A stretch of 63,198 bases of DNA, the filler included, from Fonticula-like sp. SCN 57-25 (taxonomy: Eukaryota), in the NCBI GenBank assembly GCA_001724245.1. It is 8 parts of 8 records of this genome, joined end to end, with 100 filler letters (N's around TTAATTAATTAA, not from the genome) between each part and the next. Parts side by side here need not be neighbours in the genome. Positions count along the whole stretch, not along the records: positions 8,253 to 17,268 come from MEDX01000358.1; 7 more parts are not named here. One strand, given 5' to 3'. The notes beneath the pieces were generated by a model. It searched no databases and had not been told where the DNA came from. It saw only the letters and a list, made by a program, of their open reading frames with translations. The position numbers were made by a program, and so were the translations under genes. This document shows positions 1-63,198 of the stretch, piece after piece (within the stretch, counting starts at the first letter, position 1; each line of letters opens with the position of its first letter).

Positions 1-496
1 CGATGTCAAGGTCGAGCCGCGCATCGCCGCCTCCTCATCGACATCCTCCCGCAAGCGCCGCAGCGGCAGCGCCCCATCCGCCGCCGCCGCCCCCCTCGCT
101 CCTCTCCCTCTCGACACCTCCTTTATGATCCGCGCTGCCGATCCCACAAGCGCATCCTCCAGCCGCCCGTCATCACCCGGCGCCGCCAACGATGATCTTC
201 TCTCCGACGACGACGGCGGCGAGCAGCCCGACGAGAAGCGCAAGCGCAACAGCGCCGCGAGCGCGCGCTTCCGCCTCAAGAAGAAGCTCAAGGAGCAGCG
301 GCTCGAAGGGCTCGCCAAGGAGATGACCAACAGGGCCGACGCGCTGCAGAGAAAAGTCAGGGGGCTCGAGGCAGAGGTCGCGTACCTCAAGGACCTGCTC
401 ACAATGAAGAGGAGAAGAGAGTTGGAGGACGACGTGCCGAGCGAGCAGAGGCAGCAGATGCAGCAGCAGATGCAGCTCGCTATGCAGCAAATGGCC

Positions 497-533
<37 letters not shown>

Positions 534-571
534 GGCAGTACTATGCGGGCGACAAGCGGATGCCATTATAG
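1..571 (+). CDS. bZIP transcription factor (fungal Cys3/MetR-like basic region), 5'-truncated, poly-Q tail
   Basis: EKRKRNSAASARFRLKKK basic region followed by a heptad leucine zipper (LEGLAKEMTNRADALQRKVRGLEAEVAYLKDLL); frame appears open to the window start. Confidence 0.85.
500..532 (+). repeat. (CAG)11 microsatellite encoding poly-Q in the bZIP gene
   Basis: Direct read of the sequence. Confidence 0.95.
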
Positions 572-992
572 AATTGATGGTGGCGCTCGTTTGGCGCGTT
601 GAAAAGTTTGAATTGACGGTTTTGGACGCTTTTTGCGGTGCGGTTCGCGCCGGAATTTGAGCAAAAAAGGCATCGTAGTTTATCGTTGTAAATCATTAGT
701 GTCAGTCATTATCATTATTGTTGTCATTATTATCATTATTATCGTCATGAATGGAACGAATCGAAAGTAACTCTGAATTTACGTGCAGCATTTTTCACTT
801 GGTTTATGGTAGGGAAACAGTATATTTAGCATAGTCATCCAGTATTTCCACACTTTGTTCACACAAATCTTCAATGGTATAATAACATGCCCAATGTTCA
901 AGCGGCATCAGCAGCATCAGCACATAACAAAACGGGTTAAAAATAATGCAAAAACCAAAACATATCAATCATTCAAACCGCCTCTCAACCAA

Positions 993-2850
993 TCAGCGAC
1001 GCGCCTTTAGCGGCAAGCGGTTCACTTTCTTTGAAAAGCAGTCGCAGCCCGCCGCCTTTGCGCTCGCCCTATCAAACATGGCGGGGTCTTCATCGACCCA
1101 GTCCTCCAAAGGAAAGTTGAGCCTGTCATTGCGCAACTCCCATTGGCGGTCGACGTCAAAGCGCGCATACGAAAGGCTGGGCATGCGGCCGAGCGCGGCA
1201 TCGACGCCGCCCATCGTCGAAAATGTACGCAAAATATCAACTTCAACCTGCAAAGAAATTGATTGTTAATTGAAGGTCAAAAAAAGGGAGGAAACGGAAA
1301 GTTAAAGCACCATGAAGTACCAAAAAAGCACCAAAAAGTTCAACAGCAACACAAAATCACACACAAAAATACCCTAAATTACGTACCACACGACTCTTTT
1401 CGATAGCCAAAAGCGACTTTTGCCCCGCAGAAAACACATCGCTCATGCGCAAATGCTTCAGGTGCGGCAGACCAGAAATGACGCGCGCCAAATTCGCATC
1501 AGGCACTTCATGCATTCCACAAATGTCGAGCGTCAGCAGCATGTCGCCAAGCTGAACAAGCTCGTCAATGCTGCTGTACCCACGTGACCAGCTGAGGTTC
1601 AGCGTCCGAAGGCGGCGGCAGTGCTTTGCCAGGGCAGTGAAAAGGGCGGAAGAAAAGCGCGCGCGCGTCAAGTTCAAGTGAACAAGGCTCGGCATCGACG
1701 AGAAAAACATATCATAATCTGCGTCATTTGCAAAGGTAAAACAGCCTAAAAATCACGTCAGCAACTACAATTGCAGTAAATATCAAAAATTTCATACTCA
1801 GATCGAGGCAGACAAGACTTGGAAGTGACGCGACAATTCCCGCACGCGACGCCTCTTTAATATACCACTCGAGAATATTGGACATGCCCGTGTTGTGCAG
1901 CAGCAGAATCGAAAGGCGCGAAAACACAAGCGAGTGCTCCTGCGACAGCACGTGACTAGGGAGCTGACGAATCACGTCAGAGGCCGACAGCTGGCAGTGG
2001 TTGAAATCAAGTCCGCGCGCATTTTGGCTCAGGACAAACGCCGACAGCTCGGCACTCGACTGGCCTGCAATACAAAAAAATGGTTATTAGTATTAAAAAA
2101 AGAAGCCAAAAAGGAATGGAAAAAGCCACGCGTACCGCTAAATCTAAAGTAACTCATGAGGTCTCTCGAAATAGTCTTCCACCGCCGGCTCACAGAGCTG
2201 CACACGAGCTGATTCCTAAACGACAGCTTGCCCATGATCATCGAAAGCACCTCGTCGGGCAGGTCGTCAATCGTCACCGCCGCCGCGCGGCTTTGTGTTC
2301 TTACAAGCGCGCCCGTCACGTGCTCTACTGTCGCCTCTGACTTGTTCTTTCGGGCTTCCGCCGCCACCCACTCGTCGTGCCTCTTGAGCCTTTCTTTAGA
2401 GAGGAAAGCGTTGCAGGTCGACATGATAGAGACGTGCGACTCGATGCGCATGCGGCGAACGCTCAGGCGGTAATTCTCATTGTGCGCATTCTAGAGACGA
2501 GTTAGTATGAGAAAACATGCAATAGAGACGCTTTGCGCACCTCCTGGTTCTCCTTGACGACCTCCATGTCAAAGAGGCCGACGCGGACGCGCTTCCTGTT
2601 TGGCTCCTTCTTTTCGCTGACGAGGTTCTCGTTGTCGAGCAGCGTCTGCACGCGCCACACGCCAGCTGGCTTAGTTACGGCGTTGAGCGTCGCGGGGGTG
2701 TTTGCCGAGGGGTCAGTCAAGCCCTTCTGCACAAAGAGAATGTCGTCGTCAGAGTCCTTCTCGTCCTCAAGCTGACGCAGACGAGATGCACGGGCGAGTT
2801 TCCGTGGCGCCCGCTGGATGTGCGGGATGCGCCAGTGACGGCGCGTGGTA
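993..2850 (-). CDS. F-box/leucine-rich-repeat protein, multi-exon; start not defined
   Basis: F-box motif IDDLPDEVLSMIMGKLSFRNQLVCSSVSRRWKTIS; LRR segments (LRTLNLSWS, LLTLDICG, LKHLRMSD) in successive minus-strand ORFs separated by GT-AG introns. Confidence 0.75.
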
Positions 2851-3502
2851 GCTATTCTCTCAAAGGGACGGCCGACAGGCGACCGTGAAATTTACAGCGA
2901 AAAAGGTAGAATCAAAGGGGTCAGATGCGGAGAGTGCTGCGATCAAGCTGACGCAAAATCACTCAACGGCGATGATGACTCACAATGATGTCGACACGAA
3001 AAGAACGATCCTCAACAACAAGGAATCGTACCGGGACTCGATCGGGATCAGCAACGCCTTCACGTCAATGACACCCTCACCAGATCCCTCTTGTGGCGGG
3101 AACACGATGCCCACCGTTTCTGAAATCACGTCCGGCTTGGCGATCAGCAATCGTCCCCAACCGTATGCTCAGAGCAGCTCCTTCCTCTGCGCTACTGCTT
3201 CACTCCTTACGCCGCCGCCGCCTGCACCACCCGTGTGCAGCACCAGCACCAGCCGATAAACTGGAAACCTTTTTTTTCCGAAACGTCCGCCGCCGTTTCG
3301 CTCAAAAAAAGCTGCGCGCTGTGTGGCTCGTTGCAAAATCGCAAATTTGAAATTCGATCGACCGTTACGAAATCAATAGTCCAATCGAATCGCGGCAGGT
3401 TCAACCGTCTCTGTGCCCGCCGGGATCCGCAGGGTGTTTACCGTTGTCTGGGAGCAGTTGAAGGGACGAGAGAGGGCCGAGGCAGGATAGAAAAGAGACA
3501 CC

Positions 3503-4666
3503 ATGGCGTCACCACCGTCGGAGCTGCAGCTTTTTATGGCGGTTTATGAGCACCGCCTCGAGTCGATGGGCAAGCTCAACACCAAGGCATGGCGCGAAAA
3601 GGTGCGCGGGCAATGATCTTGAAAGAATCCCTGTGGCTGACTAGATCGCGTGTGCGCGTTTGGTGAGCACAGTTTGCGCGTGCGGGATGGTATCATCCGA
3701 AGGGAAAGGACACGGGTAAGGATGAGCTTCACTGCTTTGTGTGCAAGAAGGCCATGGAGGGTTGGGAGCCGAGCGATGACCCTCGCGAGCATCGGCCCAA
3801 GCCCCCGATCGACCACTGCGCCTGGGAGAACGTCGACAAGGCCGCTCACTTCCGCTTGGCTACATTCACATTTGGCTGGAAGCACGACATGTCCCTGGCC
3901 GAATCGGTGCGCCATTTTACTTTGGCGCGCACCGCTGATCACTGACCGCATGCGCAGCTCGCCGAGTCTGGCTTCTTCTACTCGCCCACCAAGGCCAGCG
4001 CCTCTGAAGTCACCTGCTACGCCTGCGGCGTGTCGTGCAGCGGCGACTGCGCCGAGTACGTTTTTTTTTAACAAAGCCCGGCATCCCGCTCACAATTGTC
4101 GCAGGATGTTTTCCGGCGTCAAGCACAAGCGCGGCTGCTCTGCGCCGCAGACTGCCATCACAGAGTCGGCGTCTTCCGCCGCTCCGTCGAGCGCCAAGGA
4201 GAACGTCGCGCCCGCCAAGGTGAGCGCCGACGGCCCGCCCGCCAAGAAGGCCGCCAAGGGCCGCGCGCCCAAGGCGACCAAGGCCGCCGCCGCCCCCCGC
4301 TCGCGGACAGTGACGCCCGCCCCCGAGCCCACCCCCGAGCCCACCCCTGAGCCCGAGGCCGACGCCATGGAAGTGGAGTCGGTGACCGTGCCCGAGGCGG
4401 CGGACGAGAGCGACGCGATGGAAGTGTCGGTCCCCGAGGAGAGCCGCCGGTCGACGCTCGTTGCCGAAGTCGTGGTGGACGTGCCGAGCAAGGCCGCCGA
4501 GGCGGAGCCGCAGTCGTGGGAGCACACGACGACGGTCGGTCAGTACATGCAGCAGCTGTGCGACGCAGAGGTGGAGCGCGTGCGCGTCGAGAGCGAGGAG
4601 GCAATCCAGCAGTTTATTCAGCAGGTCGACTCGACGAGGCAGCAGCTGCTTGCGCTATTAGCTTGA
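3503..4666 (+). CDS. BIR1: Fungal-type survivin/Bir1 (two BIR domains, low-complexity linker, C-terminal helix); 3 introns
   Basis: Spliced translation gives BIR1 FARAGWYHP...CFVCKKAMEGWEPSDDPREH...HCAW and BIR2 RLATF...LAESGFFYSP...CYAC...KHKRGC; C-terminus TVGQYMQQLCDAEVERVR resembles fungal Bir1. Confidence 0.85.
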
Positions 4667-5016
4667 TCAATGCGTTTTTGTGTAGCTCTAGTTTCGTGAT
4701 ATTGTGTTTTCGTCTTGTACAGCAGTTGGCAGCACGCCACAATTTGACTCTTTTACGTGAATATTTTGCGCAAACATCTCTAGTGCTCCAGAAGTCAACC
4801 AGAAGGAGCACAGCTCGGATCAATTTCACAGAATCTGCCCCGGATTCGGGGGTACTGCATACCACATACCACCCGACACGTCTGTGGTGGTCCGTGTCAT
4901 CCCGAGCGATCCCGTAGTGTCACCAAGTGGAAGGGCAGCGCAGCACGGACCAGTGACACTTGGTAGGCTTTTTATTTGTTACTATTTTCCTCTTACCCTT
5001 TGCTTGCCTAGCCAAA

Positions 5017-6487
5017 ATGAGTCCCCACTCAAAGTTGCGCGTTCGCGTCGACCATGTTGACGCGGACCCATCGATTCGGACACCGAGCGACTTTCTCGCG
5101 TCACTATCTACATCGTCGCTCGTGTACATGCGAGGCGCCGTCTCTGACATTGACGCAATTCTACGTGTCGGCGAGTCCACGTTTGTTGAGGTTTGCTCTT
5201 CACTACAAGTTGCGATTATTAACTCTTTACCCCTTGATTGCTTTGCAGGCGGGACGGGAGCTTGATGGTGTCGCGCTCACAGGGGAGCGGATCACGGCAG
5301 TATTACTCCGCGTAAACAGCCGGATGGACATGGACGAATTGATGAAAATCGCCAACGAGCATGCGCAGGGCGACGTCCAGCGCGGCTCAGTGCAGATCAC
5401 AGAGGCGCAACTGGCAGAGCTCGCTTCGGCCCGGTCAATGGACCGCGCGCCGTCGCACACCGTACGCGCCCGCCGTGACGTTTTTTTTGTATTAACATAT
5501 GGGTTTGATAGGACATTGATACGCTACTTTCATTCGGAACGATCCTCGGCGTCGGCGATGCCGTACCGACCCCATCGTCGCCGAAATCCTCAAAGCACCC
5601 CGCGCTCTGCATCTTTGCCCTGACGCTCGGCCCCGACGTCGACGAAGTCATGGCGCTCGGCGCGGACCCGAGCAGCGAGCACGTTGTCTTCCGCGACATC
5701 GAGACGGTGATCGCGATGGGCGAGTACGGCGACATCAAGCAGCTTCGCCCCAAAGTGCGTGTCCTCGCTGCTTATGACGTGGCGCTCACGGACTGTTTAC
5801 CAGTCAATCATGAGCGCGTCGTCGCCAACGTCGGTTCTTACGCCGCGCGCGACCGACATGGATGAGGTGATCAAGCTCGGCCAGGAGCCCGAAAAGCTGT
5901 CGCCGGGCACCGGAACGACGAGGTCAACATCGATCAGGAGAAGGCACTCTGTTGCCAACACGCAAGTCGAGTCGGTCGCTGGACAACTCAACGCAGAGCC
6001 CGTGCGCACACCACTTTTGAATATGTTTTAAAATATGTTTACTCATGCCGAGCAGAATCATTTGACTGTCTTTACGCAGAATCTTCTTCGCGCCTTTAAT
6101 CTTTCGACGCCATCGCCCGTATCGTCGCTGCCGCCGGCCAGCCCGACCTTTGACGACGACTATGAGGCGACGTCGCCCGTGCACGAGATTGACGTGCTCG
6201 CCGATGCGTCGCCCGACATTGACACGGTGTGCGACATTGGCGACAGCAGGTCGAGCGCGCCAATGTCGACCGCGCAAAAGCTGAAAAACCGCCTGCACTG
6301 GATGCGCAGCGCGCCGTCAATAGCGTTTGGGTCGGTGAGCTCCAAGCAGAATTTGAGCTCGTCAAGCTTGTCGGGCGTGCCGGTCGGGGCGGCAGAGGCG
6401 GCGACGGCGACGCATGACAAGAGCGCGGCGCACGATATCGACCACGTTCTGCTCGTCGGCGGCGACGAAAAGCAGCAGCAGGCGTAG
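5017..6487 (+). CDS. Hypothetical multi-exon protein with eight dispersed D[IVM][DE]xhxxhG motifs
   Basis: Consecutive + ORFs joinable by GT-AG introns; motif recurs in every exon; an upstream exon is possible. Confidence 0.6.
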
Positions 6488-6750
6488 CCGTTTTGTGCTC
6501 ATCTAGTCAGTTTTGTCAATGTCTATCGTATGGGGATGCCCACGTTGTAGTTTTGCCCATCTTTAATGGGTTGGCCGTGTTTCTTTATCGGCCCTGTTGT
6601 AGTTTCTGCCTTCCGCATTGGGACGGTATTTGCCAGTTGATATAGTTCTACATAAAGTGCTTTGCTAATTACAATGTCTAGAGCCCCCGCCGCGGCCCGC
6701 ATATCAATGCATGCTGTTGTACACATAAAAATATTGAAAAAGAAAAATGA

Positions 6751-7805
6751 TCACAGATAGACCTTTCTCAAGTCGCTTGCCGACGTAATAATGTTACACT
6801 GCGGGCAGAGCCGCTTTGTGCCGAGCGTCTCGAGCCAGCACTTTTCGCAATGCGTGTGCCAGCACTGCACCGACACGACGGGCGTGTTGTACGGCTCGAG
6901 GCAGATGAGGCACTTTACCGTCTTGCTCGTCATGGCCTCGAGCTGCTGGATCTTTGCCTTGAGCGACCGCACGAGCACGGCGCCATTGGGCGATAGCTGG
7001 TACAGCCCCGCGCTCCCGTCATCTTGGTCGGCGCCGCCATCATTTGCCGCGTCGCCGCTGCCGCCCGCCACGACCGCTGCCGCGGCGCGCATCATGCGCT
7101 GCACCTCCTCCTCGCCGTCGAGCTCCTCCTCGGCGCGGATCAGGTCATCCTCGGTGTACTGCGCCTGGCCAAACTTTTGCTCCTCGTCCTCGTCGACGTC
7201 AAGGTCCTCGTCAACGTCCTTGTCGTGCTTGGTCGTCGCGAAACCGCTCGCGGCGTAGCCGCCCTCGAGCAGCGTCGACGTGCGCACGCGCTCAACGCCA
7301 GCCCACGTGTACGTCTCCTCGCCACGATGCCGACGCTCCTGCGCGACACTATTGCTGTTGCTGCTGCTGCTGCTGCTGCTGCTGGCGGCGGCGGCGGCGG
7401 GCGCGGGGTTGGCGAGGCACCGGTCAATGTGGGCGTTCACGTCCGCCTCATCGCCTGCAAGCACCTCGTTGCAGATGCAGCACGTCGGGCGGACGTCGAT
7501 GCCTGCGGCCTCCAGCAACGCCTCGGCGTACGCGTCCTGCGACGGCGCGCGCGCGATGCTGTTCTTTGGGGGGCGGCCGCGGCGGGGAGGGCCGCCAGGC
7601 GTCCCGGGCGCGGCCGCCTGACGCCATCGGCGCCCTCAAGGGATGGCGTCGTCCGGCGCGTGAGGCGGCGCACGCCGTCCGACGCATGGAGAAGTGACAT
7701 GCGCTCCTGCTCATAGTGCTCCTTGGCGTGGTCGGCGCGGATTGACCGCGAGCATAGCGGGCACGCAAACATACCGCCGCCGCCAGGCGACACGTTACTC
7801 GTCAT
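6751..7805 (-). CDS. RNF220: RNF220-like RING E3 ubiquitin ligase, one intron (~7618-7672)
   Basis: ETYTWAGVERVRTSTLLEGG, DLDVDED..FGQAQYTEDD and C-terminal RING CLIC...CWHTHCEKCWLETLGTKRLCPQC...DLRKVYL; N-terminal CPLC zinc finger and an RRGRPPK AT-hook-like motif. Confidence 0.9.
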
Positions 7806-8152
7806 TGGGAACGGCAGTAGAGTGTAAAAAAATGCAAAAAGAACTGGGACGGTCCGTCGATGCCGACCCGCCGGTCAAAATCCGCCGCCCTGAGCAACCG
7901 GGATCACGCAATTATAGCGATATCCGGCTATATAAGGGTGTTGCTCGCAGCACCGCGAAACGGCGCGCGCGCGCTCTGAAATTGGCGTCAATTCAAGAAT
8001 GGAACGTCTGCACCCCAACGGAGGCTGGATAGGTGCTCGCGCTGCGATATTGCGTCGCTCCACACAACGGCGCGCCGCGGTCGTCGATGACGGATGACCG
8101 CCGCTTTCGGCGCGAAACGGATGCAAAACACGACGTTGTACATCAATCCAGC

Positions 8153-8252
8153 NNNNNNNNNNNNNNNNNNNNNNNNNNNNNNNNNNNNNNNNNNNNTTAA
8201 TTAATTAANNNNNNNNNNNNNNNNNNNNNNNNNNNNNNNNNNNNNNNNNNNN
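8153..8252. other. Artificial contig linker (N-run + TTAATTAATTAA + N-run); identical linkers at 17269-17368, 24861-24960, 32678-32777, 40248-40347, 48109-48208, 55657-55756
   Basis: Seven identical 100-nt spacers whose core gives stops in all six frames; ORFs break at each one. Confidence 0.98.
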
Positions 8253-8280
8253 AAATTAAAAATAAAAAATAATTTGAAAA

Positions 8281-8400
8281 TTTTGGAGTAATTTTATATG
8301 ATTTTAATTTTTGGGTAAATTTATATGATTTTGGGTAAATTTATATGATTTTGGATAAATTTATATGATTTTAATTTTTGAGTAAATTTATATGATTTTA
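8281..8400. repeat. Tandem repeat, ~5 units of GTAAATTTATATGATTTT(AATTTTT)G (20-27 nt)
   Basis: Direct read near the contig start. Confidence 0.9.
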
Positions 8401-9010
8401 AAAAAATGAAATAATTTGATGTAAAAAAATAAATAGATGTAATATTGATAATGGTTAGCTCATTACTTTTCTCCCCAATTAAATCAAGATAAAACTTGAT
8501 TTGATTAAAAACATATAATTGAACAAACTAATTAGAGAAATTATTGTGTTGATAATTTATACAAAATTGTTAATTATATCAATATATGATTTTTTATACA
8601 AACAGCCATTATATTGAAAAGATTATATGATATGAAGTAATTTAAATTATCAACAAAAGTGATTAATAAACATAAAATATCAAATCGCTATCTTATTATT
8701 TTTTATTAAAATAAAGAAATTAAAAAATAACAAAGGAATTATAAATTAATTAAAGAACAATCAAGACAATATAAACAAAACATAATTTTGATATTAAAAT
8801 TGAGATCCGAACAATCACGCAATAAAATAAAAATAAGAGCAATACACAAGATTCAAATATAATTTGGTAAGTTCATTAACTTTTTTGCACATAAGTAAAT
8901 CAATGCGTGGTATAGGTGAACAATATTAAAATAATATTTAAATTTGCAATAGAGAGAATGATATGAACCTATATCACTTAATATAATTAAATTGAATTCA
9001 ACAAAAACTT

Positions 9011-9528
9011 TGTGAAAAATTGAAATTCTTATTGACTGCTGTGCCCATTCAAAAAGATATATATCAAAACCAATTGGTTATCAAAAATGCTCAGAGTACT
9101 CTGGAGGAAGTCTGGGCGTTGAAGTAAAATTCAACGTTAAAAAAAACGCTACTGATTGGCGGTGATATTTGTTCCTAATCTTTCCTTCTCTTTTGGACCT
9201 TTTTATGATAGTATTTTGCATCCCCTACCACAACTTAATCCGATCATCGGATTAAATTGATCAAGAGTAGGTAAAGCAAAATATTTAAAATATTTAGGAA
9301 GTAATAAGTGATTGGCTTATTTCTAAAAGAAGAGGTCTGAAAAAGACAAAAGGATGAAAAATCAGACACCTGCGACCCAGGGTGTGCATTAATTTGCGGA
9401 GTAGAAGCCACCGTGCTTCACTTGATAGTCTATCGGACCAGACGGTAGAACTAGGCGACCAAACGAAAGTTTGTAGGTTATTTGTGCGAAGTGACACTGT
9501 AACTGAAATAAAAACACTTAGCAAAATT
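9011..9528 (+). ncRNA. Large structured non-coding RNA/leader element, copy 1 (family unknown)
   Basis: Homologous to 16745-17268; multiple helices with compensatory and G-U-consistent substitutions; GAAA tetraloop hairpin 9461-9472; more GC-rich than its flanks. Confidence 0.8.
9016..9023 (+). promoter_or_regulatory. AAAATTGA Mimiviridae-type early promoter motif at the head of repeated element copy 1
   Basis: Exact octamer, conserved at the same position in copy 2. Confidence 0.7.
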
Positions 9529-9542
9529 TTATTACATTCCAG

Positions 9543-9971
9543 ATGGTCGTGGAAGGAGAATTGATTCAATGGAGAATCAACAAGGATCGTATCAAAAAGT
9601 CTTTCGGTCTTTTTTATATGTTGTCCATTCAGCAAGGGTATTCCGATATCACTATCACTGAAGATCAACACATTATTAGACTTGATCCTGATATTGTTTC
9701 CCTCAAGGAAATGAATATCATCTATGGTTACTTTCTAAAAGGTATCATTGAACTGGATGAACATCCTGATATTGACATATATTTGCGTTACCGCTTTTTG
9801 TTGGGCAATATCTTGAAAATGGAAGATTTGAGAAAAGATCCTCTTTTGGAAGAAGAAGAACAATATGAATTGTCAGATTCTGAATTGAATCCTTGGTATG
9901 ATGATTATCCTTATTCTGATGATGATGATAATTGTGGCAATGATTTTGAAGATGATTTTGATGATGATTAG
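9543..9971 (+). CDS. Hypothetical 142-aa viral protein with acidic C-terminus
   Basis: Clean ATG-to-TAG ORF in very AT-rich DNA, directly after the structured element; no recognisable motif. Confidence 0.75.
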   Translation: MVVEGELIQWRINKDRIKKSFGLFYMLSIQQGYSDITITEDQHIIRLDPDIVSLKEMNIIYGYFLKGIIELDEHPDIDIYLRYRFLLGNILKMEDLRKDPLLEEEEQYELSDSELNPWYDDYPYSDDDDNCGNDFEDDFDDD

Positions 9972-10120
9972 AGCTTTCCTATATTGACTTTTTTTATTGG
10001 CGAATATAAAAATCAATAACTTTCATTTATTTATTGGACAATTATAATAAATTCCTTTTATGCTCTCAATTAAATTCAATTAGTTTATTCATAGATAAAA
10101 TAAATCGATCCAATTGTACA

Positions 10121-10206
10121 ATCTTGCATTTTTCGATAAAGTTCAAATTGAATAATAGTCCCTATTTTTTATTATTCAATATGAATTTTATCGAATACAA
10201 CAAGAT
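10121..10206. terminator. Long palindromic hairpin (26-bp core stem 10132-10157/10170-10195), probable 3'-end signal
   Basis: TTCGATAAAGTTCAAATTGAATAATA pairs with TATTATTCAATATGAATTTTATCGAA (one G-U, one mismatch); lies downstream of ORF 9543-9971, consistent with the Mimivirus hairpin rule. Confidence 0.6.
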
Positions 10207-10216
10207 CGTATTACTG

Positions 10217-10312
10217 GAAAAAACTGAAATTTCGACTGTTCTCCCCATTTAAAAAGCTATATATCAATCCAATTGGTTATCAAAAGATGCTCGGAGTACT
10301 CTGGAGTAGCAA
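10217..10312 (+). repeat. Short third copy of the repeated element (head only, promoter changed to AAAACTGA)
   Basis: Aligns to 9014-9106 (CCCATT, CTATATATCAA, CCAATTGGTTATCAAAA, ATGCTCRGAGTACTCTGGAG), then continues TAGCAA like 9519-9524. Confidence 0.85.
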
Positions 10313-10477
10313 GGCTATATTAGGTAGGGATTTTGTTTATGATGGTATTTATGAAACCAATTATATCAAATAAAGGATATTATTTTAATAATAATTTTTC
10401 TTTGTTGTTGTTCTATTAATTATCATTTAATATTAAACTAAAATATTATATAATTAGTTAGCTAATTACTTTTCCCA

Positions 10478-10507
10478 AATTAAATCAAAATTTTAATTGA
10501 TTTAATT
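10478..10507 (-). terminator. Palindromic hairpin just after the stop of the 458-aa ORF
   Basis: AATTAAATCAA / TTGATTTAATT perfect 11-bp stem, 20 nt beyond the stop at 10528. Confidence 0.6.
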
Positions 10508-10527
10508 ATAAAACAGTAAATGAAATA

Positions 10528-11904
10528 TTATTTATTTTTACATATATATGACCTTTTTCTAACAGCATTTATATTTTTGATAATATTCTCATTCACATTA
10601 TAACCATTTTCAATTGTATCATATTTCTTTCTCAATTTTTCTACTTCTAATTCCAAATTCATATCCGAATCTTTAGTTTTTTCTTTTAATATCGAAACAT
10701 TCAGATTTATATATGGTACTGTTTCTAATAATTTTGATATTTTACTTTTGTTCTTTATTTTTGTCATGTTCTTTATCGCTAAATTATATAAATGTAATGT
10801 CGCAAATTTTAATGTTTTACCTCTCATTAAAGATATATATCTTTTTACTTTCTTCTTATCCCTGTATTTAACTTCATATACAAAACCATCAATATTATCA
10901 TAATAATCTTTCGATTTATCTTCAAATAAAGAAAATAATATATCCTTCTGAATCCTCAAAAATATATTCTTTTGTAAATTTTCAGCTTTTTTACCTACAG
11001 TACAATTATTATCAAAATATTCAGTCTGATATAAATAAAATTCATTATTATATCCTTTTTTTACACTGTCGTTCATTAATATGTATAAATCTGTCCTTAA
11101 TAAGGATTCAAATGATATATAACAATTAAATATTTCAATTATATTTAAATTTATGTCGTTTAATTTAATATCATTCAAATTTAATGACTTCTTTTTAGCT
11201 GCTGTTAATAATTTTTTTTTACTTCTTGATGTTATTTGTTCAGTTGTAACATCAATATATTTCTTGTTATCGTATTTGTTAACAAGTTCATATATATAAT
11301 ATTTTGTTTTTTCCATATTATTGGGTATACTATAGCTTATTACTTTTGTCATAATATTATCGATATAATCATGACATTGATATCTTACATTAGGTCCTTT
11401 CTTTCCTTTTTGTAAAAAAAAGTTCTCATAATATAATTTTATATTTTCTAAATCTTTTCTGGAAGCATCCTTGACATATTCTAATAATAAAATATTTGTA
11501 TCCATAGGATCTATAAACATTTTTGAAAAATTATTATCCTCATCCAACAAATATTTGTGCAAATGAATTTTTATCATTTTATAAATACTGCCTGAAGTGT
11601 GACCTGTTCTAAATTTTGAAAAATCCTTTGTGTGTATAATATATATTCTTTTCACTTTGACATCTTCATTCTCATATAATTTGCTTGATTTATTTTTTAA
11701 TTTATTATACTTTTTATTAAATTCCTTCATCTCTTTTATCATTTCTTCATCAATTTGATACTGTATTTTTTTGGCACTACGATAAACATAATAATCATTA
11801 TGTTGTTTCCATTTTTTATCATCTATATCGGGAACAAATTCATCGTCATTATTTAACTCATTATATAATTCATCATACATTTCATCATCTACAGTTTTAC
11901 TCAT
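10528..11904 (-). CDS. Protein with three tandem degenerate GIY-YIG-like nuclease modules
   Basis: RIYIIH...KFRTGHT; YYIYELVNKYDNKKYIDVT...DSVKKGYN; GFVYEVKY...RYIS...YDTIENGYN. Confidence 0.6.
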   Translation of the reverse strand: MSKTVDDEMYDELYNELNNDDEFVPDIDDKKWKQHNDYYVYRSAKKIQYQIDEEMIKEMKEFNKKYNKLKNKSSKLYENEDVKVKRIYIIHTKDFSKFRTGHTSGSIYKMIKIHLHKYLLDEDNNFSKMFIDPMDTNILLLEYVKDASRKDLENIKLYYENFFLQKGKKGPNVRYQCHDYIDNIMTKVISYSIPNNMEKTKYYIYELVNKYDNKKYIDVTTEQITSRSKKKLLTAAKKKSLNLNDIKLNDINLNIIEIFNCYISFESLLRTDLYILMNDSVKKGYNNEFYLYQTEYFDNNCTVGKKAENLQKNIFLRIQKDILFSLFEDKSKDYYDNIDGFVYEVKYRDKKKVKRYISLMRGKTLKFATLHLYNLAIKNMTKIKNKSKISKLLETVPYINLNVSILKEKTKDSDMNLELEVEKLRKKYDTIENGYNVNENIIKNINAVRKRSYICKNK

Positions 11905-11951
11905 TTTATATAATTTATATTATGCATATATATTTATATATCATTATTAAC

Positions 11952-11982
11952 TATTTTGATCAATATTTTATTCATCAAAATA
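11952..11982 (-). terminator. Hairpin immediately after the Mre11-Rad50 stop codon
   Basis: TATTTTGAT...ATCAAAATA stem plus an AAT/ATT extension, 10 nt beyond the stop. Confidence 0.55.
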
Positions 11983-11991
11983 TTAAATATA

Positions 11992-14900
11992 TTATTTATC
12001 GAAAGATATGTAACTTTCTTCATTATTCCTCTCAATGTTTATTTGATTATCAAAATTATTTTTTACATAATCATCGTGTGTTGTAATTAAACACCAATCA
12101 AATGTTGTCCGAATATATTCAAATAATGCTTTTAAATTATCTTTATGTTCTTCGTCACTATGTTTGAATCCTTCATCAATTATGAAAAAATTTGTTTTAA
12201 TATAGTTATTAATAAAACAAAATGATAATCTGAATACCATATTATCTATTCCTCTCTCATGTCCGCTATTTAATAAAACATTATTCTTCTTATTATTGTA
12301 TTCTTTATAAATTCTAAAATTCTGTTTGTCATCATATTCTATTTTTATATTATAGTCTTCTACACAATTTAGTATATTATTAACTGCTAATTCGAGTGTA
12401 GGTATTATTGTTTTTTTTAATATTTCATCATTTATTCCTCCTTTATTAAATATAGATATTATATTATCATAAATTTGTCGCTCTTTTTCATCGTTCTGGA
12501 TTTTATCGTTTAATTGTTTGAAATAATGTATATCATTATCTAGTTTGTATAATTGCAAATTCCTTTGATTTTTCTGATTTATTGTTTCAGCTAAATTACT
12601 CTGATAATCCGTTAATCTTGTGTTATTATTATTTATTCTGTCTTTTAATCTTTCCAACTCTGTATATTTTATTTCAATATCTTTTTGTTTATTGTATTGA
12701 TCTTCTATTAATAATACTTCATTCTCTAAATTTAATTTTAATTTATCAATATTGCTTAATTCTGTATTTAATTCAAATATTTTATTATTGATATTTTCTC
12801 TATTATTTTTTATTTTATCATATTCCATATTAAATTTATTTATTTTACCAGTTGTTACAAACATTTCTTTCTCAACATCAACAATTTCTATCTCTAAATA
12901 TTTATTGAATTGTATATTTTCTCGATTTATATCATATTCATATTTTTTTGAATTCTCATTTTGTAAATCTTTTTCTAATAATAATATTTCCCTTTTAATT
13001 ATCAATAAATCTTTGTTAATTTCATCTATCTTATTTGTTAATAACTCATTTGTCTTTATTTGATCAAGAATCATATAATATTCGTTCATTATTGATCTAT
13101 TTTTTACTATTATTTTATCTAATTTTGTTAATTCTACATTCAAGTCATTCAATTTTTGATTATACTCTTTTATTATCTTTTCTATTGACAATCTTTGTTT
13201 GGTTAATTCATTATTCATACATACCTCACAATTCTTGTTATATTTGTGTTTATCTAATTTACGCAAAATTATTCCATACTCATCTGTTTTTTTTATTATT
13301 TCTTCCTTCTCTCTCTCCAAATTATTTTTAGCTAATATTGATTTATCATATAATTCTACTTTTTTTGTCATATCTACTGTTACTGATTTTAATATTATTT
13401 GTTTCCTTAAAGTTTCAATATTATAAAGCTTATTCTCATGCTTTTTTTTCAAATTGTCAATCTCTATTTCTAAATTAGATATCTTATTATTTAGTATCTT
13501 GATGTCCATGTTATCAAAAACTGCGATTTTTTGGTTCCTTAGTTTTTGTAACATATCTAACAATCTACTTTTTTCTTTTTCCATTAATCCAACTTCATAT
13601 TTATCTTCGTCATAAATCAATATTTCTTCGTTTAAATTATTTAGTTCTGTAGAATAATTCTTTATTTGATTCTCAATATATCGCTTATTTTCTATAATTT
13701 TATTTAATTCTTTTTTTTTAATGTTAAGATCGGTAGATAATATTTTTACTCCTTTGTTCTTACTAATGATATCATTTAATTCCTTATATTTATGATTGTC
13801 TATTACTAATTCTGATTTTAATTGATCAATAATGTTGTTCAATTGATTAATATCTATATCAATACATTTTAATTCATCTACTATTGTTTTCATCTCACTA
13901 TCTATCTTTTCTAAATTATAAATTTTTATGTTGCTCAAGTTCGTATTGATTGCGGAAGATAATTCTAATTTTAAACTGTTCGCTTTTTTTGAAATTTCTC
14001 TAAATACGTCTAATCTGAAAAGCTTATTTAAAAAAACTTTTTTATCAGTCTGCTTCATATCAACAAAATTGTATGGCTGATTTTGTGTCATAATACATGT
14101 TTTTAAATAATCGTCATAATGACCAAATATTTTTAATATTTCTTTATCTGTCTCCATTTTACTATCCTTCGATATATTAACCTCTTTATTTATATCATAT
14201 CTGTATATATTAACATCTTCACTAACTTTTGAACTATTTTTATTCAATTTTGCTTTTCTTACAATCCTATATTTTACTTGATTTAGAGAAATTAATATAT
14301 CTGTTTCATATTTCGTTTTTTTATTATTTATTATATCATTATTTGATACACCCTTAGTATTCTCTCCCCAAATTGATTGTATGATGATTTCAATCATACT
14401 GGATTTACCATATTTATTTGGTGCTAAGAGACCAACTATTTTATTTAAATTTTTGAAATTTATTTGATTATTCTCTCCATATACATATAAGTTATTGAAT
14501 TTTAATAATAATAATTTAAAATTTCTTTCTTTATTATCATTATTTATCTCTATGACATCCAGTATTTTCTCTAAATATTTCTTCATTTTAGATTTCGTAT
14601 CACTATCGTATTTTTTCTGATCTATGTAATTATTTATTAAAGATTTTGTGCTTGATATGCTCTTCAATTGATCAGTTATTATCATTTTGTTTGAATCATA
14701 CAAGTCTTTTTTTATTCCTCTCAAGTCTTCAATCTCTCTTAATTCTATTATATTAAATTTACTCTTGTATTGCTCTATTATTTCCTGTTTTTTTGCTTTA
14801 GTCACATTGTTCCAAATAAATTTTATTCTCACATTCTTCGGTATTTTTTTATTTTCATAAGGATCAGCAATTTTATTTTCATTTACTCTCACTGTTAAAT

Positions 14901-15750
14901 AACAATAATCATTCTCTATTCGAATATATTCTGATTTTTTATTTTCAAGATCCCATTTTATCGTACCATGATCGTGTATGTTCTCATTGTGACTTAATTG
15001 TAATAAACTACTTGGATACGCTGCCGTTTTATTTTTATTTAAGTATTGAAATTTATGTATATCACCTAATAGTAAATAATCTCCTGTTTCAAAATCCTGT
15101 AAATTAAATCTTCCTACTATATATTCCTCATTTCCATTCTCTAATGTTGCTCCATGTATGAATCCATGATACAAACTTATTTTTATTTTTTCAGTATCAA
15201 AATCAAATTTAGTTGTTTCAGCATCATATAAACTTGTTAAACCAAATATTATATTGTTATACTCATAATATTTTTCCTTCAATAGATGTAATTTATTCTT
15301 TGTATTGAAATTTTGTGTTATAATTGGAGTTAATACATCCATTGCTTCCTTATTTGATGCAGGTTTTTCGTGATTACCTAATATAACAATACAATCTGTT
15401 AATAAACATAAATTATAAAAAAAGAGTTTTATCATGGATATTGCTTCGGGTTTTATATTAGTCTTGTTATCAAATATATCTCCGCATATTACAATTATAG
15501 ATTCGTCTAAATTTCCTTGTGATTTTATCGTTTCATATAATCGCTTAAATACAATATCATAGGAATTCCTCGTTTCCTGACAATTACGAATATGAATATC
15601 TGCCATATGATAAATATACCTTATTTTCTTGTTTGTTGATGATTCTAATTTTATTATATTGGGTTTGTAATTAACATACATCGATTTGTTTTTGGTTTTT
15701 TCTTTAATAACCCTAATTTTATTCTTTTTCATGTGAATTTTATCCTTCAT
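11992..15750 (-). CDS. Mre11/SbcD-Rad50/SbcC fusion DNA repair nuclease-ATPase (Mimivirus R555-like architecture)
   Basis: Phosphoesterase motifs HMADIH, GDIFD, GNHE, YHG, GDIH; Walker A APNKYGKSS; Q-loop MTQ; coiled coil with CEVC zinc hook; signature NSGHE; Walker B IIDEGF; H-loop TTHD. Confidence 0.95.
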   Translation of the reverse strand: MKDKIHMKKNKIRVIKEKTKNKSMYVNYKPNIIKLESSTNKKIRYIYHMADIHIRNCQETRNSYDIVFKRLYETIKSQGNLDESIIVICGDIFDNKTNIKPEAISMIKLFFYNLCLLTDCIVILGNHEKPASNKEAMDVLTPIITQNFNTKNKLHLLKEKYYEYNNIIFGLTSLYDAETTKFDFDTEKIKISLYHGFIHGATLENGNEEYIVGRFNLQDFETGDYLLLGDIHKFQYLNKNKTAAYPSSLLQLSHNENIHDHGTIKWDLENKKSEYIRIENDYCYLTVRVNENKIADPYENKKIPKNVRIKFIWNNVTKAKKQEIIEQYKSKFNIIELREIEDLRGIKKDLYDSNKMIITDQLKSISSTKSLINNYIDQKKYDSDTKSKMKKYLEKILDVIEINNDNKERNFKLLLLKFNNLYVYGENNQINFKNLNKIVGLLAPNKYGKSSMIEIIIQSIWGENTKGVSNNDIINNKKTKYETDILISLNQVKYRIVRKAKLNKNSSKVSEDVNIYRYDINKEVNISKDSKMETDKEILKIFGHYDDYLKTCIMTQNQPYNFVDMKQTDKKVFLNKLFRLDVFREISKKANSLKLELSSAINTNLSNIKIYNLEKIDSEMKTIVDELKCIDIDINQLNNIIDQLKSELVIDNHKYKELNDIISKNKGVKILSTDLNIKKKELNKIIENKRYIENQIKNYSTELNNLNEEILIYDEDKYEVGLMEKEKSRLLDMLQKLRNQKIAVFDNMDIKILNNKISNLEIEIDNLKKKHENKLYNIETLRKQIILKSVTVDMTKKVELYDKSILAKNNLEREKEEIIKKTDEYGIILRKLDKHKYNKNCEVCMNNELTKQRLSIEKIIKEYNQKLNDLNVELTKLDKIIVKNRSIMNEYYMILDQIKTNELLTNKIDEINKDLLIIKREILLLEKDLQNENSKKYEYDINRENIQFNKYLEIEIVDVEKEMFVTTGKINKFNMEYDKIKNNRENINNKIFELNTELSNIDKLKLNLENEVLLIEDQYNKQKDIEIKYTELERLKDRINNNNTRLTDYQSNLAETINQKNQRNLQLYKLDNDIHYFKQLNDKIQNDEKERQIYDNIISIFNKGGINDEILKKTIIPTLELAVNNILNCVEDYNIKIEYDDKQNFRIYKEYNNKKNNVLLNSGHERGIDNMVFRLSFCFINNYIKTNFFIIDEGFKHSDEEHKDNLKALFEYIRTTFDWCLITTHDDYVKNNFDNQINIERNNEESYISFDK

Positions 15751-15828
15751 ATAAATTTTATATTTATACTATTTATATGTTTCTATGCTATATATATTAT
15801 TTGCCACCAAATAATATCCAGTTAATTT

Positions 15829-16212
15829 TTACAATTTTATCGAATAAAATGTATCCGTCTCAACTTTTTTCCCATTCCTCTTTGTTACATAATGGGTGCT
15901 GAATATTAATCCTAAATCATTACACATCCCTTTTAAAACAGTTAATAAATAATAATGAATATTGTTTTTTTGATTATATTTTAAGGCGCTCTTATTGAAA
16001 ACTTTATAAATTTCATCTTCCATATTTCTATAATCATCCATATTTTTATCAATTAATAATTCTTCTCTTTTTATATTCTCAAACTCAATTACATCTTGTA
16101 TCGTATTTTTATTTATATTCTTCAATATCTTATTTATTAATTTTAATAATATATCATATTTTTTATTGACCTTTTTCTTTGCGATATTTTCTAAAATAGA
16201 AATAGTTGTCAT
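15829..16212 (-). CDS. Hypothetical 127-aa viral protein
   Basis: Intact ORF, co-oriented with Mre11-Rad50, AAAATTGA ~43 nt upstream. Confidence 0.75.
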   Translation of the reverse strand: MTTISILENIAKKKVNKKYDILLKLINKILKNINKNTIQDVIEFENIKREELLIDKNMDDYRNMEDEIYKVFNKSALKYNQKNNIHYYLLTVLKGMCNDLGLIFSTHYVTKRNGKKVETDTFYSIKL

Positions 16213-16254
16213 TGCTACTTAAATAATATAACTTTGAATCATAATTTATATTTA

Positions 16255-16262
16255 TCAATTTT
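16255..16262 (-). promoter_or_regulatory. AAAATTGA early promoter motif for the 127-aa ORF
   Basis: TCAATTTT on the + strand, ~43 nt upstream of the ATG at 16212. Confidence 0.7.
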
Positions 16263-16452
16263 TTATTGTCACCTTATTACTTTTCCAATTTTGATTAAAT
16301 CTATTTTAATCAAAATCATTCCATATAATTGTTCATTATCTTGTTGAACTCGAGAAATTATATGATTTATCCATTATTTATATAATTTATATTAATCCAT
16401 TTTTATCTATATTTTAGATTATTTGAAATTGATTACCTTATTACTTTCCACG

Positions 16453-16685
16453 AACATAATAAAGCATAGCTGTAATTAGGTTTTCAGATTTTACTGGTTT
16501 CTGCTACTGATATATATGTTGATTAATATTGTTGTTCCAAATATGAAAACATAATAAAATGTAGCTGTAATTAGGTTCTCAGATTTTACTGGTTTATGCT
16601 ATTGATATATATATGTTGATTAATATTGTTGTTCCAAATATGATTATATTTCAACAATATTGATCAACATATATTACAATAGCAT
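16453..16685. repeat. 95-nt direct tandem duplication (16453-16547, 16548-16644) plus an inverted partial copy forming a long hairpin (16596-16685)
   Basis: TAGCTGTAATTAGGTTYTCAGATTTTACTGGTTT...GTTGATTAATATTGTTGTTCCAAATATGA occurs twice; CAACAATATTGATCAACATATA...CAATAGCAT is the reverse complement of part of the unit. Confidence 0.9.
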
Positions 16686-16744
16686 GGTTCTTAAATAAAA
16701 TTGTTCTATTCAATATAATTATATCAAATACAAGCAGAATTTCA

Positions 16745-17268
16745 TGTGAAAAATTGAAATTTCTATTGACTGCTTTCCCCATTCAAAAAGCTATATATCA
16801 AAACCAATTGGTTATCAAAAATGCTCAGAGTACTCTGGAGGAAGTCTGAGCGTTGAAGTTAAATTCAACGTTAAAAAAAACGCTACTGATTGGCGGTGAT
16901 ATTTGTTCCGAATCTCTCTTCTTCTTTGAACCTTTATATGATAATACAATGCATCCCCTACCACAGTTTAAGCTAGTTACTGTATAGTAATCTTAATCTG
17001 ATCAAGAGTAGGTAAAGTAAAGTATTTAAAGTATAAAGGAAGTAATAAGTGTTTGGCTTATTTTCAAAGAAAAAGTTTGTGGAAGACAAAAGGATGAAAA
17101 ATCAGACACCTGCGACCCAGGGTGTGCATTAACTTGCGGAGTAGAAGCCACCGCGCTTCACTTGATAGGCTATCGGACCAGACGGTAGAACTAGGCGACC
17201 AAACGAAAGTTTGTAGGTTATTTGTGCGAAGTGACACTGTAACTGAAATAAAAACACTTAGCAAAATT
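16745..17268 (+). ncRNA. Large structured non-coding RNA/leader element, copy 2 (runs to the contig end)
   Basis: Homologous to 9011-9528, with covarying helices. Confidence 0.8.
16750..16757 (+). promoter_or_regulatory. AAAATTGA early promoter motif at the head of repeated element copy 2
   Basis: Exact octamer, same context as 9016-9023. Confidence 0.7.
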
Positions 17269-17368
17269 NNNNNNNNNNNNNNNNNNNNNNNNNNNNNNNN
17301 NNNNNNNNNNNNTTAATTAATTAANNNNNNNNNNNNNNNNNNNNNNNNNNNNNNNNNNNNNNNNNNNN

Positions 17369-20300
17369 TGACGCTCAAGATCCCGTGGACGAATCTCAAG
17401 ACGCAGCCACTCCACGTCCAGGTTGACCGCGTCCTCCTCGTCGCGCGTCCCCTCCCCGACCTCCGCTACGATGCCGACCAGGTCCGCGCCAAGGCCCAAG
17501 AGGAGAAGGAAAAGGAGCTTGAAAAGCTCAACAAGGACGCCAAGAGCCGCAAAAAGGCCAAGACGGCCGACACGATCGAAAAGAGCAAGAGCAACGCCTT
17601 TCTCGTCAAGCTTGTTGCGCGTCTCGTCGCCAATCTTCAGCTCCAAGTGTCAAACATCCACATTCGCTATGAAGATCCGTTGAGCGGGACGGCGGCCGGC
17701 GTGACGCTCGCCAACCTTTCGCTCGTCTCGACGACGTCGTCGTGGGTCCCGCAGCTCGCCAAGACGTTTGGCGACCAAATCTTCAAGCTCGCCTCGATCG
17801 AGCGCCTTTCCGTGTACTGGAACGCCTCGGCAGCCATGATTGGCGACCTTCCTCCTGCCGAGTTTGCACGCCTTGCGCTGATCCTCGCTCAGAACGACGC
17901 GCCGACAGTCTCAAATCTTTGCCACCCTCTGACTGGCGCGTCGCTTACTCCTGACCCGCTTCTCGCACCGCTTTCGCTGACTGTGCGGCTCGCCGTCGGC
18001 ACGACGCTGAGCGCGACACCCGGGACGCCCAAGATCGACCTCAAGATCCAGAGCGAGCCGCTTTGCGTCGACCTGTCGGACGCACAGTACCAGGACCTGC
18101 TTCACACGGGCATCTCGCTGATTCATGCGCGGCGTCGGTACGCCTGCCGGCAGTTCCGCCCGCCGCCCGAGCAGACGCCCGCGACCGCGCCGCGCGCGTG
18201 GTGGAAGTACGCGCAGAACGCCGTGCTCGCGCCGATCAAGGAGCGTAATGCGGCGTGGACGTGGGACGCGTTCCGCGCGCGCCGCGACAACCGCGAGGCG
18301 TACGTCCGCGCGTATATCGATGTAGAGACGGGCAGCGGGTCGACAAAGAAGAATGCAAAGCTGACGCTAAAGGCGCTCGAGCTCGCCCTCGACCTCGGCG
18401 ACATCAAGTTTTACCGCTTCCGCGCAGAGCGGCAGATGCGCAAGCAAAAGATCAAGTCAAAGGTCAAGGAGACAAAGGAGGTAAAGGAGACAAAGAAGAA
18501 GAAGGAGGAGGCCGCGGCACCGACAGTGACGTCATCGGCAACATCGAATGTGGCTGCGACGACCTCGGACGAAGCCGAGCCGAAAAAGGCCTCCAAGCCA
18601 GAGTGGATGCAAAAGTTTTCGTCCGTGTTCAAGAAGAAGGAGAGCAAGGAGACGCCGCGGGCGGCCACGGCAGCGCCCGTCGCCATTGTATCCTCCTCGG
18701 CCGCAGCTAGCAAGGATGCGCAGCCGCACCACGTGGCGCACGTGGCGGAAATCAGCGCGCCCGAGGGCCACCTGCCCTCACTTGCTCCGCCACAGCCGCA
18801 AACCGCGCCGGCTGCCGGCGACGACGAGATGGCCGAGCTGTACGACATTCTCGGCTATGATCAGGAGACGGACGCCGTGAGCGTCGGCTTTTACCCCGCC
18901 GACTATGCTTGGCTGTGCACATCAATTACGTGCCAGGGCCTTATGGTGTCGCTCAAGGGCGCCGATGTGGGCGCATTTGCGGTCGCAAACTTTTCCGGCT
19001 TCTCGCTCAACCTCGCGCGCCGCTCCGCCACGACGTCGCTCGACATGGTTCTGCGGTCGCTCACCGTGTCGCATACGAACGGCGTGCTTGTCGAGTGGCT
19101 TGGTGGCGCTTCCGACCCCTCGTCGGCGCCCGCGCCGCCGTTCCTATCAATGAACTTTGAGCAGCCGCCGTCGCTTCCGCTCGACTCTGAGCGCCTGACG
19201 CTGCGCTCGCAGGCTGTGCGCGTGACGTACTCCAAGAGCCTCATTGACCGCCTGATTTCGTTTGCGCGCCCGCGCCTCGACAAGAGCTCGATGGTGCTGC
19301 TCGAGCAGATCATCCGGCACAGCATCGACGTTGTGGTCGACCTGACGCGCGCGTCGCTCGAGTACCAGCTGAACCGCTACCAGGCCATGGAGCTTGACAT
19401 TGACGTGGCCGGTCCGGTTCTGCTGCTGCCGGACGTCGAGACGGGGCCGACGCGCGCCGTCATCGGCGTTGGGATTGGCGCGCTGCGTCTAAAGTCGCAC
19501 CCGCGGCTCAAGGACGTCAGGTCGACGCTCGAGGCAATTCGTGGGCGCGCTATCGAGGCGAACGAGCTCGATTCGCTGCGCTCGCTGCTCATGGAGCGCG
19601 TTGGCGTGCGCCTCGAGCGGCTCCAGATGGTCGTCACGGACACGATCCCCGCCGCAGAAGAGTGTTTGCGCGCGGCGGACGGCGGCCCGAGCCGCTTCCA
19701 TGTCATCGAAACGATCAATGCCGACGTGCTGCTGGAGCGCTGCGTGGCGCCGAATGCCGCTGGACTGCCCGTGCTGCGCATCTCGGGCGAACTGCCGCCG
19801 CTCAGCATTACGCTGCTTGGGCCCACCATCGTGCAGGCCGCCATCGTCGCCGAGGCGCTCGTTGACTCGTTCATGGTCGCGCCGCCGCCTGTCGAGGAGC
19901 GCGTGGCGCATCGCGCGGCGCGTGCCGCTCCGACGGCCGCAGCGCTGCCGCGCGCAGCGGGCGCCGACGTTGTTGATGACTTTTTGCTGTCGGGTCGCAA
20001 TGTGGACTTTGTAGACGAGCTGATGACGTCGGCGAGCATCATGACGGTGTCGTCGGCGTCGACGGCAGTAGCGATGCCGAGCGTCACCATTGCGCACCGC
20101 GTGCTAGCCGAAGTGTCTATTGCGCTGCCCGACATTCGCGTGCGCATCGGCGACGGCGTTGCGGTCGCGCGCGCCAAGGGCATCCGCCTGGACGTTTCTG
20201 CGCGGCAGTTTGACACGAACCTGTCGGCGGTTGTGGGTAGCCTCGACCTTGTTGACCGCCACGATACGATGATGGTGATGCTGTCGCCCGGCGACGAGGA

Positions 20301-23300
20301 CGCCACGGCGGCGCTGACGGCGATCGTCGATTCAAAGAGCATCTTTTCGCACGAGCTCGAGGCCGAAGGGGCCGTGCTGGACCGCGTGGGCATCTCTGTT
20401 GGCCGCTTCCTCGTGCAGCTCACTGCCGACCAGGTGCTCATGCTGCTCGAATTCTCGGCGGACTTGCTTGACCACGACATGTTTGCGTCCCTCGCCGGCC
20501 GCGTGCCAATGGACCTGCTGAGCGACCTTGTTGCGCCGTCGCTCCCGTCGCACGTCACAAAGCTTGCGCTCAATGCCAAGGTAGGTGACGTCATTGCGCG
20601 CTACTATGTGGACGGCACGTCGGCGCTCGCCATCGAGACGAGCGACATTTCCGCCGACGTGGAGCAGACGGCCGCGCGCACTGGCGTCCGCGCGGTCGTC
20701 CCGGCGGTTTCCATTGCGTTTGAGCGCGCTGGGCTCAAGATGCCGCCGCTAATTGGCACGGTCAGCTCACAGGACCCACTGCTGTCGCTAGATTTGGAGC
20801 TTTTCACCGAGGTGCCCGCGCGGCGCGTCGAGGATGGCGCGATCAAGGCGCGCGTCGGCGCCCTCTTTGCCAACATTGACGACGCCATGCTGTTCAACAT
20901 TGCCGCAGCGGGCGTCCTTCTGGCACGCCGTACGCGCGACCTCTTTGTGCGCCTGAGTGACTCTGCCGTGGTTCGCATCTCAAACGCGCGGCCGCCGTCG
21001 CCGCCATCGCCGCCGCCGCTCTTTTTGTTTGACATCCACCTGACGGCGCCGAATATTTTCCTGCCGCCCGTGTCGGGCGACAGCGCCTTTATGGCCGAGT
21101 CGGCGGGCGTTGCGCTCGGCGTGTCGCTCGGTGTCATCCACCTTACGAGCGCCGTCACCGAGGGCGGTCTCGAAGACTCGCACGTCACCGACCGCGTCAC
21201 TGTTTCCATCAGCGACGTTGGCGTGTCGCTCGTCCCGGCGGGAAGCGGCCGCGAGACGCTCCTTGAGCCCGTTCCGCTGCTCGCGCCGCTCGGACTCGAC
21301 GTTGTGCTCGAGCGCAGGCTTGTCAACCCGCGCGCGGGCGCGCTCGCCGTACAGGCGGCGTCGGACGGCGTTGGCGCACTCGTCGAGACGGCGGCGCTCA
21401 CCGCAAAGATGGGCGTCGTTGACATGGCGCTGCACGAACGCGACGTGTACGCGCTCCTGCGCACAGTGCTTGAGTGGAGCGTGTGGGGCGAGCGCATCGG
21501 CGCGCTCGCCGCCGTCGAGGGGCCCAAACAGAAACTGCATAAGCACGAAAAAGAGTCATCGCCGAAGCGCGCGGATGAGAAGCTTGCGCTGCCGCCGGGC
21601 CTCAGCAGCGTGGCGTTGAATGTGGAGCTGGCGGGTGTGCGCGCAACGCTCGTGCGCGACGCAGGAGCGTTCTCGACGACCGCCGGCGAAACTGGCGACG
21701 AGGCGCTTGCCGAGGCGGTTCTCAAGCCGATCACGTTTGGCGCTGTTGTGGAGCAGCTTCGCGCCACCGCTGAGCTCCGCCTTGAAGGCATTGAAGTGCG
21801 CGACGCGCGCAAGCAGTGTGACTTTGTTGGTCGCCGCGGCGTCCCGACGGCGGTCCCGCTGCTGTTTAGCACGCAGGGTGCGACGACGGCTTCGCTTTCT
21901 GTGCGGCTTGGCGAGGCGCGGCGGTACGCTTCGCCGCCGTCGACGACGAGCAGCAAGGAAAGCGGGTTGGCTACACCGACGCCCAGCGATATGAGTGTTG
22001 AGCGCCGCCGCCAGGCCGAGGCCGTCGACACGCTTACGGTCGTCGTCTCGCAGCTGTCGGCTTACGTCGTGCTTGACTTTTTTGCCGCGCTCACCGTGTA
22101 CCTCAAGGGCGGCGTACGCGCGCTGTCGCATCGCCCATCCAAGGCGCTGCCGCCGGCTGCTGTTCAGGCTGTCGCGGACGCTGCGCGCGCCGCCAAGGAC
22201 GCTGCTGCTGCGCAGCCGTCGACTGCCAAGGCCGTGACGCTGCCGATGCTGCGCCAGATGCTGAGTGGGTTCCGCGTTGAGGCGTCGGTGCAGCTCGACC
22301 GCTGCGACCTCGTTGTTGTCAAGGACCCTACGTCAGCGCGCAGCGAGATTGCGCTGCTGTCGCTCCCCGAGGGCACGGCGTCGCTCATCATCACCGAGAA
22401 CGCACACGCGTCCGTGTCGGTCAGTCTGCTGCGCTTCTTTGTCGGCACGGGGCGTCTCGACGCGCGCGACGATATCCGCGCGTCACTCCTGGCACCGTTT
22501 GGCATCCTCGCGTCGGCGTCGGTCACGGTCGCAGACGACGCCGTCCGCGTGGGCGGCGACATTGGCTTGGACTCGATTGACGTGAGCCTGAGCTACAGCG
22601 ACGCGCGGCTGCTCTACGGCGTGGCGCTCAACGCCAAGCGCGTCATTGCGGCCGCGCGGCCGTTCTGGCGCACCGAGCGCATGAGCGACGAGGAGGCGCG
22701 CATCGCCGACCTCAACGTGTTTTTGGCTACCAGCCTCGATGCCGAGCAGCGGATTGCGCTCGAGCTTGCTGCTGCTGCGGTTGCGTCGGGCAAGGCGGCG
22801 GCGGAGCACGAGGAGAGCGGTGCAAAGTCGCGCGGCGCGGCCGTTGCGCGGCCGATGGACGTGCTGATGGACGCGCTCGTCGGCTCGCTGCAGGTGCAGT
22901 TAATGGGCATCACAGCCAATGTGACCAATGACCGCGGGACGGTAGCCGTCCCCGTGATGCAGGCGCAGCTCCCCGCGACAAAGTGCCAGGCGCAGCTCGA
23001 AGGCCCCCAGGTGTCGCTCTACATGGACATGCGCCTCTCGGCCTCTGTGTTTAACGAGCGCCTGACCGCGTGGGAGCCGCTCATCGAGCCGTACAAGTTT
23101 AGCGCGAGCGTCGAGGTCGCTTCCGAGTCGTTCCCTCCGCAGGTCTCTGTCCAGGTGGACGCCGAGCGCACGCTCGAGCTGTCCGTCACGCAGTCGATGA
23201 TTTCAAATATCGCAACAACGGTGACCATGTGGACGACCGATTTTGCGGCGATCGAGCGCGCCGGCGCCGACCCCGAGATGCTCAAGCGGCGCATCTTTTC

Positions 23301-24860
23301 GCCGTACAACATCATCAACCAAACGGGCGAGCGGCTCGAGGTGTGCCGCACGGACGCCCAGGGCGGCTGGAGCGACGCGTCCGCCGTCGCAGTGGACGTT
23401 GGCGGCGAGCAGCCGTGGTCTTTTGGCGACGACAGTGTGCTGCGCAAAAGGGCGGCGGAAACGACGCTCGCGGCCGCGGCGGCCACGGGCAAGGTTAACC
23501 TTGTCGAGACGCCGTCGTCACACCGCATCTCGGTCAGGTTTGCCGAGGTTGGCGCGACATTGTCCAACATTTCGGTCGACCGCGAGGGCTCGACGACGTA
23601 TGTGTTGCCGCTGCGCGGCCAGCGGGCAATGCAAACGCAGGGCGCAGAGGACGCTACGCTGCGCGTTCGCGTTGTCGTAAAGTGGTTCCGCGGACAGCGC
23701 CGCGTGCACATCCAGTCGACCTTTGTGCTGCACAACTCGACGTTTGTCGACATTGAGATGCGCGTCACGGACCCGTCACGCGATGCGCTGCCGACATACA
23801 TTACGATCAAGGCGGGCGACGAAGGCTGCGTGCCGCTTGGCGCCTCGCTCAACGGCCACATTGCGCTGCGGCCTGTCGGCTCCGACTACCAATGGAGCGA
23901 CAGCCCTATTTCGTGGCGCTCGTTTGCTTCCAAGGACCTGATGCTGTCGCGGTGCTCGGCCAATAGCAGCGACGCATCCACTGCGTTCCTGGCGCTCCTG
24001 TACAAGCCGCCGGTGAAGCTGCAGTTCAAGCCGACCGCCGAGGAGCGCCAGCTTCACGGTCCGACGCTGACGGTCGACATTCTCCCGCCGATGGAGATTG
24101 AGAATTTGCTGCCGTACACCGCGCACTTTTCAGTGCTCTCGATGGTGGACGGCGACCTTCAACCGCTCGTGGCGCTCACGGTGCCATCTGGCGGCATGGG
24201 CACCGTCTTGGCGGCGAACCTGGCGCTCGAGCTGCACCTGCTCGCGACGGTTGAGTCGACCGGCGGGACAATGTACCGCGCCAACAGCCCGGCGCGTATT
24301 CACCGCTCGCGCGACCAGTCGGGTCTCGCGACGGGGCTTGTCATGACGCGCGGCGCCGACGCGAGCAACAGCGCCTCGACTGTCGAGCTCGCGATCGAGT
24401 ACGACACGCGTGGTAACGAGCTCGGTATCAAGCGCGTCGTCATTTACGCGCCATATCTGTTTGTCAACCGCACGGGGCTGCCGCTAAAGTACAAGCAGGT
24501 GCGCGTTGTTGCGCGCGACGGGCCGGAGACGAGCGACGCTGCCGCGGGCGGGATGAGTGTGTCAACGCTTGACCTTGCGACGACCGTGCGCGACGCCGAA
24601 CCGCTCATGATGTCGTTTGAAAAGCGTCGCGGCATCAAGCTGCGCTGCGCCGTCCGCAGCGAAAACACAAAGTGGTCGCCGACGTTTATGCTCGAGGCCG
24701 CCGGCACGTCCGGCGAGCTGCTGCTGGCAGGCGACAAGGTGCAGGGCAAGGGCGCCGACGCCGCAGAGTTTGTGCGCGGGACGTGCCAGGTGGGGCTCGT
24801 GATTCGCAACGCGCCGCAAAAGTTTAGCCGCACGACGGTGGTCTCGCTGATGCCGCGCTA
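17369..24860 (+). CDS. VPS13: VPS13 lipid-transfer protein, both ends truncated
   Basis: Chorein-N (LKIPWTNLKTQPLHVQVDRV, LQLQVSNIHIRYED), AWWKYA, FNERLTAWEPLIEP, PYNIINQTG and VAB-like YAPYLFVNRTGLPL; >2400 codons open. Confidence 0.95.
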
Positions 24861-24960
24861 NNNNNNNNNNNNNNNNNNNNNNNNNNNNNNNNNNNNNNNN
24901 NNNNTTAATTAATTAANNNNNNNNNNNNNNNNNNNNNNNNNNNNNNNNNNNNNNNNNNNN

Positions 24961-27763
24961 GCGTCACATTGACAAACGACTGCAGCAGCTCATAGTTGCG
25001 GCACGTAGAAAGCTGCTGAATAAAGAGTCTCAAGAGCAGCGCGAGATCGTTCGCTTCCGCGTCTGACGAGATGGCGCGGATCTCATAGTCGACCGCCGAC
25101 GGCGACATTCCCTTGAGCAGCTCCACCGACTTTTCAACTGAAATTCGCCCCTGAATCAGTACACAACACATGGAAAGATACAAATAACGCACAGTTACCC
25201 TCCTCGGCGTCGGCGCGGAGCGCCTTGACAAAGGTCGTGAGGGCGTTCTCGGTGGCGAGCCTGCGCACGCGCGACGCCGCGCGCCGGCGTCCGTGTCCAA
25301 CCCGTCGTCCTCGACCACAAACTTGCTCGTGAGCCCGGGCATTGTCGACAAAAAGAACGGCGCTAATAAAAAAAGCAGCGAAATGGTTAGAATTGCGTGC
25401 AAAAATAATCAAAAAAACACACCCTTTGGCGGTGCCTTTGGCGCCTCGATTGGCTTGTTGCGCTCCTTGATCGCCTCGAGGTGCAGCAGATTCTGCCAGC
25501 GCGTCTTTGGCAGCCCCGACAGCGTGATAAGGTGCGCGCCGAGCGGCTCGTCCTTTTGCAGCGCTCCGAGGTTCGTCTCCTTTTCGCTCGCGTCGCCCGC
25601 CGGGTGCTTTTCAAAGAAGCTTTCCGCGCCGTCCTTGCCGTCCTTGTCCTCGTCGTCGATCGCGCTCGACGGCAGCTGCGCAACGGCGGCGGCCTCGGCC
25701 TCCTCGTCCGTGACGGGCAGAACCGGCGCGTTCGTATAGAGGTGCCTGTTGGCCCACAAAAACACACCCAGCTCGCCGACGTGCGTCGTCGCAATATAGT
25801 CGCCCTTTGGCGAGAACGACACCGACGTCGGCACGCTCGGCAGAACGAGCACGTCGACGAGGTGCGCCGACGGAATGTCGTAGCAGCGGAGCCGCCCGTC
25901 GGCGCTCGCGGCGAGCAGCCAGCGGCCGTCGGGGCTGAACGCGAGGTCGGTCACGCGGTGCGTCTGGTGCGCAAAGCGACGCACAAGGCGGCCGGTCTCA
26001 ATGTCGTAAAGGCGCACGACGAGGTCGTCGGCGGCGACGGCGCACAAGTCGCTGTCGCGGTGCAGCTCGAGGCGCGTTGCCGGCGAGCCGACCTCAAAAA
26101 CGACGGCAGCGGCGGCGGCGTCGTTGAATTCGCGCACGCGGACCGTCCCGTCGAGCGAGCAGCTGACGAGGCGGCGGTTGATGGCGTCGGTAGCGACGCC
26201 GGTGACGGCCTTTGTGTGGCCCGTGAGGTGCCGCCGGTGCAGACCCGACTGCATGTTGAAAACGTCGACGGCGCCCGACGCGCAGCCGAGCACGCCAAAG
26301 TTGCCGCACGCAGAGATGGCGACCGACTTTACGGCCGAGCCGTCCTGCGTCGCAAGCTTGTGCTTGCCGAGCGCGCGGCGCTGCGTGGTCCATGTGTACG
26401 CCGTCGAGTGGTCACCGTGCGCGGTCAGCACATTGTCCCAGTAGCGCTCCTGCGTCTCGCACGACGCAAACTGCGTCACGACGGGCAGGCGAAGGCGCTC
26501 CATGAGACGCGCATTGTGGCGAGCCTTGGCCTCGATCGAACCCTGCGAAAACTCGGTTGCCTGCGCGTCGCGGATCACCGAAAAGAGGCGCAGCGTGTGG
26601 TCGCGGCCGGCCGAGATGATGTAGTGGTTAAACTCGTGCGACGGCGTGCCGTAAAAGCGCGCAAATTCGGGCGAGCGGCCGTGGCCGCCGCGCGAGCGCA
26701 AAAGGCGGCCGTGACCGTCGGGCGCGTCAAAGATCCACTCCTTGACGGCGTTGTCGCCCGCGTTTGAGATAAGGATCGGCTGGCCGTGGAGGAAAGAGAG
26801 GCCGGCCACGGACGCATCGTGGGAGCCCTGCATAAAGTGGACGAGGCGGCGCTCAGAGAGGTCCCACACGCAAATGTCGCCCTGGTGGTTGCCAGAGGCG
26901 ATCACGGGAACGTCGTCAGTGCGGAAGGCGAGCGACGTCACGACGCCCTGCTGCTGCACGGAAAAGAGCGCCTGGTCAAACTTGAGGTTGAACAGCACGA
27001 TCGTGCCGTCAGAGAGGCCGACGGCGACAACGTCGAGGACAGGGGATTGGGCGAGCGCCGTAACGCCGTAGGGGAAGGGGGTAAACTCGTGCACGAGCGA
27101 GCCCGTGCGAATGTTCCACAGCTGCATCACTCCCGACGAGTTGGCCACAAGCACCTTGTTGAGGTACGTGCTCGGATGAAGCATGCACGTCGCGCCAAAG
27201 CCGGCTCCCAGCTCGATCGTCGCGGCATGCGAGCGCTCGGCAATGTCCCACACGAAAAGCTCGTTCGAGCGGTCAAGCGACAAAAGGCGGCCGCCAAAGA
27301 TGAGCAGCTTGAAAATGTCGGCCGTCGGGCCAGTGAAGCGCCACGATTCGCGGGCGCGATCGTAGACGACCACCTGCTGACCGCATGCGGCAAACGTAAG
27401 ATCGCCGCTGTTCTCGAGCGCAGTGATCTGCGCCGGCGCCGGAGGCCCGACAAAGAGGAGGCCCAAGTGAGCACAGTCAAAGATCTGGAAGCCGCTCCCC
27501 GTGCATGTCGTGACAAAGTAGGCGCCGCCGCGTGACTGCAGCGCAAATGGCACGCCCGTGGACACGAGCCCCACCGCGCGGAATGGCTCAAAGAGCCTGC
27601 TCCCCTTCATCACCACCGGCCGCTTCACTTCCTTGACCTGTACCTGCTCCGGCTCCTGGTTCTCTTCCGCCACAGTGGCCGGCTCTACCTCGCCCTTTTG
27701 CTTCAGCTTCGAGGGCTTGGCAGGCTCGCCGCCACCACGCCGCCGCTTGCTCGCTGGCGCCAT
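24961..27763 (-). CDS. UTP21: U3 snoRNP WD40 protein Utp21/WDR36, 3'-truncated, short introns near the 3' end
   Basis: SRLFEPFRAVG, HPSTYLNKVL, DNAVKEWIFD, ITLSGLPKTRWQNLLHLEAIKERNKP...APFFL, MSPSAVDYEIR. Confidence 0.95.
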
Positions 27764-28462
27764 GTGGTCGATCAAGTCTACTCTGCGAATGGACCGCTGA
27801 TTCGTAGAGTAGAAAGAGGGACACTTTGATAGTCGTTTAGATTGCATCCCACAATTGCAGTGCTCCCAAATCCGAATGTCGTCTGAAAATCGCCTTTCGT
27901 GGTCGTTCTTTGATCAAAACTCACGTCGCCAATTGCCACGACACCCTCCTTCCTTCGTAGGAGAAGGTGTTGCCATATCACTTGCTCCGCAAGTCTATGA
28001 GGTGACGGAGAGCAACAGACCAGCATTAAGGAAGCGGTCTGTCGGTCCACTCATGGTGGCATGGCAGAACGCGTCGACGCTGGCCGAAATCTCTTTTCAA
28101 TATCAAAAGCAATTCAAAAGAAAACAAAGGAAGGCGGTGTCGTGTCGTTCTAGAAACGGGTTTCGCGGCACGAAAGGAAGCTGAAAACAGGTTTTGTCAC
28201 ATGGGAACTTTTGCCATAAAGACAGAGGTGCCATGTGCATACAGTGACTTTTATGCATGCATCTACCGGTATACTGGTCAAGGTTGCCTCAATTTGCCTG
28301 TTGTTCACGAACTATTATAAAATACTGCCTATTATATTGATGCGTACTCCATACAATTATATATTAGGGGGCCCGAGTGCCACGTGCCCCACGCGCTTCC
28401 ATGCCATTTCCGCCGTAATGCGTAATCTATATTAACTAACCAAGAGCCCCGCGGACCCTGTT

Positions 28463-29703
28463 CTACAAAAGCGATTCTGTTACGAGATCCATGCGCTCGA
28501 TCACGCTCCTGGGCATGCAGTAGACCGGGTCGACCTCGCCGAGGCCCGGGTAGCCGAGCAGCGAGAGGCCCGCAATGCCAAAGAGCGTGTGGAAGACGTC
28601 GGCCATGTCGCCCGGACGGTCGGCGATGCCGCCGTTGTCGGGATCTTGCGCCGACAGAATGAACTCGATCAGCTTGCCGCTGTCGATCCAGTGGAGGCGC
28701 TTGAGCGTCGCCATAGCAGACAGGCACCACCACGAGTAGCACACGTCCTCAAGCTTTTCGGGGCGACCATTGAGGCCGCCGCACTCGAGCTGGCGCTCGG
28801 CGAGCCACCAGCCAAGCGTGTCAACGTCCACGTGGTGAAGACTACTCAAGATGGCCAGCGCGTTCACGCAGCAGAAAACTGGCGAAGAAGACGAAACGGT
28901 AAGAAAAGAGCAGAGTGAATAGAATGAAGTATCGCACTTTGTCCAGCGTGCGACTCTGCACCGGGTATACTCCCAAAGCCGCCGTCAAAGTTTTTGCATT
29001 TGAGGATGAAGGCGGTCGCGCTCTGCACGTCGATGGCATCGAGCATGCCCAGCAGTGAGAGGCACGAAATGGCGCAGTATGAGAAGCGCGAGTCCACCTC
29101 GCCCCACACGTCGCCCGCAAACGACCCGTCAGCCTGCTGCAGGCCGCGAACATCTACCGGGACGGTCAGCAGGCAGGTCATAATAGAAAAGGAGGCGCAC
29201 AGCGAACGACGGCCTCAACATCGATGGCATCGAGGCGGTCGTAGATGGCGAGCACCTGCACAGCGCTCAGCGTCGAGAGGAGGTGCGGATCATGGTTGAC
29301 ATTGCCGCCAAATCCACCTATGGACACGCGGCATCACATGTTGGCTCAAACTGGGATCCGACGCAAACAAAAGGGAAAAGAGGCGCACCTCCAGCGTGCT
29401 GACACGACTTTAGGAACTGGACGACCTTTTCGCGGTTAAGCGCGTCCGGCGGCGCGTGCAGCAGCTCGAGCGCCGTCACGCCCCAGTACAGACCCTGCAC
29501 CTTGAGGTGCTCGCTGAGCCAGTACTCGAGCGAATCATGTCGCTGAGGAAATGGAAGTTTCGGCGTCAGATTATAAAATATAAAAACGAGAAATTGGCAA
29601 ATTGTAGAGCGCAGCGTACCGTGTCAAGCGAAACAATGTACGAAATGTGCTTGTCCGCGAGCAGGGTGTCGGGCAGCGGCTCGGTTTCCGCATCGGCTGC
29701 CAT
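28463..29703 (-). CDS. RABGGTB: Rab geranylgeranyltransferase beta subunit, multi-exon
   Basis: [77 protein letters not shown]. Confidence 0.95.
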
Positions 29704-29897
29704 GGTGGCCTCCTGGTGGCTGTGGTCGGTCATCGGTCGGTCTGAGTCGGTTTCAGACAAAGTCACGTGACATAGGCTGGTGACGCACAACAGGGCGCCG
29801 CCGCGATCGAGGACACGATAGCGGCCGCGCGACAGGCACGTCCCTACTACATTTCCTGAAGGCGGTTGTCTAATAGTTGTCTTTGTGCTTCAATAGA

Positions 29898-31137
29898 TCC
29901 CCGCGAGCCCCGCGACGTACCGCGACGACTTTTACTCCTTTGGCAAATCGCTTGTGACGAGCGTGCTCTGCGAGCATCATCAGCTGCGCCATCTTGTTGC
30001 GTCGTCCGATCCGGGTCACGTCTACTACCTCTCCCTCCCCGGCCATGTGCGCCGCTGGGATCTGACGGAGGACGTGGTCGACGCGGGCGCCCCCTCCGCG
30101 CTGAGCACGGTCGGCGGGCACACGCGCCACCCGTTCCGGATCATATCGCTGGCAGCCGATGGCGACCTGGTGTTTGTCGGCGGCTACGAGGGCGAGGTCG
30201 TGTGCCGCGACGTGCGGCGGGAGGAGACCGTGTTTGATAGCGTGATCGGGACGACGTATAACGCGCTCATCAATGGGCTCACGGTGGGGGCTGGCGGGGG
30301 AGGACGGGCGCTCTTTGTGGCATGCAATGATAGGACGGTTCGCGTCATGCCGCTCGAAACGATGCAGATAGAAAAGCAGTTTCAGCTACCGTGGGCATGC
30401 AATGTGCGTAGGATGTTTTTTAATATCCTTTCAATTCTGACACCTTTTAGTACGCCTCTGCCGGCGCGAGCCGCCTCGTCGCAGTCGTCGGCGACAGCCC
30501 GACCGTCCGCCTCGGCGACGTCCGCCTCGACTCCCTTGACATAAACCTCGAAGGCGGGCACTCTGCCGACTGCTTCTCCTGCGCGTGGTCCCCCGACGGC
30601 CTGCTCCTGGCCACGTGCAGCGACGACGGCACCTCCTGCGTCTTTGACGTCCGCCGCCTCGCCGAGCCGCTTCACATCCTCCCCGCCCTCGCGCACACGC
30701 CGCGCTCCGTCCACTTTGACGGCAGATTCCTCCTCGTCGCAGAGGCGCGCGACACCGTCGTCGCGTACGACTCTGGAGCAGATTTTCAAGTGCAGCAGAC
30801 GATCGCCGTGCCGGGAAATATCGTCGGACTTGCGCCCATCGGAGGCGGCCAGTGCGAGCAGGTGAGGCTCTGCGGAGGCGCGGCGGACGAGCAAAAGAAG
30901 GTGGCCACGTGGTCGCCGCCGGTTATGGCTGCGCCGGTGGCGCGGGCCGCGTGGCAGCAGGAGGGCGGCGGCATTGAGCGCGCGGCGACGCCCGCGAGTC
31001 TCGCGAGGCAGGAGCGCGCGCGTGTGGGCGAGCTCAGCAGGGGATTCGCAGTCGCGTCAATGGACGTTCCTTTTGTGTCTCACGTGGCCGTTTTTGAGAG
31101 CGGCGTGCAGAGCAATAGGGAGTCATTGCTGTTATGA
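29898..31137 (+). CDS. Uncharacterised WD40-repeat protein (DUF2415/SPBC2A9.03-like); boundaries approximate
   Basis: HHQLRHLV, ACNDRTVRV, LPWACN, VAVVGDS, GHSADCFSCAWSPDGLLLATCSDDGTSCVFDVR. Confidence 0.65.
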
Positions 31138-31335
31138 CGACGAGGGTCTGTGTGGGTTTTGTCCATGAGGATAAATGTCGCTCTATGTGTTTTTATTATT
31201 GATGTTTTATTACCATGTGTCATTCTGTCATGTCTTACTACTGTTTTACGCATCTTTCTGCATGTGCCAAGTGCATATCGCGAAAGTTATTAATTGTGCA
31301 ATAATACCAAATTCATTATTATGGCCAAAATGCGT

Positions 31336-32196
31336 TCAGGGCAGGATGGGGATCTCGGCGACCGAGGTGAACACGTCCGAGGCGCCGGCGTCGGCCAGCG
31401 TGTCGGACGTGTCGGCGCCCGTGAGAACGCCGATAACCTTGGGGAGGCCCGCGTTGCGGCCCTCCTGCATGTCGTTGGCGGTGTCGCCGATCTTGGCGAC
31501 GTGCGCGACATTGTGCACCTTGAGCTTGCGCATCAGATCAAAGATCATGTACGGGCACGGGCGACCTATCGCAACAGCGCGGTCAGATATAAAATAATGT
31601 GAAAAAATAGGGTAAATGTACCTGCGCCAGCCTCGTTCGCGACGATCGACGCGTCGATGTGATCCCGGAAGCCCATTTGGTCGATGAGGCGATCGGCGAT
31701 GTCGCGCGGGTAGCCCGTGTTAAGGGCCACGAGGATCCCGGCTTCGCGGGCGCGCTGGAAAAAGTCAATGGCACCGGGGACGGCCTTGATCGACGTGTTG
31801 GGCATAAAGTACGCCTTGGTGATGCCGGCGGTAAAGTCAGTCATGATGGCATCAGCGCGCTGGCGATGCTCGCTCTTGGGGAACGACTTGAGCACAAAGT
31901 GGCTAGACGGCCGTCAGCATGGTAAGCAGTGTTATTAGAGCGCGTACTCGACAACCTCGCTCTTGTTGGAGCCGTGGAAGCGGTTAAACTCCTCCTCGCT
32001 GAATGTAATGCCGCCCTGGCGAAGCGCCCCCTTGAGCGTATCATATACGATACCGCCCTCGTCCACCGTCGTTCCCGCCATATCAAGCACCACAAGGCGG
32101 GTCGCCTTGGCGCTGATACCCTGCAAGACAAGCACGCTCAGCAACGGCGCGCTCACTACCCTCCGCTCGTACCAGCGATCGCACCGCCTTTGACAT
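31336..32196 (-). CDS. Phosphonatase-like (PhnX-like) HAD hydrolase, with introns
   Basis: Motif I VVLDMAGTTVDEGG, LNTGY, GRPCPYMIF, KIGDTANDMQEGRNAG; GT-AG introns split the ORFs. Confidence 0.85.
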
Positions 32197-32355
32197 GCTC
32201 GTGTGTGATCCTTGCGAGGATGCAGCGGTTTGCACACGCGATTGGCCGGCGTTCCACCACTGATTCCACCCCAAACTTTCACTTCTCCCACGACTCTACC
32301 CCTGATACAAACACTGACTCTACCCCAGATCCAACCCCAGATTCCACCCCGCGCG

Positions 32356-32677
32356 ATGGATGACCAGCAGGGCGTTGTGTACGATGCCGCCGGCCAGCCG
32401 CCGCGGGCGTGGACGCGGTTCCCTGGCCGCAGCCGCTTCTTGTGCGACGGTCGCCTTATGATGGTACTGCTCGCTATTACTTACTATTGGACGGAATCTA
32501 ATGGATTGTGCAGGCTCCTCAGTGGACCGTGCTTGCACTGAACGTCGCGTTGACGGTGGTCGTGTGCGCCGTCTTCTCGGGCGTCGTCATCCCGTACATG
32601 GTGCACAACGTTTCTGCCGCCGTGGCCGTCTTTTTCTACCTTTTGTTTGTCTTGTCAATGAGCGCGCTGGCGGCGAC
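32356..32677 (+). CDS. DHHC palmitoyltransferase (Erf2/ZDHHC9-14-18 type) N-terminus, truncated
   Basis: WTRFPGRSRFLCDGRLMM followed by two hydrophobic helices. Confidence 0.75.
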
Positions 32678-32777
32678 NNNNNNNNNNNNNNNNNNNNNNN
32701 NNNNNNNNNNNNNNNNNNNNNTTAATTAATTAANNNNNNNNNNNNNNNNNNNNNNNNNNNNNNNNNNNNNNNNNNNN

Positions 32778-34075
32778 TTGGAGGTGGGGTCGCACAATTC
32801 TCTTCGCGTGAGCTGGACCGCGTCGCCTGAAGGCGCCTATTACGAGCTCTGGTACCGCAAGCTGACGGCCCGAGCAGCGTCCGATGGCTTTACCCTGTTT
32901 GCACGGCTGGAGAGCGGTACGCTTTTTTCTCGTTTATGCGTATTTTTGTTGACAATCGCGTAGGACCGACCGAAGCGACGGTGACGGATCTTCAATCCGC
33001 TCAGTCGTACGAGCTGTTGCTTCTTGCGGGCCGCGACGGCGAGACAGAGCAAGTCGGCGTGCGCATGACAGCGACCACGTCATCATCGGTAAACTCCGCC
33101 GACAATAGTGGTGCGATCTCCAATTTTGTAAAGGTGAGTCAGCGCCCTCATGTGGGATATTAGATAACACCTCGAACGGCGAGATGCCAATTGGTATTAT
33201 TGTCGGAGCTGCGGTTGGCGGACTTGCCCTCATTGTCGTCGTCATTGTGCTGACTCTCTACCTGCGCGGTCGCAACCACGTGGTCGACCGTTCCAAGGCG
33301 GGCGTCTTTGGCAGCATGATGGCACTGGTGCGCCACAGTTTTTTATCGAGCTAGTTTGCTTATCTTTGTACAGAACATGCTCAAGTCGTACAGCGGAAGC
33401 AATGGCCCGGGATCAGGAGACATCGGGGGCAGTTTGGAGGAGTCTCTGGACGCCGCTTTGGAATCGCCTGCCGCTGTGGCATCCGACTTGGTTTCTTACG
33501 ACTCAAAGTCGCAAACTTACGCGTCATTGGAATTCCCTGCTGCTGTCGCACCTCCCTCGGCTCCCTACCAGGACTCCAAGTCACACACTTACAACCCGCG
33601 CCTCGCTGGCGTGAGAAAGCAGGAGCAACAGGAACCCCTTCCCGAATATCCCTCGTCTGCTTCAAATTATGTGGACACCAAAGACGCCAAAATTGGCCTG
33701 CCGTCGAGCCACGATGGGGCGAGACGTACCATGGAAATGGCTTGGCGCTCTGCAACTCTGCAGCCGGCTTCAAGCATGGCATACAGAGCAAACGCAGGAC
33801 CATCGATGGCACCGATACCCCCGCCTCTCTCTGCTGTTTCCCCTTTGCCGTCGCCTACGGCAGATGCTGGGTCTTCATACGCCACCTCCTCGAGGGGAAC
33901 CATCCCTCCCCCTCTTGCTTCTAGTGCGATTCCCTCGCCTATTCCGGTTGCCTCACCGTCGCCTCTGTTGGCATCAAGGTCCGCAACCACCATGACGAGA
34001 AGCAACACGCGCTCGGCCGCCAGTGGGATCAAGTTGCACAGCTCCGACAAAGACGCAACGTTTGGGCACGAGTAG
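32778..34075 (+). CDS. 3' part of a single-pass membrane protein with a fibronectin type III domain and a Ser/Pro-rich tail
   Basis: SLRVSWTASPEGAYYELWYR...TVTDLQSAQSYEL; TM helix IGIIVGAAVGGLALIVVVIVLTLYL; several introns. Confidence 0.7.
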
Positions 34076-34658
34076 ATTGTCAACGGTTTTGCATTGATGT
34101 AAGTTATTCTGGTGTTTATGTAGCATTTATTTTGTTTTCCATAAAGGGATAGACTGTAGAGTGGAGTATGATAAAGGAGGAGAGTGCATGCTTGCTGGTT
34201 TTAGAGAATAGATTGGTACTGCAACATAAATGTTCCATTACAAACCCATGTGTTGTGCTCCACGCCCTCGTGCTCCTCATTAGTCGCTTCGACGGCAAGG
34301 ACATTGGGCTCCACTGGCCCATCAGCGGTAGGCGGGTACCTGGATCTCTGCTGCTCTGCAGTCTGCACAAGATGCGCATCACCCTACTGCAGCTCTAGTA
34401 AAAAAAGATCCCAACCCAAACAATAGCGCCAGGCCTTTTGGTGAACGTTATCAATATTCGCGCTGAAGTTGCTAAAGCATCGGCCGCAGTAGGGCCTCAC
34501 TCCTCCCGCCGAACCCAGGATACTCCGCCGCCGGCCGCCGCTGGCAGTTTGACATCGATCGCAAACTAGTTTGCACGATCATCGCAAACTAGTTTGCATT
34601 CGTTTCAGTCTTTGCTGCCGGTGTGGCCTCGGGGATCTGAGCAGCACGTGAGGCGGCC

Positions 34659-35462
34659 ATGTCGGCGTCTGCCCTTCTCCGTACTGCGTTCTCGCGGCCA
34701 CCTTTTCTCACCCCCTCTCTTCCGTCTACATTGGCGCTTCGCCCCCTTCTCCCCACCCCATCTCCCTTTCTTCCTCTTTTTTCTCGCGGGTTACTTCAGC
34801 CCGCGCGCACCAAGTGGCGCAAGCATCACAAGGGCCGCGTGTACGGCTACGCGTCGCGCGGCACCGAAGTCTCTTTTGGCAAGTTTGGTCTTCAGGGCCT
34901 TCAGCCTGTGCGCATGACGGCCGCTCAGATCGAGTCTGCGCGCCGCGCGATCACGCGCAAAATCCGACGCACGGGTCGCCTCATCGTGCGCGTGTTCCCC
35001 GACATCTCAGTGTCCAAGAAGCCCGCCGAAGTTCGTATGGGTAAGGGTAAGGGCGCGCACGAGCAGTGGGTGGCTCGCGTCAAGGCGAACCGTATGCTTT
35101 TTGAGCTCGATGGCGTGTCGGCCGAGCTTGCCAAGGAGGCGTTCAGCCTGGCTGCCGACAAGCTCCCGATCCGCACGCGATTCGTCGAGCGGCAGATGGA
35201 TGCGGCCGCCATCGCTGCGCTGGAGGCGGCGAAGAAGGTGGCCGAGGAGGAGGCAGCCAAGAAGGCGGCGGCGCAGGCGGCGAGGGCGGCGGCCGTGCAG
35301 GTCGACGAGGCGGCCGCGCTCGTCGCAGCTCTCAATAAGGCCGAGGGCGCGCCCAAGAAGGCGTCCCCGGCGGCTGCCCCGGCTGAGAACGCAAAGGCGG
35401 CCGCGGCCAAGGCGGCCAAGGCCGCCGCGCAGGCCCCCAAGGCGGATGCAAAGAAAAAGTAA
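34659..35462 (+). CDS. MRPL16: Mitochondrial ribosomal protein uL16m with an Ala/Lys-rich C-terminal extension
   Basis: [38 protein letters not shown]; presequence-like N-terminus. Confidence 0.95.
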
Positions 35463-35736
35463 AATTAAAATGGGAAACACCTTTGTGTTGTTTTTTTTGG
35501 TGGGAATGTGCACAAGGCAATTTATGTATAATTGGATACAATAAATAGCGAATACAACAATAATGAAAATTGAAGCACAAATAGGAGCAAAAAGTATATT
35601 GGGATGCGAAATGAATAATAGATGGGTAATACAAAAGGTGCTTTCATGTATATATAATACGCACGAACGTGCCAGAAATCGCAAGGGAATAAAATCATTG
35701 CGATGCAAAAACAAAAAAGTAGCGTTTGCCATACAT

Positions 35737-38091
35737 TTAAAAGAACCGCATTCTCTGCAGGTGTCGATTGGGATCCTCGAACGGCGTTCTGCCGTGAAGA
35801 TACCTCGCGTTATCGAGCAGCATCAAGTGTCCCTCTGGGAGCCACCTGTACCTGCACCGCTCTTCGTCCCTGACGATGTCGCTGAGCGCCCTCAGCGCCT
35901 CCCCGCACACCCCCGCGCTCTCACCCGCGGCCTCCTCGTCGACGCTCACAATGTCCTCCCTAAAGCGCATGAGGTCGTCGCCGCCGCCCATGAGCACGGG
36001 TGCCGTCAGGGTCGCCTTTCCCCGGTAAAATTCTGGCGGCACCTTGTACTTGAAGCACGGCCGCCTGAGCGCGTCCACGAGCGCCGCCGGCATTGCTGCG
36101 AGCACGTCCGCGACGCGCACAAGCCTGCTGACGCCCTGCCGCTGCGCGTCTGCGCGAAGCACGAGCAGCGCAATGTAGCGCGGCGCCGGGTCCTCGTACG
36201 AGCAGTCCGTGTGCATCGGGAACTCGTCCATGTTGTGCGAGCGGGCAATGCCGCCCGACGTAAAGCGCACATCCCATACGAGACGGCCGCCAATGTCGTG
36301 GCCTTCGGCAGCGCCGAGCTGATTTACAAGTGTTGTCATGAACTGAGTGTGCGCGTCGGCGGAAAGGTCCACGCGGACGATGGCGAGGCCGCGGGAATCC
36401 AGCAGGCGACGGCACGCGCTCACAAGGTCCGCAGAGGGCGAGGATGCCGACAGGTAGCAGTCGGCGGGCAGCGGGAAAGCAGGGTAAGGCGCTGGGGGCG
36501 CGAGGGGGCCGTGGTCACCAAGGACGGAAAACGAAACATCATTGGAGAATTGACCATTGGCGACATCGTGACTCGATGTAATTGAAGCAGCGTCTGCGGG
36601 CATAAAGGGCGCCGCGTCGCCACTGCTTTTGTCTCCCACAGCACCGTCACATGCCTTCCATATATCGCCGATGGCTGCCCCATCAGCCAGCGACTCTGGG
36701 GCCCTGTAAAGGTGCTCTCCTCCCATTGGCGTGCCTTCCTTCACCGCCGGGAAGAGCATGCAGCCTCCCCTGCTGATGGCCACAAGATCCTCGCGCTCGG
36801 GCGCGCTCCTGAATATGCCAAGCCCAAGGAACGCCTCCTCAGTGCAGAGCAGCGTGCCGACGGCCTTTTGGCGCGACACGATGTACCCGCCGTCGGCGGC
36901 GACGCGCAGACTGTGCACCCGCTGCGCCACATACGGCTGTACAACGCCCGCCGCGCCGCCCTGCAGTGCTTCCCGCCACGGGCCCTCCCTCGCGCCCTCG
37001 GCGTCCTTGCCAAAGAGGATGCCTTCGCCCTTGCCAAGCAGCGCGGGCTTGACGATGTGGCCGTGCCTGTCGGCGCGCGCGGCGGCGAGCAGGGCGGCGG
37101 CGAAGGCGTCGTCCGCGAGCGCGCTCAACGGCGCCGTCGGGATGACGTGGCGGGCGAGGCGGGCGGCGGCGTCGCGGCCAATTAAATCCGACATGAACGA
37201 TGCATCGGACAGGAGCGACAAGAAGCGCTTGTCGTGTACGAGCAGGATCGTGCGAAGATCGTTCACGTATATGACGCCGTGGCGCGTTGGGTCGCAGAGA
37301 ACGTCAAGCACCGACGGGGGGAGCGATAAAAGCTCGTCCTGGTGCAGCTCGAGAATCATCTGACGCACGCGCGCGCCGTCCCGCGTATCCACCAGCACGC
37401 CATCGCCATCGACGGCAAGATCGAGAGGAGACACAAAAAGAATCTTGTGCCGAGGAGAGACGTCGGCGAGGAGGTGCACAGAGTAGCCGTGCTCGCGGCC
37501 CTTCACGACGTGCACGGGATGCGCGGCATCAAAGGGATACAGTAGCGAATTGACCACGTGGTCTGTAGGGCGGCATGCGGGGATTGCGCCAGCCGCGCGT
37601 ATGACGCCCAACCTTTCGAGCGCGTCCGCGCCAATAGGCGTGCACAAATAGCCGTTCAAAGCAAAGCGGGCGTTGATCTCGCACACCCGGGCCGTGCCAT
37701 CGAGGTCGACGACATAGTCGGGGCGGAAGCAACCGATCCGGTAGGGCGTCCCGGACGCGTGAATGCGGTCGACCAGCGCGCGCGATGCCTCAGTGATGTC
37801 GAGTCGCCGACGCACTGTCGCGTCCCCGCGGCTGTCTGCGGCAACGAGCGCGTGGATGCCGTCACGAAAGGAGTGGTAGAGCGCCGCATAGGAGGCGAAC
37901 TCGGAGGGTGACACGGCGTACGGGAAGGGATTGATGCATGAGAGGGAATATACACCCCCAAAGGAGGGACATGCAGTCGATATGGATGAAAGGAGCTGCG
38001 AGTGGTATGAAGCGTCGGCTAGGCTCGAGTCAAGGGAGCGGTCGGAACCGCCGCCATCGGCGCTCATCGCGGGGGCTGCCTGCCAGAACAA
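35737..38091 (-). CDS. Intronless fusion: glutathionylspermidine-synthase-like ATP-grasp domain plus TauD/TfdA Fe(II)/2OG dioxygenase
   Basis: N-half FRPDYV, CEINARF, HDKRFL, IVKPALLGKGEGILFG, VVQPYV; C-half MHTDCSY...LLDNARYLHGR. Confidence 0.85.
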   Translation of the reverse strand: MFWQAAPAMSADGGGSDRSLDSSLADASYHSQLLSSISTACPSFGGVYSLSCINPFPYAVSPSEFASYAALYHSFRDGIHALVAADSRGDATVRRRLDITEASRALVDRIHASGTPYRIGCFRPDYVVDLDGTARVCEINARFALNGYLCTPIGADALERLGVIRAAGAIPACRPTDHVVNSLLYPFDAAHPVHVVKGREHGYSVHLLADVSPRHKILFVSPLDLAVDGDGVLVDTRDGARVRQMILELHQDELLSLPPSVLDVLCDPTRHGVIYVNDLRTILLVHDKRFLSLLSDASFMSDLIGRDAAARLARHVIPTAPLSALADDAFAAALLAAARADRHGHIVKPALLGKGEGILFGKDAEGAREGPWREALQGGAAGVVQPYVAQRVHSLRVAADGGYIVSRQKAVGTLLCTEEAFLGLGIFRSAPEREDLVAISRGGCMLFPAVKEGTPMGGEHLYRAPESLADGAAIGDIWKACDGAVGDKSSGDAAPFMPADAASITSSHDVANGQFSNDVSFSVLGDHGPLAPPAPYPAFPLPADCYLSASSPSADLVSACRRLLDSRGLAIVRVDLSADAHTQFMTTLVNQLGAAEGHDIGGRLVWDVRFTSGGIARSHNMDEFPMHTDCSYEDPAPRYIALLVLRADAQRQGVSRLVRVADVLAAMPAALVDALRRPCFKYKVPPEFYRGKATLTAPVLMGGGDDLMRFREDIVSVDEEAAGESAGVCGEALRALSDIVRDEERCRYRWLPEGHLMLLDNARYLHGRTPFEDPNRHLQRMRFF

Positions 38092-38547
38092 GACGCGTCA
38101 GAGACTGCCGATCGGATCTTAACATTCCATGTGATCACGTGACATGTATATGCTGAAAGGCTACTTTGCTCTCTACCGGGCGGAATATCCCGCGCGTGTC
38201 AATAGTTCAATTTAAAATATAATGCCCCCATGCCGGGCAAGCACTTGGCACTGCCAATTGGGCAATATTGGCCAAGAAATAAAATTTGTGTATTTCATTT
38301 CGGCTACCCTATTGCTCAAATCCTCGTGGATGGAACTGGATATTACGAAACGGTGTCCTATTTCCAAAATTTAAAAGTGGGCAAACATGGCGAATAAACA
38401 CTGCGCTGGCTCCTACAGAGAGCCCTGATAACAATGAGTAATGCAGCTCAAAATGTTTTTTGTGGAGGGCTGCCAAGAGGCGTAAATGGAACGGTAAACA
38501 CCAATCTCACGTGACATAACACGTGATCACTTCTGACCCACGCCGAG

Positions 38548-40247
38548 ATGCGTCACAGCGGGTTGCGAAGCGTGTTGAGCTGGCTTTTCGCCCCTATTCA
38601 GGCCGTATGGCTTTATCTAACCGTACGAATGTTTGCTCGCGTTTCACAAATACTTATTTTACATTTTTTTATAGTCAATTTGTACAACATGCGAGCGCAG
38701 CGAGCGCCTGCGAAACTTGGAAAAGGTGCGTCGCTGCTGTTGTTGTGAAACGTCATCCTGCGCGTTCATAGCTAAACTTTTGGTCCTGTCCTTTATCTTG
38801 TTCTCCTTTCTGCGTTTTAGTCGCTTGAATCGGCGAATTCGTACTCGGAATGGTGCACTCTCGCCAATGAGCTTGAAGATCTTCGCGGGTCCTCTAAATG
38901 GCGGCTTGATCCCAAGCACGAGTCGTATGACCACCGCGTCGTCTCGTCCCATCTGACACTCCTCCGCTCCGCTCGCCTCGACGGCAACATTTGGACGCTT
39001 GTGATGCTCGTCCGCCGCGGCCTTTCGCGCAACTTTGCCGGGATCGGCGCGGACGATCTTTTCCTGCACTCGCTTGTCGGCACCAAGCATCTGATCGAAG
39101 AGTACGTCGAAGAGGTCGATGGTGCGCTTCGCGACATTTTTTCGTCGTCGGCGCTGCCGCTGAGCGAGCGCATCGAGCTGTGCGCCAACATGCGGCGCGT
39201 GTACGGGCGCACGGCGCTGATGCTGAGCGGCGGCGCGACGCTCGGCATGTACCACCTCGGCGTCCTCAAGGCGCTGCACGAGCACAAGCTGCTACCGAGA
39301 ATATTCTCTGGCGCATCTGCGGGCTCGCTCATGGCATCCCTCGTGTGCTGCAAGTACGAGCTAGCAGAGGAATCGCGGGGTGTTGGCGGGCAAATGAGGG
39401 TTGGAATTGCCCAGTAAAGTACTGTGTGGTCGTGTGCTGCTGTGCATTGAACTGTTGTGAATATCACTATGTATATTGCTGCTTCTTTCTCCATCTGACG
39501 ATCTTTTAGGACTGACGAGGAGCTTCCCGCTATGTTTGACCCGGCCAACATCAACCTTGATGCGATCGAGCGGCGCGGTGAAGGCACGGCGGGCCGCCGC
39601 GCCAAGCGCCTCCTCAAGACCGGGTACCTCTTTGACATTTCGGTGCTGCAAGAGTGCCTTAGGGAAAACGCGGGAGACCTCACATTTCTTGTACGTAAAG
39701 AGAGAATAGGGAATATGCGACATTGTGTGAGGGACACAGTTGATGCCGTGTGGCTGCTTGCCGTTTCTCCACATTTTAGTTATTGTGTCTATTTCATATT
39801 GTTATTTGCTGCTCTTTTTTACTTTTACTGACCGCTGTGCTTGCTCAGGAGGCGTACAACCGCACTCGCCGCGTGCTCAACATCACCGTGAGCGCGACGA
39901 GCGCCGTCGAGATGCCGCGCCTTCTCAACTACCTCACCGCTCCCCACGTGGTTCGTACCCCCATGGCCCCCCTTTTCTCTGCTGACACCCCTAAGCTTGT
40001 ATGGAGCGCCGCTTCGGCGTCGTGCGCGATCCCCGGCCTTTACGAGCCGGTCCCGCTTCTCGCCAAAAACAAGCGTGGCGAGATTGTCCCGTGGAACCCG
40101 AACGGCCCGCCGTGGGTTGACGGGTCGGTGCAGTCGGACGTGCCGATGGCGCGGCTGTCCGAGATGTTTAACGTGAACCACTTTATTGTCAGCCAGGTCA
40201 ATCCGCACTTGGCGCCGTTCATCGCCAATAGGCCGGCTCGTACGACA
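38548..40247 (+). CDS. Patatin-family triacylglycerol lipase (Tgl3/4/5, SDP1 type), 3'-truncated
   Basis: [25 protein letters not shown] nucleophile motif, [42 protein letters not shown]. Confidence 0.93.
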
Positions 40248-40641
40248 NNNNNNNNNNNNNNNNNNNNNNNNNNNNNNNNNNNNNNNNNNNNTTAATTAAT
40301 TAANNNNNNNNNNNNNNNNNNNNNNNNNNNNNNNNNNNNNNNNNNNNAGCTCATCGCCGCGCTCGCGCTCGAGCAGAGTGCGCATGCGCGTCGCATGCTT
40401 GTCAGCGTCCAGCGGCATGGTGGATATATCAAAAGATCAAAGAAAGTTTTGCATGACAAGGATGTACACGGCATGTACAGGGGATGTATATTCGAATCCC
40501 TCAAAAGTACTTGCATATCGGGCTCATAAAGGCTTTTTTAATTTCTATTTTATATATTATACAATGTCATACAAAAGTGCAATATAGTTGTCTAGGTAGA
40601 TGCCGCATGCGCCAAATCTTTCACTCCGAGCTGCTCACAGG

Positions 40642-41127
40642 TCACATCGGCGGCGTCCGCCTGTCACCCGCAAACGTCATTCCAATTGTTCTCAAATTGA
40701 CAAACGTTTTTTCGGCCTTGAAAATGGTGTAATAATATATCATGTTTGGCCAATTCAAACCGCGCATGATTTCACGATGCGTCCAAAGCCGGTAGTGGAT
40801 CGCGGCCTGGCGCACAATCTGTTCGTCGCGCGCAGTCGTCTCAAAAGAAACGATCCTGTCAAGAATCGCGGCATCCCCCTTGTTTGAAGCTACAAAGTAA
40901 TCTACGTAGCGCTCGCGCAAGGGTCGCAGGTCATGCTCCTTGTCGCAGCGCACCGTCTGCAACAGCTCTCTAAAGATCACGCTGGGCGACCAACCGCAAT
41001 CAGGTGCATCGGCTACTCGAAGCAAATTAAAAAACATGCTTTGGCAAACAGAGGCAGACTTGACTGGTTCATGGGCGTGAGGGATGCTCGCCTCCATCTG
41101 CTCGAGCATGGTCGCCGCGGACGACAT
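40642..41127 (-). CDS. Hypothetical protein
   Basis: Open frame from MSSAATMLEQ with protein-like composition; no motif recognised; 3' end uncertain. Confidence 0.4.
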   Translation of the reverse strand: MSSAATMLEQMEASIPHAHEPVKSASVCQSMFFNLLRVADAPDCGWSPSVIFRELLQTVRCDKEHDLRPLRERYVDYFVASNKGDAAILDRIVSFETTARDEQIVRQAAIHYRLWTHREIMRGLNWPNMIYYYTIFKAEKTFVNLRTIGMTFAGDRRTPPM

Positions 41128-41441
41128 GGCGACTGAACGCCATGGTGACCGGATGGTGACTGAACACAGTTTTTTGGCGCGAACCAGTTTGATTGGTCTA
41201 AACAAGCGCTGGTTCATAAAAGTTTCCCTTATGATCAGTGGGCGTCCATGCCACAAAGCTATATCAAAAAGCTGCACTTGTCTTCATGTATGACTATACT
41301 TTCGGCAAACATTGCAATTATAGTGTTTATTCAATGTATATTCCACATTATAGCAGCACTTTTATATCCTTTCTTTCCTCATCTTGCCACCAAAAGTACG
41401 TAAAAAAGCAGCCAATTTCCACCCCCACTTCACCATTCCGT

Positions 41442-42599
41442 CTACCAATGCGGCCTGCACATTGTCCTCCACTTGTCCCTATACTCATCCAAATCGATAT
41501 ACGACCCCCTCAGATGCCTCTCCCCCTTTGCCGCGTCAAACTGCAGCCTCCCATGCAGCACCCTCCTATTGTTAAAAATAACAAGATCGCCCGGCTGGTA
41601 CCTTGTACGGAACAAGAGATGCTTCCTATCGAGCACCCTTTCAAACTTGTTGAACGCCTCGTAAAACTCTTGCACTCTTGCCTGCGGGACCTCGAGCGGC
41701 CCCTGGAACGGCGGCGCGTAGTTGACGCGCATCGCCTCGTTCTGCCCGTCGAGCTCGAGCGTGGGCCGGACAAAGCGGCGGTGGCGGCCCTGCGCGCGGT
41801 AGTGGAACGTGACGGGGCACTCGAGCAGCGTCATGTAGGCGAGCGGGTCCTCGGCGCGCAGCTCGGCGACGGCGCGGTAGGCGTCGAGGAAGATGGCGTC
41901 GCCGCCGGGCACGCTGTTCTTGACGCAGTGGAGGAGCTGGAGGCCGGGGGGGGCTTCAAAGTAGAGGAGGTCCTGGTGAAGGCCGAGGTGGGAAGAGGTG
42001 TACGCGACGTTGATCGCCTTGGGGACGCTCACGACATCCCACAGCGTGCCGTAAAAGGTCTCGCGGACGGGGCCGATGCGGGAAGAGATGGCCTTGCTCG
42101 CATCAAGATCAGTCGGGACATTGCGGACAAAGGCAATGCCGAAATTGTGGATGTCGTCGAGGAGGCGCGCGAGGGAGGTGTCGCTGTTGACGACATCAGA
42201 GTACTGCGCCTCGGGGATACGGTGCGAGGAATCCCACTGCGTCAGGCGATTCCGATCATCGGAGCGATCCTGGCGCGAGACATCATCGTACGCGGTGCGG
42301 CGGAGAAAGGGGAGAGGGAACGCGCTGCGGTGGCCGTCGGCCCAGTCGACGTTTAGAACGCCGCCATCAAGCGCCACGGACGATGCGACGGCGCCGACCA
42401 CGGAATCATCGCCCGACGAGACGGACTTTTGGCCAGAGTCGGGATCCACGCGCGAGGGGCAGTGGTCGCGCAGCCACGGGAAATGGAAGGGGGTCGTGCG
42501 CCCGTCAGACCAGCTGACGAGCACAGTGCGGTTTTCTAGCCACGCGCGCGACGCTCCCGGCACCGCGGAGCCCACAGCCCGCCTCCACAGATGCATCAT
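41442..42599 (-). CDS. Gamma-butyrobetaine/trimethyllysine dioxygenase family protein (mitochondrial)
   Basis: WLRDHCP, WADGHRS, NVAYT...LHQDLLY, PGLQLLHC, FNNRRVLHGR. Confidence 0.93.
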   Translation of the reverse strand: MMHLWRRAVGSAVPGASRAWLENRTVLVSWSDGRTTPFHFPWLRDHCPSRVDPDSGQKSVSSGDDSVVGAVASSVALDGGVLNVDWADGHRSAFPLPFLRRTAYDDVSRQDRSDDRNRLTQWDSSHRIPEAQYSDVVNSDTSLARLLDDIHNFGIAFVRNVPTDLDASKAISSRIGPVRETFYGTLWDVVSVPKAINVAYTSSHLGLHQDLLYFEAPPGLQLLHCVKNSVPGGDAIFLDAYRAVAELRAEDPLAYMTLLECPVTFHYRAQGRHRRFVRPTLELDGQNEAMRVNYAPPFQGPLEVPQARVQEFYEAFNKFERVLDRKHLLFRTRYQPGDLVIFNNRRVLHGRLQFDAAKGERHLRGSYIDLDEYRDKWRTMCRPHW

Positions 42600-42914
42600 G
42601 ATGGCACGTGAATAATATGGTCACGTGAGGTGGAAGTACAGCTGAAGCACGTCAGCCCGAAGGCAGGAAGTAATAGTGGGTGTATAAGCAGCGGTTATTG
42701 ACGCAAGGAAAGCGCAGAGCGACACGGCATACATTGCTTTTTCATATATTTTCAACACTTTTGACCATAAGAAAGCGCCACTCGTTGCTTTTTTTCATCG
42801 TTTCCCGCCAAAAAATGCCAATCAGAAAAAGCGCGCGAAAAATCATCAGATTCAAACGCTTCCCGCGCTCATTATTGGCGAGAGCGGTGCGCCACCAGCG
42901 GCATCCCCCCTGCG

Positions 42915-45377
42915 ATGTCGTCCGCGGCCCCTTCTCCTCCGTCGCCCTTCCTTGCGGTGCTCTCGCTCTTTGAACCTCCTCGCCGCCTCATTCACACGCG
43001 CGATGCAACGGGCGCCGCCGTCGCTGTTGCCGATCTCGGCCGGCATCCCCCTCCCCAGATCGTCCTCTTTTGGGATGACGGCTCGTGGCGCGACGAGATC
43101 CCCGGCGGGATGACGTACGGGATCTACCTGAGCGCCGCCTCCTCTCTTCGCCCCGACCGCCTTTTGAGCGTGATCGATCTCGATGCCGGCGATGCCGTCT
43201 CCTTTTGGCCATCCTGGACGCCCGCCGAGGCCGCCGCCATCGCCTCGCCCGACGCGCCCGGCAAACTCATGCTCCGCCTCTGCCCCGTCCCGCTCCGCAG
43301 CAACGGCCAAGTAGCAGCACCCGCCTTTCCCGCATCGATCCTCAAAGGATCGCCTCGCACGCCGCTCGATGCCCGCAAGCGCCGCGCTGGCGGCCTAACT
43401 TCGCCGCCCAACAGCGACGAGGATCGCGTCACAAAAACCGCCGCCAAGCGCGTCAAGTTTGCCGACGAGGTTGGCGGCGCAATTGACGACGGCGGCGAAG
43501 GCGGTCGTCACGCGCCGTCATGGCCGCCGACGCCGACGTCCGCCGCGCGCACCGCCGACGAGGCCGACGACTGCGACACGCAAATTGTCGCGTCGCAAGA
43601 AATGCTTTTTGATGCGCCGCCGTCGCCGCCGCCGCTTCCGCCGTCGCAGTTGAGGCTTGAGCAGGCGGTGCTGACGCAGGCGAGCGTGCAGGAGGACGAG
43701 GAGACGCTCACGCCGCCGTTGCCGCAGAGCCCAGTGCAACTGCAGGCAAACTGGGAGGAGCAGGTGAACGCACTGTCACAAAAAGGGTCACTTTTGATGC
43801 CTTCACAGTCAATTCAAGAGCCAAGAATGTCACTTTTGATGTCTTCAGAGTCGCTACAAGAGCAAAATATGTCACTTTCGATGCCTTCACAATCACTTCA
43901 AGAACCAAGATTGTCACCTGAAATGCCTCTTTCATCACCTTCAGAGCCACTTTTGCCTTCACACCTACCTTCACAATCACTTTTGTCTTCCTATTCACAC
44001 CTTTCCAATGACTCAAACGAAGCCCATTCAAGCCCCCTCTTTGACTCTTCCCCGCCATCACTCGCCGCCCCCCCCGGCCGCTGGGGCCACTCTGGCATTC
44101 TCTCTGGCGACTCTCTCTACATATTTGGCGGTCAAGGCAGCGGCTCACGTCTACTTTCCAGTGACCACGTGTGGCAGCTCGACTGCCGCTCGACCGCCGC
44201 GTCGCTCAGTGCCATGCGGTGGTGTGAAGTAAAAGTGACTGGGACGCCGCCGTCAGCGAGAATGGGCCATGCGGCGGTGGCTGTCGGGCATCGAATGTAC
44301 GTCATTGGTGGGTCGAATAATAAGAGGTGGTTTGGTGATGTGCACCTGTTTAATCTCGACACGGGGCACTGGCACGCCGTCAACGTACGCAGTTATTTAC
44401 TTTGTATTGAAGGTTTACTTGGAATGAAGTGGTTTTACTTGTGGTTTGTCTTGCGGTGTTACTTGTAGTGTTACTTGTAGTGTGACTTGTAGTATTACTC
44501 GTAGTGTTACTTGTAGTGTTACTCGTAGAGTTACTCTTAGTGTTACTTGCAGTACTACTTGATTTCTTGTATTTTGTCTTGTAGCTGTAGTTGTAGTTGT
44601 GTTTTGTAGCCGTCAGTTTGCGGTTTGCACTCACACATGACTGTTTTTATCCATAGTGTGTTGGTGCTGGCCCTGGCGTCGCGTACCATTCGGCCACGGC
44701 GGTCGGCGACGACATTTACGTGTTTGGCGGTGCCAAGGGCGCTCGCTGCAGCAACACCGTCTATTCATTAAACACCGCGCGCCACGCATGGACGTTGCAC
44801 AAAACGCGCGGGAAGGCACCGACGCCGCGCTCGGGCCATTCAGCGACGCTCGTCGGCGACCGCATCTTTATTTTTGGCGGGTGGGACGCGCCGCGACTCT
44901 TTAACGACCTCTTTGTGTTTGACCCGCGTGCGTTTTTGTGTCATTTTTAATAGTTTTTGTGACACTTACACGCTGTATTCGATAGTTTTACTTGAATTTA
45001 CCGCCGTCAAAACGACCGGCGACGCGCCCAGTCCGCGTTGGTACGCCCAAGTTGCTTTTTTTTTCATTTTTCTTTTCCCGCCAAATTCTGACTTTTTCCT
45101 TCAATACAGCTGGCATGTCGCGCTGCTCGTGTCGCCGTCGCAGCTTTTCGTGTACGGCGGGTTCAATGGCGACGCCGTGCTGAATGACGCGTACGTGCTT
45201 GACCTGCGGCGGATGCACTGGACGAGGCAGGCGGACGCGCTGCTGTCGAGCGGGCGCGCGGGAATGGTCGCGGCGGTGTTTGATGACAGGGCGCTCATTC
45301 ACGGTGGAGGGGACAATGAGGGCGACTTTTTTGCGTCTGTAAAGGTCATTGATGGGATTAGCAGCGCGTTTGCGTGA
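42915..45377 (+). CDS. Kelch-repeat protein with a long low-complexity N-terminus, multi-exon
   Basis: PPGRWGHS...LYIFGG, PSARMGHAA...YVIGG, PTPRSGHSATLVGDRIFIFGG, LFVYGGFNG. Confidence 0.85.
44456..44556. repeat. Intronic 12-nt minisatellite (GTGTTACTTGTA)n, about 8 units
   Basis: Direct read. Confidence 0.85.
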
Positions 45378-45570
45378 CGAAATGGCGCATTTCAATGCTA
45401 TTTTCCGTCTTTTTCCGCCCATTTTCCTGTACTTTCTGTATCATAATGTATCATTCTGTATTGTCGTAATGTTTCTACACGTGCCTTTTCCCCGCCTCAT
45501 CAACTTGACAGAACGGCCACCTAAAGCGCTCCCATGTTAGTCAAAGCAAAATAAAGCGCCCTTTCTACTA

Positions 45571-46156
45571 TCAAAATAAACTGATGCGTACCCTCGATGC
45601 GAGCTGGACGGCAGACGAGAAATTCTTGACGAGCTCGCCGCAGTTGAGGGGCGTCTGCGGGTTTTCCCTGTAGCACTGGTGCACCTCCTGGCGCGCCTTG
45701 AACACCTCGTCGAGGTTGCCAGCGGGCATGTCGCTCGCCTCAAACAGCGACTCGCGGGCGATGCCGAGGCGCTCGGCCAGGGCATCCGCCTCGCGCTTCT
45801 CGAGGGCGAGCAGCTCATCGGGGGTCTGATGCGGCGACCCGCGGCGCTCAACTTCAATTTCGGCCTCGCGCTCCCGCCGGCCGACGCGGCGGCCCTTCTG
45901 GAACGACTCGCGCGCAACGCGCTGTAGCGTCTCGGTGTCGACCGCGCCGCTGCCATTGCCGCCGCCGGAAACAGACTGATGAAGCTGATTCGCGAGCCGC
46001 GAAGAAAGCTAAGGGAAAATCATATTAAAATACAGGTAAAAAAGGTGGAGAATAACCGCGTACATTGATTGAAAAGGGAGACTCGTCCGCTTCCATCACC
46101 AGGGAAGGCTCCTCCGGCACATCAGGCACCTCCGGAACCGACGCGCCCGCTCCCAT
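45571..46156 (-). CDS. MIC19: MICOS subunit Mic19/CHCHD3-like
   Basis: MGAGAS myristoylation start; spliced FSIN|LSSRLANQL; C-terminal ARQEVHQCYRENPQTPLNCGELVKNF as in fungal Mic19; 3' end may include another intron. Confidence 0.75.
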
Positions 46157-46582
46157 CTTTGCCGCTGCCGCTCCAAACGATGTTGCAAACTCCGGATCAG
46201 TTTGCATCCACCTATCAAACTTTGCGTCGCGGGTGGGGCCAAACAGGAAACCGGCATGCACAAACGATGTCCACGCGGATCAGGCCGATCAAAAACAGAG
46301 ATAAATGCACACAGCAGCCAATATGCACGCAAATACGCAACGCATTGAAAAAGCCCCAGCTCGCTTTCAAATAAAAGCGAAAGCATACTTATGTGCCCAG
46401 GAGGTGACAAACGACAGAACAACCGCCACGTGGACGTAGTTCAACGCGCGCGCGTGTTTGGTTGCGCGGTCGCAGATTGTGTGTGGGCGCGGTGATCAGG
46501 TATTACTTTGCTGTGCGATCTCGTTCGTTCGTCGTATCGCCCCTTCCGCATCCACGCGCCGCATGCAATAGATAGCAAAACC

Positions 46583-48108
46583 ATGATCCGTGGTTCGTTA
46601 TGGCCGATCCTGGCAGTGATCACGGCCCTTCAAGCCGTCTACCATGTCACCCGTCATGTGATGACAGCCGTTCCCGAGGAAGCCGATCCGTGGCGCTCCT
46701 CCATCGTGGACTCTGTCCCCCCGACGCCCCTCTGGGCGGTACAGTGGACCTGCCCCTCCCCAAAGTTCGTCTACTTTGAATCCGAGTACATGGCCTTTAT
46801 CCTCTCCCCCCTCGTGCTCGTCCCCAATGCGCGCCACTACTTTGCGCAGGCCGTCTGCCTCCTGTACATTGCCGTCATCGAATCGCGCCTCTCGCGGCAC
46901 CGCCTCCCCCGCCTCTTCTGGCTGCTCTCCCTTCTCTTCCTCTCCGTCGCGCTCGCCCTGATCCGCTTTGGCGTCGGCTACGGCTTCTCGCGCGGCTTTG
47001 GCTGGTCCCGCCCGTGGCTCTTCTTCTCGAGCGCCGCCCACGAGTGCGGCGCCGGCCTCCTCCCGCTCGTCATCGCCGCCGTCATCGCGTGGGACGCGCT
47101 GCTGCGCGGCGACAAGTACCAGTTCAGCGTCGGCCGCTTCCGCGTTCGCCTGACCCCCGCCTCGCTTCACGTGCTCATTCTCGCGCCGCTCGTCGTGCTG
47201 CTCGGCGCCGCGTGGTGGAGCGTCGCCGGCGTTCTCACCGGCGTCGCCGCCCTCCCCACCTTTTACGCCGCGGCGCACGCGCCGTCCTCGCGCAAGCCCG
47301 CGCTCCCCCGCGCCGAGCCGCCGCCGCCCGGCCCCCTTCGCGCCAGCCTCGCCGCGCTCCGCACCGCCGCGCTGCTCGCCGCCATCGTCGCCGCCGCCGC
47401 CGCCGCGCGCCACGTCATGCAGCGCGAGCCGCCCCCCACGAGCGCGCAAATCATGTCGCTCGCCGGCGCGCGCACCGCCGCCGTCACCTTCATCGTCATG
47501 ACGGCGCCGCGGCGCAAAAACCCCGACCACCTCTACGACACGCTCGTCTCATTTTTGGACGAGTTTCCCGCCAAGGGCGACGCGCTGAATGGAATGTTTC
47601 GCGTCGTTGTTTTCACGTCGTTTGAAGAGGCAGAGTACGCGCAGTTTGAGACGACAAGGGCGCGGATCGAAAGGAGGTACCCGAGGATGCCGGCGGCGGT
47701 GGTGAGCGTGCAGCCGGGGGAGGGCGTGGGGAGGGAGGATGCGGTGAAGAGTGATACGGTGATTGTGTGGGCGAGAGTGCCGCCGGCGGAGAGGAGGTCG
47801 TCAACGGTGCATCAATCAACAAAGACTGGATTTTGCTACGGCAATCACTACTACGGTGCGAGAAAGAATGGATTTGTGGTCTGTACTAACGGATTGATGT
47901 TATTTTTGTGGTTGTTTTGTGGTTGTTTTGTGGTTGTTTTATGACACTTTTTGGTTGTTTTTGATTGATTTTTCTATTCATTTTTGCACGATTTATTTTC
48001 CAATTCCACCTTACAGCACTCAATATCGACGAGTCTCGGCGGCTCCGCCTACTACGCCGTCATCGAAGACGACTTCCCCCTATGCAACTACGGCTGGTCC
48101 AACCTCCT
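46583..48108 (+). CDS. Multi-pass membrane protein with a C-terminal GT-A glycosyltransferase domain (MGAT4/PGAP4-like), truncated
   Basis: Many TM segments, then VTFIVMTAPRRKNPDHLYDTLVSFL and YYAVIEDDFPLC. Confidence 0.6.
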
Positions 48109-48227
48109 NNNNNNNNNNNNNNNNNNNNNNNNNNNNNNNNNNNNNNNNNNNNTTAATTAATTAANNNNNNNNNNNNNNNNNNNNNNNNNNNNNNNNNNNN
48201 NNNNNNNNTCAACTGCCGCCCACTCAC

Positions 48228-48336
48228 GCACGCCAGACACTCGCTATCCCACTATGCGCGCACGCCAGACACTCGCTAGCCCGCTTTGCACGCACGCCAG
48301 ACACTTGCCAGCCCGATGTGAGCGCACGGCAGACAC
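48228..48336. repeat. ~31-nt tandem repeat x4 (core GCACGCCAGACACTCGCTA)
   Basis: Direct read near the contig start. Confidence 0.8.
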
Positions 48337-49624
48337 AAAAAGAGCAAAAGAGGGCAGACACGGAACACGGCTGCTGCAAAGTCGGCCACGTGGTTTTTTC
48401 TCCATCGAAATCACCCCCAACAATACCCCAGATTTGTTGCTCGATGGCCGGTGTCGTCGACGAGTGGCTCGTCTCGATGGCTTTAGATCGTGTGCTCTTT
48501 TGTTTCTGTTATGCCTCATTGATAAAGCTAATTGATGGGGGAAATTAGAGCCTGTTTGACTCGTGCTCGTCGTACATGGGCCGATCAACGCTGACGCACC
48601 ATCTCCGCGCGTACCTCTCGGGATCGTGCGCATGCCACTTGTCAGAAGCATTCCAGCGGGATTCCAATTGCCTTTTTTGGCTTGCCCACTTGTTGCCTAC
48701 GGTATGCTAGTGTGCGCCCGCGTACGATGGCGAGCTCGTGTAGCATTCGTCGTTGGCGGTTCAAGCGCCTGTGAGTGGCTGCCATCCAGCGCATGAGACC
48801 GAGCGAGTAATTGTCCCACGTTTGTGCGTTTCCTCGGTGGTTTGAACGGTAGACTCCACCCCTGTATATCACTTATAAATAAAGAGAATCGTTCGCTAAT
48901 ATCAATAATTACCCACCTCCCGTTTGCAATCCCTGCACTATCAAAACGCAACCAAACGACGGATGAGTTGTTGTTCTAGAGATGAAAGATGAATAAAAGG
49001 CAACCTTGTGAGACACATTTCATAATAAAGTATATAAATAGTACTTTTGTGCAATTTACAATACAATGAAACAATATTTTATTGTGTACAGTAGAGCAGG
49101 TGGTTATCAGTGAAAGAGTCCTGAGAAAGGTGAGAAAGGGAAATTGCTCTTCATGATTACTTTATTTGATAGGCTAATGGAGTGAAAAACCACGTGGCCA
49201 TAGAGAGAGTGAAATCCCACGTGACCTTCAAAGGACAAAGTCTCTTTCATTTTTTTCTCGTTTAATTATATTGAAACAAAGCAACATACCCGGTCTACTT
49301 TCTATGATACCTTGTTATGACATCACTTCCATATGTCACATTTCCATAGTCAGTTTCGACTTTTTTTCCCGCCCTTTTCCACCTTTAACTGTATACGTGG
49401 CCACTCTATTCGCTATTCATTTCTGTTATAAAGTGGCTCTTTTTGCCCCCTTTTATGCGTACATATCACCAAAATCCCCACTTATTCCCACCACATCACG
49501 TGACCATTCTCATTGCCATTTTATTGACTTTTACGATTCAAAACCCAACTCCACCAATCAAAACCCTCCAAATCATCATCCGACCAATCACAATCGCCCA
49601 TTCTCCTATTCTCTCTACAAACGC

Positions 49625-50666
49625 CTAATGGTGGTGCTTTTGCTCATAGCGGATACCGCAATAGGTGCAGGCGTGTGCGCCATGCTGATCCTGAAATGGT
49701 GTGTCAGCAAATGATGAAAATGGCGGGAAATGTACGTACGAGGTTGATGTAGATGCGGGGGTGGCCGAGGGCGCCGTGGCCTATTATGAGAGGAATGTGT
49801 TAGGGAAAGGGAATAGGGAAAGTATATGAAGAAAGTACTAAAAGACACTAGAACGGTACTATAAAGATACTAAAATGACACAAAAGTGGAAAAAGTGACA
49901 CTAAAATAACATTAAAATGTCACTAGAATGTCACAAAGATGATACCAAAATACAACATTACCTCCACACATTGTACAATATTAGTCTACAATACTATACA
50001 TACTACTTCAACATCACTCTAAGACTACACATACTACAACAGTACCACAACAATACTACATAAATACTACATAAATACAATAACAATATTGATTATACTA
50101 ATGATACACATCATCATTCAACCACATGATCATCTCCCGCCATGTCATTCACTCCATTGCGATCATCCTTCTCTCCCATGTCCATCCCCCACTTCCCCGA
50201 TTCCATCTCATCCCAGTAGACCACAACGTACCACCGTCGCAGACGGCCTTGCGGCCCTCCACCATGACGACCGGCTGCTGGGCGATCAGGTCAATGGCGG
50301 GCGTCGGCAGCGGCTAATCATCCCGGATCACGGGTCAGTCGCCGGCATCCACGATTCCAACATAAAAAAAACAGAGGAAACGCACCTGAGTGGCGAGGTT
50401 GACGCTGAGGAAGCGCGGGCCCTTCATCTGCTCAACGCGATCAGCCTGCACATGCGCATCAAGATGCAAGAAAAAGAAAGGAAAGGCATCGTCAGTTGGC
50501 CGCCATTAAAGATGAAAAAAAGGGTAATGAGGCACGAAAAACGCACCTGGTTCTCGCTCCACGTCGTCGAGGGCGTCTTGACGGACTCGACGACGGGCTG
50601 AGAGGACGACGCGGCGAAGCGCACAGACGAACGCGCGAGGCTCACCGTGGCCCGGCGGAGCATCAT
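49625..50666 (-). CDS. NDUFS6: Complex I zinc-finger subunit NDUFS6/NUMM (fungal type), multi-exon
   Basis: Spliced TWSENQ|ADRVEQMKGPRF...Q|PLPTPAIDLIAQQPV...AVCDG...GALGHPRIYINL...ACTYCGIRY. Confidence 0.9.
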
Positions 50667-50945
50667 CGTGCAGGCAGGTGATATGGTGGAAATAACAAAG
50701 ATACTAAAAGAGAAAATGGTGGGAATAGCAAATACACACATCACGTGACTGTTTCATCGGCGCGGCGTATCTCCTGGAAAGATCTGCTGATCCGATCCCC
50801 TGCGGCATTTCAACTGCAAATCAACGCTCTCTTTTGATATTTTCTCGACCAACCTGCAACCAATTACAGGCATTATTGCACTGCTTTTTTCACTTTCCAA
50901 CTACTTTCAGCGTCGCATTTCGTATTTAATCCCTCAGCGTCGATC

Positions 50946-52396
50946 ATGTCCGTCACTCGCCTGATGTACTCTGTGGCGGGATCCCCCCTTGATGTCCTCT
51001 CGCTTGTCCGCTCCGCGCGGCTCCCCCTCCCCCCCTCCTCCATCCGCCTGCGCTTCCTCGCCGCCCCCATCAACCCCTCCGACATCAATCAGATCCAGGG
51101 CGTCTATCCCGTCCGCCCCGCCTTCCCCGCGGTCGGCGGCAATGAAGGCGTCGCGCGCGTCATCGAGATCGGCCCCGACGCCGCCGCCGCCCTCGCCGCC
51201 TCTGGCCTCCCCCCCCTTCGCGTCGGCGACCACGTGATCCCCGCAGGCAGCGGCTTTGGCACGTGGCAAACAGAAACCGTCGCATCTCCGAATGACGTAA
51301 TCAAAATCGATCCTCGGCTCGACATTGCCTCCGCCGCGACCATCAGCGTGAATCCGTGCACCGCTCTACGCCTTTTGAGTGACTTTGGCAGTCTCCAGCC
51401 GGGCGATGCCGTGATCCAGAACGCCGCCAATTCCGCAGTGGGCATGGCGGTCATCCAGATGGCGCGCATCCGCGGCATCAAGACGGTCAACATCATCCGC
51501 AAAAGGGCCGACAACCCCGACGTGGAAAAAGACCTAAAGTCGCTCGGGGCCGACGTCGTTATCGGAGAGGAGCAGCTTAGGGGTCTTTTCGTGGACAAGG
51601 GGCCACTCGAGAAGGGCGGGATCGTCGGCGGGATCAGGTTGGCGTTGAATGCGGTGGGTGGGCCGAGCACGACGGACATGATGAGGCTGCTCGCGTACGC
51701 AAATTGGGTTTGGGAGGGATGTGATTGGTGGAGAAGGAAAAGAAAGTGATTGTGATTGGTGGAATAGAAAATAAAAGTGTTGTGATTGGTGGAAGGGAAA
51801 GGATGATGAGTAGATGAGTAGTGTGAGTGTAGTAGTGTCAGTGTATGTCAAGTGTATGATGAGTATATATATTTGTTATTGATATATGTATCTATATGTG
51901 TATATTACTGTATATATGTGGATATTATTGTGTAAATCAGTGTATTATTGTGTGTATTAATGTATTAATTAGTGTCATTTTTTTCTTCACTTTTTCTCTC
52001 TTTTTCTCTCTTTTCTTCACTTTTTCTTCACTTTTCTTCTCTTTTTCCCTCTTTTTCTCCCCTTTTCCACGCCTTCTCACCCCTTCCCCCAGTAAACATG
52101 GCACGATGGTCACATATGGCGGCATGAGCAAAAAACCCATCACCGTCCCCACCTCCCAACTCATATTCAACGACATCACCCTTCGTGGCTTTTGGATGAC
52201 AGAATGGAACAAAATTCATCCAATCAGAGAACGACTTGACATGATCGAAACTGTCAGTGAATATTTCCTTAATAGGCAATTGGAGTCATGGGTGAAAGAG
52301 CATGAGTTTGGGGTGGATTTTAGGGGGGCTGTGAGGGAGGCGATGGGGGGGTATAGGCAGAGGAAGCAGTTGTTTGTTATGAAAGATGAAGAATAA
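50946..52396 (+). CDS. MECR: Mitochondrial trans-2-enoyl-ACP/CoA reductase, one ~400-nt intron
   Basis: LAAPINPSDINQIQGVYP, GGNEG, SVNPCTA, IQNAANSAVG, MVTYGGMSKKP, LIFNDITLRGFW. Confidence 0.95.
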
Positions 52397-52793
52397 GATA
52401 AGAAGATTAAGATGAATAAGAAGATTAAGATAAGAAGATTAAGATGAGTAATATGATATTGGTTATGATTATGTATCAGTGATCAATATAGGAATGATAA
52501 TGTATCAGTGATCAATATAGATATGATATGGGAATGATTGTAGTCATTATAGATAGATAGATATATTAAGGGTGTTTGTGTTGGTCATGTGATCATATGG
52601 ATTGTCTATATGATTATATCAATATGGATTGTCTATATAGATAAAAGTATAGTTTTGTCTTGTTTTAGGTCGTATTTCCCTTGATATTGTTCACTTTCAA
52701 TGTACGATATATTATCATGGCCATAAAGCATCTCATATTCATCATGATAGACTGTCCATATCATTGTCACTTATACTATTTATACATACAATA

Positions 52794-54433
52794 TTAATCA
52801 TGATATAACATTGGCACTCTTTGCCCAATATCCATCGCATTCCTCGCACACGAATAGCAAAGATCATCTTCCTGATGCCGATCATGATGCTGATGCTGAT
52901 GCTGATGCTGATGCTGATGAGGCATCTGATGAGGCATCTGATGCTGATCATGATCATCGAGAGACCACATGGCCGTCCTCTTCCTCCACGTGGCCGCACC
53001 CTTCTCTCTCTCTCCACCACACAGCGCACACGTGCCGTTCCCGCCATCTTTCCCGCCAACTGCCGCGATCTTGTCGGCCGTCTTGGCGATCGTGTCGACC
53101 GTAGAGGGGAAATTTGATTGGAGGCCGCGAACGAACATGTCGGTGAGGCACGTGATGCTGCCACGTGGTGCGTCTGGGAAGGTCACGTGATTTGGTGGGG
53201 TGAGGTGGTGGTGGGCGAGGTAGAGGGTGATTTCGTGGGCGGAAATGTCTTTAAGGGGGCGCACGTGACCTGGAGGAGGGTGTTGGTGGCCACGTGGTTG
53301 AGATGAAGTGCTGATGTCATCCTTATGAATATCAAGGCCACGTGGCCCATTATGTTTAATGTTTGTTTCCCGCGCATTCTTGTCCTCATCTTGACGATCA
53401 CGTCCACTATGACGCACATTTTCCCGTTCACCATCACGCCCACGTGGATAACCACGTGGCTCACCATAAGTACTATCAAGAGGAATTGCGGCGCCGCCCC
53501 CCATCGCACACGTGGCCAAAACACGAACGGCCAAACACGTGGATGACTCACCAGTAAAGAGGACATTGCAGCCATGATCACGTGCGGCGCGTAAAAGGGC
53601 GGCGGTGCGGAGGCGCCGAAGAAGGTCTTGTTTGGCGGTGAGTGTGCGTGTGGCGTTAAAGAGTGCACGAAGTGCGTCATCAGGTGAAGATGATGAGGAA
53701 GATGATGCTGAAGTGGCATCTGATGCTGATGCTGATGCTGATGCTGATGCGGCATCTGATGCGGCATCTGATGCTGATCCTGATGCTGATCCTGCTGCTA
53801 ACCCTGCTACTGACCCTGATCCTGCTACTGTTCCTGCACCTGATGCTGATGCCGATGCTGATGCCGAATCCGATCCTGATCCTGCATCTGCTGACAGACC
53901 AGAATCTGAATCGAGCACAGATGAAAGAGGGATGATGATAATGTCCGACTCGGGCGATACGACAAAAGGCGCCGCCGCAGCACGTACATTGTCCACGTGG
54001 TCATGCGCAGTGGTAGGAAAGAGCGCTGTCTCATCCACGTGGACGATCAGCCTGGCCACCTTGAATCGAGCGTGAGCATTCTCTGCCAGTGAGAATCGGC
54101 AGAGATGCAAAAGGGCGAGCGATGAAGGGCCGCCCGAAAAGGCGATCATGATGCGTGGGACGCCATCGAGCGTGCGCGTCTTGCCGACAAGCGACTTGAA
54201 CTTGTATGCCGTGTGGGCGAGCAGGCACGGAAGGCAGTAGGACTGGATCAGATTCTCGGTGGCAGGCGATGTTTTGCACTTTACGCACATTGTGCCGGCG
54301 GGAGGAGCGTTATCTATGGACAAAAACGTTCAGAGACAGTATATAAACGTATGGGGCAGAAGGGGCGCGTACGCATCGGCATGAGCGCCTCGTCATGCTC
54401 CTCATCCTCGCCACGCCCGCACGACGTCGCCAT
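52794..54433 (-). CDS. CTU2: Cytoplasmic tRNA 2-thiolation protein 2 (Ctu2/Ncs2) with low-complexity insertions
   Basis: CVKCK, AFSGGPSS, HVDE, RPLKDI...EI, LQSNFPSTVDTIAKTADK, C-terminal CALC and LCYSC; short first exon at 54373-54433. Confidence 0.9.
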
Positions 54434-54438
54434 CAGAA

Positions 54439-54460
54439 CACGTGACTAATTAGTCACGTG
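54439..54460. promoter_or_regulatory. Perfect 22-bp palindrome CACGTGACTAATTAGTCACGTG (double E-box) in the CTU2/DCTN4 divergent promoter
   Basis: Direct read; lies in the ~55-nt gap between the two start codons. Confidence 0.7.
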
Positions 54461-54488
54461 ACTCGACCTTTGTCGATCCGTCGTTGAG

Positions 54489-55656
54489 ATGTCGACGGCG
54501 GCATCACTTGCGGGATGGCGCCTTTCCTCGCTCACTGTACCGTGCGACTGCGGCAGCGCCACGCACAACATGTCACATTTGTATTATTGCCGCGACTGCC
54601 GCCTCTTCCGCTGCCCCGAGTGCATCCAAGAGGAGGGATTGTTTGCCTACTGCCCCAACTGCCTCACCGAGGAGGTGTCGGCGGGCGTTAAAAAGTCGCG
54701 CGGGCGATGCGCGCGCGGTTGCTACGAGTGTCCGGTGTGCGCGCGGCCGGCGAGAGTGGTCGGCGATAAGGGGAAGGGAGGGTATCTAAAGTGCTACGCG
54801 TGTCGGTGGACATCGACATCGTTGGGGCAGGAAATCAACGCCATGCTCGGTACGGCAATCGGTTCGGAAGCGATTTTGATACATTGATATGTGTTTTATT
54901 TGAAAAGCGTGTGTCATTAGTTGCATGTTGTTATTGTATTGGACATGTTTCTTTGATGCTCGATGCAGATGCTCGATGCGTGACGCGATCTCTAGTGCAT
55001 CTGGTCCTTTTTCTTCTTTGTATGTCTCTTTTCCTATCTATTCTCTTTACCTTGTCACTCTCTTGTTATACACCACTTTATATACACCACTTTCCGTTCC
55101 TTCTACACCGCTTCCCCTTGTTTTCCTCTACCAAAATCCACCCCAGACTAACCCCCAATTAGTCTCGAATGATCGCCCCGCCGACGATCCCCTCTCCGCC
55201 GCCGCCTTTGCCAAGCTCCGCAGCGACATTGAGTCCTTTTCTCTCCAGCACGCCGTCCGCACCGAGCAGCAGCAGGCGCTCTCCCGCAGCACCGCCCGCC
55301 GCGCACTCGGCAGCAGCCGCTCCAACCAGATCGATCTCGTGATGGCGCGCAGCAAAAAGGGCGGCAAGGAGGAGGGCGAGCTCTACCACGGCCTCGAGCC
55401 GGCGGCGGGCGGCGATAGGAAATCAGGAGAATCAGGCAAGAAATCAGGAAAATCAGAAGGTTTCTCGGCATCAGGATCAGCTTTGGCATCGGCATCGGCA
55501 TCGGCATCGGCATCGGCATCGGCATCGGCATCGGGGTCGGCATCAGGATCAGCTTCGGCATCTGCATCTGCATCGGCGACATCGACTGGATCTGTTGGCT
55601 TAGCCGGCGCTTCTCCCTCTCCGCCCTCCCCTGCCGCTGTCCCGCCCGGCTTCATT
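54489..55656 (+). CDS. DCTN4: Dynactin subunit 4 (p62), 3'-truncated
   Basis: LYYCRDC...RCPEC...YCPNCL...RCARGCYECPVC...YLKCYACRWTS. Confidence 0.88.
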
Positions 55657-55756
55657 NNNNNNNNNNNNNNNNNNNNNNNNNNNNNNNNNNNNNNNNNNNN
55701 TTAATTAATTAANNNNNNNNNNNNNNNNNNNNNNNNNNNNNNNNNNNNNNNNNNNN

Positions 55757-56435
55757 GACCACGACGCAGTGGCGCGACAGCTCGCGGGCCAGGAGCGCGT
55801 AGAGGTGCTTGTCGCCGGAGCTCCACGAGCCGCCATAGAGAAAGATGACGACGGCGTAGGGGGGGTCGCTGGCCGCGTGGTCGGCCGGCCACCACACGTC
55901 GACAAGGGGGGAGCCAGCGCCGCCGATCGGGATGTTCTTCCTGAGGGGGGGTCAGCAAAGAAAGAAAATAGATGTGAAAATACACAACAATGGCAATGGA
56001 GACGATAGAAAACATGCGCAATACAACAAAGAAGCGCACCGAACGTTGCTGGCGCGGATATGGTAGTGAAAGAGAATGCGAAGATATGTGAACGTAAGAG
56101 CGATATTCCCGAGGAGCGCGCCGATAAACGCGATCTGGACGTGAAGGATGCGCCGCGGGTGAAGAGGAAGACGAAAATCTGTCGCGCCTGTGCGCGCTGC
56201 AGAAACAAAAAGTCAGCAAAGAATAAAATGGTGCGTGAACCGGCCATGAAAGGCACGAAACAAACATAAATCATGGCAATAACTACTTACAAATTGTCCA
56301 AAAAGTATACCAAAAGTAACAGATGGCGAGAAAAGGCGTACCAAAAATAAAATACAATATCCAGGTAATGATATAAGGGATGATGATGCCCGCGACGGCA
56401 AACTTGCCAAAGAGCGCGATCATCTGGCTAAACAT
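55757..56435 (-). CDS. Alpha/beta hydrolase (isoprenylcysteine methylesterase-like), 3'-truncated
   Basis: LVDVW...AVVIFLYGGSWSSGDK.LY; N-terminal hydrophobic exon from the ATG at 56435. Confidence 0.65.
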
Positions 56436-56476
56436 TTACTTTTTTATTTGTTTGCCTTGCTTTGCTTGACTGCTTC

Positions 56477-57169
56477 TCAGTAGTGCGCGCGGCGGTGATG
56501 ACCCGACTTTACGGACCCGAAGCGCCCGTCGGTGGGCAAGTTGTAAAAGCGTGACCTTGACGGGTTGTACCCTCTGCGGCAAAAGAACACGTCCGGCGGC
56601 AAGTTGGCCTCGGCGAACGCAGCAGCCTCGCCGTCAACCTCTTCCTCCCCGGCCTGCTCTTCGTCCGGCTCCTGCTTGACGCGCCTGGGCTCCTGCTCGG
56701 CCAACGTGCGCTGACGCTTCGCCGCGCTCTCAAAGCCGGGAAGCTGGAGTCTGCGGTGCGCGGCGACCTCCCTGCCGAATCCGCGTACGCTGAGCACCTT
56801 ACAGTGGCCGCGCAAGACCGTGACCTCGTTGATGTCGCGGTGGTCCGAGTCAAAGACCTCTGCCACGCCGTGCTGCTCCTGCCGGCCCGTGTGCGTGTCC
56901 TCGGGGCGGTACAGCCAGCGGACCTCGACCAGGTGACGGTCGTTGGTCGGGCGCGAGCGGACAAAGCGCTCGAGCTGCGCGACGAAAAGCGACCCCGACG
57001 ACGACGACGACGACGAGGACGAGTTCAAATAGACAAAGTCGCCGATGCGGAAGCGAACGCCGTCGACGTCCACAGTACCGTTTCCAATATCAGCGCTGAC
57101 AACGCGACCGCGAGAGCGACTAGATCCGGCGGAGCCTCCTCCCGCCAACCCTGACGCGCCCTCCGGCAT
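56477..57169 (-). CDS. BAH-domain protein
   Basis: FRIGDFVYL, VRWLYRPEDT, EVFDSDH, LRGHCKV, FFCRRGYN. Confidence 0.85.
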   Translation of the reverse strand: MPEGASGLAGGGSAGSSRSRGRVVSADIGNGTVDVDGVRFRIGDFVYLNSSSSSSSSSGSLFVAQLERFVRSRPTNDRHLVEVRWLYRPEDTHTGRQEQHGVAEVFDSDHRDINEVTVLRGHCKVLSVRGFGREVAAHRRLQLPGFESAAKRQRTLAEQEPRRVKQEPDEEQAGEEEVDGEAAAFAEANLPPDVFFCRRGYNPSRSRFYNLPTDGRFGSVKSGHHRRAHY

Positions 57170-57300
57170 GTCACACCGCGAGAAGGCGGCAATGGACTGA
57201 TTCGCACACACAAACAAGGTAATTTGTAGATTTGCGATGGGCCAATCATTGAAGAGCATCCAGTCAATCCTCGCCTACGGGATCAAGCAGGCCAGGCAGC

Positions 57301-58188
57301 ATGGGGAAGGTGCGCTACGGAATCTGGGCGCGCTTCGCGGCGCTGGCAGCGGCCGAGAGTACGCTATAGCTCTTGTTTTGCATTTGTAGTTTGGCACGGC
57401 TGACCATATTCATTGCCGCGTTAGCCTTCATCCTGGGCGGGATCTTTGGTTGCTTTTACCCACTCGCCGGTATCGGCATCTACGCCATCCTTGCTGGCCT
57501 CCTCATCATTGCGTTCGAGTGGCCAGTACCAGGCATAGAGAAAATGGGGGAATTTTCCAACAATTTCATAGTAAGAGCAGTTGCCTACACTGTGTACGTA
57601 GCCTCCCGCGCGCGTGCTTGTTGTCGTTGTTCTAACGGCGCTTTGTTGACTATTTTCTCTGTTGCCCGCCGCAGTCTCGCCGCCCCCGGGTTCGGCATCG
57701 CGCCCACGTACGCCGGCGCGTTCTTCCTTGTGACGACGTCATGCATCTACATCAAGGCGCACATGAAGGGCGAGTCGCTCATGACGCTCCCCAAGGAGGG
57801 CCGCGAGCGGCAGCCAAAGAAGGAGTCGGCGCCCAAGGGCGGCGATCAGGCGGCCGCTCCCAAGGAGACCGCCAAGGCCAAGAGCAGCGGCAAGTCGGCG
57901 GTCGTGCTGCCCGCGGCCCCTGTTGTGCGCCCGGGCGTGCCGGCTGGTTACGGCGCCAAGAAGCGCGCAAACGCGGAGGAGAACGCCGTGTACGCTGCTG
58001 CGTACGCGCCCGAGCCCGCCGCCTACGAGCAGCCGGCGGCTGCACAAGAAGAGTACGACCAGACATATGACCAGACGTACGACCAGGAGTACGACCAGAC
58101 ATACGACCAGGAATACGACCAGACATACGAGAACCAAGAGTACTACGAGGAGGGCTACACTGACGACCAGCAGTACCACGCAGAGTAG
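57301..58188 (+). CDS. p22phox/NoxD-like NADPH oxidase partner subunit with a Tyr-acidic repeat tail
   Basis: MGKVRYGIWARFAALAA, GIYAILAGLLIIAFEWP, NFIVRAVAY resemble CYBA/NoxD; two introns. Confidence 0.7.
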
Positions 58189-58377
58189 CGGCTAGGTGTA
58201 CCGCGCCAACTGGCTGCCAGCGCAATATTGATTTTTGAGGACTTTTTGGCAAGGGATTACGCCGGCGTTGTCTCCCCAACTAGTCATATGTCGATATCGG
58301 TGATCTTTTTTGTTATTTTTTAGCTTTGATCTGCGGCGTTGCCGTGGATATGCTTGCACGAATGTATTCACGCTTTA

Positions 58378-59551
58378 TCATGGCAAAAACGTCTCTATCT
58401 CGCCTGAACCACTCGCGCCGTCAAAGTAGAGGCAGTTGCAGACGACGGCGCCCTTGCCCGACACAGCCTTGACAATCTCCTGCGCGGCGACGCCGCCGAC
58501 AATGGCGGCCACGGGGGACAGCTCAGTGTCGCTCATGGTCGCGAGCTCCCTAATACGTGGGTCAGCCGAGAGTCCAATATAAACCGCGCACGCACTCGAT
58601 AAACTCTGCGGACACGAGGTCGGCGGGCAGCGACAGCCGCGACGCCATCGCCGCCCACACGTCGGCGAGCCCGGCAACGTCGGCAGCGGTCGCCGGGACG
58701 CCGCTCTCGTGCTCAAACTGGCGCAGCACTTCTAGCCCGAAATGGAGGCGCGAAATGCGCTTCAACTGGCGGGGCGACATGCCGCTCCAGTCGCGGTCGT
58801 ACAGCGCGCCAAACGGGCCGTACGTCTCCTGCTTGGTTGTGCGGACCGTCTCGGTCTCATTCTTGGCGGTGGTCGACGGGACCGTGTGCTCCCTAACAAA
58901 AGATTAGAAGGCGCACAAATGAAATTGTGACTGCGCACTCGAGGTATGTGCGGTCGTGCAGGTCCACAAAGAGCCAGCCGTGCTTGCCGCACAGCCCGCC
59001 AGCAAAGAAAAGGACCTTGAGCTTGCGGCAAAGGGCATCCAGCGCTTGCTGCAGGGGAGCGCCGCGCGTGAGCGGCCGACTTTCAAGTAAAGGTATGTGC
59101 GCACCACCGTGAACGTGATGCCGGCCGTCGTCGTGAGGCAGACAACGTCAAACTCGCTCAGCTCGGCCGACGTTGGGAGCGTCATCGCTTGCGTCCACGC
59201 CGTCAGCTGGACGCGCGGGTTCAGGTTGCGCAAGCGTTCCAGCGCTGCGGTCGAACGCTAAGGCATGGTTCAGTATAATTTCAAAAGCGCATGAGAGTAG
59301 CGCACCGCCGTCCCGAGATCGGACTCGCGGAGTAGAAAGTTTGCGGCAAGATCAACCTCTCGCACCGGTGTGCCGTCCCACACCGTCAGTGACCCGACGC
59401 CCGCCAGAACAATGTCCTTGCATATCTCAGACGCCAGTGCGCGCATGCCGATAACGAGCACGCGGCTGCTCTGGAGGCGCTGCTGCGTCTCCAGGCCCCA
59501 TAGCCGGATCTGGCGATCGTACACCGTCGCCTCGTCCTCGGTGATGCCCAT
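58378..59551 (-). CDS. SAE1: SUMO-activating enzyme subunit 1 (Aos1)
   Basis: ITEDEATVYDRQIRLWG, EICKDIVLAGVGSLT, LNPRV, ELSPVAAIVGGVAAQEIVKAVS. Confidence 0.92.
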
Positions 59552-59684
59552 CCCGCCAAATTGGTAATCGATACCGAAACGGTGACATAGCGTTTCCAGA
59601 TTTCTTATCAAACTCTCTTATCGAGACCACCCGCAATTGCTTTTGTCCGGGGGCGCGGGGACAGGTCGCGTCTAGGGCATCGCG

Positions 59685-61282
59685 ATGGAAGATCACAAGC
59701 TGCTCATCGAAGATGCGCAGACAAGCCCTCGGGAAGATGTGCGCGACGTGATTTTTTCCACGGGTGATATTTTTGCTCACGCTCGGCGAGCAGCCATCCG
59801 AGTTTGTCGACATTGACATTGATGAGCCGGTCGAAGTTCGCGAGCACGAGTCGGCGCTCGCAACCCTGTGGGAGACCTTTTTCAACATCACCAAGTCAAT
59901 CGTCGGCGCCGGCTCCTTTGCGCTGCCGTACTGCATGAAGAACATGGGCGTCGTGCTCGGGTCGCTCACCATCGTCATCCTCGGCGTGGTGTGCACGTAC
60001 GCCGTGCTAATCCTGCTCGAGTGCAAGCAACATCTCGTGCGCAAGACGCAGAACCGCGACTTGACCTATGTTGATATTGGTACGCGCGTCGTTAATTGGC
60101 CGGGCGGCGAGCTCTGACGCCCGTGGCTGCTGCCATAGGCCGTGCATCGTTTGGCAAGTGGATGTCGCGCTTCGTGTACCTGTGTCTCATCGTTGCGGCC
60201 ATCGGCGCGTCGTCATCGTACGTCGTGTTCATCGGCACGACGCTCTACGAGGCGTTTGGGACGCGCGTCGGCATCAGCGTCATTGGCTACAAGCTGATCG
60301 CCACGGCGATCCTCATCCCCCTTTCCTGTACGAAGTTGTTGTTTCATACGTGTCCCTGACTTGCATCCTAGGGCTGCGCACGCTCAAGGCGCTGTCCAAC
60401 TTTTCCGCGCTTGGCACGCTGGCGCTGCTACTCGGCCTGTGTGTCACGATGGCGTATGGCTTCAAGTACGAGCGCGAAAACATCCGGACGACGGAGCCCG
60501 AGCTGTTCCGCTTTGACACGTACTTTCACTCGTTCGGCTCGGTCGCTTTCCTCTTTTGCATCAGCTTCCTCGTACTGCCCATCGAGCGCAGCATGAAGGA
60601 CAACCGCCTCTTTTGGCTGCCTTTGACGGCTTCCGTCGTGGCCGTCACCATCACAAACATCATCTTTGCCATCCTCGGGTACCTCTTCTTTGGCGCGGCC
60701 ATCGAGGACAACATCCTAAACAACCTCACCGAGCCGGACGTCCTCGTCGACATCGTCAAGGGTGCGTTTACGTATCTGGTTTTTGTGGACTGTTTGACCA
60801 TTGTTTATCATGTTTGACGCACGTGTTGTCCTGCTGCCTTTCCATACTCTTTTGCTAACGATTCTTCTCAGTGGCCGTCTGCTTTGACCTCCTCTTCACG
60901 TTCCCGCTGGTTTTCAGCCCAGCCCGCGAGGTGATTGAGAACTCGATCCTGCACCGCAGCACCGGCTGGATGAACACCAAGCGCAACATCATCCGCACCG
61001 TCCTCGTCATCATGACATTTGGCGTCGCCCAGGTGCGCCTCGGCCGCCGTCCTTTTCGACTGCATGCTCACGCGTTGATGTCAAAAGATTCCGACCTTTA
61101 GCATCATCACCAACATTGTCGGCATCCCGATGTCGATCCTGGCGTTTGTGCTGCCGCCGCTGATGCACATTGCGCTGGAGGGGCGCGACTCCTTCTCCAC
61201 GCCAAAGCTGCTCGTGTACTACTCGATGGTGGCCGGCGGGACGCTGTGCGCCATCCTCACCACCGTGTTCTCCTTCCTGTGA
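59685..61282 (+). CDS. AAAP-family amino acid transporter (SLC36/Avt-like), multi-exon
   Basis: FFNITKSIVGAGSFALPY, VLPIERSMK, LFTFPL...PAREVIE, AFVLPP; about 11 TM segments. Confidence 0.9.
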
Positions 61283-61492
61283 TCATTTTTCGGCATGTTT
61301 CGGCATGTTTTCAAGCATGGATCATCCTCATCCCGTCACGTTTTTTCTTTCATTTTCCCTTGCATGTGCATCACCTGCACGCTAGACTATCTTATATCAT
61401 GCTAGTTCCACTCTGGCAGGCTGGCCTGTCCGGTCCCGTTAATACCGTTATTTCCTCCATTGTACAAGAGTTTTAATATAGAACAATAGAGG

Positions 61493-62764
61493 CTAGGCCC
61501 TACACCTTGAGCGCCTCGGCAAGGTCGCCGCTCTTGTCCATCTCCTTGATGATGTCGACGCCGCCGAGCAGCTCGCCGTTGACGTAGAGCTGCGGGAACG
61601 TCGGCCAGTTCGAGTACTTTTTGACGCCCTCGCGGATCTCCTGGTCCGACAGCACGTCAAAGTGGCCCATCTAGTATGCTGGGTTAGCGACCCCGCGCGG
61701 ACAGAGCAAGCTGCGTACGTCGACAATGTTGTACGGCCGGAGCACTTCGATCATCTGCCGGCTGAATCCGCACTTGACCGCGTCGGGCGATCCCTTCATG
61801 AACAGCATGACCGGCCGCTTCGTGATGATGGCCTTGATGCGCTCCTCTGTCGTCTGCGCCGCTGTTTTTGTGTCAGTCAGGGGCATTCAAATGGGGTGGC
61901 GCGTACGCGGGCGGACGGGCAGCGTGAGCTCGAGGTCGCCCGCCGCGGCGATCTCCTTGATGATGTCGAGCCCGCCAACAAGCTCGCCGTCCACGTACAC
62001 CTGCGGGAACGTCGGCCACTTTGAAAACTCCTTAAGGCCTAGTGATGTGTCAGCACGCGCGTTGAGGGCTAACAAGCGCACCTTGGCGGACCTGCTCGTC
62101 CTCGAGGATGTTGAAAGAGTCAAACTCAATGTTGTGCGACGCAAAGACCTCCATGAGCTGGCGCGTGAAGCCGCAGCGCGGCTGCGACGGCGTGCCCTTG
62201 ATGAAAGCGACGCACTTGGCCTTGGTGATCAGCGAGCGGATGCGGGCATCGAGGGCAGCGGCATCGAGCGGGGCGCCGGGAGCGGCCGGCTTGGCCGCCA
62301 GCGGCTGCACGGCCGCCGCCTTGGCGGCAAGCTCCCTCACCTTGCTCGTCAGCTGGCCGGCGTCGGCTCCCGCAACGCGGCCCTCGACCTTGCCGCGGAG
62401 CACAAACACAAAGTACGGAACAGAGTCGACCTCATAGTACTCGGCCGCCTCGGCAACATTCTCCGCCTCCACCTGCGGCCCAACAAGGTTTAGCCCAACC
62501 GAAGAAGAGGAGAGCGCCGTACCGACACAAAGGCGAGCGCCGGGGTCGCACGAGCGAGCTCGTCAAACACCGTGTTCATGTGCGCACATGGCTCGGCCCA
62601 TGACGCCCAAAAATTGATGACGGCGTACTTGCCCGCCGCGGCGGCCGCGCTCAGCGCAGCGTCCAGCTCGCCCACAGTCTAAAGCATGGGACGCCACCGT
62701 CAGTAAACGCAGGCCCCAATGCATGCATTCGCAGGTCTACACGCACCGTCACCGCCGACGCCAT
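61493..62764 (-). CDS. GLRX3: Monothiol glutaredoxin 3 (Trx domain plus two Grx domains)
   Basis: [52 protein letters not shown]. Confidence 0.95.
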
Positions 62765-62818
62765 CGTATCACACGTGACCTAAAGGCAACTGCCGCACGG
62801 AGAGGGCGGCGAAAACTA

Positions 62819-63198
62819 ATGTTGTCGAGCGAGGCGGTGTCGAGCGCCGCGGCCATGACGGTCGTGGCGTCGATACTGGGGCAGGGCGGGCAGCAGGCGC
62901 CGGCGCGGACATGGTCGCCGTCGCTCGGCCAGACAGAGTCGGGGAGGCTCATCGAGGCCGCCCGCCATGTCCAGGATCAGCGGAGAGCGGTCGCGGAGCT
63001 CGCGAGCGGAGCGGCGACGCTGCAGAACGCGCTTTTAGCTCACGACAGAATGAACGGCGGCGGTGTTGGGGAGGCGGCAGTGGCGCCGGCAGCAGCAGCG
63101 GCCAAGCGCCATACAGTGGTGAACGCGGTATCGCAGCTCAGCAAGGAAGAGCTGACAGAATCCAGCTCGGGTGAAAGCGATGTCGAGGACTCGGGGGA
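62819..63198 (+). CDS. Hypothetical protein, 5' fragment running off the window
   Basis: Frame open from the ATG at 62819 to the window end, divergent from GLRX3. Confidence 0.4.
   Translation, partial: MLSSEAVSSAAAMTVVASILGQGGQQAPARTWSPSLGQTESGRLIEAARHVQDQRRAVAELASGAATLQNALLAHDRMNGGGVGEAAVAPAAAAAKRHTVVNAVSQLSKEELTESSSGESDVEDSG

Follow-up and report, generated by a model that had tools for sequence, protein, structure and literature searches.

Giant viruses are noted for the proteins they encode, and to our knowledge their RNA genes beyond tRNAs and introns are almost unexplored. GOLLD, ROOL, and OLE, which are large structured orphan RNAs from bacteria and phages, are present in Rfam, and the VA RNA of adenovirus and the EBERs of herpesviruses are abundant decoys of ~160 nt that are produced by host polymerase III. 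In Mimivirus, 33 non-coding RNA genes of unknown function were annotated from transcripts, and no conserved fold is reported for them in the available text of that study (PMC3058096). Group I introns and sequences designated "18S rRNA intronic region", some of which are intergenic, multi-copy, and highly expressed, are described for Megavirinae and klosneuviruses in the accessible parts of three reports (PMC5829246, PMC8387033, PMC5871332). In addition, the MIGE repeats of alga-infecting mimivirids combine, according to the available text, a multi-copy non-coding piece with a small ORF that has a zinc-finger motif (bioRxiv 10.1101/299784).

The RNA described here resembles the Mimivirus genes in forming ORF-less mimivirid transcription units. 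However, those genes are transcript-defined, whereas the present family has a covarying fold of 14 helices and multiple, tandem copies, some of them fused to an ORF; this contrast is drawn from the published description of the Mimivirus genes. As with the introns of group I and the "18S rRNA intronic region" sequences, it is structured, several hundred nucleotides long, and located in mimivirid genomes. Because these are known structured RNAs of this virus family, the exclusion of group I matters: the group I model RF00028 gave no match at gathering score in the window (the whole stretch of DNA that was analyzed, 63,198 nt) and none at E ≤ 10 in 8700-9900 or in three related metagenome contigs (L013, L014, and L004), and the present RNA has another helix order and pseudoknot, lacks a host gene and exons, and has its own promoter in eight of nine units. 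With GOLLD, ROOL, and OLE it shares large size, an intricate fold, comparative discovery, an unknown function, and carriage that is often viral, but it comes from a eukaryote-infecting giant virus and has no sequence or model match to them. MIGE elements are similar in plan, but the present units are mostly ORF-less and their ORF belongs to no Pfam family. VA RNA and the EBERs are an analogy for the proposed working only (early, abundant, folded, and bound by host proteins); their fold is unrelated. Thus, a viral non-coding RNA gene as such is not new, but the RNA class, by its size and fold, is. It resembles no described RNA family and probably represents a novel type of viral RNA, and the main texts of the literature searched contained no description of it.

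The window consists of eight contigs joined via N linkers around TTAATTAATTAA. The contig at 8253-17268 has a GC content of 24%, versus 50-65% for the other seven. Its largest gene (11992-15750, minus strand, 1252 aa) encodes the fused Mre11-Rad50 "DNA repair protein" of Mimiviridae. This protein has 504 database relatives, the best of which (P0001, 62% identical) is encoded on a 1.3-Mb contig; named relatives belong to Edafosvirus and moumouviruses. Because this gene and its relatives are mimivirid and the GC content differs so clearly, 8253-17268 is a mimivirid fragment binned with unrelated GC-rich DNA. The preliminary description had regarded the contig as giant-virus-like, and the fusion gene now assigns it to the mimivirids. 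It is the only AT-rich, viral part of the window and looks mis-binned into a bacterial-type assembly. Two further ORFs of this contig, 10528-11904 (minus strand, 458 aa) and 15829-16212 (minus strand, 127 aa), matched no Pfam family at E ≤ 0.01, and the contig starts with five tandem copies of a 20-27-nt unit (TTTGGGTAAATTTATATGATTT-like, 8271-8399).

The two copies of the element are homologous at the positions first proposed, 9011-9528 (copy 1) and 16745-17268 (copy 2), both on the + strand. According to the repeat finder, their first 183 nt are 93% identical (9011-9193/16745-16927) and their last 208 nt are 95% identical (9321-9528/17061-17268). Copy 2, whose promoter motif is at 16750-16757 and whose 3' core is at 17092-17199, is truncated by the contig end, as the N linker starts at 17269. 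A 95-nt tandem duplication (16453-16684, 91-100% identical) lies immediately before it, and the ends of this duplication form an inverted repeat with 16652-16684. The last ~185 nt of the two copies had been said to differ at three sites, all compatible with the fold; these sites (9393, 9414, and 9429) each fall in a loop or bulge of the fold derived below. A partial third copy is present at 10219-10308 (+ strand; nhmmer E 3e-10), which contains a promoter-like motif, the leader, and the first hairpin only and then diverges. Between it and the ORF downstream of copy 1 there is an inverted repeat with 49-nt arms (10109-10218, 80% complementary, 12 nt apart) that may be a 3'-end hairpin.

To collect further copies, one 3'-core variant from public sequencing runs was turned into a degenerate pattern and used for a metagenome scan. 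Among the 12 loci retrieved, four were true relatives (L004, L013, L005, and L014) and eight were chance matches. L004 comes from the same virus as the window and shows copy 2 running into the same kind of ORF as copy 1; blastn against L004, which corresponds to copy 2, gave 88% identity over 556 nt. L013 and its near-duplicate L005 carry four tandem units, and L014 carries one shortened unit (a) and two minimal units (b and c) that lack the whole middle arm. In total, seven further units were found in the three metagenome contigs L013/L005, L014, and L004. A covariance model of the 3' core recovered all known units with E-values from 3e-33 to 1e-20, and the minimal L014 units were recovered as well. 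It also detected a decayed remnant of the 3' core between two units of L014 (4637-4716, E 0.002), which suggests that copies have been gained and have decayed repeatedly. Upstream of the L014 units, a gene (3500-4100) encodes tandem repeats which we take to be of the FNIP/leucine-rich type and, presumably, typical of giant viruses.

Other collections yielded no additional member. Four motif scans of IMG/VR (2, 0, 5, and 56 loci) returned chance matches only, among which nhmmer saw no copy, and all 30 loci from a motif scan of genome contigs were judged by nhmmer to be chance. Phage records searched with blastn contained no match to the element, and a locus search with a single protein gave no further copies. 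Another 80 mimivirid loci, which surround the Mre11-Rad50 gene and total 1.19 Mb, gave no match at E ≤ 1 with either nhmmer or the covariance model. The viruses of these loci are all distant (≤35% identity), and for this reason the result limits the spread of the family without proving absence.

The copies had been described as lacking a credible long ORF, and the larger set agrees: no frame is conserved, there are 3-22 stops per frame in each unit, and the single frame without stops in the window copies is broken in other units. Public gene calls (P0122 and P0123) extend into the 3' core, but a protein-coding 3' core was rejected, as the frame is broken in L013 units 2, 3, and 4 and, in copy 1, is out of frame with the downstream ORF owing to a 13-nt difference from L004. 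Comparison of L004 250-300 with window 9528-9542 showed 13 additional bases between the element and the ORF start in L004 which are absent from copy 1. The public gene calls are longer (172 and 207 aa) because these 13 bases bring the ORF in frame with the 3' core.

To derive the fold, we used an alignment (A3) of seven sequences from three contig groups. RNAalifold predicted 87 pairs on A3, 24 of which have compensatory changes. Addition of a pairing from the preliminary description (9152-9157 with 9360-9365) to these pairs gives an H-type pseudoknot, and the full fold then comprises 93 pairs in 14 helices. All parts described below are on the + strand.

The 5' end is an A-rich leader with conserved GACTG and CCCAT boxes (9024-9088). 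Helix 1, which closes the structure, has only 3 bp (GCC 9043-9045 with GGC 9454-9456, 90.5% paired) and is weakly supported, showing one G-C to A-U double change and two mismatches. The 5' hairpin region (9089-9117) contains helix 2 (9090-9094 with 9112-9116, 100% paired), which encloses a conserved 17-nt loop and in L013 unit 2 shows a double change from A-U to G-C. An alternative 5' pairing, 9090-9095 with 9100-9106, is mutually exclusive with helix 2, and by eye both fit all units. A perfect 10-nt palindrome, AGAGTACTCT, is present in this first hairpin (9093-9102) and kept in most units; it could serve as an RNA dimerization site or a DNA-binding site. The next hairpin, CGUUGA/UCAACG (9117-9136), has six invariant pairs (100% paired) and a loop whose length varies between units.

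The pseudoknot connects the two halves of the molecule around the middle arm. Its stem 1 is helix 4 (9147-9150 with 9158-9161, 95.8% paired, with a C-G to U-A double change), and the loop of this stem, 9152-9157, is the 5' strand of stem 2, whose 3' strand is AAUCAG (9360-9365). Stem 2 is 100% paired; it is G-C in four units and A-U in two of A3, and by eye A-U is also found in L014 units b and c. The long variable arm (9168-9350) contains a three-way junction of helices 6-10, in which 12 of 39 pairs are changed on both sides. It is the fastest-evolving part of the RNA. L013 unit 3 and L014 unit a have a shorter version of it, and L014 units b and c have none. In some contigs from public runs, RNA-library ones among them, 199 other letters stand in place of the middle (9148-9346).

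Four local hairpins follow. Helix 11 (9366-9385, 97.6% paired, two pairs changed on both sides) carries a conserved 8-nt loop. The GCA/UGC mini-hairpin (9386-9397) has three invariant pairs and therefore shows sequence conservation only. Helix 13, with a bulged A (9399-9423), is 100% paired with four pairs changed on both sides. Contigs of four public runs were aligned to 8600-10100 and gave many element variants, stretches without coverage being uninformative. In these contigs, 9408 C>T and 9415 G>A occur together in equal contig numbers, as do 9400 A>G and 9422 T>C. Helix 14 (9426-9453, 98.4% paired) bears the near-invariant loop GACCAGA (9436-9442) and has an own double change in each of L013 units 1, 2, and 3. 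Two candidate kissing partners of the GACCAGA loop, 9100-9104 and 9110-9115, do not covary. Not every part is essential, as the 5' strand of the pseudoknot is missing from L014 unit a, and helices 13 and 14 are missing from L014 units b and c.

Several pairings of the preliminary description reappeared in this analysis. GCTCAGA/TCTGRGC, CGTTGA/TCAACG, CTGATT/AATCAG (9152-9157/9360-9365), and GAAGC/GCTTC, as well as the stems of the middle arm, were recovered independently on the seven sequences, by RNAalifold or by hand. Two others are restricted to some of the units. The AAAC-GAAA-GTTT hairpin is present in units with a long 3' end only, and its tetraloop is not conserved, L013 unit 4 having a 7-bp stem and a 3-nt loop. 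The pairing TAATTTGC/GTAGGTTA is possible in the same ORF-linked units (type B, see below), its sole support being a one-sided change. A pairing between the tail of the tandem units (type A, see below) and the invariant mini-hairpin region showed, by eye, no compensating change.

Covariation had first been read from the two window copies, and it stands on seven sequences against shuffled and slid controls. Standard pairs are formed in 96.3% of the cells of the full fold, and 25 pairs are changed on both sides, compared with 11.3±2.3 in 500 shuffles (0/500 as high), the structure having been derived from the same alignment on which it was counted. When partners were shifted by 1-3 columns, only 3-7 both-side changes were found and 36-45% of cells were paired. 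Given the three contig groups, many of these changes may be inherited and not independent. With regard to the strand, the alignment contains 55 G·U cells and nine A·C cells, and pairing drops from 96.3% on the + strand to 88.7% when read on the - strand. Since G·U exceeds A·C and the - reading lowers pairing, the RNA is the + strand, as originally proposed, which agrees with the promoter. Fold z-scores are -4.19 for the + strand and -2.15 for the - strand, and the GC content of the cores is 43-48% in a contig of 24% GC. The element is a multi-copy, single-stranded-RNA-type fold under purifying selection on the + strand, the ORF-less units included.

These data bear on the possibility that the element is a repeat acting at the DNA level, be it in regulation or as a recombination joint, or else a duplicated spacer without function, the apparent fold being a by-product. 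Copies are found at contig breaks and in tandem arrays, they share the palindrome at 9093-9102, and kinship of copies can inflate measures of covariation. However, compensatory changes are 3-8 times as frequent as in the slid controls, which retain that kinship; the G·U asymmetry shows one functional strand; and the GC content is above that of the surrounding DNA. We consider a DNA-level explanation very improbable.

The question of a known RNA family was addressed with Rfam. No family matched the window at gathering score, and a search at E ≤ 10 gave only noise (five hits, best E 1.2), in keeping with the earlier failure to recognize the family. The RNase P and MRP models likewise had no match at E ≤ 10. 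A group I core has a P3/P7 pseudoknot, a P4-P6 domain between its strands, and a J8/7 strand of several nucleotides. In the present RNA, the covarying pseudoknot is instead formed by a hairpin loop that pairs with a strand behind a single long arm, and by eye only 1 nt separates the next hairpin from the sole candidate for a second P7 strand. In addition, there are no exons, a promoter motif and an A-rich leader lie upstream, and the units occur in tandem; a group I intron was rejected on these grounds.

RNase P and MRP RNAs have a long-range P4 helix between their CR-I and CR-V boxes, and 9103-9118 resembles what we take to be a CR-I box. This stretch pairs locally with a strand 20 nt upstream (helix 2, supported by a compensatory change), and its possible distant partner is the loop of helix 14, itself supported by covariation; the complementarity is 6 bp in copy 1 and about 4/6 in the L013 units. 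An RNase P-like RNA was also rejected. The MIGE repeats were set aside as well, as the orphan ORF lacks a Pfam family, the MIGE ORF being zinc-finger, and six of nine units are ORF-less. A highly diverged member of a known family, either a relic of a group I intron or an RNase P/MRP-like RNA that AT-rich drift has hidden from Rfam, would be favored by the likeness to CR-I and by the frequency of group I introns and intron-derived sequences in Mimiviridae and klosneuviruses as given in the available texts (PMC5829246, PMC5871332). Against this, nothing was found at E ≤ 10 in four sources, the helix order fits neither family, the CR-I-like stretch pairs locally while its distant partner lies inside the loop of a covarying hairpin, complementarity is lost in the L013 units, and flanking exons are absent. 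We regard hidden membership in such a family as hardly credible.

Copy 1 has an exact match to AAAATTGA, an early-promoter-type motif, at 9016-9023 (+ strand), and the same motif or a one-off variant is found in the same place in copy 2, the fragment at 10219, L013 units 1-4, and L014 units a and b. The motif, pointed out earlier for the window, thus precedes eight of nine full or minimal units and the fragment, L014 unit c being without it, and the units begin a few bases past it. Motifs of this type are early promoters in Mimiviridae according to the available text (PMC5829246). The whole window contains nine occurrences against 3.75 expected, a number reached by 2/100 shuffles, which alone is weak evidence.

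The units fall into two types according to their 3' ends. Type A (L013 units 1-3 and L014 unit a) ends shortly past the last conserved hairpin, its tail being made up of an A-rich stretch, CTTTCC, and a T-run; these units are in tandem and have no ORF. By its likeness to the boxes described below, the CTTTCC box with T-run would be a gene-end signal of this virus, so that type A units would be complete transcription units. Type B (both window copies and L013 unit 4) continues for ~70 more conserved nucleotides with a small hairpin and no T-run, and then an ORF begins. This extension (9457-9528, + strand, small hairpin at 9460-9473) is common to copy 1, copy 2/L004, and L013 unit 4. The orphan ORF (9543-9971, + strand, 142 aa with an acidic tail) has a counterpart behind every long-type unit and is 30% identical to the ORF behind L013 unit 4; overall, an ORF is present behind three of nine units and absent in six. 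The ORF has only two close database relatives and no Pfam family, and the predicted structure of its product (pLDDT 46) is too poor to use. A CTTTCC...TTTTTTT box lies directly past its stop codon (9974-9995, + strand), resembles the type A tails, and would likewise be a gene-end signal; the window has two matches to this box versus 0.05 expected. The viral contig also has three occurrences of a related ACTTTTCC box, each with a hairpin of 11-12 bp behind it. The repeated TTACTTTTCC box with an AT-rich hairpin of 11-12 bp, at 8463-8506, 10466-10507, and 16276-16316 (fold z-scores -2.8 to -4.8), is probably the hairpin-type gene-end signal of the virus, of which CTTTCC plus T-run, at the ends of the ORF-less units and at 9974-9995, is a shorter form.

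This arrangement raises the possibility that the element is a cis-acting 5' leader of the orphan ORF, either IRES-like or controlling stability or translation, and that the ORF-less units are decaying duplicates. Each of the three long-type units, namely copy 1, copy 2/L004, and L013 unit 4/L005, has a homologous ORF on the same strand ~15-60 nt behind it. No T-run separates the RNA core from the ORF, scanning would be impeded by the upstream AUGs that the element contains, and one RNA-library contig spans 9501-9722. On the other hand, ORF-less units are more numerous than ORF-linked ones, they keep the fold by compensatory changes of their own, and they have their own promoter motifs and tails. 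Moreover, no Rfam IRES family matched, and by eye a promoter-like TAACTGAAAT box within the 3' extension could drive the ORF separately. A leader role appears unlikely to us.

It is also conceivable that the element is a catalytic RNA of a new class, which might, for instance, release itself from leader or tandem transcripts or have another RNA as its substrate. Ribozymes typically have such a size, a pseudoknotted multi-helix junction, and near-invariant unpaired nucleotides; the adjoining L014 units b and c have no promoter between them and would require processing; and a position directly before an ORF is known for the lariat-capping ribozyme. However, there was no match to a known ribozyme family, the public-run contigs showed neither a cleavage site nor a joint, most units have their own promoter, and the minimal units lack two conserved hairpins. 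We therefore rate catalysis as a doubtful explanation.

The reading that we favor, and consider probable, is that the units are stand-alone structured non-coding RNA genes of ~430-460 nt, present in several diverged copies in a clade of wastewater Mimiviridae. Since the fold is retained in units without an ORF, we prefer such genes to a pure leader. The preliminary description had proposed a functional, multicopy large RNA, with a ribozyme, an IRES-like leader, or a mobile RNA as candidate roles; for the functional, multicopy RNA as such, the absence of an Rfam family, the covariation, the + strand, the mimivirid contig, and the promoter all bear this out. As the motif indicates, the viral polymerase would start at the AAAATTGA-type early promoter, and the + strand RNA folds into the multi-helix junction that covariation defines, with a short closing helix between 5' and 3' ends, the H-type pseudoknot 9147-9161/9360-9365, four conserved hairpins, and one long, fast-evolving arm. 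The near-invariant loops, that is, the 17-nt loop 9095-9111, GACCAGA (9436-9442), and 9372-9379, may be contact surfaces. Type A transcripts would terminate at CTTTCC plus the T-run as complete RNA genes, and type B transcripts, both window copies included, have no such tail and would continue into the orphan ORF. For the stand-alone RNA genes, the most likely role is a trans-acting scaffold or decoy for proteins, made early in infection and multiplied by tandem duplication, which we put forward tentatively. A more speculative and rather unlikely proposal is a new class of large giant-virus RNA that is a ribozyme or binds ribosomes or translation factors, working alone in type A and as a leader in type B.

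Variants of the element occur in DNA runs from wastewater and sludge. Thirteen public runs contained at least a fifth of the sampled words, and all are labeled as bioreactor, wastewater, sludge, or anaerobic-digester metagenomes; these runs represent ten studies, and the source sample may belong to one of them. Runs with small word shares (X14-X20 except X19) were not taken as evidence of habitat. Element variants were also found in two RNA libraries from two studies (X10 and X19), in which contigs show presence and not strand or ends, and DNA carry-over is possible; their presence lends weak support to transcription.

Large RNAs with such folds are mostly ribozymes or cores of RNA-protein machines. 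An RNA with 14 helices and a pseudoknot kept by compensatory mutation very likely does something specific. This family, which is multi-copy and has one fast-evolving arm, occurs commonly in the communities of wastewater and sludge. According to the available text (PMC11043551), this habitat has yielded isolates of relatives of the virus, so that the function of the RNA could be tested by experiment. If the proposal of a new ribozyme or translation-binding class were true, this RNA would be the first RNA-based machine in the giant-virus takeover of host gene expression.

Follow-up and report, generated by a model that had tools for sequence, protein, structure and literature searches.

The window analysed here, a stretch of 63,198 nucleotides, is a chain of contigs of 7.5-9 kb that is cut by seven linkers of the form N44-TTAATTAATTAA-N44. 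One of these contigs, at positions 8253-17268, differs from the others in base composition: in bins of 2 kb its GC content was 21-36%, versus 44-66% in the remaining contigs of the window, and its neighbors across the linkers are GC-rich and eukaryote-like. It encodes an Mre11/Rad50-type fusion protein, for which 504 relatives were found at E ≤ 1e-3 (8000 candidates scored). The best of these (62% identity) is encoded on a 1.3-Mb contig, the named ones are the “DNA repair protein” of moumouvirus and that of Edafosvirus, and 80 giant-virus loci in IMG/VR carry relatives at 23-36% identity. The word AAAATTGA, an early-promoter word of mimivirus that has been described as its canonical promoter (PMC5829246), occurred nine times in the window versus 3.75 expected, with seven occurrences in the 9-kb AT-rich contig and two in the other 54 kb; one of them lies 43 nt 5′ of the ATG of ORF127. 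Based on the relatives of the fusion protein, the IMG/VR relatives and the enrichment of AAAATTGA, the contig is, judged by its content, viral and Mimiviridae-like. A capsid or polymerase gene is absent from the 9-kb contig, a gene and Pfam survey of it detected no transposase, and no tRNA or tmRNA was found. The features of the contig are listed below, with the strand where one applies.

8253-17268: AT-rich contig of a Mimiviridae-like giant virus (GC bins, N runs, and relatives of the Mre11/Rad50 fusion in moumouvirus and Edafosvirus).
8972-9106, plus strand: head copy 1, with AAAATTGA at 9016-9023, the palindromes CCAATTGG at 9070-9077 and AGAGTACTCT at 9093-9102, and an ATG at 9087.
9107-9518, plus strand: core copy 1, a predicted structured RNA of 412 nt in the register of an earlier note, conserved at its 5′ end as far as ~9189 and in its 3′ domain, and variable between them (folding, consensus pairs).
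9191-9292, plus strand: optional hairpin arm of 102 nt, skipped by a joint from 9190 to 9293 in some metagenome contigs.
9355-9512, plus strand: 3′ domain, for which six hairpins are predicted, a GAAA loop capping one of them; copies 1 and 2 are 99% alike here; covariance model R1.
9519-9534, plus strand: “tail” of copy 1, TAGCAA plus spacer, 13 nt shorter than in other assemblies (sequence comparison).
9543-9971, plus strand: ORF142, a small protein with an acidic C-terminus; the element is always upstream of it in other assemblies.
10109-10218: long AT-rich palindrome with arms of 49 nt (80% complementarity) that extends into the first part of head copy 3 and probably forms a hairpin at which transcripts end.
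10170-10306, plus strand: head copy 3, in which AAAACTGA replaces AAAATTGA, with an ATG at 10287 and its end at CTGGAG.
10307-10322, plus strand: TAGCAA and 10 more bases after head copy 3, compared below with 9519-9534; only six bases of the match are robust.
10528-11904, minus strand: ORF458, a GIY-YIG (I-TevI/SegE-like) endonuclease-like protein, convergent with head copy 3 (relatives, profile).
11992-15750, minus strand: Mre11/Rad50-type fusion, “DNA repair protein” of Mimiviridae, 1252 aa (protein relatives).
16707-16840, plus strand: head copy 2, with AAAATTGA at 16750-16757 (sequence comparison).
16841-17268, plus strand: core copy 2 with 10 nt of the tail that follows, where the contig ends; another assembly (L011) continues it.

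The earlier note on this DNA had described a head sequence in three copies, the third of which lacks the structured core that follows the other two. Our census of the viral contig agrees with this description, with two full copies of head plus core (8972-9528 and 16707-17268) and one head alone (10170-10306). The head 17-mer CCAATTGGTTATCAAAA had three exact matches in the window versus 0.17 expected, a number that was reached in 0 of 100 shuffles, and the pairwise likeness ranged from 76.8% (8972-9106 against 10170-10306, 142 columns) through 82.1% (16707-16840 against 10173-10306, 140 columns) to 88.4% for the full copies (8980-9528 against 16712-17268, 559 columns). Each full head carries an ATG 64 nt downstream of AAAATTGA, together with the two DNA palindromes CCAATTGG and AGAGTACTCT; the ATG is kept in copy 3. 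Copy 3 is more like the other heads in its last 45 nt (42 of 47 columns alike) than further upstream (67 of 96), and the likeness ends at position 10306, equivalent to 9106, with CTGGAG, after which copy 3 reads TAGCAA as had been reported. The stretch that it lacks, 9107-9518, likewise has the claimed length of 412 nt. A frame is open for only 28 codons 3′ of head copy 3, tblastn found no remnants of ORF142 there, and the region was not more structured than shuffled sequences when folded (z = +0.7 and +1.0). The third copy is a genuine core-less head, comprising the first ~135 bases of the element.

The core itself is predicted to fold extensively. The z-scores of the minimum free energy were −4.6 (9034-9540) and −4.5 (9082-9524) on the plus strand and −2.9 on the minus strand. 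In the alignment of the two full copies, four of the 136 consensus pairs were changed on both sides, seven were changed on one side and none was broken, a result favored by the derivation of the consensus structure from the same two sequences; slid controls, in which the partners were moved by 1-3 columns, gave no double changes. The tip of the long middle hairpin is wholly different in copies 1 and 2, with pairing kept in both. Because a 10-bp helix (9087-9096 with 9111-9119, z = −2.6) spans the proposed junction between head and core, the head is probably part of the fold. These folding models support a discrete, structured RNA module on the plus strand. Rfam gave no hit at gathering score in the whole window and none at E ≤ 10 in the 9-kb contig or in a segment of 571 nt (8990-9560), and the group I covariance model RF00028 had no match at gathering score or at E ≤ 10. 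The search for relatives returned little: five exact patterns from the core or the head-core junction had no match in viral contigs, and the head 17-mer had 10 chance matches, alike only in the 17-23-mer itself. A 19-mer search found 11 loci in metagenome contigs, one of which (L011) was real, and five in genome contigs, all by chance. Model R1 detected only the two window copies when run against 1.3 Mb of the 80 IMG/VR loci around the distant relatives of the Rad50 fusion.

ORF142, downstream of core copy 1, belongs to no Pfam family, and all its relatives are near-identical (92-96% identity, two clusters, nine members). L011, an independent metagenome contig that is 100% identical to 14674-17268, runs into ORF142: it continues copy 2 with TAGCAAAATT, then with 13 further bases, and then with the same ORF142 start. 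Read-through from the 3′ domain was also found in every one of the seven gene calls, out of nine, that reach upstream of the ATG of ORF142. Two types of 3′ domain, DSL (copy-1-type) and DRL (copy-2-type), both occur upstream of ORF142, and the copy before ORF142 is copy 1 in the window and copy 2 in L011; if ORF142 were present at two loci, one behind each copy, both assemblies and the contig end at 17268 would be accounted for. The distance between the last predicted helix and the ATG at 9543 is 24 nt (37 nt in the form with 13 more bases), and no palindrome lies between them, while AT-rich palindromes lie 3′ of ORF142 at ~9990-10030 and 10109-10218. According to a hairpin rule quoted in PMC3946568, mimivirus transcripts end at such palindromes. 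Since there is no palindrome before ORF142 and there are palindromes after it, the promoter, the folded RNA and ORF142 look like one transcription unit, judged by their layout.

The contig or a part of it is present in 20 public sequencing runs, all of DNA, from bioreactor, wastewater or sludge metagenomes of 14 studies, and nine of these runs contain at least half of its words. Logan contigs of four runs were aligned to 8420-10700 at 88% likeness. Run X1 gave no aligned contig despite containing 0.87 of the contig's words, a zero that may be false. The depths in the other runs were as follows.

X2: upstream flank, 4.1; head / 5′ core (two bins), 29.4 / 29.3; 3′ domain, about 30; ORF142, 5.7.
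X6: upstream flank, 4-18; head / 5′ core (two bins), 363.5 / 361.3; 3′ domain, 168-208; ORF142, 56.5.
X10: upstream flank, 0; head / 5′ core (two bins), 11.5 / 14.6; 3′ domain, about 8; ORF142, 5.6.

The element is a multicopy family. Because the depth of the head equals that of the core, core-less heads are not common and the head travels with the core. The depth was low over the middle (9190-9343), indicating that this part varies, and since one contig in each of three runs skips 9191-9292, the element can do without this arm. Four changes, 9399G>A, 9400A>G, 9415G>A and 9422T>C, were present together in a single X10 contig. Position 9400 is paired with 9422 in the consensus fold, where an A-U pair is thus replaced by G-C, and G9399-U9423 becomes A-U. 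The common change 9429T>G falls on a predicted bulge. A group I P7 (9364-9367 with 9428-9431), drawn by eye from its resemblance to the R and S elements that are classical for these introns, was rejected, as 9429T>G would break it and yet fits the bulge of a 9-bp hairpin. In one X10 contig, likeness of at least 88% begins only at 9082, 5 nt before the ATG, and the best-conserved unit may begin at ~9082 and not at the promoter. The earlier note had named short copies breaking at variable positions as a sign against precise excision. Members of the family part from the window at 9038, 9082, 9114, 9132, 9163, 9179, 9455 and 9463; these points of divergence are many, but they lie within the family and not in short copies, which weakens the idea of a precise event and does not settle it. 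No contig in the four runs joins 9106 to 9519.

These data also bear on whether the core-less junction, or the order of the copies, arose by a wrong path through the repeat during metagenome assembly. Such an artefact would be in line with the disagreement between the window and L011 about the copy that precedes ORF142, with the Logan contigs that break inside heads (at 9087/9088 and 10280-10285), and with the finding that no listed Logan contig piece spans 10306. However, the path from head 3 into TAGCAAGG needs reads with that junction, depth was present in the bin 10268-10344 in three runs, two ORF142 loci explain both assemblies, and both DSL- and DRL-type 3′ domains occur before ORF142. 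We therefore regard an assembly artefact as very improbable.

A further question is whether the 3′ domain is simply coding, as an N-terminal extension of ORF142 for which the core is kept. The ORF142 frame is open for 198 nt upstream in the form with 13 more bases, P0121, P0122 and cluster members are called as proteins of 172-207 aa with GTG starts, and three of seven variable sites are synonymous in the extension frame. Nevertheless, the extension contains no ATG in frame, the paired changes at 9400 and 9422 would replace S by G and L by P in a protein while they keep the base pair in the RNA, and in X2 the depth over the 3′ domain is 5-7 times that over ORF142, so the GTG-start extension is read here as an over-extension. 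Additionally, no Pfam family was found, a peptide search with the 60-aa frame through the 3′ domain was without candidate, and a 13-nt deletion breaks the frame in the window. Of all the readings considered, this one seems to us the hardest to credit.

The precision that had been claimed for the absence of the core depends on what follows copy 3. TAGCAA is found at 9519 (copy 1), at 17259 (copy 2) and after 10306 (copy 3), and nowhere else in the 9-kb contig, so this part of the proposed tail match holds. The remainder of the 16 nt does not: the identity between copies 3 and 1 is 12 of 16 (the text of the earlier note implies 11), and its TATTA part depends on the 13-nt deletion, which is particular to window copy 1. 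The 13 extra bases are present in L011 and in the seven of nine gene calls that reach upstream of the ORF start, and TAGCAA alone then matches. Because the likeness ends at TAGCAA and the 16-nt identity depends on the deletion, the tail match is worth little. Block shuffles had TAGCAA at some point in the 600 nt after the head in 19% of cases, and at most 15 nt from offset 412 in 1.4% of them. Past 10306, a stretch of 221 nt was compared with the core (p = 0.18 and 0.70) and with the tail (p = 0.35 and 0.41), with 300 shuffles each, and resembled neither significantly. At an empty site paired with a filled one, likeness should resume past the junction; here, 42 of 47 columns were alike before it and 6 nt after it. 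In an abundant related strain in X6, the loose end before 9529 reads CACTTAC and keeps only the TA, without TAGCAA. The two edges of the missing stretch also differ in kind. The 5′ edge of the core came from copy 3 itself, and an exact absence is true by construction on this side; the 3′ side consists of six bases with no likeness beyond them. The 3′ end of the element is not settable from copies 1 and 2, since copy 2 is cut by the contig end and L011 continues into ORF142. In terms of sequence, precise removal or non-insertion of the folded core rests on a six-base match and is unproven.

The junctions had been described as canonical neither for group I introns nor for GT-AG introns. The first statement is correct at CTGGAG|TAGCAA, where the exon would end in G (9106) and the core in U (9518). 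The second does not hold, because a shift of 3 nt gives a register with GT at 9110 and AG at 9520-9521, which is also 412 nt long and fits copy 3 with three substitutions. This register, 9110-9521, reads GT..AG in copies 1 and 2, but the loose end of the X6 strain is without the AG, and the high conservation, fold and copy number of the core are unlike spliceosomal introns. A third register, U9091|...G9521|, fits copy 3 about as well as these two. For a group I-type junction, with U closing the exon and G closing the intron, U9088 could also be combined with G9521, in both cases next to a P1-like helix of 10 bp. No pairing between the two junctions in the form of a bulge-helix-bulge, the tRNA-type splice motif, was seen by eye.

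ORF458, the end of which lies 221 nt past the break of copy 3, had 67 relatives at E ≤ 1e-3 among cluster representatives. By itself it matched no Pfam family at E ≤ 0.01; among 35 relatives aligned out of the 67, picked from the longer and better matches, SegE_GIY-YIG (PF19835) was found in 14 (best 1.8e-7) and GIY-YIG (PF01541) in six (best 6.2e-9). The profile of the family matched the I-TevI catalytic domain (PDB 1MK0, E 1.3e-5; 1LN0, E 3.1e-5), and GIY-YIG leads for ORF458 in a protein atlas scored 0.89. By these comparisons ORF458 qualifies as a GIY-YIG endonuclease-like protein, akin in profile and in the domains of its relatives to the I-TevI and Seg enzymes of phage T4. The Seg genes are free-standing between other genes, as ORF458 is. 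Unlike the T4 enzymes, ORF458, a putative endonuclease, itself passes no Pfam threshold. A putative homing-type endonuclease beside a broken repeat would fit a recombination scar and a homing system alike, and does not separate them.

Several of these observations would suit an intron. Genes of the ORF142 type could carry the core as an intron, either among their first codons or in their 5′ leader. It would be removed from the RNA by itself or with viral help and be copied between loci at the DNA level, perhaps aided in trans by a GIY-YIG enzyme; copy 3 would then be an intron-less, decayed paralogue that shows the head, the ATG, six shared codons and SSK. The conserved 5′ and 3′ parts, the variable and partly dispensable arm (the 102-nt skip), the many copies, the size of ~412-433 nt and the GIY-YIG-like gene adjoining copy 3 all agree with this, as do published descriptions of ORF-less intron copies (PMC5871332) and of unclassifiable introns of ~430 nt (PMC2688009) in this virus lineage, and of intron-like sequences in intergenic regions of tupanviruses (PMC5829246). 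In the form with 13 more bases, ATG 9087 falls into the frame of ORF142 in each of the three registers, free of stops to the end of L011; the spliced frame is, however, broken in window copy 1, an in-frame position by chance is one in three, and the open spacer is a weak argument, since the ORF142 frame is open for 198 nt upstream anyway. Copy 3 would start with MLGVLWSSK, compared with MLRVLWSSK for the spliced copies, but likeness to a second exon is absent after copy 3. TAGCAA lies at the structural 3′ edge (p = 0.014), yet the X6 strain keeps neither G9521 (C in its loose end) nor TAGCAA. The helix 9087-9096/9111-9119 is P1-like and has a U-G pair at 9088-9118; in copy 2, U-A stands in place of the wobble U9091-G9115 of the P1 that would be most like group I. 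Furthermore, no group I or II match was obtained even at E ≤ 10 on the 571 nt, the junction given in the earlier note has G before the core and U at its end instead of U and G, and the equal depths of head and core make empty heads uncommon. Weighing both sides, we consider an intron unlikely, although it is the alternative that deserves the most attention. We are more skeptical of a bolder version, in which the core represents a so far undescribed giant-virus class of introns or of mobile, intron-like RNAs: ~430 nt long, with no group I or II signature, with a dispensable middle arm and a mini-exon before it, and dispersed by means that include a free-standing GIY-YIG enzyme, copy 3 being its precise absence.

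The core could instead be a mobile insertion at the DNA level, either a non-autonomous transposon or a homing cassette moved by ORF458, that entered a palindrome-bearing head, with copy 3 as the unoccupied or excised site. The earlier note had seen no clear terminal inverted repeats or target-site duplication, and in the sequence we also read no inverted repeats at the two ends of the core and no duplication at CTGGAG|..|TAGCAA. However, an alternative unit of 433 nt (9089-9521) is flanked by CAAAAAT (9082-9088) and CAAAATT (9522-9528), a direct match of six in seven bases resembling a 7-bp duplication, and the likeness of one X10 contig begins at 9082. The mosaic breakpoints of the multicopy family, the two DNA palindromes just 5′ of the junction, the GIY-YIG-like ORF458 next door, and the existence of elements that are both transposon and intron, as described in PMC10690162, fit a mobile insertion as well. 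Against it, the contig contains no transposase, the helix across the junction and the equal depths mark head and core as one unit, and no contig in the four runs has the flanks of copy 1 without the core, although contigs can miss rare forms. We regard a mobile insertion as improbable. The original suggestion of an insertion or intron-like RNA therefore stands in part: it is in keeping with a discrete, structured, multicopy module, with the neighboring ORF458 and with the frame in the form with 13 more bases, but not with the findings on precision, on contigs with an empty junction, on TAGCAA in X6 and on the frame in copy 1.

Comparison with known systems leads to similar partial parallels. 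In the account of Bodo saltans virus, ORF-less “offspring” group I introns that are 94% alike were found through gene disruption and folding and confirmed by RT-PCR, and GIY-YIG or HNH endonucleases elsewhere in the genome were thought to act in trans (PMC5871332). The present element is like these in being carried, as several near-identical ORF-less structured RNAs of a few hundred nucleotides, by a Mimiviridae-type virus. In contrast, the introns described there interrupt RNA polymerase genes and their splicing was shown (PMC5871332), whereas the copies here lie behind a promoter and a start of 6-7 codons, upstream of a small ORF, and match no group I model in Rfam. For L425, the capsid gene of mimivirus, a first exon of 18 codons and an intron of 427 bp are reported, the latter matching neither group I nor group II (PMC2688009). 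The 412-433-nt core resembles this intron in size and in its lack of a family match, a likeness by size and published description only; the gene is different, and splicing of L425 was proven by cDNA (PMC2688009). Copies of an “18S rRNA intronic region” are described in tupanviruses and mimiviruses, one or two per genome, some of them intergenic and highly expressed and some beside an intron endonuclease, with their function given as unknown; klosneuviruses are stated to have none (PMC5829246, PMC8387033). These are likewise intron-like structured sequences, but by the published description, to which our comparison is confined, their identification relied on BLAST likeness to group I introns of 18S rDNA, whereas the core here is without any Rfam hit (PMC5829246, PMC8387033). 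IStrons, transposon-encoded group I introns of the IS607 type, combine precise DNA insertion with precise RNA removal, the kind of element that the earlier note had proposed (PMC10690162). They are a conceptual parallel only, as no transposase, TnpB/Fanzor or group I signature was found here. A guide RNA of the Fanzor/TnpB type was considered and seems unlikely, as the contig has no such gene and the 3′ flank varies in a spacer-like, not a guide-like, manner.

The reading that we tentatively favor, without great confidence, is that promoter, head and core form a cassette that is transcribed as a structured leader, and that copy 3 is a core-less relic of it. The repeated unit would be the whole head plus core and not the core alone: the early promoter AAAATTGA would come first, then a short conserved 5′ stretch that contains both palindromes and the ATG, and last a folded RNA of ~440-480 nt. 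We infer that plus-strand transcription passes through the cassette into ORF142, with no hairpin terminator between them; because the transcript would run on into ORF142 without a terminator, the folded RNA would be the 5′ leader of the ORF142 message, and it may act in cis on downstream expression. Other copies presumably precede other loci, with duplication or recombination as the likely routes of dispersal in the viral genome. Of the cassette, copy 3 would have retained the promoter and ~25 nt at the start of the conserved RNA; the rest would have been lost or never present, and no gene follows. Its break could stem from double-strand breaks, and their repair, due to the GIY-YIG-like ORF458. 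TAGCAA after the break would be due to chance, or would be a remnant of a 4-bp helix (UGCU 9088-9091 with AGCA 9520-9523) that closes the RNA. Within this reading, the copies, the promoter word, the signal of structure, the multicopy state and the link with ORF142 were observed, and transcription, a role as leader and the origin of copy 3 are interpretation.

Some observations stand against a leader. TAGCAA sits where the conserved structured domain ends, which has a 1.4% chance if that end is taken as independently known, and the better-kept last 45 nt of the copy 3 head are as expected for a conserved target or an exon edge. A fold of 450 nt, an upstream ATG and an upstream frame of 11 codons should hinder translation by scanning, with which an RNA that is removed fits more easily; removal of the core also puts ATG 9087 in frame with ORF142 in the form with 13 more bases. 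We know of no function for such a leader in giant viruses.

Under any of these readings, the RNA family without an Rfam match is the more interesting object: it has its own promoter, a clear structure signal, many copies and a fixed place before one gene, and the virus that carries it turns up repeatedly in metagenomes of wastewater and sludge (14 studies). To our knowledge, structured non-coding RNAs have hardly been studied in giant viruses. The published ones are introns or intron-like pieces, the role of which outside genes is given as unknown (PMC5829246). A precise empty allele, if established, would be evidence of mobility. If the core is spliced, it would be a second unclassifiable intron type in Mimiviridae and a tractable case of splicing by cytoplasmic viruses. 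If it is retained, it would be, as far as the literature searched shows, the first long structured leader described for giant viruses.

Between copy 1 of the element (the full head with its folded RNA core) and ORF142, the small acidic protein gene downstream, 13 nt (CAATCTGTTGGAA) are missing from the window at 9528/9529. These 13 nt are present at 276–288 (minus strand) in L011, an independent metagenome contig, and in 7 of the 9 gene calls of other assemblies, namely the 7 that reach upstream. The spacer with the 13 nt contains AAAATTCA, which is the promoter word with one mismatch, 33 nt upstream of the ATG. The repeats in and around the element copies and the joints of the window are as follows.

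Repeats and joints in the window
8271–8403: five 21-nt units (TAAATTTATATGATTTT...), spacing 20 and 27 nt
8441–8523 and 10442–10524: repeated 83–86-nt stretch with an internal palindrome, 79% identity
9082–9088 (CAAAAAT) and 9522–9528 (CAAAATT): flanks of the 433-nt unit 9089–9521, resembling a 7-bp direct repeat
10109–10218: palindrome, arms 49 nt, 80% complementary
16453–16685: tandem pair of ~95-nt units (91.7% alike) plus an inverted partial copy (83%)
8153–8252, 17269–17368, 24861–24960 and four others: contig joints, N44-TTAATTAATTAA-N44 linkers

In one contig of the metagenome run X10, likeness to the window starts exactly at 9082, the first base of the CAAAAAT flank; the match between the two flanks could be chance in AT-rich DNA. 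The palindrome at 10109–10218 gave a sub-threshold Rfam match to the microRNA precursor MIR6274 (35.8 bits against a gathering threshold of 80), but probably represents a transcript end of the hairpin type and not a microRNA. Because read depth over it is high in the run X6 (∼194), this palindrome is also repeated. The 83–86-nt stretch lies upstream of copy 1 and directly past the stop of ORF458, and looks like a terminator hairpin common to both sites. The array at 16453–16685 is directly upstream of head copy 2. The 21-nt array forms the start of the viral contig, where it might be the sign of a genome end or of a repeat linked to replication.

In the family of ORF458 (10528–11904, minus strand), the atlas structure rows show two occurrences of the GIY-YIG-like region (residues ∼193–293 and ∼337–447), suggesting that a nuclease-like domain is present in tandem or has been duplicated.

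The window is composed of separate, linker-joined contigs, one of them AT-rich and giant-virus-like amid GC-rich eukaryote-like ones. The association with the eukaryote is therefore one of binning, which need not mean integration; contigs binned together in this way could represent a host–virus pair or mere co-abundance.
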